The position numbers and the translations under genes were made by a program. 42,715 nucleotides of DNA, from the sequence record SRR20825019_986; one strand, written 5' to 3'. The notes under the pieces were generated by a model. The model did no database searches, was not told the origin of the DNA, and worked only from the letters and a program-made list of their open reading frames with translations. Positions 1-42,715 of the stretch are shown piece after piece (position 1 is the stretch's first letter; every line of letters begins with the position of its first letter).

Positions 1-12
1 CCAATAAATCAA

Positions 13-924
13 CTAAACCGTAATGCTAACCCCTTTTGCTTGGGCATTTTTATCGGTATCAAAGTAAAAATCAATCCTGCCTACATTAATCCCGTAGCAG
101 CCTACTTGGTTCACTAATACCGAGTTCCAGTTTTGGTTGGTGCGTACATCTGGCTTATCCAAAAACGTATGGGTATGTCCGCCAATGATCAAATCCGTAT
201 GGAAGGTCTTTTGTGCTAGCTGAGTATCGCTGGGTTTTTCTGGATATTCGTAATCATAGCCCAAATGCGATAGGCAAACAATCAAATCGCATTGCTCTTT
301 CTCTTTGAGTTGCTTTTCTATGTCCAGGGCAATCTCGTAGGGGTTCAAATACTGGGTTTCTTTGTATAGTTTTTTGGTCACCAATCCGTCCAGTTCAATA
401 CCAAGGCCATATACACCGATTTTAATGCCATCAACCGTATAGATTTTATAAGGTTTCACGTAGCCGTCCATCACCGTGTTGGTAAAATCGTAGTTGGCGT
501 TGATCATTTCAAAAGTGGCATTGGGCATCTGTGCGAGCAGCCCCTCGATACCATTATCAAAATCGTGGTTGCCTATGGTTGCCGCATCATATTTGAGTTT
601 GCTCATCAGCTTAAATTCCAGTTCACCGCCATAAAAATTAAAGTAGGGGGTTCCTTGGAAAATATCGCCGGCATCAAAAAGTAAGGTGTTCGGATTTTCG
701 TTACGGATTTGTTCCACTAAAGTGGCGCGCCTCGCCACCCCGCCCAAATTTGGGTGTCTGGAGTGGGTAGGGGGAAAGGCGTCGATATGGCTGTGCACAT
801 CGTTGGTGTGCAAAATGGTAATCTGTTTTTTGCCCAAATTGGAACATGAGCTTAAACTGAGCCCGCCCAATCCAATTAAAGTGGATGCAGCGGTTGTATT
901 GGTGATAAAGTCCCTTCGTTTCAT
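13..924 (-). CDS. 5'-nucleotidase/UDP-sugar hydrolase, N-terminal metallophosphoesterase subunit (Tat lipoprotein)
   Basis: Motifs LHTNDVHS, DAGD, GNHDFD, LSHLG, GGHTH; N-terminal twin-arginine RRDF and lipobox-like LSSC. Confidence 0.9.
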   Translation of the reverse strand: MKRRDFITNTTAASTLIGLGGLSLSSCSNLGKKQITILHTNDVHSHIDAFPPTHSRHPNLGGVARRATLVEQIRNENPNTLLFDAGDIFQGTPYFNFYGGELEFKLMSKLKYDAATIGNHDFDNGIEGLLAQMPNATFEMINANYDFTNTVMDGYVKPYKIYTVDGIKIGVYGLGIELDGLVTKKLYKETQYLNPYEIALDIEKQLKEKEQCDLIVCLSHLGYDYEYPEKPSDTQLAQKTFHTDLIIGGHTHTFLDKPDVRTNQNWNSVLVNQVGCYGINVGRIDFYFDTDKNAQAKGVSITV

Positions 925-1691
925 TAATCCATTTGTTTTATACGGTCGTCTGCAACCACCTGTAAGGTGTCCACTTTTTTAAAGTAATCTATCATGGCAT
1001 TGCGCAATAGGTAATCCGTTGGTGTTCTCGATACTATTTGGTCAAAAAAGCCAACGCTGGGACCTCCGTTGATCAAATAATCGGAAGAGGCCACGTAGTA
1101 ATTGCGGCTTTCATCAAAAGGTCGACCTTGAATGTTCACAGATTCCAGGGCGCCGTTTTTGTCCGTAACAATCTCGATTCCTGCAACAGGGTGTCTTCGA
1201 GAGGACTTTGCCACAAAATTGATGAGTTCCCGGGTAGCGGAGCCACTGAGTTCCACCACTTCAATATAATTTTCAAAAGGCATTACCTCGTAGGCATTTC
1301 TAGCGCTCACATTGCCCTCGGAGATAATGGAGCGTACACCACCGGCGTTCAATACCACAAAATCCAATGTGTTCCCGGACCTGGAATTGAAGATAGGGGA
1401 GGCCTGTTCAAAAACAATGTCCGCCATTAAGTTCCCCATGGATGAGGTACGTTCCCCATCGTTCAACAACAATGGTTTTGGGGCATAGGCCAAGGTACTG
1501 TCCAGCACCTCGTTGATTCTCTTTCGGTACGGCTCCACAAAGGTTTCAATGGAATCGGTCTGTGCGTAGGTAGAGTCGATGGGAATTTGCTTGCCCTGTA
1601 TTTCCGTTAGTTTTTCGGTATCATTTTTACAGGACATCAAAAAACAAAAAGTTGTAAATACAACAAATTGTTTAAATTTTAGATTGTTCAC
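924..1691 (-). CDS. 5'-nucleotidase C-terminal (substrate-binding) domain lipoprotein
   Basis: Motifs GNLMAD, NAGGVR, VMPFEN, SDYL; lipobox-like LMSC. In-frame GTG at 1691 chosen as start (uncertain). Confidence 0.85.
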   Translation of the reverse strand: MNNLKFKQFVVFTTFCFLMSCKNDTEKLTEIQGKQIPIDSTYAQTDSIETFVEPYRKRINEVLDSTLAYAPKPLLLNDGERTSSMGNLMADIVFEQASPIFNSRSGNTLDFVVLNAGGVRSIISEGNVSARNAYEVMPFENYIEVVELSGSATRELINFVAKSSRRHPVAGIEIVTDKNGALESVNIQGRPFDESRNYYVASSDYLINGGPSVGFFDQIVSRTPTDYLLRNAMIDYFKKVDTLQVVADDRIKQMD

Positions 1692-1727
1692 AGGCGTATC
1701 TTTGTTAAGTCGTCTTGGTAGATTATT

Positions 1728-1735
1728 TACCTTTG
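1728..1735 (+). promoter_or_regulatory. Bacteroidetes sigma70 -7 element (TACCTTTG)
   Basis: Matches TAnnTTTG, 18 bp before ATG at 1753. Confidence 0.55.
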
Positions 1736-1752
1736 TAAAAATCATCAAAAAT

Positions 1753-2286
1753 ATGTTTTTGAAAGGACTCCAGGACAAATTTAAGGTTAAATCGGGGCAG
1801 AAATATTTAAGGGAAGAACTGGAAAGGTCTCCCAAGACTGTTGCCAGGGATAAGGGGATTACCAGTGTGGGCTGTATTGTCGATGTTGATAATTTTCAGA
1901 AAGCAGAGGCCTTTTACGAACTTATTGAAGAATTTTCGCTGAGACCGAATGCCATAAAAATCATCGGATATAAGCGAGAGTTCGATAAAAATTCCCCTTA
2001 CGCCATCCAAATGTTCTCGGATAAGGACCTTGGATGGAAGGGACAGATAGAAAACAGTTACGTTCTGGAATTTTTGAGCAGGGAGTACGATATGTTGATC
2101 AATTATTATGAAGATGATAACTTAATGATGAAGTTGTTATCGGTAAAAACTCCTGCCCGTCTCAAAGTTGGCTTGGCCGCCCAAGACCCCAATATCAACG
2201 ATTTGATCTTAAATACACCCTTGAGCGACTTTAAGTTGTTCAAAAGCGAACTGAAAAAATATTTAAAGGTCTTAAAAGAAATTTGA
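1753..2286 (+). CDS. Conserved Bacteroidetes hypothetical protein (DUF6913-like)
   Basis: ORF from ATG 1753; YDMLINYY and ARLKVG segments; directly upstream of dapA. Confidence 0.65.
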
Positions 2287-2290
2287 AGTG

Positions 2291-3181
2291 ATGGAACAAT
2301 TAATCGGAACAGGAGTGGCTTTGATAACCCCGTTCAGAGAAGATTTATCGGTGGATGTAGAAGCCTTGGAAAGAGTGGTGGAGCATAACATTCAAGGAGG
2401 TGTGGATTATTTGGTGGTGTTGGGAACAACGGCCGAATCCGCAACCCTTTCGCAAGCTGAGAAACAGTTGGTGGTAGATGTAGTGGTGCGTGCCAATGCA
2501 GGGAGACTCCCGTTGGTCCTTGGTGTGGGGGGCAACAATACCATGGCGGTGGTACATGAGCTAAAAACATTGGATTTATCGGATTTCGATGCGATACTTT
2601 CCGTATCTCCTTATTATAATAAGCCAACACAGGAGGGCATATACCAACATTTTAAACTTATTTCAGAAGCGTCGCCCATTCCAATCGTACTTTACAATGT
2701 GCCTTCAAGAACGGGCAGCAATATGTTGGCGGCGACCACGTTGAGGTTGGCGCACGACTTTACCAATATTGTTGCAATCAAAGAAGCTTGCGGCGATGCC
2801 GTTCAAATTGATAAAATCATTAAAGATAAACCGGAAGGTTTTTTGGTCATCTCTGGTGACGATTCAACGGCTTTGGCCACGGTGTTGTCAGGTGGGGCAG
2901 GGGTTATCTCGGTTTTGGGCCAAGGATTACCATCTCTTTTTTCCGATATGATAAAACTTGGTTTGGAAGGCAACGTAAAGGAAGCATACGCTATCCACCA
3001 CAAATTATCCCCCTTAATGTCCCAAATTTTTGAAGAAGGGAACCCGGCTGGTATAAAAAGTATTTTTGAAAAAAAAGGGATTACACGTGCTACCGTGCGA
3101 TTGCCATTAGTGGAAGCGACATCGGTTTTAAAGGATAAAATCGTAGCCTCTTTGGGTCAGTTGGACAAGGCCCATGTTTAA
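2291..3181 (+). CDS. dapA: 4-hydroxy-tetrahydrodipicolinate synthase
   Basis: [25 protein letters not shown] (Schiff-base Lys), SGDD. Confidence 0.96.
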
Positions 3182-3276
3182 AATTCGTTAAATGTTGCCC
3201 AAATGATTGGGGATTGCCCATGCTACCTTTTACATTTGAGTGGTAAAAAATCTTTTTTATATCCATTCAATATCAC

Positions 3277-3284
3277 TAATTTTG
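3277..3284 (+). promoter_or_regulatory. Bacteroidetes -7 element (TAATTTTG)
   Basis: TAnnTTTG match just upstream of bamD. Confidence 0.55.
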
Positions 3285-3300
3285 CAAAATGTTTTTGAAA

Positions 3301-4125
3301 ATGAGGTCAATACTCCTTTTTTGTTGTGCAGCAGTACTTCTCGTATCCTGTAGTGAGTATCAAAAGGTACTTAAGGAAACCGATGTGAAGGCCAAATATG
3401 ATATGGCCGAAAAGCTGTATGAGGAAGGCGATTATAAAAGAGCGGTTCGTTTGTTCGAGCAGATTGCGCCCCAATATGTTGGAAAGCCACAGGGGGAACG
3501 CGTGATGTTCTTCTTTGCCGATAGCTACTTCAAAAATGAGGAATATTACTTGGCCGGTTATCAGTTTGAGCGATTTATCAAGTCCTACCCACGTAGCGAC
3601 AAGATTCAAGAAGCCAGTTTTTTGGGAGCAAAAAGTTATTATATGCTTTCCCCGAGGTACTCTTTAGATCAAACAGAAACAGACAAGGCGCTTTTGAAAT
3701 TACAGACCTTTATCAATAATTATTCTGAGTCTGAGTTTTTTGAGGAAGCCAATACAATGGCCAGGGAGTTGACCGCCAAAAAGGAGAAGAAGGAAATAGA
3801 GATAGCAAAGCAATTCAACAAGTTGGGAGAATTCAATTTGCCGGTTTTGATTTCTGCAATCACTGCTTTTGATAATTTCATTACAGACAATCCAGGTTCG
3901 ATCTATCGTGAAGAAGCCATGTTTTATAGAATAGAATCGGCCACGAGATTAGCCCTGAACAGTACATTGGACAAAAAACAAGAGCGATTGGAAGATGCCC
4001 TTGAATCGTACAATACGTTGATGCGTTATTTCCCCGAAACGGAATTCAAGAAAAAGGCTGACGACTATGCCGAAACAATCCGTGAGGAGTTGAGTGCATA
4101 CGACACTGCTTCTTTATCAAAATAA
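3301..4125 (+). CDS. bamD: Outer membrane protein assembly factor BamD (lipoprotein)
   Basis: Lipobox LVSC; TPR-like repeats; FERFIKSYPRS and SLDQTET. Start may be 3289. Confidence 0.9.
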   Translation: MRSILLFCCAAVLLVSCSEYQKVLKETDVKAKYDMAEKLYEEGDYKRAVRLFEQIAPQYVGKPQGERVMFFFADSYFKNEEYYLAGYQFERFIKSYPRSDKIQEASFLGAKSYYMLSPRYSLDQTETDKALLKLQTFINNYSESEFFEEANTMARELTAKKEKKEIEIAKQFNKLGEFNLPVLISAITAFDNFITDNPGSIYREEAMFYRIESATRLALNSTLDKKQERLEDALESYNTLMRYFPETEFKKKADDYAETIREELSAYDTASLSK

Positions 4126-4150
4126 AAAATTAGCTTTTAAACCATTGCAC

Positions 4151-4477
4151 ATGCAAGATTTGAAAAACACCAAGGCCCCGGTTTCCACAAAAACTCTTAA
4201 TAGAAACGAGTTTGACGAAAAAACCGAAAATATTTACGAAGCTATCTCCATAGCTTCCAAAAGAGCTATCCAAATCAATTCTGAGATCAAAAAGGAATTG
4301 TTGGAAAAGCTAGAAGAATTTGCTACCTATAGCGATAGTTTGGAGGAAGTTTTTGAAAACAAAGAACAGATAGAGGTTTCCAAATTCTACGAAAAATTGC
4401 CAAAACCACATGCTTTGGCGGTACAAGAGTGGTTGGAAGATAAAATCTACTACAGGAATACAGAGAAAGACGCATAA
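4151..4477 (+). CDS. rpoZ: RNA polymerase omega subunit (Bacteroidetes type)
   Basis: NIYEAISIASKRAIQIN, EQIEVSKFYEKLPKP; position between bamD and coaBC. Confidence 0.88.
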   Translation: MQDLKNTKAPVSTKTLNRNEFDEKTENIYEAISIASKRAIQINSEIKKELLEKLEEFATYSDSLEEVFENKEQIEVSKFYEKLPKPHALAVQEWLEDKIYYRNTEKDA

Positions 4478-4480
4478 GAA

Positions 4481-5686
4481 ATGCTCAGCGGTAAAAATAT
4501 TCTTTTGGGAGTTTCCGGGGGAATTGCCGCCTACAAGACTACATTTCTTGTTCGTTTACTGATTAAAGCTGGCGCCCAGGTCAAAGTTGTGATGACCCAG
4601 AGCGCCAGCTCTTTTGTTTCTCCACTTACACTTTCCACACTTTCCAAAAATCCAGTGTTGATGGATTTTATCAACGAGGAAGATGGAAGCCTGTCTTGGA
4701 ACAACCATGTTGAGCTCGGACTTTGGGCCGATGTAATGCTGATTGCGCCAGCCACTGCGAATACCTTGTCAAAGATGGCCAATGGAACCTGCGACAATCT
4801 GCTTTTGGCCACCTATTTATCGGCAAAGTGCCCAGTTTATTTTGCACCCGCCATGGATTTGGATATGTACAAGCACCCATCCACCAAAAATTCTTTGGAT
4901 AAGTTGGAGTCTTTTGGCAATACCCTAATTCCTGCTGAATCGGGAGAGCTGGCAAGCGGATTGCATGGCGAGGGACGTATGGCAGAGCCTGAGAACATCG
5001 TAGCCTTCATGCAAGAAGATTTGGCCAAAGGACTGCCATTATCAGAAAAAAAAGTGCTCATTACCGCAGGGCCCACACAAGAGGCCATCGACCCCGTTCG
5101 TTTTTTGGGAAACCGTTCCACGGGTACCATGGGGTTTGAGCTGGCCAAAAAGGCTGCAAACCTTGGTGCAAATGTAATTTTGGTCTCAGGCCCTACACAT
5201 TTGAACATCGAACATTATAATATTCAACTCATTCGAGTGACGTCCGCACAGGAAATGTACGAAGCCTGCCATGAACATTACCCGGATACCGATATCGCAA
5301 TATGTGCTGCTGCGGTAGCAGATTATCGTCCTAAAATAATAGCTTCTGAAAAAGTGAAGAAGCAAGAGGGGGATATGGAAATCGAATTGGAACGAACCCC
5401 TGATATTTTAATGTCACTTGGCGAGGCCAAAAAGAGTCAGTTCTTGGTGGGATTTGCCTTGGAGACCCAAAATGAACTGGAGAACGCCAAAGGCAAGCTC
5501 AAACGAAAACACTTGGACGGCATTGTTCTTAATTCTCTTAAAGATGACGGCGCTGGGTTTGGCGGAAGCACAAATAAAATTACTTTCATAGATAAGAATT
5601 CGGAGATAAAAACGTTTGACTTGAAGACGAAGCCCGAGGTGGCTTCCGATATTTGGAAAGAAATCATCTCCAGAATCCATGCGTAA
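4481..5686 (+). CDS. coaBC: Phosphopantothenoylcysteine decarboxylase/ligase
   Basis: GGIAAYK, APATAN, PAMD, ITAGPT, AAAVADY, VGFALET. Confidence 0.96.
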   Translation: MLSGKNILLGVSGGIAAYKTTFLVRLLIKAGAQVKVVMTQSASSFVSPLTLSTLSKNPVLMDFINEEDGSLSWNNHVELGLWADVMLIAPATANTLSKMANGTCDNLLLATYLSAKCPVYFAPAMDLDMYKHPSTKNSLDKLESFGNTLIPAESGELASGLHGEGRMAEPENIVAFMQEDLAKGLPLSEKKVLITAGPTQEAIDPVRFLGNRSTGTMGFELAKKAANLGANVILVSGPTHLNIEHYNIQLIRVTSAQEMYEACHEHYPDTDIAICAAAVADYRPKIIASEKVKKQEGDMEIELERTPDILMSLGEAKKSQFLVGFALETQNELENAKGKLKRKHLDGIVLNSLKDDGAGFGGSTNKITFIDKNSEIKTFDLKTKPEVASDIWKEIISRIHA

Positions 5687-6569
5687 CATAGTTTTTTCTG
5701 TTTTCTTATTGTTGGTGACCATCGGAACTTCTGCACAAGAGCTGAGTTGCTCCGTAACCGTTAACTCGGACCAAGTGGGGCAGACCAATCAACAGATTTT
5801 TAGGACTTTGGAGCGTTCGCTGAACGATTTCGTGAACAAGACGAAATGGACCAACAGGACTTATCGTGAAAATGAGCGAGTCAATGCACGGATGTTCATT
5901 ACGGTAACCCAGTACGAATCGGACCGTTTTGAAGCCAATATTCAGATACAATCCACGCGACCGGTTTTTAATACTACGTACGAAAGTCCGGTATTCAACT
6001 ATAAGGACAATTCGTTTAACTTTCAATATCAGGAGTTCCAGCCTTTGGTCTACAACCCAAACAATTTTGATTCCAATTTGGTAGGGGTGATTTCCTACTA
6101 CGTCTACATTATGTTGGGATTGGATGCCGATACATTTTCATTGGAAGGAGGCAACGATTTTTACCGTCAGGCCCAGAATATTGTCACCCAGGCCCAAAGT
6201 TCCGGTTACGCCGGCTGGAGCCAAGAAACGGGAGACCGAAGCCGTTTTGAATTGGTTGATAACTTATTGAGCAACTCGTTCAGGGAATACAGGATTGCCA
6301 TGTACAACTACCATAGAAAAGGGCTCGATATATTGGCAGACAACAATAGCACGGGCAAGCAAATTATTGCGGGAAGCCTTCGTTTGTTCGAAACACTCAT
6401 TAGTCGCAGGCCCAATGCTTTCCTGATTCAGACCTTTTTCGATGCCAAGTCTGAAGAAATCCAGAATATCTTCTCTGACGGCCCCAAGGTGGACATTGTA
6501 AAACTCAAGGAAACCTTAAACAAAGTGGCTCCATTTTATTCCAGCACATGGAATGAAATAAATTACTAG
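5679..6569 (+). CDS. DUF4835 family secreted protein (annotated in some databases as T9SS-associated PorD)
   Basis: Signal peptide ending SA-QEL; YHRKGLD and FFDAKSEE motifs; location between coaBC and recN. Confidence 0.75.
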   Translation: MRNIVFSVFLLLVTIGTSAQELSCSVTVNSDQVGQTNQQIFRTLERSLNDFVNKTKWTNRTYRENERVNARMFITVTQYESDRFEANIQIQSTRPVFNTTYESPVFNYKDNSFNFQYQEFQPLVYNPNNFDSNLVGVISYYVYIMLGLDADTFSLEGGNDFYRQAQNIVTQAQSSGYAGWSQETGDRSRFELVDNLLSNSFREYRIAMYNYHRKGLDILADNNSTGKQIIAGSLRLFETLISRRPNAFLIQTFFDAKSEEIQNIFSDGPKVDIVKLKETLNKVAPFYSSTWNEINY

Positions 6570-6615
6570 TGCAGTTCTCCAAAGAAATTTATCTTTACGG
6601 GTAAATTCTTCAATA

Positions 6616-8268
6616 TTGCTAGCAAATCTATCCATCCAAAATTATGCACTCATTGATGACGTAAGTGTGTCTTTTTCCAACGGATTCACTACCATAACGG
6701 GTGAAACCGGCGCTGGAAAATCCATACTATTGGGCGGACTTTCCATGGTTTTGGGAAAACGAGCCGATTTATCGTCGTTAAAAAACACAGCACAAAAATG
6801 TGTGATAGAGGCCGAGTTCGATGTTTCCAAATATCAGCTCCAGCCCTTTTTTGAAGAAAACGAACTGGATTACGAGGACACTACTATTTTGCGGAGGGAA
6901 ATTTTGCCAAGTGGTAAATCGAGGGCATTTGTAAACGATTCCCCTGTTACTTTGGATGTAATGCGTGCCTTGGGCGACCAATTGGTGGATGTGCACTCGC
7001 AACATCAGACCATGCAGCTCACCGACAACGATTTTCAGATGAAAGTGTTGGATGCATTGGCCGATAACTCGGAGAATCTTACGGAATATACGGAGGAGCT
7101 TGAAAAGCTGCGGACAGCGTCCAAAGAGCTTCAAAAGTTGGAAGATTTCCAGGCTGATGCAGATAAAGAACACGATTACAATAGTTTTTTGTTGAAGGAA
7201 CTGGAAGATGCCAAGCTCAAGGAAGGCATGCAGGAAGAACTCGAAGAAGAGTATGAGCAATTGAGCAACGTCGAGCAGATTATGGAACAGTTGTCCGCCG
7301 GGCATCAGTTGTTGAATGACGAGCAATTGGGTATTGTAGGCCGACTTACTGATTTAAAACGCGCATTCCAGGGCTTGACTGATTTCGGGGCTGACTATAA
7401 ATCTTTGTACGATAGAATCCAATCAGTTTTGATTGAAACCGATGATATTGCATCCGAACTGGAGCAAATGCAGGAAGGTGTGGAGGCTGATCCTGAACGT
7501 TTGGAAGTGGTCAATGGGAAATTACAGCAACTCTACGACCTTCAAAAAAAACACCATACGGATTCCGTTACGGATTTAATCGCCATTCGAGAGGAATTGG
7601 CGCAAAAGGTAGATGCGGTTGCCAATATTGAATCCAAAATCAAAGAAAAACAACAGGAGGTTGACACTATCACCAAAAAGGTAGACTCTTGGGCCAAAAA
7701 AATAAGTGAGGGCAGAAAGGCTGTCATCCCCAAATTGAATGAAAGACTTCAAGCCAACCTATCATCTTTGGGAATGTCGGCAGCGACATTTAATATAGAG
7801 GTAAGTCCATCTAAATCATTCAAGACCAACGGTAAAGATGATTTGGTGTTCTTGTTTTCGGCAAACAAGGGCTCCAATTACGGAGAACTTAAAAAAGTGG
7901 CATCTGGAGGTGAACTTTCCCGAATTATGCTCACAATTAAATCCATTTTGGCGGAATATGAAAACCTGCCGACCATGATGTTCGATGAAATAGACACCGG
8001 GGTTTCCGGTGAAATATCCAACCGCATGGGCGAAATCATGCAACAGATGAGCAGTACCATGCAGGTGTTTTCCATTACGCATTTGCCGCAGGTGGCCTCA
8101 AAAGGAAAGTATCAGTTCAAAGTTTATAAGGAAGAGGGAGCGGAAGGCACGAGTACGCACATTAAACAATTGACTACTGACGAACGTGTGAGGGAGTTAG
8201 CGGAAATGTTGGGCGGCAAGTCATTGTCAGAATCCGCTTTGGCGCATGCCAGGGAGCTGTTACAATAA
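6616..8268 (+). CDS. recN: DNA repair protein RecN
   Basis: Walker A GETGAGKS, coiled coil, SGGE signature, FDEIDTG, ITHLPQVA. Confidence 0.96.
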   Translation: MLANLSIQNYALIDDVSVSFSNGFTTITGETGAGKSILLGGLSMVLGKRADLSSLKNTAQKCVIEAEFDVSKYQLQPFFEENELDYEDTTILRREILPSGKSRAFVNDSPVTLDVMRALGDQLVDVHSQHQTMQLTDNDFQMKVLDALADNSENLTEYTEELEKLRTASKELQKLEDFQADADKEHDYNSFLLKELEDAKLKEGMQEELEEEYEQLSNVEQIMEQLSAGHQLLNDEQLGIVGRLTDLKRAFQGLTDFGADYKSLYDRIQSVLIETDDIASELEQMQEGVEADPERLEVVNGKLQQLYDLQKKHHTDSVTDLIAIREELAQKVDAVANIESKIKEKQQEVDTITKKVDSWAKKISEGRKAVIPKLNERLQANLSSLGMSAATFNIEVSPSKSFKTNGKDDLVFLFSANKGSNYGELKKVASGGELSRIMLTIKSILAEYENLPTMMFDEIDTGVSGEISNRMGEIMQQMSSTMQVFSITHLPQVASKGKYQFKVYKEEGAEGTSTHIKQLTTDERVRELAEMLGGKSLSESALAHARELLQ

Positions 8269-8306
8269 AACCACAAAGCTGCTTCCCAAACTTCAAATAG
8301 TTTAAA

Positions 8307-8314
8307 TATCTTTG
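8307..8314 (+). promoter_or_regulatory. Bacteroidetes -7 element (TATCTTTG)
   Basis: TAnnTTTG match upstream of fabI. Confidence 0.55.
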
Positions 8315-8341
8315 TGACACAATCAACAATAGCAATAAACT

Positions 8342-9154
8342 ATGGCATACAATCTTTTAAAAGGTAAAAAAGGAATCATTTTTGGTGCATTGGACCCAAA
8401 CTCCATTGCTTGGAAAACTGCTGAACGCGTTCACCAAGAAGGTGGCGAGTTTGTTCTGACGAACGCACCCATCGCCATGCGAATGGGTCAAATCAATGAA
8501 CTGGCGGAAAAGACCAATTCAGAAATTATTCCCGCAGATGCCACTAACGAGGAGGACTTGAAAAACTTGGTGGAGAAATCCATGGAGATTTTGGGAGGAA
8601 AACTGGATTTTGTGCTCCATTCCATCGGAATGTCCGTAAACGTTAGAAAAGGAAGACATTACACGGATGAAAACTATAGCTTTACGGAAAAAGGCTGGGA
8701 CGTATCGGCATTATCTTTCCATAAAGTTATGCAGTCCCTATACAAAGCAGAAGCGATGAACCAATGGGGAAGTATAGTCGCCTTGACCTATATGGCAGCA
8801 CAAAGAACATTTCCGGATTATAATGATATGGCGGACAACAAGGCCTATTTGGAGTCCGTGGCAAGAAGCTTTGGTTATTTCTTTGGAAAAGAACACAAGG
8901 TAAGAGTGAACACAATTTCCCAATCTCCGACCCCGACCACTGCCGGGCAAGGTGTTAAAGGGTTTGATGGATTCATCAACTACGCGGAAAAAATGTCGCC
9001 ATTGGGCAACGCCACCGCAGATGATTGCGCCAACTATACGGTATCACTTTTCTCCGATTTGACCAAAAAAGTGACCATGCAGAACTTGTTCCACGATGGT
9101 GGTTTCTCCAATACCGGGGTAAGTCAAGAAGTAATCGATGAGTTTTCGAAATAA
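8342..9154 (+). CDS. fabI: Enoyl-ACP reductase
   Basis: NSIAW, DFVLHSIG, YNDMADNK, FHDGG. Confidence 0.92.
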   Translation: MAYNLLKGKKGIIFGALDPNSIAWKTAERVHQEGGEFVLTNAPIAMRMGQINELAEKTNSEIIPADATNEEDLKNLVEKSMEILGGKLDFVLHSIGMSVNVRKGRHYTDENYSFTEKGWDVSALSFHKVMQSLYKAEAMNQWGSIVALTYMAAQRTFPDYNDMADNKAYLESVARSFGYFFGKEHKVRVNTISQSPTPTTAGQGVKGFDGFINYAEKMSPLGNATADDCANYTVSLFSDLTKKVTMQNLFHDGGFSNTGVSQEVIDEFSK

Positions 9155-9174
9155 ACCTTAAAAAAATATATGGG

Positions 9175-9200
9175 AAGCCACTCTTTTTAGGGTGGCTTTT
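9175..9200 (+). terminator. Rho-independent terminator after fabI
   Basis: AAGCCACTC...GGGTGGCTT hairpin followed by a T tract. Confidence 0.6.
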
Positions 9201-9209
9201 CTGTTTGAG

Positions 9210-10217
9210 ATGAATACATTTTTTTCCATAGTGGTACCGGTGTACAACCGGCCCGAAGAAATTAGGGAACTTCTGGAAAGTCTTCAAGAACAAGACTTCC
9301 AGAAAGATTTTGAGGTGGTTATTGTTGAGGACGGGTCTTCACAAAGTTCGGAAGAAGTGGTAAACAGGTTTCAGGGCAAGTTGAACATTTCCTACTACTT
9401 CAAGGAAAACTCAGGCCCGGGGGATTCCAGAAATTTTGGAATGCAACACGCCAAAGGAAATTATTTCATCATTCTGGATTCGGACTGCATCCTCCCTAAG
9501 CAATATTTGTCCGAAGTGGACAAGGAGCTAACAAGGGAGTTTGTACACTGTTTTGGAGGGCCGGATGCTGCGGACGATTCTTTCACCACCATTCAGAAAG
9601 CCATCAATTATGTAATGACATCTTTTTTGACCACCGGAGGTATCCGCGGAGGAAAAAAGGGCGTAGGTAAATTTCAGCCCCGTAGTTTTAATATGGGGAT
9701 ATCCAAAGAAGCATTTGAAAAGGCGGGAGGTTTCGGCCGAATACATCCTGGGGAAGATCCGGACCTGACTTTTCGCATATGGAAAGCGGGTTTTGAAACT
9801 AGATTGTTCCCCGAGGCATTTGTGTACCATAAAAGACGTATCGATTGGAACAAGTTTTATATTCAAGTCAATAAATTTGGGATGGTCCGCCCCATACTCA
9901 ACAAGTGGCACCCTGGAACGGCGAAGCCGACATACTGGTTTCCGACTTTATTCATGTTGGGTCTCATAGTAGCCCTTGCCTTGTTTTTTGTAGGGCTAGG
10001 ACTGCCCTTGATGCTCTATGCGTTCTATTTTTTGGTACTATTTTTGGACGCCTTAATAAAGAGTAAAAGCCTCATTGTCGCCTTGTTGTCCATTTTTGCC
10101 CTTATGATTCAGTTTACGGGATATGGAATAGGTTTTTTCAAGTCCACAATGTTGCTTAACTTTAGTAATAAGAAGCCAGAGGAGTTGTTTCCAAAACTAT
10201 TTTTCAAGAAGAAGTAA
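9210..10217 (+). CDS. Family 2 glycosyltransferase with C-terminal TM helices
   Basis: SIVVPVYN, EDGS, SRNFG, LDSD, GEDPD; hydrophobic C-terminus. Confidence 0.9.
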   Translation: MNTFFSIVVPVYNRPEEIRELLESLQEQDFQKDFEVVIVEDGSSQSSEEVVNRFQGKLNISYYFKENSGPGDSRNFGMQHAKGNYFIILDSDCILPKQYLSEVDKELTREFVHCFGGPDAADDSFTTIQKAINYVMTSFLTTGGIRGGKKGVGKFQPRSFNMGISKEAFEKAGGFGRIHPGEDPDLTFRIWKAGFETRLFPEAFVYHKRRIDWNKFYIQVNKFGMVRPILNKWHPGTAKPTYWFPTLFMLGLIVALALFFVGLGLPLMLYAFYFLVLFLDALIKSKSLIVALLSIFALMIQFTGYGIGFFKSTMLLNFSNKKPEELFPKLFFKKK

Positions 10218-10218
10218 A

Positions 10219-11175
10219 GTGTTTAAAAAGGTATTGCACGGTCTTAATCAGAAGAAAGCGAAAGTATTTTTGCTATTTCTGATATGCTCTTTTTTCGCAT
10301 GGTTTATCAGTAATTTGTCTGAAACTTATGAATCCAGGGCTTATTTTACCTTAAATTACCGTAATCTTCCCGATTCTTTGCTGTTGGGGGAGAACTCAAA
10401 CAATCAGATTGAAGCAAAACTCAGAACAAGTGGGTTTCAATTTTTGTACTATAAGATTTTTAGAAGTCGAGTAGATATTGATGTATCCCAAGTAACGTAC
10501 CAAGATGGGAAATATGTTCTTGACGAGCAGGTCTTGATTCGACAGATGGACCAACAGCTGTCTCAAAACATATCCTTGTTGGATTTGGACCCGAACGTGT
10601 TGGGTGTGGATCTATACAAAGTAGACTCCAGGAAGATACCTATTCAGGCGAACCTGAACCTTCAACTCCAACAAAATTATATATTGGACGGAAAGGTTAA
10701 CATATCTCCTGATTCAGTTGTGGTGAAAGGACCAAAAAGTGAAATAGATACCATAAAGGTTATTAAAACCTCACCTGTACAACTCAGCCATGTCAGTGAA
10801 GATTTTTCTAGCGATGTCTCATTGCTTTTCCCGAAAGGGCTGGACAATAGTATATTCTCTGTGGGGCGTGCAACGGTTTTTGGCAAGGTGTCCAAATTCT
10901 CGGAAAAAGTTTTTGAAGTTTCGGTTCAGGTGCGCAATATTCCTGAAGGTTACCAAGTAAAAACATTTCCCAACACGGTTACCATTCTTTGCAAGGCCAC
11001 GATAGAACGTTTGAAAGAGATATCTGCGTCGGACTTTGAGGTTGTGGCGGATTATGGTCAGTTGGATGGCTCTGAGAGCAGCAAATTGTTTTTGGAAATT
11101 ACAGAGAGCCCTCAAAAAGTATACGACGTAAAGTTGGAAAAAAGGACCGTAAATTTTGTTTTGGAACAGCAATGA
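10219..11175 (+). CDS. YbbR/CdaR-like domain protein
   Basis: N-terminal TM; repeated beta-rich units (YRNLP, PDSVVVKGP, VRNIP, FPNTV); upstream of coaE. Confidence 0.7.
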   Translation: MFKKVLHGLNQKKAKVFLLFLICSFFAWFISNLSETYESRAYFTLNYRNLPDSLLLGENSNNQIEAKLRTSGFQFLYYKIFRSRVDIDVSQVTYQDGKYVLDEQVLIRQMDQQLSQNISLLDLDPNVLGVDLYKVDSRKIPIQANLNLQLQQNYILDGKVNISPDSVVVKGPKSEIDTIKVIKTSPVQLSHVSEDFSSDVSLLFPKGLDNSIFSVGRATVFGKVSKFSEKVFEVSVQVRNIPEGYQVKTFPNTVTILCKATIERLKEISASDFEVVADYGQLDGSESSKLFLEITESPQKVYDVKLEKRTVNFVLEQQ

Positions 11176-11765
11176 TGATAGTAGGGCTTACAGGGGGAAT
11201 TGGAAGTGGAAAGAGTACCGTAGCAAAAATGTTCTTGGACTTAGGGATTCCGGTGTATGATTCTGACAAGGAGGCCAAGGACTTGATGATAACTTCCAAG
11301 GAAATTAAAAAGGCAATTATAAAATTGTTGGGAGATGGGGCTTATAATAGCAAAGGTCTTAACAGGGTATACATAGCGGATAAAGTCTTTAAGGATTCCG
11401 ATTTGCTCGAAAAACTTAACGGAATTGTTCATCCAGCGGTCAGGGAGCACTTTTTAGAGTGGGCCAAAAGCCAAGAATCACCTTACATTATCCAAGAAAC
11501 CGCATTGATTTTTGAGAACCAAGTACAAGATAAATATGATTGCACCATACTTGTAACTGCGCCAGAGGACATCAGGATAAACAGGGTTGTTCGCAGGGAT
11601 GGCACGAACGAACAAGCAATAAAAGACCGCATACATAACCAATTGGAAGACGGGCAAAAAAAGAAATTGGCCCATTACGTTATAGAAAACCTGAACTTGG
11701 ACAAAACCAAAGAAAAGGTTAAGGAACTACACCTCAAACTATTAGCGACAGCACCCAAATTTTAA
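11172..11765 (+). CDS. coaE: Dephospho-CoA kinase
   Basis: GLTGGIGSGKSTV, LNGIVHP, RVVRRD. Confidence 0.95.
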   Translation: MMIVGLTGGIGSGKSTVAKMFLDLGIPVYDSDKEAKDLMITSKEIKKAIIKLLGDGAYNSKGLNRVYIADKVFKDSDLLEKLNGIVHPAVREHFLEWAKSQESPYIIQETALIFENQVQDKYDCTILVTAPEDIRINRVVRRDGTNEQAIKDRIHNQLEDGQKKKLAHYVIENLNLDKTKEKVKELHLKLLATAPKF

Positions 11766-11829
11766 CATTTATGTTAAGTTTTGGTTAAACGCTAAAATTA
11801 CTAAATGTTAAATTTTTAATTTTACACTA

Positions 11830-13416
11830 ATGAACAAGAAGCTATTCGTTCTTCTGGTTGTTCTTATGAGCTTATCTCTTTTGGGGATAATTTTTGTGCA
11901 GGTTTACTGGATCAGAACATCCGTAAACGACAAAGAAGAACAATTCTCGAGGACAGTTACGGACATTCTGGATAAAGTGGCGAGTAGGGTGGAGAAGCGC
12001 GAGATGAAGGAATACTCCGATCGTTTAGCATCTCTTGCAGACAGTATTGGCGAGCCCAAGAGCACGCAGTACAAGAATTTTTTGTTCGTGGATCGGGATT
12101 TGAATTCCGATGAAATTCTATTTTATTCACACGGAATTCTTGAAGAAGATTACAATATAACCTCTGCGTTCTTTGATATTAATACAGGTGGTAATGAGGA
12201 TACGACCACAATTAAAAATTTCACCAGCAAGCGTACTAAGGCCGTGTTCAAAGAAGAATATGGACTGGATGGAAAGAGTTATAGCTTGACTCCCATACAA
12301 CGCGCGGAGAAAATTGGTGGATTGAGCAGTATTGACAAAGCGGCTTGGGAAGATGTTTTTATGGAGGCGGCCAAAGCAAAGCCGATTCATAAAAGGGTGT
12401 CCAAACAAGAACTGGAATTGTTGCTCAGTCAAGAGTTGAGTAACCGGAATATTGACACCGATTATGAATATGGGGTGTACAGTCAAGGTTACCCTACCAA
12501 GGTGCGCTCCAGAAAGTTCAAGTTTTCTGGCACCAAAATGTACAAGGCACCTATTTTTAAGGATAGTGAAGGGAGGTCAAATTTCTCCCTGTTGCTCACG
12601 TTTCCAAGCATGAAAAAATACATTTTCAGCTCAGTGATGGGAATGGCCCTGTTATCCTTGGTGTTCACTTTAGTAATAATGTTGGCCTATTCCAGTGCAA
12701 TTTACCAGCTAATAAAGCAAAAACGTATTTCAGAAATCAAGTCAGATTTCATCAATAATATGACACACGAGTTCAAAACGCCCATAGCGACCATTAATTT
12801 GGCAGTGGAAGCTATCCGAAATCCGAAATCCATAGAGGATAAGGAAAAGGTGTTGCGTTATCTAGGCATGATTCGTGATGAGAATAAACGTATGCACGCG
12901 CAGGTGGAAAACGTACTGAGGATATCCAAATTGGAGAAAAATCAATTGGACATTAGTAAAGACCGTGTAAATATGCACGATATTATTACAGATGCCATTG
13001 CACATATAGAGCTTATTGTCCAGGATAGGGGCGGCTATGTAAATGCCCATCTTGATGCCGAACGTTCTGAAGTATTGGCCAATGATATGCACATGACCAA
13101 TGTGGTGGTAAATATTTTGGACAATGCCGTAAAGTATTCCCCGGAAACACCTAAAATAGATGTGTATACCGAAGTGGTAAAAAATAGCATCATTATTAAA
13201 GTACAGGACCATGGTGCTGGAATGAGCAAAGCGGTCCTGAAAAAAGTATTTGAAAAATTTTACCGGGAACATACCGGCGACATACATAACGTTAAAGGCC
13301 ATGGATTAGGATTGGCCTACGTAAAACGAATTATAGATGATCATCAGGGCGAGGTTTATGCAGAAAGCGAAAAGGGAAAAGGAAGTACCTTTTTTATAAA
13401 ACTCCCTTTAATTTAA
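11830..13416 (+). CDS. Sensor histidine kinase (RprX-like)
   Basis: Two TM helices; NNMTHEFKTP H-box; NILDNAVKY, DHGAG, GHGLGL. Confidence 0.93.
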   Translation: MNKKLFVLLVVLMSLSLLGIIFVQVYWIRTSVNDKEEQFSRTVTDILDKVASRVEKREMKEYSDRLASLADSIGEPKSTQYKNFLFVDRDLNSDEILFYSHGILEEDYNITSAFFDINTGGNEDTTTIKNFTSKRTKAVFKEEYGLDGKSYSLTPIQRAEKIGGLSSIDKAAWEDVFMEAAKAKPIHKRVSKQELELLLSQELSNRNIDTDYEYGVYSQGYPTKVRSRKFKFSGTKMYKAPIFKDSEGRSNFSLLLTFPSMKKYIFSSVMGMALLSLVFTLVIMLAYSSAIYQLIKQKRISEIKSDFINNMTHEFKTPIATINLAVEAIRNPKSIEDKEKVLRYLGMIRDENKRMHAQVENVLRISKLEKNQLDISKDRVNMHDIITDAIAHIELIVQDRGGYVNAHLDAERSEVLANDMHMTNVVVNILDNAVKYSPETPKIDVYTEVVKNSIIIKVQDHGAGMSKAVLKKVFEKFYREHTGDIHNVKGHGLGLAYVKRIIDDHQGEVYAESEKGKGSTFFIKLPLI

Positions 13417-13425
13417 AAACGAACT

Positions 13426-14142
13426 ATGGAAACAGAGAAAAAAAAGATACTATTGGTAGAGGACGATCCCAATTTTGGAATTGTCCTTAAGGACTATTTA
13501 ACCATGAACGACTTTGATGTTGTTTTGGCCAAAAACGGAATGGAAGGTTTTGAAAAGTTCAAAAAGGACAATTATGATGTTTGTATTTTGGACGTAATGA
13601 TGCCTTATAAAGATGGATTTACCTTGGCAAAGGAAATTCGAGAAAAAAATGAGAACGTGCCTATTATCTTTTTGACGGCCAAGACCATGAAGGAAGATGT
13701 CTTAAAGGGGTACAAAGCAGGTGCAGATGATTATTTGAACAAACCTTTTGATTCCGAAGTGCTTCTAATGAAACTAAAAGCGATTCTTCAAAGAAAAGCA
13801 TCAGGCTCATTGGCGGATAGCAAACAATTTGAATTTGAAATAGGAAACTTCCATTTAAACTCAAAACTACGCTTCTTGAAATATAAGGAAGAAGAACCTA
13901 TAAAACTGTCTCCAAAAGAAAATGAACTATTACGTTTGTTGGCGCTTCATGAAAACGATTTAATGCCAAGAGAACTGGCATTGACCAAAATCTGGAGGGA
14001 TGACAATTACTTTACTTCCAGAAGTATGGATGTTTATATCGCCAAACTGAGGAAATATCTGAAAAAAGATGACCTAGTTGAAATATTGAATATACACGGG
14101 GAAGGATTTAGGCTTGTTGTAAAAGCTGAAAACGAGCAATAA
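13426..14142 (+). CDS. OmpR-family response regulator (RprY-like)
   Basis: LLVEDD, LDVMMP, FLTAK, GADDY; winged helix SRSMDVYIAKLRK. Confidence 0.93.
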   Translation: METEKKKILLVEDDPNFGIVLKDYLTMNDFDVVLAKNGMEGFEKFKKDNYDVCILDVMMPYKDGFTLAKEIREKNENVPIIFLTAKTMKEDVLKGYKAGADDYLNKPFDSEVLLMKLKAILQRKASGSLADSKQFEFEIGNFHLNSKLRFLKYKEEEPIKLSPKENELLRLLALHENDLMPRELALTKIWRDDNYFTSRSMDVYIAKLRKYLKKDDLVEILNIHGEGFRLVVKAENEQ

Positions 14143-14162
14143 ACCAATGTCCCATATCGTAT

Positions 14163-14193
14163 AAAAAAGCCACCTTTAAAGGTGGCTTTTTTT
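14163..14193. terminator. Bidirectional terminator
   Basis: Perfect palindrome AAAAAAGCCACCTTTAAAGGTGGCTTTTTT between convergent genes. Confidence 0.85.
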
Positions 14194-14215
14194 CTGCCGA
14201 AAATTCGGGGGATTT

Positions 14216-14713
14216 TTAATCGTTTAGTCTTTTAATAATGCTTTTCACAACCTTGGCAGGAGTTTCATCTATGGAAACCGTTATCGCCTTGGAAGGTGGT
14301 TCCAGCGTGTCAAATTGGGATTTCAACAAGTTCAAGGGCATAAAATGTCCTTTCCTTTGTTCCAATCGAGACTTTATCAATTCAAAGGAACCATCTAAAT
14401 ATACAAATTCCATACAATTTCCCATTCCGGCCCTCAAAAGGCTTCTATAGTTCTTTTTTAAAGCCGAACAAGCAATTATTGCACCTTTGTCTTTATGTTC
14501 TACGGCCAATTTATTTAGAGCAACCAACCATCCTTTTCGGTCTTCATCATTCAATGGAGAGCCTGCGCTCATTTTTTTAACGTTCGCTTCAGGATGAAAG
14601 TCATCACCATCAAAAAAAGGTCTTGAGAGTTCTTTGGAAAGTCGTTTTCCAATTTCGGTCTTACCGGAACCACTCACTCCCATAACTATTAGTACAGTTT
14701 TACCGTTAGGCAT
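14216..14713 (-). CDS. Gluconokinase (GntK/IdnK type)
   Basis: MGVSGSGKT, DGDDFHP, ACSALK, RKGHFMP, SQFDTLE; ATG overlaps the miaA stop. Confidence 0.92.
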   Translation of the reverse strand: MPNGKTVLIVMGVSGSGKTEIGKRLSKELSRPFFDGDDFHPEANVKKMSAGSPLNDEDRKGWLVALNKLAVEHKDKGAIIACSALKKNYRSLLRAGMGNCMEFVYLDGSFELIKSRLEQRKGHFMPLNLLKSQFDTLEPPSKAITVSIDETPAKVVKSIIKRLND

Positions 14714-15629
14714 AAAGGTTGGTTTTAAGTCGGTCTGTGACCATTCTAAGTACCTCTTCTGGTTCAGCATTATAAGGTACCCACAAAATGGTTTCATTCT
14801 TTCGCAGCCAAGTCAGTTGCCGTTTTGCAAATCGTCTTGTATTCTTTTTGATTTCCGAAATGGCAAATTCCAAAGTACAATTCCCCTCAATATATTCAAA
14901 AAGTTCCTTGTAACCAACTGTTTGCAATGCATTCAGATCCTTATTTGCATAAAGGTTTTCAGCTTCCCTCAACAGGCCTGCTTCCATCATGAGGTCAACA
15001 CGGGTGTTTATTCGCTCGTAGATGGTTTCCCTAGGGGCATCAATGCCTATATAGAAAGACTTGAATGGCCTTGCTGCCCTTGGTTTGTCCAGAAAGGAGG
15101 AAAAAGGTTTGCCCGATGCCTGGCATACCTCCAACGCCCTTATGAGCCTGTGTGGGTTTTCTAAATCCACGCTTTTGTAATATTCAGGGTCTTTTTGTTT
15201 TAATTCTTTTTGAAGACTTTGTAAACCTTCATCTTCCAAACGCTGGTTTAACTTGGACCGTATCTCGGGATCAACCTCTGGGAATTCATCAAGGCCAGAT
15301 ATAACAGCATCCACGTAAAGACCGCTACCGCCGACCATAACCACCACATCTTTTTTTTGGAACAAATCCTCCAGCAGGAAAAGTGCTTCCTTCTCAAAGT
15401 CACCCACAGAATAAGGTTCAAAAATACTTTTGTGCTGAATAAAATGATGGGATGCCTGTTCCAGCTCCTCTTTTGATGGAACAGCGGTCCCAATTTCCAT
15501 CTCCTTGAAAAACTGTCTGGAATCTGCGGAAACAATCTCGGTGTTGAAGTGTTTCGCCAGTTGGATTCCCAGAGCGGTTTTTCCAATGCCCGTGGGGCCA
15601 ACCACTGCAAGTAATACTTTTTCGCTCAT
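14706..15629 (-). CDS. miaA: tRNA dimethylallyltransferase
   Basis: GPTGIGKT, SADSRQ, VGGSGLY, RALEV, TVGYKE, AKRQLTW. Confidence 0.96.
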   Translation of the reverse strand: MSEKVLLAVVGPTGIGKTALGIQLAKHFNTEIVSADSRQFFKEMEIGTAVPSKEELEQASHHFIQHKSIFEPYSVGDFEKEALFLLEDLFQKKDVVVMVGGSGLYVDAVISGLDEFPEVDPEIRSKLNQRLEDEGLQSLQKELKQKDPEYYKSVDLENPHRLIRALEVCQASGKPFSSFLDKPRAARPFKSFYIGIDAPRETIYERINTRVDLMMEAGLLREAENLYANKDLNALQTVGYKELFEYIEGNCTLEFAISEIKKNTRRFAKRQLTWLRKNETILWVPYNAEPEEVLRMVTDRLKTNLYA

Positions 15630-16474
15630 AACGGGTGTCCACAATTATAACAATGGGTGGCGTCATCCCTGTGGCCTTCTACCGAACAGCTGGGACAGGC
15701 TTGCGTATTTACATGCACCAGAAAACCATCATCATCACTTGTATTGTCTTTCGTGTTTTTGGTGAATTCAGCCGTAACAATGCCTGTGGGCACTGCAATT
15801 ATTCCATAACCCAAAACCATGATCACCGTTGCTAAAAATTGTCCCAAATTGGTCTGCGGAGCAATATCGCCGTAGCCCACTGTGGTAAGTGTAACAATGG
15901 TCCAATAGATACTTTTGGGAATACTTGTAAACCCAGAATCATCCCCTTCCACGATATACATCAATGTACCCATGATAACGGACAGAATCAAAACCACATA
16001 AATGAACACGGCTATTTTGGCGCGACTTGCCCTTAACGCCGATTGTAGCTGCGAAGCTTCGCCCATGAACTTGACCAACTTCAAAATCCTGAAAATCCGA
16101 AGTAACCGGAAAGCCCTTACGGCCAACAAAACTTGTGAGCCTGCCAGAATATAGGAAAGGTAGAGAGGTATTGTGGACAGGAAGTCTATAATGCCATAGA
16201 AACTAAAAACGTATTTCAAAGGTTTTTTAATGCTGATCAAGCGAGCAATGTACTCCAGGGTGAAAAAGATGGTCACAATCCACTCTAGGGTAAGTAATGT
16301 TTTGTGGTAATGCTCATCAAACTCATCAATGCTCTCCAACATCACCAAAATAACACTGATGATGATCAGTATGAACAGAAGAATATCAAAAGACTTGCCT
16401 GCTGGTGTATCGGCCTCATAAATAACTTCATGAAGCTTTTTTTTCCATTTGGCTTGTGGTTTGAATTCTTTCAA
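15626..16474 (-). CDS. 6-TM potassium channel (ion transporter) with C-terminal Cys-rich tail
   Basis: S4-like RAFRLLRIFRILK; selectivity filter TTVGYGD; CPSC...HCYNC. Confidence 0.92.
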   Translation of the reverse strand: MKEFKPQAKWKKKLHEVIYEADTPAGKSFDILLFILIIISVILVMLESIDEFDEHYHKTLLTLEWIVTIFFTLEYIARLISIKKPLKYVFSFYGIIDFLSTIPLYLSYILAGSQVLLAVRAFRLLRIFRILKLVKFMGEASQLQSALRASRAKIAVFIYVVLILSVIMGTLMYIVEGDDSGFTSIPKSIYWTIVTLTTVGYGDIAPQTNLGQFLATVIMVLGYGIIAVPTGIVTAEFTKNTKDNTSDDDGFLVHVNTQACPSCSVEGHRDDATHCYNCGHPL

Positions 16475-16477
16475 TGA

Positions 16478-17809
16478 TCAAGAAGTTAGTGGTATGGTTT
16501 TGAGTCGGTTGTTTTTTCTTAAAAAAGTTTCAATGATGAAGGTCGTATTTTCATCGCTCCGCATCGGGGTCATTATGGATTCTAAGATATGAATATTATT
16601 GATTTGATGGTTGAGTTCCACAAATCCAAACCCTTGGAGTCTACCATTTTTAATTAAAATAAAACTTCGCTCCCCAACATGTCTGCCCTGATCGGTCAGG
16701 GCCACGTTTTTATCCTGGATGCTGTACTTTTCAAACGCGGACTGTACTTTTTTGTTACATTCCAAAGCATCTGGAGCATTAATTGCCCTCAGGCATTTAT
16801 TGTCCGTTTCCAATGAGGCCGGGCAGAAATCAAACTCTTCGGAAACCTTTTTCACAAAGCTTCGTGCCGATTCGATACCATTAAAGGCCAACTTTTTATG
16901 TTCGAGCGACCGATTCTTTTCCGGCACCAACATGATATGCTCCGTTCCGTTTTGACTAAAATCTATGGTGTGCGTAAAGAGTTTTCCTTTGGAAACGTGA
17001 TTATATCTGGGTCTGTTCTTTTTCTGTTCCAAATACGCCTTTAAAATGGCAATGAGTTCGCTTCCTGTTTTTTCGTAGGTAACTTTCTTGGTTTCCTTTT
17101 GAAGTTTGCGCGCGACCTTCCCCACATTGGTAAAATGCTGATTCACCCGCTTTTTAATATCCTTGGTCTTCCCGATAAAGATAATCTGTCCATCTTTGTC
17201 GTGCATGTAGTAAACCCCAGTTTCCGATGGCAGGTCGAAGACCATATCCAATTGGGTGGGGGAAAGTTCCCCGTGGGTCTCCTCGCGGATGACTTCGGTA
17301 ATGATTTTTTTGTCAGAATCCTTGTCCAATAATAATTTGAAAAGCTTCAAGGTGGCAAGTGCATCACCATTGGCACGGTGCCTATCGCTCATGGGTATGC
17401 CGAGCGAACGGGCCAATTTTCCCAAGCTGTGCGACTCCGCGTCAGGGATAAGCTGCTTGGAAAGGTCTACCGTACAAAGTGTCTTGCGCTGAAAATCGTA
17501 CCCCAAACGCCGAAACTCGGTTCTCAGGATTCTATAATCGAACTGGGCATTGTGCGCCACTAAAACGGCATCTTCGGTGATTTCCACAATACGTTTGGCC
17601 ACTTCGTGAAACTTGGGTGCCGAACGCAACATTTTATTGTTGATACCCGTGAGTTTGGCCACAAAAGGCTGTATTTCCCGTTCGGGATTGATCAAACAGA
17701 TGAATTTGTCTACCACCTGGTGCCCATCAAACCTGTGGATGGCGATTTCGGTGATGCCTTCCTCATTGTATTTTCCTCCCGTGCTTTCAATGTCAAGTAT
17801 CGCGTACAT
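16478..17809 (-). CDS. DnaQ-like DEDDh 3'-5' exonuclease fused to a GIY-YIG/UvrC-like domain
   Basis: DIEST, VAHNAQFD, HRANGDA; then LPSETGVY...IFIGK...RVNQHF. Confidence 0.88.
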   Translation of the reverse strand: MYAILDIESTGGKYNEEGITEIAIHRFDGHQVVDKFICLINPEREIQPFVAKLTGINNKMLRSAPKFHEVAKRIVEITEDAVLVAHNAQFDYRILRTEFRRLGYDFQRKTLCTVDLSKQLIPDAESHSLGKLARSLGIPMSDRHRANGDALATLKLFKLLLDKDSDKKIITEVIREETHGELSPTQLDMVFDLPSETGVYYMHDKDGQIIFIGKTKDIKKRVNQHFTNVGKVARKLQKETKKVTYEKTGSELIAILKAYLEQKKNRPRYNHVSKGKLFTHTIDFSQNGTEHIMLVPEKNRSLEHKKLAFNGIESARSFVKKVSEEFDFCPASLETDNKCLRAINAPDALECNKKVQSAFEKYSIQDKNVALTDQGRHVGERSFILIKNGRLQGFGFVELNHQINNIHILESIMTPMRSDENTTFIIETFLRKNNRLKTIPLTS

Positions 17810-17822
17810 GGAAAATTACTGG

Positions 17823-18482
17823 TTATGAATAGTTTCTAGCTCCAAATATACTGCTTCCAATCCGCACCATGTTGCTGCCTTCCTCAATGGCAATCTGGTA
17901 ATCTCCGCTCATTCCCATGGAAAGTATGGTGATATCGTCCAATTTTGTTTTGAGGTCATTGAACATGGATTTAAGTTGGGCGAACTCCTTGCTTACCTGG
18001 TTTTCGTCATCCGTAAAAGTGGCCATGCCCATCAACCCGACAATTTTGATGTTTTCCATCGCCTTAAATGCATCAGACTCGATAAGCTCCTCCAGTTCTG
18101 CTTTATCCAGACCAAATTTGGTATCCTCCTCGGCAATATGGATTTGTAGCAAACATGGAATCACACGATTGTGCTTTTTCGCTTGCTTGTTGATTTCTTT
18201 TAATAATCGAGGGCTGTCGACCCCATGAATCAAAGAAACAAATTCGGCCATGTATTTGACCTTGTTCCGTTGTACGTGGCCGATCATATGCCAATCGATG
18301 TCCTTGGGCAAATCTTCCCATTTCTGGACCATCTCCTGCACTTTGTTCTCTCCAAACACGCGTTGCCCCGCTTCGTAGGCCTCCAAAATATCCTCGTTGG
18401 GCTTGGTTTTGGAAACGGCGACCAGAGTAACTCTCTCGGGGAGTTCTGATTTTATTTGATTGAGATTATCTTTTATGGACAT
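17823..18482 (-). CDS. yggS: PLP homeostasis protein YggS/PROSC family
   Basis: LVAVSKT, FGENKVQE, WHMIG, GLMGM, SMGMSGDY, VRIGS. Confidence 0.95.
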   Translation of the reverse strand: MSIKDNLNQIKSELPERVTLVAVSKTKPNEDILEAYEAGQRVFGENKVQEMVQKWEDLPKDIDWHMIGHVQRNKVKYMAEFVSLIHGVDSPRLLKEINKQAKKHNRVIPCLLQIHIAEEDTKFGLDKAELEELIESDAFKAMENIKIVGLMGMATFTDDENQVSKEFAQLKSMFNDLKTKLDDITILSMGMSGDYQIAIEEGSNMVRIGSSIFGARNYS

Positions 18483-18488
18483 AGTTTT

Positions 18489-19724
18489 CTATAATTCATA
18501 AATAGTCAGCCCGCTACGGAGCTTAGGTTCAATATACGTGCTTTTTGGGGGCATTACCAAACCTGCGTCGGCAATTGCCTTGATTTCTTCAACTGTTGTA
18601 GGAACCAGACTGAAACCCACCGCATAGCTGCCCGAATCCACTAAATCCTTCATTTGAATCAGGTTGTTTTTGCCATAACCGTAGCAAATCCGTTTATCGT
18701 TCCTTAGGTCTGTGATGCCCAAAATAGGCTCTAAAATGGTTTTGTACAGAATCTGGGTGTCCAATTTGCTCAACGCATCGGTAAATTCGTGGTTCGTTTG
18801 CCTGAGATGTAGCGTATAGAACTCGCCAGCCAAATACATACTGAATTCGTGCTTTTTGGATGGTTTGCACAGTCCGTCCTCCCTTTTTTCTATTCTGAAA
18901 TGCTCGTCCAACTGGATCAGAAACTCCTTTTTTGAATAGCCGTTCAAATCTTTGACCATTCGGTTGAACTCAGAGATTCGCATTTGAGATTCAGGAATCA
19001 GGTAGGCCATAAAATAGTTGTATGCCTCTTCTCCTGTGTGATTCTCATTTTCGGACATTTTTAGGTCTGCCAACAAGCTGGAAGATGCACTACGGTGGTG
19101 TCCATCCGCAATATAAAGCGCGTTGAGTTCGCCAAAGGCCCTTTCCAGTTTTTCAATCCCTTCGGGATACGAGATTTTCCAAAGTTTATGGTTCACCCTG
19201 TCCGTAGTGGTGAAATCGTATTCGGGCTTACGTTCGATTTTACGCTGAAAGATTTCATCCACCGTTTTATTATCCTCATAGGTCATTAAAACAGGCTCCG
19301 CATTAAAGCCTACCGTATGCAGATAGTCCGCAAAAAGTTCTTCACGGTCCTGAATGGTGTCCTCGTGTTTTTTGATGACATTATTTCGGTAATCATCGAC
19401 ACTGCAGGCGCAAAAGAATCCCAGGCTCTTAAAATCATCCTTTTCAATTTGATATAAATAAAAGCTGGGCTCCTCATCTTTCTGAAAGATGTTTTCCTCC
19501 AAAAACTCCAAATATCGATTGTGAACCAAACCAAACCGTTCTTTTCCTTTGATAGTCTTTTCAAACTTGAAACCTGGGTTGATGATGTGCAAAAACGAGA
19601 ACGGGTTATACTGTAATATCGCTTTCAGCTCCTCTTTGGAATATTCTTCGTAGGAACGCGATGCTACAAAAAAAGCTTTGTCCTTTGTGGGGCGAATGGC
19701 CTTAAAAGGTTTTATAATGGCCAT
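18489..19724 (-). CDS. DUF1015 family protein
   Basis: KKHEDT, LYIADGHHR, MPPKSTYIEPKLRSGL. Confidence 0.88.
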   Translation of the reverse strand: MAIIKPFKAIRPTKDKAFFVASRSYEEYSKEELKAILQYNPFSFLHIINPGFKFEKTIKGKERFGLVHNRYLEFLEENIFQKDEEPSFYLYQIEKDDFKSLGFFCACSVDDYRNNVIKKHEDTIQDREELFADYLHTVGFNAEPVLMTYEDNKTVDEIFQRKIERKPEYDFTTTDRVNHKLWKISYPEGIEKLERAFGELNALYIADGHHRSASSSLLADLKMSENENHTGEEAYNYFMAYLIPESQMRISEFNRMVKDLNGYSKKEFLIQLDEHFRIEKREDGLCKPSKKHEFSMYLAGEFYTLHLRQTNHEFTDALSKLDTQILYKTILEPILGITDLRNDKRICYGYGKNNLIQMKDLVDSGSYAVGFSLVPTTVEEIKAIADAGLVMPPKSTYIEPKLRSGLTIYEL

Positions 19725-19806
19725 GAAATTCGTTATCTAGTTAGAAGGCATGCTTGCCCTTGTAATTAATTATTGCTACTTAAATTTAGAACACTTAGTG
19801 TTTTTT

Positions 19807-19901
19807 GTCATTTCGAAAGTCCCGATAGCTATCGGGATGAGAAATCTCTTTATAGGTTTAAAGTTAAGAGATTCCTCGTCGCATTGCTTTGTCGGAATGA
19901 C
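19807..19901. repeat. REP-like palindromic intergenic element, family A copy 1, with a nested 18-bp palindrome
   Basis: GTCATTTCGA...GAGAAATCTC...GAGATTCCTC...TCGGAATGAC nested inverted repeats; second copy at 25880. Confidence 0.8.
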
Positions 19902-19919
19902 GACCACCTTCCTTGAATC

Positions 19920-20807
19920 CTATTTGAATTGTGCGGAAACGTTTTCCGCTTTTCTGGATTCGGAATAATCGTAAAAGCCTTCGCCCGATTTCACGCCCAA
20001 TTTACCTGCCATAACCATATTGACGAGTAGGGGGCACGGAGCGTATTTAGGGTTTTTGAATCCATCGTACATCACATTTAAAATGGAAAGGCATACATCC
20101 AACCCAATAAAATCGGCCAATTGGAGCGGCCCCATGGGGTGTGCCATACCCAATTTCATTACGGTATCGATTTCTTCAACGCCAGCCACGCCATTGTACA
20201 AGGTTTCTATGGATTCGTTGATCATGGGCATCAAAATACGATTGGCCACAAATCCTGGGTAATCGTTTACCTCGGTCGGGGTTTTGCCCAATTTTTTGGA
20301 CAGCTCCATGATGGTCTCCGTGACTTCGTCCGAAGTACTGTACCCACGAATGATTTCCACCAACTTCATAATGGGTACAGGATTCATAAAGTGCATTCCG
20401 ATCACTTTTTCGGGACGATTGGTGGCAGCTCCAATCTGCGTGATGGAAATAGAGGAGGTATTGGTGGCCAAAATGGCTTCTGCTTTGCAGACTTCATCCA
20501 AGTCCCTGAAAATCTTCAGTTTGATGTCCAAGTTCTCCGTTGCGGCTTCAACTACTAAATCTGAATCAGAAACCCCTTCTTTAAAGTTGGTATAGGTGGT
20601 AATATTGGACAACGTAGCTTCCTTTTTAGTCCCATCAATGACTTCTTTGGAAATCATTCGGTCTAAATTCTTTGTAATGGTCGCCATTCCTTTGTCCAAG
20701 GATGCCTGAGAAATATCCACAAGGTTGACTTTATATCCGTTTTGGGCAAAAACATGGGCGATTCCGTTACCCATGGTTCCAGCACCGATAACTGCTATTT
20801 GTTCCAT
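19920..20807 (-). CDS. hbd: 3-hydroxybutyryl-CoA dehydrogenase
   Basis: GAGTMG, VEAATE, TNTSS, GMHFMNP, GFVANR, PMGP. Confidence 0.93.
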   Translation of the reverse strand: MEQIAVIGAGTMGNGIAHVFAQNGYKVNLVDISQASLDKGMATITKNLDRMISKEVIDGTKKEATLSNITTYTNFKEGVSDSDLVVEAATENLDIKLKIFRDLDEVCKAEAILATNTSSISITQIGAATNRPEKVIGMHFMNPVPIMKLVEIIRGYSTSDEVTETIMELSKKLGKTPTEVNDYPGFVANRILMPMINESIETLYNGVAGVEEIDTVMKLGMAHPMGPLQLADFIGLDVCLSILNVMYDGFKNPKYAPCPLLVNMVMAGKLGVKSGEGFYDYSESRKAENVSAQFK

Positions 20808-20861
20808 AGTATAGTATTTAAAACTGTTGTCAGTTCAAAAAAAAACAGAGAATGACAACGA

Positions 20862-21827
20862 TTATTGATCAAAAGATTCTATTATCTGAAGGGCTACGCG
20901 TAGGGCGTTGGTGCCTTGTTCCAAACTTACGATTGGCGTGGTATCGTTGTTGATGGCATCTGCAAAGGTTTCCAGCTCATCCAAAATGGCGTTGTTTACG
21001 TCTATTTCAGGATTTTCAAAATAGATCTGCTTTTTCTCGCCTTCCGCATTTTGAAGGATCATATCAAAATCCCCAGGCTTTTCTGGAGCGTCCTTCATTT
21101 TTACCACTTCAACTTTTTTCTCCAAGAAATCCACCGAGATGTAGGCATCACGTTGAAAGAAGCGGGATTTTCGCATATTTTTCAAAGAGATTCTGCTGGC
21201 AGTAAGGTTGGCCACGCAGCCATTTTTGAACTGTATGCGTGCATTGGCGATATCGGGAGACTGACTTATCACGGAGACCCCGCTTGCGTTAATTTTTTCC
21301 ACTTCGGAAGGAACAACGCTCAAAATGGCATCGATGTCGTGTATCATCAAGTCCAACACTACAGGCACATCGGTTCCGCGGGGATTAAATTCCGCCAGAC
21401 GATGCGTTTCGATGAACATGGGGTTCTCAATTTTGTTCTTTACCGCCAAAAATGCGGGGTTAAAGCGCTCCACATGTCCAACTTGCCCTTTTACATTGTG
21501 TTTTTTGGAAAGCTCCAATAATTCTTCAGCTTCCTCAAGCGTATTGGTAATTGGTTTTTCTATGAAGATATGCTTGCCTTTTTGGGTGGCTTTTTTGGCA
21601 CAATCAAAATGCGACAAGGTAGGTGTTACAATATCAACAACATCCACGGCATCCATCAAATTATTGATGTTATCGTAGTGGGTATACCCAAATTCTGCCG
21701 CTACTTTTTTTGCATTGATTTCATCTGGATCATAAAACCCGACGAGTTCGTATTTATCTGATTGGTTTAAGAGCCTTAGGTGTATTTTTCCTAAATGTCC
21801 CGCTCCCAGGACACCAACTTTTAGCAT
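20862..21827 (-). CDS. Gfo/Idh/MocA family oxidoreductase
   Basis: GAGHLG, FIEKP, GHVERFNP, DLMIHDID. Confidence 0.92.
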   Translation of the reverse strand: MLKVGVLGAGHLGKIHLRLLNQSDKYELVGFYDPDEINAKKVAAEFGYTHYDNINNLMDAVDVVDIVTPTLSHFDCAKKATQKGKHIFIEKPITNTLEEAEELLELSKKHNVKGQVGHVERFNPAFLAVKNKIENPMFIETHRLAEFNPRGTDVPVVLDLMIHDIDAILSVVPSEVEKINASGVSVISQSPDIANARIQFKNGCVANLTASRISLKNMRKSRFFQRDAYISVDFLEKKVEVVKMKDAPEKPGDFDMILQNAEGEKKQIYFENPEIDVNNAILDELETFADAINNDTTPIVSLEQGTNALRVALQIIESFDQ

Positions 21828-21941
21828 AATACCTGTTTTGGTCAAAAATACGGATATGATGTCAGTTTCCATAAATTTTTGAACGGAACTAAGGGGATAT
21901 TTTTAGGAACTTTATAAATTCGTGCCACCAGACCACAGACC

Positions 21942-22583
21942 ATGAAGGATACACTCAAACATAGGGGAATGCGCAAGAACTTGGCCGATATAGTTGCTGC
22001 CAAAGGAGTTACCGACAATAAGGTACTTGATGCTATAAAAACGATACCGAGACACTTGTTTTTGGATAGTAGCTTTGAGGACCATGCGTATCAGGATAAG
22101 GCGTTTCCCATTGGGGCTGACCAGACCATTTCACAACCTTATACTGTGGCTTTTCAAACAGAATTATTGGAAGTGAAGCCCAATGCCAAAATTTTGGAAA
22201 TTGGTACGGGGAGCGGGTATCAAACGGCTGTTTTAATGCATTTACGCGCTAAGGTTTATACTATTGAACGTCAGTTGGAACTGTTCAAGACCACCAGCTT
22301 ATTTTTTAATAAAATGCATTACCGTCCCAAGAAAATGATTTTTGGTGATGGTTACAAAGGATTGCCTGAAGAAGCTCCTTTTGATGGTATTATCGTAACC
22401 GCTGGGGCTCCTGAAGTACCAAGGCCTCTAATGGCTCAATTGAAAGTAGGGGGCAGGTTGGTGATTCCCGTGGGGACAGATGAACAAATCATGACTTTGT
22501 TCGTACGAAAATCTGAAAAGGAATTTGAAAAGAAGGAATTCGGTTCGTTCCGTTTTGTGCCCTTGCTGGAAGACAAGAACTAG
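21942..22583 (+). CDS. pcm: Protein-L-isoaspartate O-methyltransferase
   Basis: [30 protein letters not shown]. Confidence 0.96.
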
Positions 22584-23041
22584 TTGTTGAAACTTTTTTT
22601 GATTCGGTCCAAGTTCCGTTTGCTATCACGGCTTTTGATGGTTTCCCGTTTATCATACAACTTTTTACCCTTGGCCAGGCCAATGTTCATCTTGGCGAGA
22701 CCTCTATCATTTATAAAAACCTTCAGCGGGACAATGGTGAGCCCTGTGGTGGCCACTTCTTTATGGAGCTTTTTTAGTTCCCGCTTGTTCAGCAACAATT
22801 TACGTACAGCCTTTGGAGCGTGGTTGAAATGACTTGCGTGGCTGTATTCATCAATCTGCATGTTGACTACGAACAGTTCCCCTTTGTCATTAAACTCACA
22901 AAAACTTTGTGAAATGGAAGCCTTGCCCTCTCGAAGTGATTTTATTTCGGTACCACCTAAAACAATACCTGCCATGTAGGTGTCCAGAATTTCGTAATCG
23001 AATCGGGCCCTTCTATTTTTTATGTTGATATTTTTCTGCAT
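22580..23041 (-). CDS. smpB: SsrA-binding protein
   Basis: [28 protein letters not shown]. Confidence 0.96.
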
Positions 23042-23121
23042 CGTGGACAAAAATATAAACTCTTTGCCAAGAAAATTGTAATGTTACACTAGATTTTACG
23101 AATAACTACCAAAACCAACTC

Positions 23122-23859
23122 ATGAAAAGAATTTTAATTCCTCTGATACTTGTTTTTGTCATCGCATGCAAGCAAGAATCCAAAAAAGAATTGACAGTGC
23201 AGCAAATCGTGGATAATTCCATTGCCGATAGCGGAGGAAAACGTTTTGACGAGTACAGAGTGACTTTTGATTTTAGGGACAAAGGTTATGTTTCTGAAAA
23301 TATGGATGGGCAACGTGTATATAAACGTATCTCAGATTTGGACTCCACTACCATTATTGATGTGAAACGAGGAGACGATTTTGAACGTTATATGAACGAT
23401 TCTTTGGTGATGGTCCACGATACCATGGCGGTGAAATATGCCAATTCCATCAACTCGGTGCATTATTTTGTGCGGTTGCCCTATGGATTGAACGATGCAG
23501 CCGTCAACAAAGAACTTTTGGGCAAGGAGACTATCAAAAACAAAGAATATTACAAAGTAAAGGTAACGTTTGACCAACAGGGCGGGGGTGAAGATTTTGA
23601 GGATACTTATCTGTATTGGTTTGATAAAGAATCATTTAAACCTGATTATTTAGCGTATGACTTTCATGTGAACGGAGGTGGTCAACGCTTTAGAAAAGCT
23701 TACAATGAACGCTATATCAACGGTATTCGATTTGTAGATTACGAAAATTATAAACCTAAGAAAGAAGGAGCGTCTATTTTGGACATTGGAAAGTTGTACA
23801 ACGAAGGTGAGCTTGAACTCTTAAGTAAAATTGAGCTCAAAAATATTGTGGTAGAATAA
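23122..23859 (+). CDS. Lipoprotein of unknown function (DUF6503-like)
   Basis: Lipobox VIAC; FDFR, NSVHYF, GGGEDF, DYLAY. Confidence 0.7.
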   Translation: MKRILIPLILVFVIACKQESKKELTVQQIVDNSIADSGGKRFDEYRVTFDFRDKGYVSENMDGQRVYKRISDLDSTTIIDVKRGDDFERYMNDSLVMVHDTMAVKYANSINSVHYFVRLPYGLNDAAVNKELLGKETIKNKEYYKVKVTFDQQGGGEDFEDTYLYWFDKESFKPDYLAYDFHVNGGGQRFRKAYNERYINGIRFVDYENYKPKKEGASILDIGKLYNEGELELLSKIELKNIVVE

Positions 23860-23861
23860 AC

Positions 23862-24386
23862 CTAGTCCATTTTTAAACGAATATCGGTCGGTACCCCATC
23901 AATGATTCGTACGATGAACAGACTGGCATTGTCAGAATCGTCCATTGGGCCGTACTTTTCCACTCCAATTACTTTGTTTACAAGCATTGGTGTAGTGTTG
24001 CTATGTCCAACGACCAAAACATTTTTACCTTCATTGATCAATTTGAACTCTTCCACATCAAATGTGCTGGGATCATAGTATGTAATGTCAATATCTTTTT
24101 TTACAGAAGTTGGAGCAGCCGTCATTGAGGTGCGCTCGTAATTGGTAGAATATACCATGTCCAAAGGAATGGCATCAAAAACTTCGGCCCAACGAATGGC
24201 CCTATCCAACCCATCTTGATTGAGCTCTGGATCCGCGTTTTCTGGGTCGGTTCTATCTTTTTCTGCATGTCTAATAAAATAGAAGGTGGAAATAATAGGA
24301 TCTTCCCCAATTTTCGTATCTTTTTTGCAGCTGACTATTCCAAAGAATATAAATGCAAGTATAATTAGAGGTTTGATGGTTCGCAT
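23862..24386 (-). CDS. Histidine phosphatase (phosphoglycerate mutase/SixA-like) lipoprotein
   Basis: Lipobox IVSC; RHAEK, VVGHSNT. Confidence 0.85.
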   Translation of the reverse strand: MRTIKPLIILAFIFFGIVSCKKDTKIGEDPIISTFYFIRHAEKDRTDPENADPELNQDGLDRAIRWAEVFDAIPLDMVYSTNYERTSMTAAPTSVKKDIDITYYDPSTFDVEEFKLINEGKNVLVVGHSNTTPMLVNKVIGVEKYGPMDDSDNASLFIVRIIDGVPTDIRLKMD

Positions 24387-24459
24387 GGTTCTATTCAAAG
24401 TTCACGAGTGTTTTTTAGATAATTAGCCTAAAAGTAACGTTTAATTTTCATTTTCTCGT

Positions 24460-25863
24460 ATGCCAAAATATTTGGTTTGTTTGTTTATAATGGCAATTTA
24501 CATGACAAGCTGGGCACAAGAGCCCGTTCTGCCATCTGATTTTAGACAACATTCGTTAACACAGTTCAATGCAGGTTTATTTAATCCTACCTATGCTTTG
24601 GATTGGAACAATCCGAACTCCCTTTCGGTATGGACGCGTTGGCAATGGCAAACAATCGATGGGGACCCGACGACCATTTTTGCCAATTATACGCATCAGT
24701 TCAATACTTCATCGGGGGCATCGATAGGATTTTTACAGCACAATACGGGTATATTTTTGTTTACAGGGGGTAATTTGAATTTTTCCCAAGGCTTTGAACT
24801 TGATGAGGGAATCAAGTTAATGGCGGGCTTGAATACATTCGTCTATCAACAAACAGTGGCGGATGAGCAATATGTTCCAGATGATCAGTTGGACCCCATT
24901 GCCTTGGAGGATTTGGAGGGACTTAAGGTTCAATTTTCCCCCGGACTGCGGTTGTTGGTAAATAGATTCAGTGCTGGGATAGCTTTTGAAAATGCCATCG
25001 GATTCAATATTTCAGGAAACGACAGCGGCAGTGTGGGCAACTTTCAGAGCATTACGGGTACATTGAGCAATGATTTTCCAGTTGAACTTTCCCCAGGTCT
25101 TGGCGCGAGCTATATTCGCCCGGTACTCTATGTCAAAACGGTGCCTAATGCCGATACCCAATTTGGACTGAATGGATTGTTTTCCACATCTAGATTCTGG
25201 GTACAGGGCGGTTATAATAGCTTTTACGGTCCATCAGGTGGTTTAGGGGTTACCATCGCAAAATCCTTTTCTATTGGTGGGCTGATGGAATTTGGAACCG
25301 ATGGTTCTCTTGTAGAGGAAGAACCCTCCATAGAAATATTGGCCTCCTATCATTTTGGAAAAACAAAACCGAAGATAAAGAAGATTGAAGAATCGAATAC
25401 GCTTGAAGAAGAGGTCGAGAGACAAAGGTTGGAGCAGGAACAAAGGGAGCTTGAAGCCAGGAGACGGATAGAACGAGAGAAGGATTCCTTGGCAGAGGTT
25501 CAACGCCTCAAAGAGCAAATGGAACTACAAAGAAAGAAGGATAGTATTGAGCGCCTTCAAAATCAGACAGTAGAGGTGAAGCCCAATGAAAGATACGAGG
25601 AAGTTGAAAATGAAGACGGTCTGGAACCTGGCTTTTATCTGATTGCCAATGTATACGGCACCAAAAAGTACTTCGACAACTTTATGAAGACACTACGGGA
25701 GAAGGGTATGGAACCGAAATCTTTTTATAGGAGCTTCAACAAGTACAATTATGTGTATCTGGAACGATACAATACCATGGATGAGGCCAGAAAAGCCCGC
25801 GACAGCAAGTTTTTTGGCCAGTATGAGGACAAGACCTGGATTTTTAGGGTGAAGGGTAATTAA
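24460..25863 (+). CDS. PorP/SprF family T9SS outer membrane barrel with a C-terminal coiled coil and SPOR-like domain
   Basis: Signal peptide; FNPTYA, RWQWQTIDGDPTT, EILASYHF; charged linker; C-terminal GFYLIANVY...YVYL...EAR. Confidence 0.8.
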   Translation: MPKYLVCLFIMAIYMTSWAQEPVLPSDFRQHSLTQFNAGLFNPTYALDWNNPNSLSVWTRWQWQTIDGDPTTIFANYTHQFNTSSGASIGFLQHNTGIFLFTGGNLNFSQGFELDEGIKLMAGLNTFVYQQTVADEQYVPDDQLDPIALEDLEGLKVQFSPGLRLLVNRFSAGIAFENAIGFNISGNDSGSVGNFQSITGTLSNDFPVELSPGLGASYIRPVLYVKTVPNADTQFGLNGLFSTSRFWVQGGYNSFYGPSGGLGVTIAKSFSIGGLMEFGTDGSLVEEEPSIEILASYHFGKTKPKIKKIEESNTLEEEVERQRLEQEQRELEARRRIEREKDSLAEVQRLKEQMELQRKKDSIERLQNQTVEVKPNERYEEVENEDGLEPGFYLIANVYGTKKYFDNFMKTLREKGMEPKSFYRSFNKYNYVYLERYNTMDEARKARDSKFFGQYEDKTWIFRVKGN

Positions 25864-25879
25864 TTTTTAGGGTATAATA

Positions 25880-25958
25880 TCATTTCGAACCTGGTGAGAA
25901 ATCTCTTCTCAAATTCAATAATGGGAGATTCCTCGCCGCTTTACTCTGTCGGAATGAC
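25880..25958. repeat. REP-like element family A copy 2
   Basis: TCATTTCGAA...TGAGAAATCTCTT...GAGATTCCTCG...TGTCGGAATGAC, homologous to 19807-19901; lies between convergent genes. Confidence 0.8.
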
Positions 25959-25993
25959 AAACGGTTTCAATTTTAAAAGCTGGATAGGTTGCT

Positions 25994-26590
25994 TTACTTT
26001 TTAAGCTCCTGTTTTACCAAAAACTCCAGATACGTAATGGTATTGACCAAATACTTTCGGTCCTGTGTCATGGTGCTCATGGCCACGGCACCTTGAACCA
26101 TGGTAAACAGTTGCTTTGCAAATTGTAGTGGGGGGACAGGAAGTTTAATTTCGTTCTGTTTGGCACCATTTTCCAAGATAAGGGCAACTTTTCCTTCAAT
26201 ATCCTTAATGGTTTCTTTCACGGCCGCGGCCAAAAGCTTGTTGTTGCCTTGGGCATCTATTCCCACGTTCAACAGTGGGCATCCACCCATGGGAAGGGTA
26301 AAAACGTCGTACTGCTTGTAAAAATTCAAAAGGGAATACAATCTGGCCAACGCTTCGGTTCCAGTGCTAAGTTTATCATCAATAGCTTGCAACAACATGT
26401 TCCGATTGTGTTCAAAAGCCGATAGCGCCAGAGCCTCTTTATTTTCAAAATTGCCGTATATGGCCCCTTTGGTAAGCCCTGTGGCCTCGGTAAGGTCGCT
26501 CATGCTTGTACCTATATAGCCGTGCTTATTGAAAATAGGCGCTACGGTTTCAATAATATAAGCGGTGGTTCGTTCTGCTTTCTTGGACAT
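25994..26590 (-). CDS. TetR/AcrR family transcriptional regulator
   Basis: HTH GYIGTSMSDL...GLTKGAIYGNFENKEAL; GGCPLLN. Confidence 0.92.
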   Translation of the reverse strand: MSKKAERTTAYIIETVAPIFNKHGYIGTSMSDLTEATGLTKGAIYGNFENKEALALSAFEHNRNMLLQAIDDKLSTGTEALARLYSLLNFYKQYDVFTLPMGGCPLLNVGIDAQGNNKLLAAAVKETIKDIEGKVALILENGAKQNEIKLPVPPLQFAKQLFTMVQGAVAMSTMTQDRKYLVNTITYLEFLVKQELKK

Positions 26591-26631
26591 GGAATAGGTT
26601 GCTGTTGGTCGAATCTAAGATATAAAAAATC

Positions 26632-26649
26632 AAATACTGTTTGGTATTT
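26632..26649. promoter_or_regulatory. Putative TetR operator
   Basis: Dyad AAATAC-N6-GTATTT about 40 bp upstream of the tetR start. Confidence 0.4.
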
Positions 26650-26748
26650 AAACGGTCAAAACCCTGAATTTTAACATGTTTCTTGGAATAAAATACCTTT
26701 CCAATACCCATTTTGTTTTTGGGTGGAATGATAAAGAATGGAACTTGA

Positions 26749-27819
26749 TCAGTGTTTGGACCAAACCCTTCTTAAGAAATCAATAAAGTTTTGGTTCATA
26801 ATTTTTTCAATATCCGTGCTCGTGTAACCTCTCTTCGTCAATAGATCTGGAATTTTTTGAAGATCTGCAATAGTGTCCAGGTCATATGGGCTCTGTTCTT
26901 TTCCGAAGGCACCGTCGAGGTCGGTTCCAATACCAACATGGTCGGTATTCCCTGCCAACTGGCATATGTGATCTATATTATCCACCGCGATTTCCAAGGT
27001 CACGTTCATTTCCTTTGGGGTGGATTTACCACGTACCCAATTGGGAACCATCATCCAGGCATCCAATGCAACGCCGATTACAGCGTCCCGGCTAATAAGC
27101 TCTTTGATCTGTTCATCGGAAAACTGGCGATTATGGTCCACCAATTCCCTGCAATTATTGTGGCTGGCCCAAACTGGTCCATTGTAGATATCCATGGTCT
27201 CCCAAAAGCTTTTATCGCAAAGGTGGGTGGCATCCAAGATAATGTTGAGCTCTTCCACTTTTTTGAGCAAATCCTTTCCTTTTTGACCTATTCCTCCCAC
27301 CGAATCGGTGCCATGGGCATAAATCCCAGGACCGTAATGAGCTGGACCGATAGCTCTGAGGCCTGATTCATAGGATTTTTCCAAATAGCTCAAATCTACA
27401 ATGGAGTCGGCCCCTTCCAAACTTAAAATATATCCGATAGGTTTTTTTGGTGCATCGCTCTTCCAGAGTTTGAGGTGGGATTCCAAGCCTTGAATATCTT
27501 TGATTTGGACCATTTCACCTGCCGCCTCCATGGTTTTGTACCAAGCCAGTTGCCCTTGCGTTTGTGCCCAAGCTTGATGCTGTGAATGCCAACCAGGTAA
27601 GGGACTGCCTTTTTTTACAAAACGTGCAATTTGGGTGGCCATGCATAGGCCAATGTTGCCTTCTCGCATAGCGGGCAAGGAAACGGTATTCTTGCCTCGG
27701 TCCGGTTTGTCCGTCATTCCCTGTTCACGGTCACGTATTTCGGCAACTGGAAGGGTAAGGTCTCTGTTCCATTCCATGGCGTTCATGGAAAGGTCGAGAT
27801 GGGCATCAAATATAAACAT
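26749..27819 (-). CDS. Membrane dipeptidase family (M19) amidohydrolase
   Basis: DAHLD, SLEGA, LDATH, ASHNN, RQFSDEQ, IGTDLDG. Confidence 0.9.
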   Translation of the reverse strand: MFIFDAHLDLSMNAMEWNRDLTLPVAEIRDREQGMTDKPDRGKNTVSLPAMREGNIGLCMATQIARFVKKGSPLPGWHSQHQAWAQTQGQLAWYKTMEAAGEMVQIKDIQGLESHLKLWKSDAPKKPIGYILSLEGADSIVDLSYLEKSYESGLRAIGPAHYGPGIYAHGTDSVGGIGQKGKDLLKKVEELNIILDATHLCDKSFWETMDIYNGPVWASHNNCRELVDHNRQFSDEQIKELISRDAVIGVALDAWMMVPNWVRGKSTPKEMNVTLEIAVDNIDHICQLAGNTDHVGIGTDLDGAFGKEQSPYDLDTIADLQKIPDLLTKRGYTSTDIEKIMNQNFIDFLRRVWSKH

Positions 27820-27827
27820 GAGGGGTT

Positions 27828-28292
27828 TTATTGGTGAAGTTCAAAAATAGCTTCAATTTCTACTGCAATATTTCCTGGAAGCATCATACCGACCGCACTT
27901 CGCGATCCGATTCCGTTCTCTTCTCCAAAAATATCGGCCATCAGTTCACTAAAACCATTGATCACGTAGGGTTGTTTCCCAAAGTCTGGAGTGCAATTCA
28001 CCATGCCCAATACTTTTACCATTCTTTTGATTTTGTCCAAGCTTCCAAAGTGTGTCGTAATCGTGGATAGCATGGTCAATCCCACCTGACGAGCCGCCAG
28101 TTTGGACTGATCCTCATCAAGATCGTCTCCAGCACGCCCCGTCATTAGGGAGCCATCCAAATTAACCGGCCCTTGACCCGATACGTACAAAAAATTACCG
28201 ACCACTAAAACAGGTCGATACACGCCCGCAGGTGGCGGGGCAGGAGGTAATTGGAGGTTCAATGCCTCCATTCTTTTTGATGGTGATTCCAT
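27828..28292 (-). CDS. RidA/YjgF family protein
   Basis: YVSGQGP, VINGFSEL, SRSAVG, VEIEAI. Confidence 0.9.
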   Translation of the reverse strand: MESPSKRMEALNLQLPPAPPPAGVYRPVLVVGNFLYVSGQGPVNLDGSLMTGRAGDDLDEDQSKLAARQVGLTMLSTITTHFGSLDKIKRMVKVLGMVNCTPDFGKQPYVINGFSELMADIFGEENGIGSRSAVGMMLPGNIAVEIEAIFELHQ

Positions 28293-28303
28293 AAGTTTTA
28301 TTG

Positions 28304-29617
28304 TTAGATTATACTGTTGATGGCCAAAACGCCCAAGAGTCCCATAACGCCGACCAAGGTTTCCATAACGGTCCAAGTGGAAAGGGTTTCCTTCACTGAA
28401 AGGTTAAAATATTCCTTGAACATCCAAAAGCCCGTATCGTTGACGTGGGAAAGCATTAAACTTCCCGAGCCGATGGCCAAAACCATTAACTCTGGGCTTG
28501 TTCCCGTGCCCGAAGCCAGCGGAAGTACAATACCTGCGGCAGTAAGTCCTGCAACGGTGGCGGACCCTACACTAACGCGTATGGCGGTGGCAATGAGCCA
28601 GGCCAGTACCAAAGGTGAAATGCTTGACCCTTTTAAGCTGTCGGCAATATATTCGCTTACTTGACTGTCTATCAAAACTTCCTTTAATGCCCCAGCTCCA
28701 GCAATGATCAATAGAATCATGGTAATACTGGAAACGGAAGTGGACAGGGAATCCATAATGGTACTCATTTCCTTGCCTTTGACGAGCCCAAGTGAGTAGA
28801 TGGCAATAAGTACCGAAATCAGCAAAGCTATCACGGGATTACCTATAAAGGTGAGTATATTTCTGAGTACGCCTTCTTCCAAAAATTGCTCGGCAGCAAT
28901 ACCAACCCCGATAAAGATGATTGGGGACAGGGCGGTTAAAATACTTGTTGCGGTCGATGGCAACTGTTCCTGGGGTATGGGCTCGGCATTGTAAAACTCT
29001 TTTAATGGTTTTGCCTCAATTTTTTTAATTGTACGGGCAAACAAGGGTCCCGCTACTATTATTGCTGGTATGGCGACAATAAGACCGTACATTAATGTTT
29101 TGCCAATATCCGCATTGAACATGGCAGCAATGGCCGTTGGAGCGGGGTGGGGAGGAAGGTAGCCATGCGTTACAGATAAAGAGGTAAGCATGGGCAATCC
29201 CACATAAAGCAAGGGTAATCCCGTTGAAAAGGCTACGGTAAAGACCAAGGGTATCAAAATAACAAAGCCCACGGAGTAGAACATCGGGATACCTACAATA
29301 AAACCAGTGACCACCATGGCCCATTGCACGTGTTTTACGCCAAATTTGTTGACCAATTGCGTCGTGATCTGTTGAGCGGCGCCGCTATCGGCCACCAATT
29401 TCCCCAACATGGCCCCAAGCCCCAGAATAAGAACCAGAAAGCCCAATGTGTTTCCTATTCCCCTTTGTATGGATTGTACCAAATTTGCCAGTTCCATTCC
29501 TTGAAAAATGCCTACAAACAGGCATACGATAATGAAGGACAGAAAAGCATTGAGTTTAAATTTTGCGATAAGCAAGAAGAGCAGTAAAATACCTAGGACG
29601 GCAATGATCAGTGGCAT
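28304..29617 (-). CDS. GntP family gluconate:H+ symporter-like permease
   Basis: Multi-TM; LPPHPAP, GSATVA, SHVNDTGFW. Confidence 0.92.
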   Translation of the reverse strand: MPLIIAVLGILLLFLLIAKFKLNAFLSFIIVCLFVGIFQGMELANLVQSIQRGIGNTLGFLVLILGLGAMLGKLVADSGAAQQITTQLVNKFGVKHVQWAMVVTGFIVGIPMFYSVGFVILIPLVFTVAFSTGLPLLYVGLPMLTSLSVTHGYLPPHPAPTAIAAMFNADIGKTLMYGLIVAIPAIIVAGPLFARTIKKIEAKPLKEFYNAEPIPQEQLPSTATSILTALSPIIFIGVGIAAEQFLEEGVLRNILTFIGNPVIALLISVLIAIYSLGLVKGKEMSTIMDSLSTSVSSITMILLIIAGAGALKEVLIDSQVSEYIADSLKGSSISPLVLAWLIATAIRVSVGSATVAGLTAAGIVLPLASGTGTSPELMVLAIGSGSLMLSHVNDTGFWMFKEYFNLSVKETLSTWTVMETLVGVMGLLGVLAINSII

Positions 29618-29715
29618 ATTTAGGATATGGTTTTGAGCTAAAATAAGGATTTAAATGTAATGGCATTCAAAAGTTGTAGATTTCTAAAATTTTGACAGTA
29701 AAATATGATATAAAT

Positions 29716-29751
29716 AAAAATCCCCTCCCGAGAAGTCAGGGGAGGGGATTT
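29716..29751 (-). terminator. Terminator downstream of clpB
   Basis: AAATCCCCTCCC...GGGAGGGGATTT stem with an A run on its left (U tract on the minus strand). Confidence 0.75.
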
Positions 29752-29775
29752 CATGACTGAAATTTATTTGGAGAA

Positions 29776-32376
29776 TTATTCTACCAATTCATCTTGATTT
29801 CTGAACACCAACTGATCGTCAAAGGAATCCAAGAGCACTATGCTGTCGGAGGTTATTTTTCCTGACAACAACTCTTTGGAAAGGTTGTTCAAGACCTCTT
29901 TCTGAATCAATCGTTTTACAGGTCGAGCGCCGTATTGAGGGTCGAAACCTTTTGCTGCCAAGTAGTCTATCGCTTCTTGGGTAGCATCGAGGGTAATGTT
30001 TTGCTTGGCCAACATTTTCTTCAAGTTTTCCAATTGCAATCCCACAATATCCTTGATGTCCGATTTGCTCAATGGAGCAAACATGATGATGTCATCAATA
30101 CGGTTCAAAAACTCGGGTCTGATGGTCTTACGAAGCAATCCCAGCACTTCTACCCTTGCTGCCTCGGAAGCACTTTCCACATCTACGGCATCTTCAAACT
30201 TCTCCTGAATGATGTGGCTTCCCATATTACTCGTCATTATAATGATGGAGTTCTTGAAATCGGCTACGCGACCTTTGTTATCGGTCAACCTTCCTTCATC
30301 CAATACTTGCAATAAGATGTTGAAGGTATCGGGGTGTGCTTTTTCAATCTCATCCAACAAGATGACGGAATAGGGTTTCCTTCTCACGGCTTCGGTCAAC
30401 TGACCTCCCTCATCATAACCCACATACCCTGGAGGCGCACCTACCAATCGGCTCACGGAGTGGCGCTCTTGGTATTCGCTCATATCTATCCTTGTGATGG
30501 CGTTTTCATCATCGAACAGATAGGCGGCCAAGGTTTTGGCCAGCTCGGTCTTACCTACACCGGTTGTACCCAAGAATAGAAACGAACCGATGGGCTTTTT
30601 GGCGTCCTGCAATCCCGCTCTGCTTCTTCGTATGGCATCGGATACCGCGATAATCGCCTCATCTTGACCAACTACCCGTTTGTGCAGTACATCTTCCAGT
30701 TTCAGGAGTTTTTCGCGTTCGCTCTGCATCATCTTGTTCACTGGAATGCCCGTCCACTTGGCAACTACTTCGGCAATGTCCTCATAAGTGACTTCCTCTT
30801 TGATCAAGGTGCCCGCAGTTTGCTGTTCCGCCAACTCATCTTGGAGTTTTTCCAATCGTTCTTGGGCCTCCTTTATTTTGCCGTAGCGCAATTCGGCCAC
30901 TTTTCCGTAATCGCCGTTTCGTTCGGCACGTTCGGCCTCAATCTTATAGTTTTCAATATCCTCTTTTGTTTTTTGGATGTTGTCCACCACGGTTTTTTCG
31001 CTTTCCCATTTGGCAAAGATTTCGTTTCGTTCTTCCTTAAGGTTGGCGAGATCCAAATTCAAGGTTTTCAATTTAGACGTATCGTTTTCCCTTTTGATGG
31101 CCTCCAACTCAATCTCCAATTGCATTATTTTACGGTCGAGCACATCCAATTCCTCGGGTTTGGAGTTGATTTCCATACGAAGTTTGGAAGCTGCCTCATC
31201 CATAAGGTCTATGGCCTTATCCGGCAAAAACCTATTGGTAATGTAGCGTTGTGATAACTCCACGGCACCGATTACAGCTTCGTCCTTGATACGGACCTTG
31301 TGGTGTGCCTCATATTTTTCCTTGATTCCCCTAAGGATGGAAATGGCACTCTCGGTATCGGGCTCGTCCACCATCACTTTCTGGAACCTACGCTCCAAGG
31401 CTTTATCCTTTTCAAAATACTTTTGATACTCGTCCAACGTAGTGGCGCCAATGGCCCGCAATTCGCCACGCGCCAAAGCAGGCTTCAGGATGTTTGCGGC
31501 ATCCATCGCGCCTTGTCCGCCACCTGCACCCACCAAGGTGTGGATCTCATCAATAAAGAGCACAATGTTCCCGTCCGATGAGGTTACCTCTTTGATTACG
31601 GCTTTCAAGCGTTCCTCGAACTCTCCTTTATATTTGGCACCCGCAATAAGCGCACCCATATCCAGGGAATAAATGACTTTATCTTTCAGGTTTTCGGGTA
31701 CATCCCCTTGAATGATTCGATGTGCCAAGCCTTCGGCAATGGCTGTTTTACCCACACCGGGCTCACCTACCAACATGGGGTTGTTCTTGGTGCGTCTGGA
31801 TAAAATCTGCAAAACCCTACGGATTTCCTCGTCCCGTCCGATTACGGGGTCCAATTTGCCACTATCGGCCATTTGGTTGAGGTTGTTCGCATATTTGTCC
31901 AGTGAATTATAAGTTTCCTCCGCGCTTTGTGATGTCACCTTACCGCCCTTGCGTAGTTCTTCAATGGCTGCTTTCAAATCTTTTTCGGTCACTCCCTGAT
32001 CCTTTAGGATTTGGGCGACTTTACTTTTGGATTTGAAAATGGCCAATAATAGGTGTTCAACGGAAACGTATTCATCGCCCATGTTTTTGGCCACGATGCT
32101 TGCTTCGTTGACGGTTTTTCCAGCTTCTCTGGAAAGCATGATTTCCCCTCCCGATACTTTTGAAAAGCTCTGGAGTTCCTTGTCCAATATTTGGTTGATG
32201 AGATTGGTATTGACGTTCAATTTTTTCAAAATGAAAGGCAACACGTTTTCATCGACCTCGGCGATAGCCTTGAACAAGTGTTCGTTTTCTATTTGTTGAT
32301 GCCCAAATTCTTGGGCCAATTGCTGGGCCCTCTGAATGGCTTCTTGTGATTTTATGGTAAAATTATTAAAGTTCAT
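29776..32376 (-). CDS. clpB: Chaperone ClpB
   Basis: Two AAA+ modules (GEPGVGKT, GTTGVGKT), middle coiled-coil domain, GAPPGYVGY. Confidence 0.97.
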   Translation of the reverse strand: MNFNNFTIKSQEAIQRAQQLAQEFGHQQIENEHLFKAIAEVDENVLPFILKKLNVNTNLINQILDKELQSFSKVSGGEIMLSREAGKTVNEASIVAKNMGDEYVSVEHLLLAIFKSKSKVAQILKDQGVTEKDLKAAIEELRKGGKVTSQSAEETYNSLDKYANNLNQMADSGKLDPVIGRDEEIRRVLQILSRRTKNNPMLVGEPGVGKTAIAEGLAHRIIQGDVPENLKDKVIYSLDMGALIAGAKYKGEFEERLKAVIKEVTSSDGNIVLFIDEIHTLVGAGGGQGAMDAANILKPALARGELRAIGATTLDEYQKYFEKDKALERRFQKVMVDEPDTESAISILRGIKEKYEAHHKVRIKDEAVIGAVELSQRYITNRFLPDKAIDLMDEAASKLRMEINSKPEELDVLDRKIMQLEIELEAIKRENDTSKLKTLNLDLANLKEERNEIFAKWESEKTVVDNIQKTKEDIENYKIEAERAERNGDYGKVAELRYGKIKEAQERLEKLQDELAEQQTAGTLIKEEVTYEDIAEVVAKWTGIPVNKMMQSEREKLLKLEDVLHKRVVGQDEAIIAVSDAIRRSRAGLQDAKKPIGSFLFLGTTGVGKTELAKTLAAYLFDDENAITRIDMSEYQERHSVSRLVGAPPGYVGYDEGGQLTEAVRRKPYSVILLDEIEKAHPDTFNILLQVLDEGRLTDNKGRVADFKNSIIIMTSNMGSHIIQEKFEDAVDVESASEAARVEVLGLLRKTIRPEFLNRIDDIIMFAPLSKSDIKDIVGLQLENLKKMLAKQNITLDATQEAIDYLAAKGFDPQYGARPVKRLIQKEVLNNLSKELLSGKITSDSIVLLDSFDDQLVFRNQDELVE

Positions 32377-32400
32377 TGCTGTTGTTTTTGTAAAGGAATG

Positions 32401-32416
32401 TCAACAATCCTACCAA
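32401..32416 (-). promoter_or_regulatory. Putative sigma54 -24/-12 promoter of clpB
   Basis: TTGGTAGGATTGTTGA (GG-N10-GA spacing) 25 bp upstream of the ATG. Confidence 0.45.
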
Positions 32417-32519
32417 TACATGATTACGGTCAAAATGTCTTGAAAAATCAGCAATAGCGAGACATTTCGTCAGTTGTAAGCTTTTTGGTCGCTCCCGACT
32501 TATCCTGTAAATTTGTATT

Positions 32520-32903
32520 ATGGGAATATTTGACAGCGTCTTCGGAAAGAAAGAGAAAAAGGAAAAGAAAGCATTGCCTTGGATTACATTGGAATCCGTT
32601 GCCCAATTGGAGGAAATCGTGGAAAAATCAAAAAACAAATCCCAAGTCATCTATAAGCATTCCAGCACTTGTGGAATCAGTAGGATGGTTTTGGGGATGT
32701 TCACCGATTCTTTTGATATGGATACGGATGTGGACCTCTATTTTTTAACGATACAGGACCACAGGGATGTGTCCAACACCATAGCCGATAAATTTGAAGT
32801 TAGGCACGAGTCACCCCAATTATTGGTGGTCAAAAACGGGGAGGTGGTTTTTCATACCTCGCACGGGGCCATTTCGGAAATGGACTTTATGAAGTATTTA
32901 TAA
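32520..32903 (+). CDS. ytxJ: Bacillithiol system redox-active protein YtxJ (BrxC) family
   Basis: KHSSTCGIS and VRHESPQ motifs. Confidence 0.88.
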   Translation: MGIFDSVFGKKEKKEKKALPWITLESVAQLEEIVEKSKNKSQVIYKHSSTCGISRMVLGMFTDSFDMDTDVDLYFLTIQDHRDVSNTIADKFEVRHESPQLLVVKNGEVVFHTSHGAISEMDFMKYL

Positions 32904-32918
32904 AAAAGAAGAAGTTCA

Positions 32919-32974
32919 TGTCAGTTCGAGCGCAGTCGAGAACTTAAAACATCCCGACTGAGCTCGATGTGACA
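32919..32974. repeat. REP-like palindromic element, family B
   Basis: Arms TGTCAGTTCGAGCGCAGTCGAGA / TCCCGACTGAGCTCGATGTGACA (19/23 complementary) between convergent genes. Confidence 0.7.
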
Positions 32975-32981
32975 CAATCTT

Positions 32982-34166
32982 TTAGTTGAACTGATATTTT
33001 GAGATGATGCTCTTGAGCCGTAGTTTAAGGTCCTCACCTGCATCGTAGACCATTTGTTCGTTGGAAGGGAAAGGTACTTCCCTTGCGTTCAGGTACAACA
33101 TTAAATCGTCCTCCAAAGCTCTTTTGTCACCTTGGTAATTGGCGAAAATATGCTCGAAAAAGAACTCACTAGATAGGGGATAGGAGTTGATTACCTGCCC
33201 GTTCCGTAAATCCGTGAAACTAACCTTTGCACCGATTTGTGCGGTTTTAGTTTGTGTAAACTGAAACAATTTACAGGTTACCGTGCGCATCTTGTCAATT
33301 TTTATCTTGTTCCCCAAGCTATCTTTTACGACGTTGCCTTCGCGGTCTAAAAGATATTCCCAGCCATCTTTGATTTGTCTTTCTTTGATGACTTGTGTCT
33401 CATTGATACGCTCTGGCGATACATTGATTTCCATAAAATCAAGATTCATCGCATAATCATATTTTACATTGGCCAAAGGAGTGGTATGGTATTGCAACCA
33501 GAAGTTGTCGATTCCAAAGGCATTAAAATCCAAAAGTTCGGATTCCAAACGTTCTGGAATGATCTGCTGTGTTTGATTAGCAATATCCACCCTTACAAAT
33601 TCGAGTCCCTTGTTATAGGCTTCATCCATTTTGGATACAGTTTCCCTGTAGCCTGGATTTATTTCCTGCAAATATTTTAAATCTTCGTAGGCTGTTCTGT
33701 AATCTGCCTTGTATTTTGCGGAAGCCAACAGATTGGAGGCGTTTTGGTACAGATGTTCGGAAAAATCATCCTTAGTGTTCAAAATGCTGTTGTCGTAGTC
33801 CACAAAATTGAACTCGGCCGTTCTGCCTTCATCTTCAATATACAACGGCAATAGTGGCCTGATGCGCTGTTGAATCTGTTTTAATTGTAAATATTTGTTG
33901 TAGATAGTCTCCAAGTTGGCCGGGTTCCCATCATTTTGAAGAAAAGCAATTTCCTGCTGTTCCCTAGCGGCATTTTTGGCAAATGCTTCTTCCAAAAGGA
34001 TAATGTATTCCTGATGCCCTTTCTTGGTTTTGTTCTCGGCCAAATTCTTAATGGCCTTGTTCATGGCGGTGGAATAATTCCCCGTATTCAAGGCCTCTTG
34101 TGTTTTCTTTACGCCACTGCAAGCGCTTAAAACTATAATTGTGGTTAAGAGTAAAAGTTTTTTCAT
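32982..34166 (-). CDS. Hypothetical lipoprotein (helical N-terminal part, beta-rich C-terminal part)
   Basis: Long ORF; MKK plus hydrophobic stretch plus LSAC lipobox. Confidence 0.75.
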   Translation of the reverse strand: MKKLLLLTTIIVLSACSGVKKTQEALNTGNYSTAMNKAIKNLAENKTKKGHQEYIILLEEAFAKNAAREQQEIAFLQNDGNPANLETIYNKYLQLKQIQQRIRPLLPLYIEDEGRTAEFNFVDYDNSILNTKDDFSEHLYQNASNLLASAKYKADYRTAYEDLKYLQEINPGYRETVSKMDEAYNKGLEFVRVDIANQTQQIIPERLESELLDFNAFGIDNFWLQYHTTPLANVKYDYAMNLDFMEINVSPERINETQVIKERQIKDGWEYLLDREGNVVKDSLGNKIKIDKMRTVTCKLFQFTQTKTAQIGAKVSFTDLRNGQVINSYPLSSEFFFEHIFANYQGDKRALEDDLMLYLNAREVPFPSNEQMVYDAGEDLKLRLKSIISKYQFN

Positions 34167-34198
34167 ATTGGTCAACTTTATGGTTGTTTAGGGGGAAT

Positions 34199-34214
34199 TC
34201 AATAGCTGTGCCAA
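34199..34214 (-). promoter_or_regulatory. Sigma54 -24/-12 promoter
   Basis: TTGGCACAGCTATTGA, close to the consensus TTGGCACG-N4-TTGC, 33 bp upstream of the lipoprotein ATG. Confidence 0.65.
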
Positions 34215-34417
34215 AAATCCTCATCCTATTAACGAAAAAGGTGATATTGTAGTATATCTTCAATAAAAACCCTTTTAAATGGAGGGCTGTACAGGATTTG
34301 ATTTTTTCACAGAATTGTTAATTGCCGTTTAATAAAATTACATCTCAACCTTATTTTTATAGATGGAAATCCCCTTTCAATTCGTAATTTTACGCCCTTA
34401 ATTAAACAATGGGCAAC

Positions 34418-35692
34418 ATGCAACGAGACCAGAAGATTTTTGAACTTATAGCACAAGAAAAGGAAAGACAGTTGGAGGGTATTGAACTAATAGCTTCCGA
34501 AAACTTTGTAAGTCCGCAAGTAATGGAGGCTGCAGGCTCCGTGCTTACGAACAAATATGCCGAAGGATATCCCGGAAAGCGCTATTATGGCGGTTGCGAA
34601 GTTGTTGACCAAGTGGAACAATTGGCCATTGATCGTGCCAAGGAACTTTTTGGGGCAGCTTATGCTAATGTACAGCCCCACTCGGGTTCACAGGCCAATG
34701 CATCTGTTTACCATGCCTGTCTGAATGCAGGAGATAAAATTTTAGGTTTTGATTTGTCCCATGGAGGGCATTTGACCCACGGTTCACCCGTAAATTTCTC
34801 CGGGAAATTGTACAATCCGGTTTTTTATGGGGTTGATGAGGAGACCGGCATGTTGAACTACGACAAAATTCAGGAGATTGCGGACAAGGAAAAGCCCAAA
34901 TTGATCATTGCCGGTGCTTCGGCCTATTCAAGGGATATGGACTTTAAACGATTCCGTGAGATTGCAGATAGTGTCGGTGCTATTTTGTTGGCCGATATTT
35001 CGCATCCGGCTGGTTTGATAGCCAAAGGTATTTTGAACGATCCCATTCCACATTGCCATATTGTTACCACAACTACCCATAAAACCCTACGTGGCCCACG
35101 TGGCGGTCTTATTTTGATGGGAGAGAATTTTGATAATCCATTCGGCATCAAACTAAAGAATGGAAACTTGAGAAAAATGTCAGCTTTGTTGGATTTGGCT
35201 GTGTTCCCAGGGAATCAAGGAGGACCTTTGGAGCACATCATCGCTGCCAAGGCCATTGCCTTTGGCGAAGCACTTACCGATGACTATTTGCACTACATGG
35301 TTCAAGTGAAAAAGAACGCTGCTGCCATGGCCAAAGCTTTTATGGACAGGGATTACAAAGTAATTTCCGGAGGTACGGACAATCATATGATGCTGATAGA
35401 CCTACGGAACAAAGATATTTCTGGTAAAGAAGCGGAAGAGGTATTGGTAAAAGCCGACATTACTGCGAACAAGAATATGGTGCCTTTTGATGATAAATCA
35501 CCGTTCATCACCTCTGGAATCCGTTTTGGTACTTCAGCCATTACCACTAGAGGTCTCAAGGAGGCGGATATGGAGACGGTTGTGGGCTTTATTGATGAGA
35601 TCATCACCGATGCAGGGAATGAGAAGAAGGTAGCTGAAATAAAACAAAAGGTCAACGACTTGATGAAATCGCGACCTTTGTTCAGTGCTTAG
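34418..35692 (+). CDS. glyA: Serine hydroxymethyltransferase
   Basis: [44 protein letters not shown]. Start may be 34409. Confidence 0.97.
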
Positions 35693-35709
35693 TATTTGCT
35701 AGTGGAATA

Positions 35710-36375
35710 TTATTCGAAGAGGAATATGCTTTCCTCGTAAAATTTCTTTTGTTGGAGAGAATAGATCAAGGCTTCGTGCTCTTGGTTCCCTTTATCAAAA
35801 TATAGCCCCCAGTAATTATCATAGCTGGTCTCTATATTCACCTTGAAAGGGTCGTCTTCTATGGATGTGTCCTCAAAAACCGGCACAAAAATTTCATAAG
35901 GCATTTCAGTCAATCCTTTGGTAAAATAAACAAAGTGTTTGCCAACTAATGTCAATATATTGCTTGCATGCTCGGGAATACTATGTCTGTACAATCTCGA
36001 AATGATTATTGAAGTATCTTTAAAATGCATCGAAAGCTCCATAATATCAGTTGGATAGGCACTCTTTTGGTTAAGCACTTGAAGTGCTTTGTTAAGAGAG
36101 GAAGAAATGTTGGAACGGCTTTCCTCGGCAAAGTTATACCCGCCCCAATCGCCATTGTTGAAATGCCTTAAGCATTCGGCAATTCCAAAATTGTGAAACA
36201 AATCTATAATAAGGTCCGTTCTATTGTTTAGGGAATCGTGTTTGCACTTTACTTTTGCGGTCGCAAAAAAATACTTTTCTAGAACTCTAAGAAAATCGTC
36301 CAGTCCATCTGTGGCCTCATAGGTTTTTGGACCAGCGTACTTATAATTTTTTTTTGATCTATTTGAAGATGACAT
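35710..36375 (-). CDS. Hypothetical cytoplasmic protein, terminal gene of the regulatory module
   Basis: 221-aa ORF with no signal peptide or recognisable motif; has its own promoter-like region. Confidence 0.75.
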   Translation of the reverse strand: MSSSNRSKKNYKYAGPKTYEATDGLDDFLRVLEKYFFATAKVKCKHDSLNNRTDLIIDLFHNFGIAECLRHFNNGDWGGYNFAEESRSNISSSLNKALQVLNQKSAYPTDIMELSMHFKDTSIIISRLYRHSIPEHASNILTLVGKHFVYFTKGLTEMPYEIFVPVFEDTSIEDDPFKVNIETSYDNYWGLYFDKGNQEHEALIYSLQQKKFYEESIFLFE

Positions 36376-36443
36376 GTGGTGTTGATTGAATTCTTATATT
36401 CTTTCAACATAAAGTTAGGATGAATCTTTTGCATGGGATTACA

Positions 36444-36476
36444 GATTATCCTTAAAAATTCTAGGGTTTTCCCCTT
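36444..36476 (-). promoter_or_regulatory. Shared 33-bp regulatory motif, copy 1
   Basis: 26/33 identical to 40771-40803; starts 27 nt from a -7-like TAACTTTA (36410-36417). Confidence 0.65.
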
Positions 36477-36555
36477 GTTTGTAAGATTTTTTTGAAAAAA
36501 ATATTGAAAACGAACCACAGAATCGAGTTGAGGCCAATTTTTTGGACAGTGATCA

Positions 36556-37224
36556 CTAAATAAAACCTCTGTTTTTTGCAGCCAATATAAGGGCCAGATC
36601 ATTTTCGTTCTCTGTTCCGAATAGGGTCTTTAAATGGCGTTTTCTGTTTTCAATGGAAGAGGGGGAAAGCCTGATAAACTTCTCAAGGTCTTTGTTCTTG
36701 GTTCCTTTGGATAAATGATAAAGAATTTGTTTATCCTTCTCATCGATTTCTATATCATTGGCCATTTTCTTTCTAATGGCACCAAGAGCTTTTGAAGAAT
36801 AATACGGTGGGTCCAACATTATGGTCTTGACCGCATCTTCAAGTGTTTTGGGGTCAATATCAGTCTTTACCAAATACCCGTCCGGGTCAACTGATTTTAA
36901 GATACTATTGATTCTGAAATTGTCACTAAAAGAAGACATGAAAACGATTTTGCTACTGGGCACAATCTTACGCGCCAAAATCCCCAAATCTTCACCTGTG
37001 TAGGGTTGATCTTCGTTCGGGGCGAACAATTGTACATCCAAGAACAAAATATCATACTGAAAGGTACTCACTGAATCCTCTATGAGCTTTTTGCCCGCAT
37101 GATAGGAAGTCGCCGTATCCACAATAATGTTATAGCCGTCAAAATTAATGCTCTCCAGTATAAATTTATACCCGAGCATAGTCATTTCGTGGTCGTCTAT
37201 GGCCAGTATTCTCAATGTTTTCAT
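36556..37224 (-). CDS. NarL/LuxR-type response regulator
   Basis: LAIDDH, ILFLDVQL (phospho-Asp), FMSS, GYLVK; C-terminal LuxR-like HTH. Alternative start at 37260 overlaps the kinase stop. Confidence 0.9.
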   Translation of the reverse strand: MKTLRILAIDDHEMTMLGYKFILESINFDGYNIIVDTATSYHAGKKLIEDSVSTFQYDILFLDVQLFAPNEDQPYTGEDLGILARKIVPSSKIVFMSSFSDNFRINSILKSVDPDGYLVKTDIDPKTLEDAVKTIMLDPPYYSSKALGAIRKKMANDIEIDEKDKQILYHLSKGTKNKDLEKFIRLSPSSIENRKRHLKTLFGTENENDLALILAAKNRGFI

Positions 37225-37252
37225 GGTAGGTTCTATTATTGTATCTGGGGAA

Positions 37253-39340
37253 CTAAGCATTTATTAATTTATGTTCTTCAGGTGTTTTTACATCCGTATA
37301 TTTTGCGGGGATTAGAATTTTAATAGAAGTTCCCTGGCCCCGTTTACTGTCAATATCCAGAGTTCCTTTTATTTTTTTGACCCTTGAAACAATATTCCTA
37401 AGGCCAATTCCTTTTTTCTTTTTGTTTACATCAAAGCCAACGCCATCATCTGTAATGATCAACTTTAACTTATCGTCCATAGCATGGAACGATATGGTAA
37501 CATGTTGACTTTTGGCATGTTTTACACAGTTTTTCAGCGATTCTTGAATAATCCTGTAAGCATTGATCTTAATGTCCCCCAATAAATCGTCCCAATGTAT
37601 TTCAGGGTCATAAGTAAAGGAACACGTAATGCCCGAAGATTTTTCAATCTCCACGATCATGTTTTCAAGAGACACAATAAAATTATGAAATTTTTTGTAC
37701 GCCGCATGGTTCAGTTCGTGCGAAATGGTTCTGATTTCTTCTTCCAGCTCTTGCAGTTTTTCGATAAGCCCAGCTCGTTGCTGTATGGAAGCTGGGTCAT
37801 CACGTTCGTTGAGTCCACTTAAAATGAGGCGTATTCCCAGCATTTCACCCAATATCCCGTCGTGTAGTTCTTCGGAAATCCGTTTTTGTTCCAATTGCTT
37901 CCCTTCCTCGAACTTACCTTGTTGAGAAAGTAGGAGGTTGTAAATTTCTTGGTTGCTTTCCTGTTGCTTTTGCTTAAATTTTAACTGATTGTTGTTTACG
38001 TACAACGAAACCATGAGCATGAACCCTACACCGAAGATAATCAGTAATATAGCGGAGTATACCCACACCTGCTTTTCTTTGGTCAGGATTTGGTTTTCCT
38101 CGATAATTTCGTCCGTTTCCAATCGTATCCGTGCAAATTTGTCTCTCTTGGTGCGTTCTTCCTCGCTTATGGTTTCATTTAATTGATAGTATTCTTCGGC
38201 ATAGGCAGATGCTTTGGCAGTATCAAGCTTCGTTAATAGTTTTAGCGCATCCAACGAACGGTCGTTGTTATAAGTTTCTCTAGCTATGGCGTAGGACTCT
38301 TTGGCCTGGGCAATGGCTTGTACGGTATCTCCTTTTGTGGCCAATACTTCGGCGTAGTAGTAATGGAGCCTAGCCTGATCATAGAGATCTCCGGTTGCAG
38401 AGTTCATTGTAAAGGCCTCCCTTAAAAGTTCTTCAGCTTTTTCGATATTCTTATCAGCTTTGAGAAGGGAAAACGCATAACTTCCAATTGCTTTTTCGTA
38501 AGTCTGCGGTAAACTCTCTTTTAATTCATGGTTAGCTAGTAATTCAACGAACGCCTCTTTGGCCTTTTCAAAATTCTCCTCATTGAGATAGGTGCTGGCA
38601 ATATTATTTTGGATTTTCCATATTAATTGGGTTTTATTTTCTCTATTCGATTTTGCAATATAGTCCTTCGCTTTTTCATAAGACTCTATTGCCTTTGAGC
38701 TATTACCCAACCCATTGGCCAAAATACCCAACACATTGTATGCATTATATAATCGATAATCATCTCCCAGGTCATCAAAGATTTCTATGGCGGCTGTGGC
38801 ACTGGCTTCCCCGCCCAAATAATCCTTATAGGAATCCTGGACCCTGGCCATACCGTAAAACATTCTTGCCATTAGCGATTGAGAAGTTGAATCCTTTGGT
38901 AGCTTTTCAAAATTTTCCAAAGCTTTTCGATAATGGTAAAATGCACTGTCCATGACTCCTTCATTTTCCATGAATGAGGCAAGGTCCCAATAAGAGTACC
39001 CTAATATCTTGTTGGCCTTTACTTTTTTGGATAATCTTAAGAGTTCAGCATTCGATTTTCTAAAACCCAAGGAGTCCTTTAACTTCATATAGGTTAGTGA
39101 AACCTGCGAGAGCTGTTCCAGTTTGGTGGTGTCGGATGACATTGCTAACACCTTGGCTTCAGCATCTCTTAGATACGCTTTGCGGTCTTCGAGGGACAAT
39201 TCCTTGGAGGTTTTGGCAATATTCAATAGTTCTTGGATGGTATTTACCTCGGGGTTAGAGGTAACATTTTTCTCTTTTGGCCGTTGCTGGGAGCATCCCA
39301 AAAGAAGTATGCTTATTAGTATAAGTATTCCGTTTTTCAA
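37253..39340 (-). CDS. TPR-repeat sensor histidine kinase (HisKA_3 type) with lipoprotein-like N-terminus
   Basis: LLLGC lipobox, TPR-like repeats, single TM (VWVYSAILLIIFGVGFMLMVSLYV), RISEELHDG, QESLKNCVKHA, DDGVGF, GIGL; TTG start. Confidence 0.9.
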   Translation of the reverse strand: MKNGILILISILLLGCSQQRPKEKNVTSNPEVNTIQELLNIAKTSKELSLEDRKAYLRDAEAKVLAMSSDTTKLEQLSQVSLTYMKLKDSLGFRKSNAELLRLSKKVKANKILGYSYWDLASFMENEGVMDSAFYHYRKALENFEKLPKDSTSQSLMARMFYGMARVQDSYKDYLGGEASATAAIEIFDDLGDDYRLYNAYNVLGILANGLGNSSKAIESYEKAKDYIAKSNRENKTQLIWKIQNNIASTYLNEENFEKAKEAFVELLANHELKESLPQTYEKAIGSYAFSLLKADKNIEKAEELLREAFTMNSATGDLYDQARLHYYYAEVLATKGDTVQAIAQAKESYAIARETYNNDRSLDALKLLTKLDTAKASAYAEEYYQLNETISEEERTKRDKFARIRLETDEIIEENQILTKEKQVWVYSAILLIIFGVGFMLMVSLYVNNNQLKFKQKQQESNQEIYNLLLSQQGKFEEGKQLEQKRISEELHDGILGEMLGIRLILSGLNERDDPASIQQRAGLIEKLQELEEEIRTISHELNHAAYKKFHNFIVSLENMIVEIEKSSGITCSFTYDPEIHWDDLLGDIKINAYRIIQESLKNCVKHAKSQHVTISFHAMDDKLKLIITDDGVGFDVNKKKKGIGLRNIVSRVKKIKGTLDIDSKRGQGTSIKILIPAKYTDVKTPEEHKLINA

Positions 39341-39373
39341 ACTGATTTAGTTCGTTTATATATCCAAGGTAAC

Positions 39374-39406
39374 AAAAAAAGCCCCAAATTTTTAGTGTTT
39401 GGGGCT
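39374..39406 (-). terminator. Rho-independent terminator after the two small ORFs
   Basis: Minus strand AGCCCCAAA-loop-TTTGGGGCT followed by TTTTTT. Confidence 0.8.
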
Positions 39407-39428
39407 GAGTTGTATGTTCAATATCAAT

Positions 39429-39668
39429 TTAAAGTTCCCGACTATCGTTGACAGTTTGCTCTAATCTGATTATGCTGTGTTTTAAAAATCCGGCATGCAC
39501 CTGATATTTAAGTAACTTTCTTTGATAATGCTTTAGATTCTCGTTTTTATTTAGGGACGTATAGTTATTTTGTATTGATGATTCGTCCTTTTGATTAAAA
39601 AGCAAAATTAACAAAACGGGAATTAAAGCTATATTTCGTACTAAGTTGGTTATTGTATTACAATCCAT
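39429..39668 (-). CDS. Small hypothetical protein with an N-terminal hydrophobic segment
   Basis: 79-aa ORF; ATG 10 nt after the peptide gene stop; IALIPVLLILLF stretch; ends just before the terminator. Confidence 0.5.
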   Translation of the reverse strand: MDCNTITNLVRNIALIPVLLILLFNQKDESSIQNNYTSLNKNENLKHYQRKLLKYQVHAGFLKHSIIRLEQTVNDSREL

Positions 39669-39677
39669 TTATGATTA

Positions 39678-39848
39678 TTAATTGTCACCACGACCATCTT
39701 GCTCAGATACTTCACCATCAGTTGCATTTTGATCTACTGTCAATTGCTCGAACATTGCTTCGGTGTCCTGTACATCTGTTTCGGCTTCACAAGAGTAGAA
39801 TCCAACTGTTAGTAATGCCACTGCTAAAATGCTAAGTAATTTTTTCAT
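39678..39848 (-). CDS. 56-aa secreted lipopeptide, candidate signalling-peptide precursor
   Basis: Manual translation: MKKLLSILAVALLTVGFYSCEAETDVQDTEAMFEQLTVDQNATDGEVSEQDGRGDN; clear SPII-type signal; below the ORF-track size cutoff. Confidence 0.85.
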   Translation of the reverse strand: MKKLLSILAVALLTVGFYSCEAETDVQDTEAMFEQLTVDQNATDGEVSEQDGRGDN

Positions 39849-39985
39849 AATGATAAGTTTTGGTATGAATATTAAGTTTATGCAGCTAAAGTACAGGGCA
39901 TTTTAAGCCAAGGAAGTATATATCTAAAGGGAGTAGTATTCTAAGGAAGTCTGTTAGAATTATGCGGTAATCTGCAAGAATTTTG

Positions 39986-40720
39986 CTAATTAAGGGCTTT
40001 TGTCACTGTTTTGGAGAGCATTTCTTTCAATTGATCCACCTTGTCTTTGTAAGTTTTGGAAAACGGGAGTTCCTCTTCTTCTCCTTGATTTAGGCTACAA
40101 ATGGACTTGCCGTAATTGATACGGGAAACATAGCGACTATTAAGAATATAGCTCTGGTGCACGCGTATGAAATCCTTTGGAAGTTTATCCTCGAAAGATT
40201 TCAAGGTTTTAAAGGCACTTATCACGGTACCATCCTTCATGTAGAAATCCGTGGTGTTGTTGTCGGATTTAAGATAAAGGATGTTTTTGGTATCCAAATA
40301 CCTATAGTCCTTATAAGATTTAAGGCAAATGGTAGATGGAGTATCTTGTTTTGGATACAGTTTTCTTAATCTTAGTATTGTCTTTCTCACATCAAACTCA
40401 TTGTGCGGTAGAATCCAATAATCAAAAAAACCACTCTTAATGGCATTGTAAGCGTACTGCTTGGTCTTTGCATACCCTATTATAATAGGAAGCGTTTGCA
40501 TGTACTGGTTCAGTTCCGTTACCATCTGAAAGTAATCCATACCATCTTCACCAAGGTTGATGAGCACCAAATCCGGATTATATTTTAAAATAGAATTGAG
40601 TCCAGCGGAAGCCGTGGTGTCCACACCTGCACATACCAAATCTTCGTACTCATCCAAATAGAGTTGTAGTTGAAGCTTTGAGGTCGCATCGGAGTCGATT
40701 ATGTTGTAGGTGTATTCCAT
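39986..40720 (-). CDS. LytTR-family regulator with a degenerate (pseudo) receiver domain
   Basis: LytTR motifs ILYLKSDNNTT, FIRVHQSYILN, LPFSKTY; receiver lacks the canonical Asp and Lys. Start 40720 or 40726. Confidence 0.88.
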   Translation of the reverse strand: MEYTYNIIDSDATSKLQLQLYLDEYEDLVCAGVDTTASAGLNSILKYNPDLVLINLGEDGMDYFQMVTELNQYMQTLPIIIGYAKTKQYAYNAIKSGFFDYWILPHNEFDVRKTILRLRKLYPKQDTPSTICLKSYKDYRYLDTKNILYLKSDNNTTDFYMKDGTVISAFKTLKSFEDKLPKDFIRVHQSYILNSRYVSRINYGKSICSLNQGEEEELPFSKTYKDKVDQLKEMLSKTVTKALN

Positions 40721-40770
40721 GTGCAATTTGCTGATTGCAAGTTACTAACGCACAAAAAAAACTCATTGCA

Positions 40771-40803
40771 GTTTTCCCTTAAAAAAACTATGGGTTTCCC
40801 CTT
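40771..40803 (-). promoter_or_regulatory. Shared 33-bp regulatory motif, copy 2
   Basis: 26/33 identical to 36444-36476; starts 27 nt from a -7-like TAACTTGC (40737-40744). Confidence 0.65.
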
Positions 40804-41119
40804 AAATCGAGCTATTTTCCTACACTTTTCCCTAAAAAATCGTTAAAACAGATTTAATTGTAAATTTTCACCTCATCTTTTTGGAAGGCTTGAACGTAAA
40901 AAAATGGTTGTTTCAACAAGTATTGGAATTTAGGAAAATAGGGAAGGTAAAATGGTCAAGGTTGCGTGTAATAGGTTCAACAAATAGGTTTAGTTTACGT
41001 TTGGTTCACTACTATATTACGATTTGTTGTCCCGGTTACAAAATTTTTGACAAGTGTATTTTAGGATATAGGGCTATATTTCGATGAAATACAGCATCTT
41101 ACAGAGGTTTGGCCGGGGT

Positions 41120-41512
41120 TTAGTCCATGAAAAGGGCCTCAATGTCTTCTGGAACGCGTTTAGGACGAAAGGTTTTGGCGTCCAATAAGCACCATTCCGT
41201 AGCCGCTTTTACCAAGAGTTCACCTGTAGTTTTATTTTTGATTTCCACCACCCTCGTAGAAATAGGGCCTTTGTTGCTTTTGATATAAGTTTTCAGTAAG
41301 ATGGTGTTTCCCAACACGGCCGATTTATGATAAGTAATATTATGGTTCCTTACAACCCAAATCATGGATTGTTGGATTTCTTCGGAGGTAACATGTTTCC
41401 AATGTTTTTTGGAAATATCCTGAATCCATTCTACATACCGAATATTGTTTACATGGTTCAGGTCGTCCAAATCGCTCGGGACTACATCAAAAACTTGGGA
41501 ATAGGTCTTCAT
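41120..41512 (-). CDS. Acyl-CoA thioesterase (4HBT/YbgC hot-dog fold)
   Basis: DLDDLNHVNNIRY motif. Confidence 0.9.
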   Translation of the reverse strand: MKTYSQVFDVVPSDLDDLNHVNNIRYVEWIQDISKKHWKHVTSEEIQQSMIWVVRNHNITYHKSAVLGNTILLKTYIKSNKGPISTRVVEIKNKTTGELLVKAATEWCLLDAKTFRPKRVPEDIEALFMD

Positions 41513-42555
41513 TACTCTTTTTTACGGATTTTGACCTCAAAAAGCCTGTCCCAGTTTTTGCCAGTCACAAAAAAGGTTTCTCTTTCTGGGTGATAGGCCA
41601 CTCCATTCAACACAGAATTGCCTTCGTCCCATTCCGGTCCCTTGTTCACCTTGTTTTTGAGCCCCCCAAAGTTGATGACGCCCTCAATGGCCCCTGATGT
41701 GGCATCTATGATCATCATACTTTCCTTTTGGTAAACATTGGCATAGATTTTACCATTTACGTACTCTAGCTCGTTGGCCATATTAAAAATGGATTTGTTG
41801 GTGGCCGTTTCAATATAGCCTTGTTCTTCCAATGTTTCTGGGTCAAGAAGCCATATTTTCTCAGTGCCGTCGCTTTTGAAGATTTTGCTGCCATCGTTGC
41901 AAAGGCCCCATCCTTCGCGGCTTTTACCATAGGTAAAGTTTTTGATTTTCTCCAGATTGGATATGTCGTAAACAAAACCCATCCCGCTTTGCCAGGTAAG
42001 CTGGTAAAGCTTATCATTCATTATGGTAATGCCCTCCCCAAATATGGTGTTGTCCATATCGATTTGCTGAAGGATTTCGCCAGTCTCAAAATTTAGTTTT
42101 CTAACGGAGGAACCGCCTCTTTTCCCTGTGCTTTCGTACAATGTCCCATTATTAAATTCCAAACCTTGGGTGTAGGCACCGGTATCATGGGGGTAACTAT
42201 CAACAATCTCATAGGTGTATACTTCTGGCGCGGATGCGGCCAGCAACCTCATATCCTTCTCAACTTCTACAGTTTGGTCCTCAATTTTGAACTTGGCCAC
42301 CAAGGTTTTGTTGCCTAGAGTAGGTAGGTCCAAGGTCAATTTTCCATTTTCAATGGCCAGTTCCTTTCCATCCATATAATAATGTAGGTCGGAAATTTCG
42401 ATGTCCTTTTTGTTCTTTAGGGCAACACCTACTTGTTGGTTTTGCTGTATCGCTTTGTTTTCCAATTGAATGGAAAAATGTTTGGCAGGGTCGGCACTCC
42501 CTCCGCATGCTAAAAAGAAGAGCAATGCCCCTGAGATGGAAAATAATTTACCCAT
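41512..42555 (-). CDS. Glutaminyl-peptide cyclotransferase (lipoprotein, plant-type beta-propeller)
   Basis: LAC lipobox; YTQGL, LYESTG, FGEGIT, EGWGL, NELE, VLNGVAY, TGKNW. Confidence 0.92.
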   Translation of the reverse strand: MGKLFSISGALLFFLACGGSADPAKHFSIQLENKAIQQNQQVGVALKNKKDIEISDLHYYMDGKELAIENGKLTLDLPTLGNKTLVAKFKIEDQTVEVEKDMRLLAASAPEVYTYEIVDSYPHDTGAYTQGLEFNNGTLYESTGKRGGSSVRKLNFETGEILQQIDMDNTIFGEGITIMNDKLYQLTWQSGMGFVYDISNLEKIKNFTYGKSREGWGLCNDGSKIFKSDGTEKIWLLDPETLEEQGYIETATNKSIFNMANELEYVNGKIYANVYQKESMMIIDATSGAIEGVINFGGLKNKVNKGPEWDEGNSVLNGVAYHPERETFFVTGKNWDRLFEVKIRKKE

Positions 42556-42641
42556 TGTTCTTATTGCTTGTGTCATAAATCGTTAATCGTGAAACACCGA
42601 AATTAAGAATCAATTGGGATTGCCACAAATATAAAAGGTCG

Positions 42642-42649
42642 TATATTTG
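42642..42649 (+). promoter_or_regulatory. -7 element for SRP RNA
   Basis: TATATTTG (TAnnTTTG) immediately before the RNA. Confidence 0.6.
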
Positions 42650-42652
42650 CAA

Positions 42653-42715
42653 CCGGCAAGTCCTACACGACCAGCTCCTGCAGAATCCCCCAGGGCGGGA
42701 ACGCAGCAAGGGTAG
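42653..42715 (+). ncRNA. ffs: Signal recognition particle small RNA (truncated by the window end)
   Basis: Domain IV-like CAGG-GCG-GGAA-CGC-AGCA motif preceded by a promoter. Confidence 0.8.

Follow-up and report, generated by a model that had tools for sequence, protein, structure and literature searches.

What holds together six co-oriented genes, among them one for a 56-residue secreted peptide and one for a histidine kinase with a TPR-type sensor, between glyA and a thioesterase gene? The window analyzed here is a 42,715-nt stretch of DNA (sequence record SRR20825019_986), for which a sequence-only reading had proposed a peptide-sensing circuit at this place, and all six ORFs were found on the minus strand at the positions claimed for them (Table 1). 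Our computational evidence points to an autoregulated two-component circuit with a linked peptide, retained at one chromosomal site by a subclade of the Flavobacteriaceae, a reading whose chances of being right we consider evenly balanced. Peptide-based cell-cell signaling is textbook knowledge for Firmicutes. In the literature searched we found no description of this peptide/TPR-kinase circuit, and none of peptide-based cell-cell signaling for Bacteroidota either there or in the available portion of the survey PMC8895600. From its sequence, the module looks like an undescribed peptide-signaling system of marine flavobacteria.

Table 1. Features of the module and its flanks, in window coordinates.
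Feature	Position	Strand	Remark
Flanking thioesterase gene	41120-41512		
Operator O1, LytTR gene	40765..40803	-	Degenerate AAACC-N13-GGTTT palindrome
TAACTTGC, -7-like box	40737..40744	-	20 nt past the CTGCAAT end of the operator
LytTR regulator gene	39986-40720/40726	-	
Three direct repeats, AAAATTCTnnCAGA type	39929..39984	-	21-nt phase; between LytTR stop codon and peptide gene
TACTTTAG, -7-like box	39886..39893	-	Peptide gene's own promoter
56-aa peptide gene	39678-39848	-	
79-aa ORF	39429-39668	-	
Terminator-like hairpin	39373..39406	-	9-bp stem, 9-nt loop, plus U7; between peptide gene and kinase gene
TACCTTGG, -7-like box	39363..39370	-	Right after the terminator-like hairpin
TPR/HisKA_3 kinase gene	37253-39340	-	
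NarL-type regulator gene	36556-37224/37260	-	
Operator O1, 221-aa gene	36438..36476	-	AAACC-N13-GGTTT palindrome
TAACTTTA, box	36410-36417	-	20 nt after the O1 of the 221-aa gene
221-aa ORF	35710-36375	-	
Flanking glyA	34409-35692	+	

The block is AT-rich, as had been noticed, with a G+C content of 0.379 against a genome mean of 0.417, but the departure is modest (6.7th percentile of 5.1-kb windows), and the idea of an AT-rich insertion gives way to a different history. The module lies at the identical site in 19 of 20 extended loci (five from the window's own genus, the rest from other Flavobacteriaceae genera), whose common flanks are the genes for a glutaminyl cyclase and the thioesterase on one side and glyA on the other. 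Judged by this synteny, the module is not an island but ancient and vertically inherited. A kinase orthologue is present in 36/36 genomes of the genus. The accompanying genes are nearly as constant: 30 genus loci hold the LytTR gene in 28, the peptide gene in 29, the regulator gene in 30 and the 221-aa gene in 28, all absences falling at locus ends, and the corresponding counts for the best 29 loci of other genera are 28, 28, 29 and 27.

The sequence-only reading had staked itself on finding the peptide gene beside the kinase in relatives, and there it is. Among 59 loci surveyed, two are cut at a contig end, and in every one of the 57 with a readable interval a small signal-peptide gene lies between the LytTR gene and the kinase gene. 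Remoter kinase homologues (27-35% identity) repeat the pairing: at 18 of 20 loci a script filter picked out a small ORF with a signal peptide immediately upstream of the kinase, and at the other two it found none. Four of the remoter loci carry a different, basic peptide class, and tblastn found no LytTR gene there. The genome's second, distant TPR kinase is without a comparable small ORF upstream.

Besides its lipoprotein-type signal peptide (…LTVGFYSC) and its acidic tail, the precursor itself has an ETEAMFEQL motif and the core ATDGEVSEQDGR. Across the family the core is conserved as A-T-D-G-D/E-x4-5-D-x-R, and an Arg falls within the last 12 residues of 55 of the 57 precursors. Differences at the three codon positions of the gene (0.165/0.098/0.391) indicate coding selection. 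A profile search returned 324 homologues; the 120 of these that were listed contain no Pfam domain, and the named ones among them are almost all hypothetical, uncharacterized or secreted proteins, three bearing generic JGI lipoprotein names, LolB or LpoB. Neither this peptide nor the 79-aa ORF matched a Pfam family, and the peptide's NCBIfam matches are all sub-threshold. One of them is the PG1828 family lipoprotein (NF050142), which it matches with 23.3 bits against a curated cut-off of 50 over residues 1-41, which take in the signal peptide and the beginning of the mature part; 31 of 53 family members match weakly (best E 1e-5).

The precursor varies among loci. Four precursors (L036, L041, L053 and L057), scattered over the kinase tree, have tandem copies of the core after one leader. 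The lipobox Cys is kept in 49 of the 57, and the eight without it retain both signal peptide and core. At two separate places in the kinase tree C..C stands in place of both T and D in the T-D-x-D core, and no column of the kinase sensor alignment follows this CxxC variant. The mature part is of low complexity and acidic (net charge -2 to -34) and could be a spacer or a cation binder. Given how often the lipobox Cys is kept, the peptide may be membrane-tethered and non-diffusing; if, on the other hand, an 11-16-residue peptide is released, it would have to cross the outer membrane a second time to reach a periplasmic sensor. The tandem cores, the loss of the Cys with the core kept, the peptide gene's own phased-repeat promoter and the conserved hairpin and T-run behind it fit a processed peptide that feeds back on its own production, and the sequence of the 56-aa product is in keeping with a processed precursor. 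A hint of expression comes from two marine metatranscriptome runs of one study, in which contigs more than 99% identical to the window cover the two small ORFs (39423-39845 and 39612-39834). These contigs could stem from contaminating DNA, and they are joined by coverage of other parts of the module.

A tiny secreted acidic peptide near the kinase had been correctly recognized, but it is not encoded directly upstream, since the 79-aa ORF and a hairpin with a U-run intervene. This ORF probably encodes another small secreted protein, one that evolves fast but keeps its C-terminus, NDxRxL: in most genus loci its position is taken by ORFs whose N-terminus is hydrophobic and whose C-terminus carries D-x-R-x-L, tblastn found it in 18 of 30 genus loci at 25-63% identity, and its codon-position differences (0.438/0.340/0.522) are a weak coding signature. 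It was seen in the window's genus only and is absent from the shorter LytTR-kinase intervals of other genera. At the far end of the module, the 221-aa protein is cytoplasmic and matches nothing in Pfam or NCBIfam; searches with its AF2 model (pLDDT 75.9) gave a best E of 0.019 in Foldseek and a best Z of 3.6 in VIA-align. Within the family, 31 of the 200 other genera have its gene, which adjoins the kinase gene where kinase coordinates are listed (G102 and G137); it was found in none of 278 genomes from other families of the phylum.

The kinase (695 aa) combines TPR_12, HisKA_3 and HATPase_c domains in Pfam and matches LiaS in NCBIfam with 84 bits. It begins with a lipobox, LLLGC, whose Cys16 is at least 90% conserved, followed by a 408-aa TPR solenoid (residues 17-424; 38069-39292) and a single membrane helix starting at residue 425, so that the sensor must be extracytoplasmic, as had been claimed for this TPR-like domain. 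Its model (pLDDT 90.3) has about 18 helices; as modeled, the sensor is a confident TPR solenoid, and its closest solved folds are peptide-binding TPRs, namely that of LGN/Pins (E about 1e-9) and the Rap/NprR peptide receptors (E 1e-6 to 1e-7). Co-variation of peptide and sensor could not be told apart from shared ancestry, with a partial Mantel r of 0.51 within the genus but of 0.17, a value reached by 265 of 2000 permutations, with one sequence per genus.

Two transcriptional regulators accompany this kinase. The NarL-type regulator, whose start is likely Met13 of the long ORF, has a canonical receiver (DD, the Asp in ILFLD, and Lys) and matches MctR, MadR and NarP in NCBIfam, a NarL/MctR/VraR-type assignment; VraR is its nearest solved relative, with the acceptor Asp aligned. 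Its orthologues are mostly 222 aa long and 79-97% identical across the genus. The LytTR protein, likely starting at the ATG at 40720, scores 59.8 bits for Pfam LytTR and 23.6 bits for Response_reg, under the cut-off of 30.2. Alignment with the NtrC receiver places Asn at the phospho-acceptor Asp and Leu at the conserved Lys, which confirms a pseudo-receiver. Orthologues of the LytTR protein are 242-246 aa long, and all 55 examined lack the Asp, with N in 49 and H in 6. The label of pseudo-regulator holds as far as the missing Asp goes, but the phased repeats described below make this protein look less like a passive one than like a transcriptional relay that connects the kinase pathway to the promoter of the peptide gene.

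A promoter motif shared by the first and last genes had also been noticed, and it recurs in relatives. The two 39-mers of this operator, O1, agree at 31 of 39 positions and are conserved across the genus, and in other genera the palindrome is clear. Of 50 regions upstream of the LytTR gene, 45 contain the pattern AAnCC-N11-15(AT-rich)-GG, as do 52 of 55 loci of the 221-aa gene, compared with 130 of 5000 random 130-nt genome windows (2.6%). The Bacteroidetes -7 promoter consensus is TAnnTTTG, and the 20-nt spacing from operator to -7-like box is found at four of the six genome copies of O1. NarL-family regulators bind inverted repeats, and we propose from the shared motif that the 221-aa gene would be co-regulated with the LytTR gene through O1. 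Further O1-bearing promoters in the genome precede small lipoprotein-like ORFs.

The peptide gene has a promoter of a different kind. The DNA sites of LytTR regulators are direct repeats of 9-10 bp with a spacing of about 12 bp, and we propose the 21-nt-phased repeats here as such sites. Over 51 loci, self-identity at lag 21 is 0.512, against which lags 15-27 give 0.21-0.30 and 200 shuffles give at most 0.303, and the phased repeat pair occurs once in the 4.4-Mb genome. The -7-like box of this promoter is kept as TAnnTTAG or TAnnTTGG in genus loci and in other genera. Downstream, the hairpin folds with -16.9 kcal/mol (z = -3.47) and, with its U7, is terminator-like, a candidate intrinsic terminator that would end the peptide transcript before the kinase gene. 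A hairpin with T-run lies between peptide and kinase in 57/57 loci, a count made without a background comparison, and in 34/57 under strict perfect-stem rules; the stem sequence varies between genera while the hairpin is preserved. A consensus scan missed the 9-nt-loop hairpin because its loop limit was 8. Next after the T-run comes a TAnCTTG-type box, in all genera compared and behind 31 of the 34 strictly called terminators, and we propose that in the window this box serves as a separate promoter for the kinase and regulator genes.

If these parts work together as we propose, then the 56-aa precursor would be exported via its Sec/lipoprotein-type signal peptide, and its acidic C-terminal core, free or tethered, would be the ligand of the periplasmic TPR solenoid. 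The HisKA_3 kinase would phosphorylate the NarL-type regulator, a dimer of which would bind the palindromic operator AAACC-N13-GGTTT and switch on, besides the genes for the LytTR and 221-aa proteins, at least four further promoters of the genome. With its phospho-acceptor Asp lost, the LytTR protein would have its activity set by abundance; binding to the three 21-bp-phased repeats, it would raise peptide synthesis and so close a positive feedback loop. Past the terminator that ends the peptide transcript, a separate promoter would drive the kinase and regulator genes. The assignment of each protein to its operator follows the habits of the protein families. The peptide-sensing circuit as first proposed is partly supported. 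The sequence shows the genes and their conservation, both types of operator, the hairpin with its T-run and the Asp-less receiver; that the peptide is the kinase's ligand, binding the TPR domain, and that it is released, we infer, and it may act from cell to cell.

Several known systems share part of this architecture. ComQXPA of Bacillus subtilis (ComX pheromone, ComP kinase, ComA regulator) likewise joins a peptide gene to a HisKA_3 kinase and a NarL/LuxR-type regulator, and the ComA box is palindromic, as is the regulator box here. In place of the polytopic membrane domain of the ComP type, however, there is here a 408-aa lipobox-anchored periplasmic TPR solenoid; no ComQ-type prenyltransferase ORF or Pfam match occurs in 35710-41120, the precursor bears a Sec/lipoprotein signal, an Asp-less LytTR relay is added and the host is a Gram-negative member of the Bacteroidota. 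ComP senses ComX (PMC8895600, available portion). The Agr, ComCDE, Pln and Blp systems also have a small precursor gene adjoining the kinase gene, as in 57/57 loci here, and a LytTR protein with direct repeats of about 21-bp period before the peptide gene that bring about autoinduction, the repeats being observed here and their binding presumed. There, however, the kinase is of the polytopic HPK10 type, compared with a HisKA_3/TPR kinase with one membrane helix here, where the LytTR protein has no phospho-acceptor (N or H, 55/55) and is probably not the kinase's partner, and the locus ORFs include no AgrB, double-glycine leader or C39-peptidase ABC exporter.

The RRNPP systems (Rap, NprR, PlcR, PrgX and Rgg) offer a parallel for a TPR solenoid as presumed peptide receptor with a Sec-exported pro-peptide encoded beside it, and Rap and NprR are among the structural matches of the sensor (E 1e-6 to 1e-7), although the best matches are generic peptide-binding TPRs such as LGN/Pins. 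RRNPP receptors are cytoplasmic, are fused to an HTH domain or act as phosphatases, and bind re-imported peptides, whereas the TPR domain here is extracytoplasmic, placed between the lipobox signal and the single membrane helix, is fused through that helix to a histidine kinase, and would not need re-import by an oligopeptide permease. HdrRM and BrsRM pair a receiver-less LytTR regulator with an adjacent membrane inhibitor gene. Here the LytTR protein keeps a degenerate receiver fold, and the N-terminal hydrophobic segments of the small ORFs look like cleaved signals, not inhibitors. LiaFSR and VraSR share kinase and regulator families with the module (LiaS at 84 bits; VraR) and, together with RcsF and NlpE, the notion of a kinase to which a small lipoprotein reports. 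The module differs in that no LiaF-like membrane protein is found among the locus ORFs, in that a large 408-aa periplasmic domain replaces the intramembrane-sensing loop, and in the multiplied cores and autoinduction promoter of the small protein.

A rival explanation, which we consider unlikely though serious, is that the peptide is a tethered sentinel and no diffusible signal, an accessory lipoprotein reporting envelope or lipoprotein-sorting status to the TPR kinase within the same cell, RcsF/NlpE-like as in enterobacteria, for an envelope-stress or surface-state response. The LiaS/VraR group senses envelope stress via accessory proteins, and kinase and regulator here belong to the same HisKA_3/NarL group; the lipobox Cys of 49/57 precursors has its counterpart in the kinase's own lipobox, and the locus ORFs, by ORF list and Pfam, include no protease, exporter or importer for a peptide. 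Against a sentinel, however, 8/57 precursors have lost the Cys and retain the core, and tandem multiplication of cores in four lineages would be odd for a structural co-sensor. The peptide gene also appears to lie on a separate, terminated transcript with its own phased-repeat promoter rather than being co-transcribed with the kinase, and it would be unusual for a stress sentinel to be under positive feedback.

The peptide could instead be an output, for example a surface cation-binding or protective factor. The kinase would then sense a different input, the 221-aa protein would be another regulated product, and adjacency would reflect no more than regulon membership. This is consistent with the regulated promoters before the peptide gene, with the O1-bearing promoters before other small lipoprotein-like ORFs and with a D/E/T/G-rich core, with frequent Pro, that bears a loose resemblance to acidic calcium-binding loops. 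Pfam gave no calcium-binding or TSP_3 match, however, up to an E of 5 and with the repeated forms included, and a mere product would not be expected to stay wedged between regulator and kinase in 57/57 loci or to turn up beside diverged kinase homologues with a peptide class for each (18/20 loci); we regard this explanation as quite improbable. Very improbable indeed is a conserved but unrelated gene, or in part an annotation artefact, hitch-hiking in a stable neighborhood: the whole region, with glyA, the thioesterase and the glutaminyl cyclase, is syntenic, which makes synteny weak evidence of function, but the coding signature and the 324 homologues, the dedicated conserved promoter architecture that ties the peptide gene to the adjacent LytTR gene, and the recurrence of the pairing at non-syntenic homologue loci all speak against it.

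The autoregulated circuit may also be one case of something broader. In a tentative extension that we think rather more doubtful than probable, the module would be the first recognized member of a family of genuine peptide-pheromone systems of the Flavobacteriaceae, in which Sec-exported pro-peptides, sometimes multi-core, would yield short acidic peptides sensed by periplasmic TPR-kinases, with many diverged pairs, including the basic class and tandem kinase arrays, as separate "languages" and the Asp-less LytTR protein as the autoinduction relay.

With its two operators and short core motif, the module lends itself to a direct test of the hypothesis by means of reporters and synthetic peptides. 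If it is true, then the extracytoplasmic TPR kinase would join the known kinds of peptide receptor, and a function would be assigned to Asp-less LytTR "pseudo-regulators." Marine flavobacteria are major degraders of algal matter, and they would gain a testable system of communication or self-sensing.

All six of the co-oriented minus-strand ORFs that the sequence-only reading had placed at 35710-40835, bounded by glyA and a thioesterase gene, are present, and their coordinates are collected in the table together with those of the flanking genes and DNA elements. The AT-richness attributed to this stretch holds in direction, with a G+C of 0.379 versus 0.417 for the genome, but it is mild, ranking at the 6.7th percentile of 5.1-kb windows.

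Genes and DNA elements of the module, its flanks and related operator copies (window positions, or contig:positions for contigs C1, C6 and C53 of the same genome)
Feature	Position	Strand	Remarks
397-aa lipoprotein-like ORF (…LSACSG…)	32982-34175		Upstream of glyA; no Pfam match
glyA	34409-35692	+	Flank, one side of module
221-aa protein	35710-36375	-	No family match
Operator copy	36438-36476		Before 221-aa gene
NarL/VraR-type response regulator	36556-37224	-	
695-aa kinase	37253-39340	-	TPR repeats, HisKA_3, HATPase_c
Hairpin + U-run	39373-39406		z = -3.47; between last small ORF and kinase
79-aa ORF	39429-39668	-	
56-aa ORF	39678-39848	-	Lipoprotein-type signal (MKKLLSILAVALLTVGFYSC), rest very acidic
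LytTR-domain protein	39986-40720	-	LytTR 59.8 bits
Operator copy	40765-40803		Before LytTR gene
Thioesterase, acyl-ACP-thioesterase-like	41120-41512		Other flank of module
Glutaminyl cyclase	41512-42576		Glu_cyclase_2, E 8e-91
Operator copies outside window (L081-L083)	C53:2798-2867, C53:1630-1693, C1:173986-174033, C6:259-304		nhmmer E 3e-10 to 9e-7

The module is old and fixed, and is not an island. All 36 genomes of the window's genus, which the names on homologues of the peptide indicate to be Flagellimonas/Allomuricauda/Muricauda, carry a clear orthologue of the kinase, at 47-81% identity. Across 30 genus loci the LytTR gene was found in 28, the peptide in 29, the regulator in 30, and the 221-aa gene in 28, with every miss falling at a cut locus end. 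For 200 other genera of the family, one genome per genus was sampled; 130 of these genomes contained a kinase homologue at E <= 1e-40, and the best 29 other-genus loci keep the gene order unchanged (LytTR in 28, peptide in 28, regulator in 29, 221-aa gene in 27). Flanks were identical in 19 of 20 extended loci, 5 of the 20 being from the genus itself, with the glutaminyl cyclase and thioesterase genes on one side and glyA on the other. The 221-aa gene was present in 31 of the 200 other genera but was not found in any of 278 genomes belonging to the phylum's other families, and it adjoins the kinase in both genomes for which coordinates were compared (G102 and G137). It marks the full module, which is found in about a sixth of the sampled Flavobacteriaceae genera; kinase-peptide pairs are spread wider. 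As for the fold of the 221-aa protein, the best Foldseek match had an E of 0.019, the best VIA-align Z was 3.6, and nothing usable came from the protein atlas. An “ATDG” near its N-terminus is a chance resemblance to the peptide core described below, only G24, L25, and F28 being conserved there. Thirteen of the 20 extended loci (L066-L069, L071-L078, and L080) carry a gene for a 506-519-aa lipoprotein (…SSCRKDF…FSKDTVFLDTVF…YRLNVDG) between the thioesterase and LytTR genes; it has no Pfam match, and neither the window nor any of its five closest relatives has it at this position.

The sequence-only reading had named, as part of what would refute it, a peptide not kept beside the kinase in relatives. 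The peptide is kept: a small signal-peptide ORF lies between the LytTR and kinase genes in 57 of 57 loci with a readable interval, 2 of the 59 surveyed being cut there. Differences by codon position among close relatives (0.165, 0.098, and 0.391) mark it as a translated gene under selection. The precursors share a plan in which a signal peptide (MKKxxSILA…GxxSC) is followed by an ETxAL(F/Y)E motif, a core with the consensus A-T-D-G-(D/E)-x4-5-D-x-R, and a short acidic tail. In 4 of the 57 precursors, scattered on the kinase tree, the core alone is tandemly repeated 3 to 6 times behind one leader; 8 have lost the lipobox Cys yet retain their signal peptide together with a core that is still recognisable or its CxxC variant; and Cys…Cys has taken the place of both the T and the second D of the core, once in a clade and once more, separately, in a single other lineage. 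Together with an Arg near the C-terminus in 55 of 57, these features favor a processed peptide over a folded protein.

A profile search with the peptide returned 324 homologues. The 120 listed contain no Pfam domain, and where named they are almost all hypothetical, uncharacterized, or secreted, with three rows bearing the generic JGI names LolB or LpoB. The PG1828 lipoprotein model reached 23.3 bits against a cut-off of 50 and matched residues 1-41, the signal and the start of the mature part. A calcium-binding or TSP_3-like core was rejected, as no Pfam match appeared at E up to 5 even with the repeated precursors included. The neighboring 79-aa ORF occurs in this genus only and is fast-evolving, but keeps a hydrophobic N-terminus and a C-terminal D-x-R-x-L; tentatively, we take it for a second peptide gene that has diverged from the first copy. 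In two marine metatranscriptome runs from one study, contigs of 99+% identity span both small ORFs (39423-39845 and 39612-39834). The evidence this gives for their expression is weak; the module is covered elsewhere as well, and carry-over of DNA is possible. Runs X1 and X3 were discarded as expression evidence, their 8-21 kb contigs of 90-95% identity being DNA-like and derived from a relative, and uncovered stretches in runs X4 and X6 carry no meaning for expression.

The kinase begins with a lipobox, its Cys16 at least 90% conserved, and has a single membrane helix from residue 425, so the 408 residues between must be extracytoplasmic. A confident AlphaFold2 model of this region is a solenoid of about 18 helices (pLDDT 90.3), and the earlier description of an extracytoplasmic, TPR-like sensor is borne out. 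Among solved structures, those closest to the model belong to peptide-binding TPRs, with LGN/Pins reaching an E of about 1e-9 and Rap and NprR 1e-6 to 1e-7, a likeness generic to TPR solenoids. Co-folding sensor residues 17-424 with peptide residues 20-56 scored 0.55 and one unrelated-peptide control 0.70, the supplied alignments having gone unused by the tool; these scores are neutral as to binding. Partial Mantel correlation between peptide and sensor was positive when confined to the genus, reversed across all 53 sequences, and fell short of significance at one sequence per genus. Sensor columns that track the CxxC variant were looked for, and none emerged.

The view widens with 20 remoter homologues of the kinase, which are 27-35% identical and lie in other chromosomal contexts. 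Directly upstream of 18 of the 20 lies a small ORF that passes a script filter for an N-terminal basic residue plus a hydrophobic run, and these ORFs are mostly acidic with an A-T-G-D-like motif. Four loci (L093, L094, L096, and L100) form a basic class, in which the small ORF beside the TPR kinase combines a basic C-terminus with a signal-peptidase-I-like end (…TVSG) and no LytTR gene was detected by tblastn. In genome G139, four or five such kinases stand in tandem. A NarL-type regulator accompanies all 20 remoter kinases and a LytTR gene 11 of them. The only other TPR/HisKA_3 kinase of the window's genome (L002, G000:C1:520247-524659), a very distant 652-aa protein at 24% identity, is paired with a NarL-type regulator, and no small signal-peptide ORF was found upstream of it.

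The receiver of the LytTR protein scores 23.6 bits against a cut-off of 30.2 and is degenerate, with Asn at the acceptor Asp and Leu at the conserved Lys when aligned to the NtrC receiver. The acceptor site is N in 49 and H in 6 of 55 orthologues; in twelve further loci that do not belong to the main set of orthologues (L060 and eleven of the 20 remoter loci) it is D in 3, E in 3, N in 5, and T in 1. The Glu in L086, L088, and L102 is possibly a phospho-mimic. The longest ORF of the NarL-type regulator (36556-37260) overlaps the kinase stop codon, and because its orthologues are mostly 222 aa, translation probably starts at Met13 (37224).

The promoter motif said to be shared by the first and last genes is real: its two copies agree at 31 of 39 positions, and the motif is kept at both promoters throughout the genus. 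In other genera the operator is a palindrome, AAAACCATAG-N5-CTATGGTTTT, and its interpretation as a 23-nt direct repeat for LytTR was abandoned on that account. A loose form of the palindrome occurs in 45 of 50 regions upstream of LytTR genes and 52 of 55 upstream of the 221-aa gene, against a background of 130 in 5000 random 130-nt windows. A motif profile finds six copies in the genome, four of them outside the two module promoters, and the genes behind these four are a possible regulon of the module. The two on C53 lie near small lipoprotein-like ORFs (177 and 106 aa) and an AAA_17 kinase-like/PIN-like gene pair, the one on C1 is upstream of a 510-aa animal-haem-peroxidase-like gene, and the one on C6 is on a 686-bp contig that may be a collapsed repeat. 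Leaders after the C1 (L082, near 173900) and C6 (L083) operators also share a similar stretch, …CTCCAA…TTAACTTCCTACA…TCCCCC….

Three direct repeats (AAAATTCTnnCAGA), at an exact spacing of 21 nt, form a second operator, located after the LytTR stop codon and ahead of the peptide gene. Over 51 loci, lag 21 gives a self-identity of 0.512, versus 0.21-0.30 at neighboring lags and at most 0.303 in shuffles, and the phased pair occurs once in the whole genome; an ACTTCC repeat in the window's peptide leader was dropped as not conserved. LytTR regulators follow a repeat rule at their DNA sites, and NarL-type regulators prefer inverted repeats. In a count made without a background control, 57 of 57 loci have a hairpin with a T-run after it, and 34 of the 57 qualify under strict perfect-stem rules; the terminator scan missed the window's hairpin, which has a 9-nt loop. 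Directly 3' of this hairpin is a -7-like box. Bacteroidetes have their own -7 promoter consensus, and a sigma-70 scan was uninformative because the host group uses other promoter boxes.

If these elements are assembled into a circuit, the exported peptide, free or tethered, would act on the periplasmic TPR sensor, and the kinase would phosphorylate the NarL-type regulator, to which it is matched by family. The regulator, acting on the palindrome, would activate the LytTR and 221-aa genes along with a few further promoters. The LytTR protein, lacking its Asp, would be set by its amount rather than by phosphorylation and would drive the peptide gene from the phased repeats, closing a positive loop, with the kinase and regulator genes on a separate transcript from a promoter behind the terminator. 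Within this circuit, the genes and DNA elements, and the retention of the genes in relatives, stand as observations; ligand binding, peptide processing, and the assignment of operators to proteins are steps that we infer. The sequence-only reading, which put forward a peptide-sensing or quorum-sensing-like circuit with a TPR receptor kinase, is partly supported.

We judge the chances of the whole circuit to be about even. Beyond the standing of the binding step, what weighs against it is that most precursors keep the lipobox, that no protease or transporter is encoded near the module, and that the tests did not separate peptide-sensor co-variation from ancestry. The peptide might instead be a tethered sentinel lipoprotein, an explanation that suits the lipobox and the kinship of the signaling proteins with LiaS/VraR but is at odds with the repeated cores, the Cys-less variants, and the autoinduction layout; we consider it unlikely. 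That the peptide is an output only seems to us quite improbable, as this would leave unexplained why each diverged kinase has an upstream peptide of its own, and a chance adjacency of peptide and kinase, contradicted by the dedicated promoter, is very hard to credit.

Compared with known systems, the circuit that we favor is closest to ComQXPA by protein families (HisKA_3 kinase, NarL-type regulator, and peptide), to the Agr/Com/Pln group by promoter logic (LytTR, phased repeats, and autoinduction), and to the RRNPP receptors by receptor fold. Unlike the kinases of the first two, however, that of the module is neither polytopic nor HPK10, and the module has no ComQ, AgrB, or GG-leader exporter; its LytTR protein, in contrast to those of the Agr/Com/Pln group, has no acceptor Asp, and its TPR domain, in contrast to those of RRNPP receptors, is periplasmic and kinase-fused. 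The full-text literature searched yielded no description of this architecture in Bacteroidota, although papers beyond it may exist. The LytTR locus of PMC10197871 is unrelated to the module, and the hosts of Com and Agr pathways listed in the excerpts of PMC8895600 do not include Bacteroidetes. The module works like all three systems and belongs to none of them. On present evidence it is a new form of peptide-linked two-component autoinduction, and the circuit proposed for it is readily testable.
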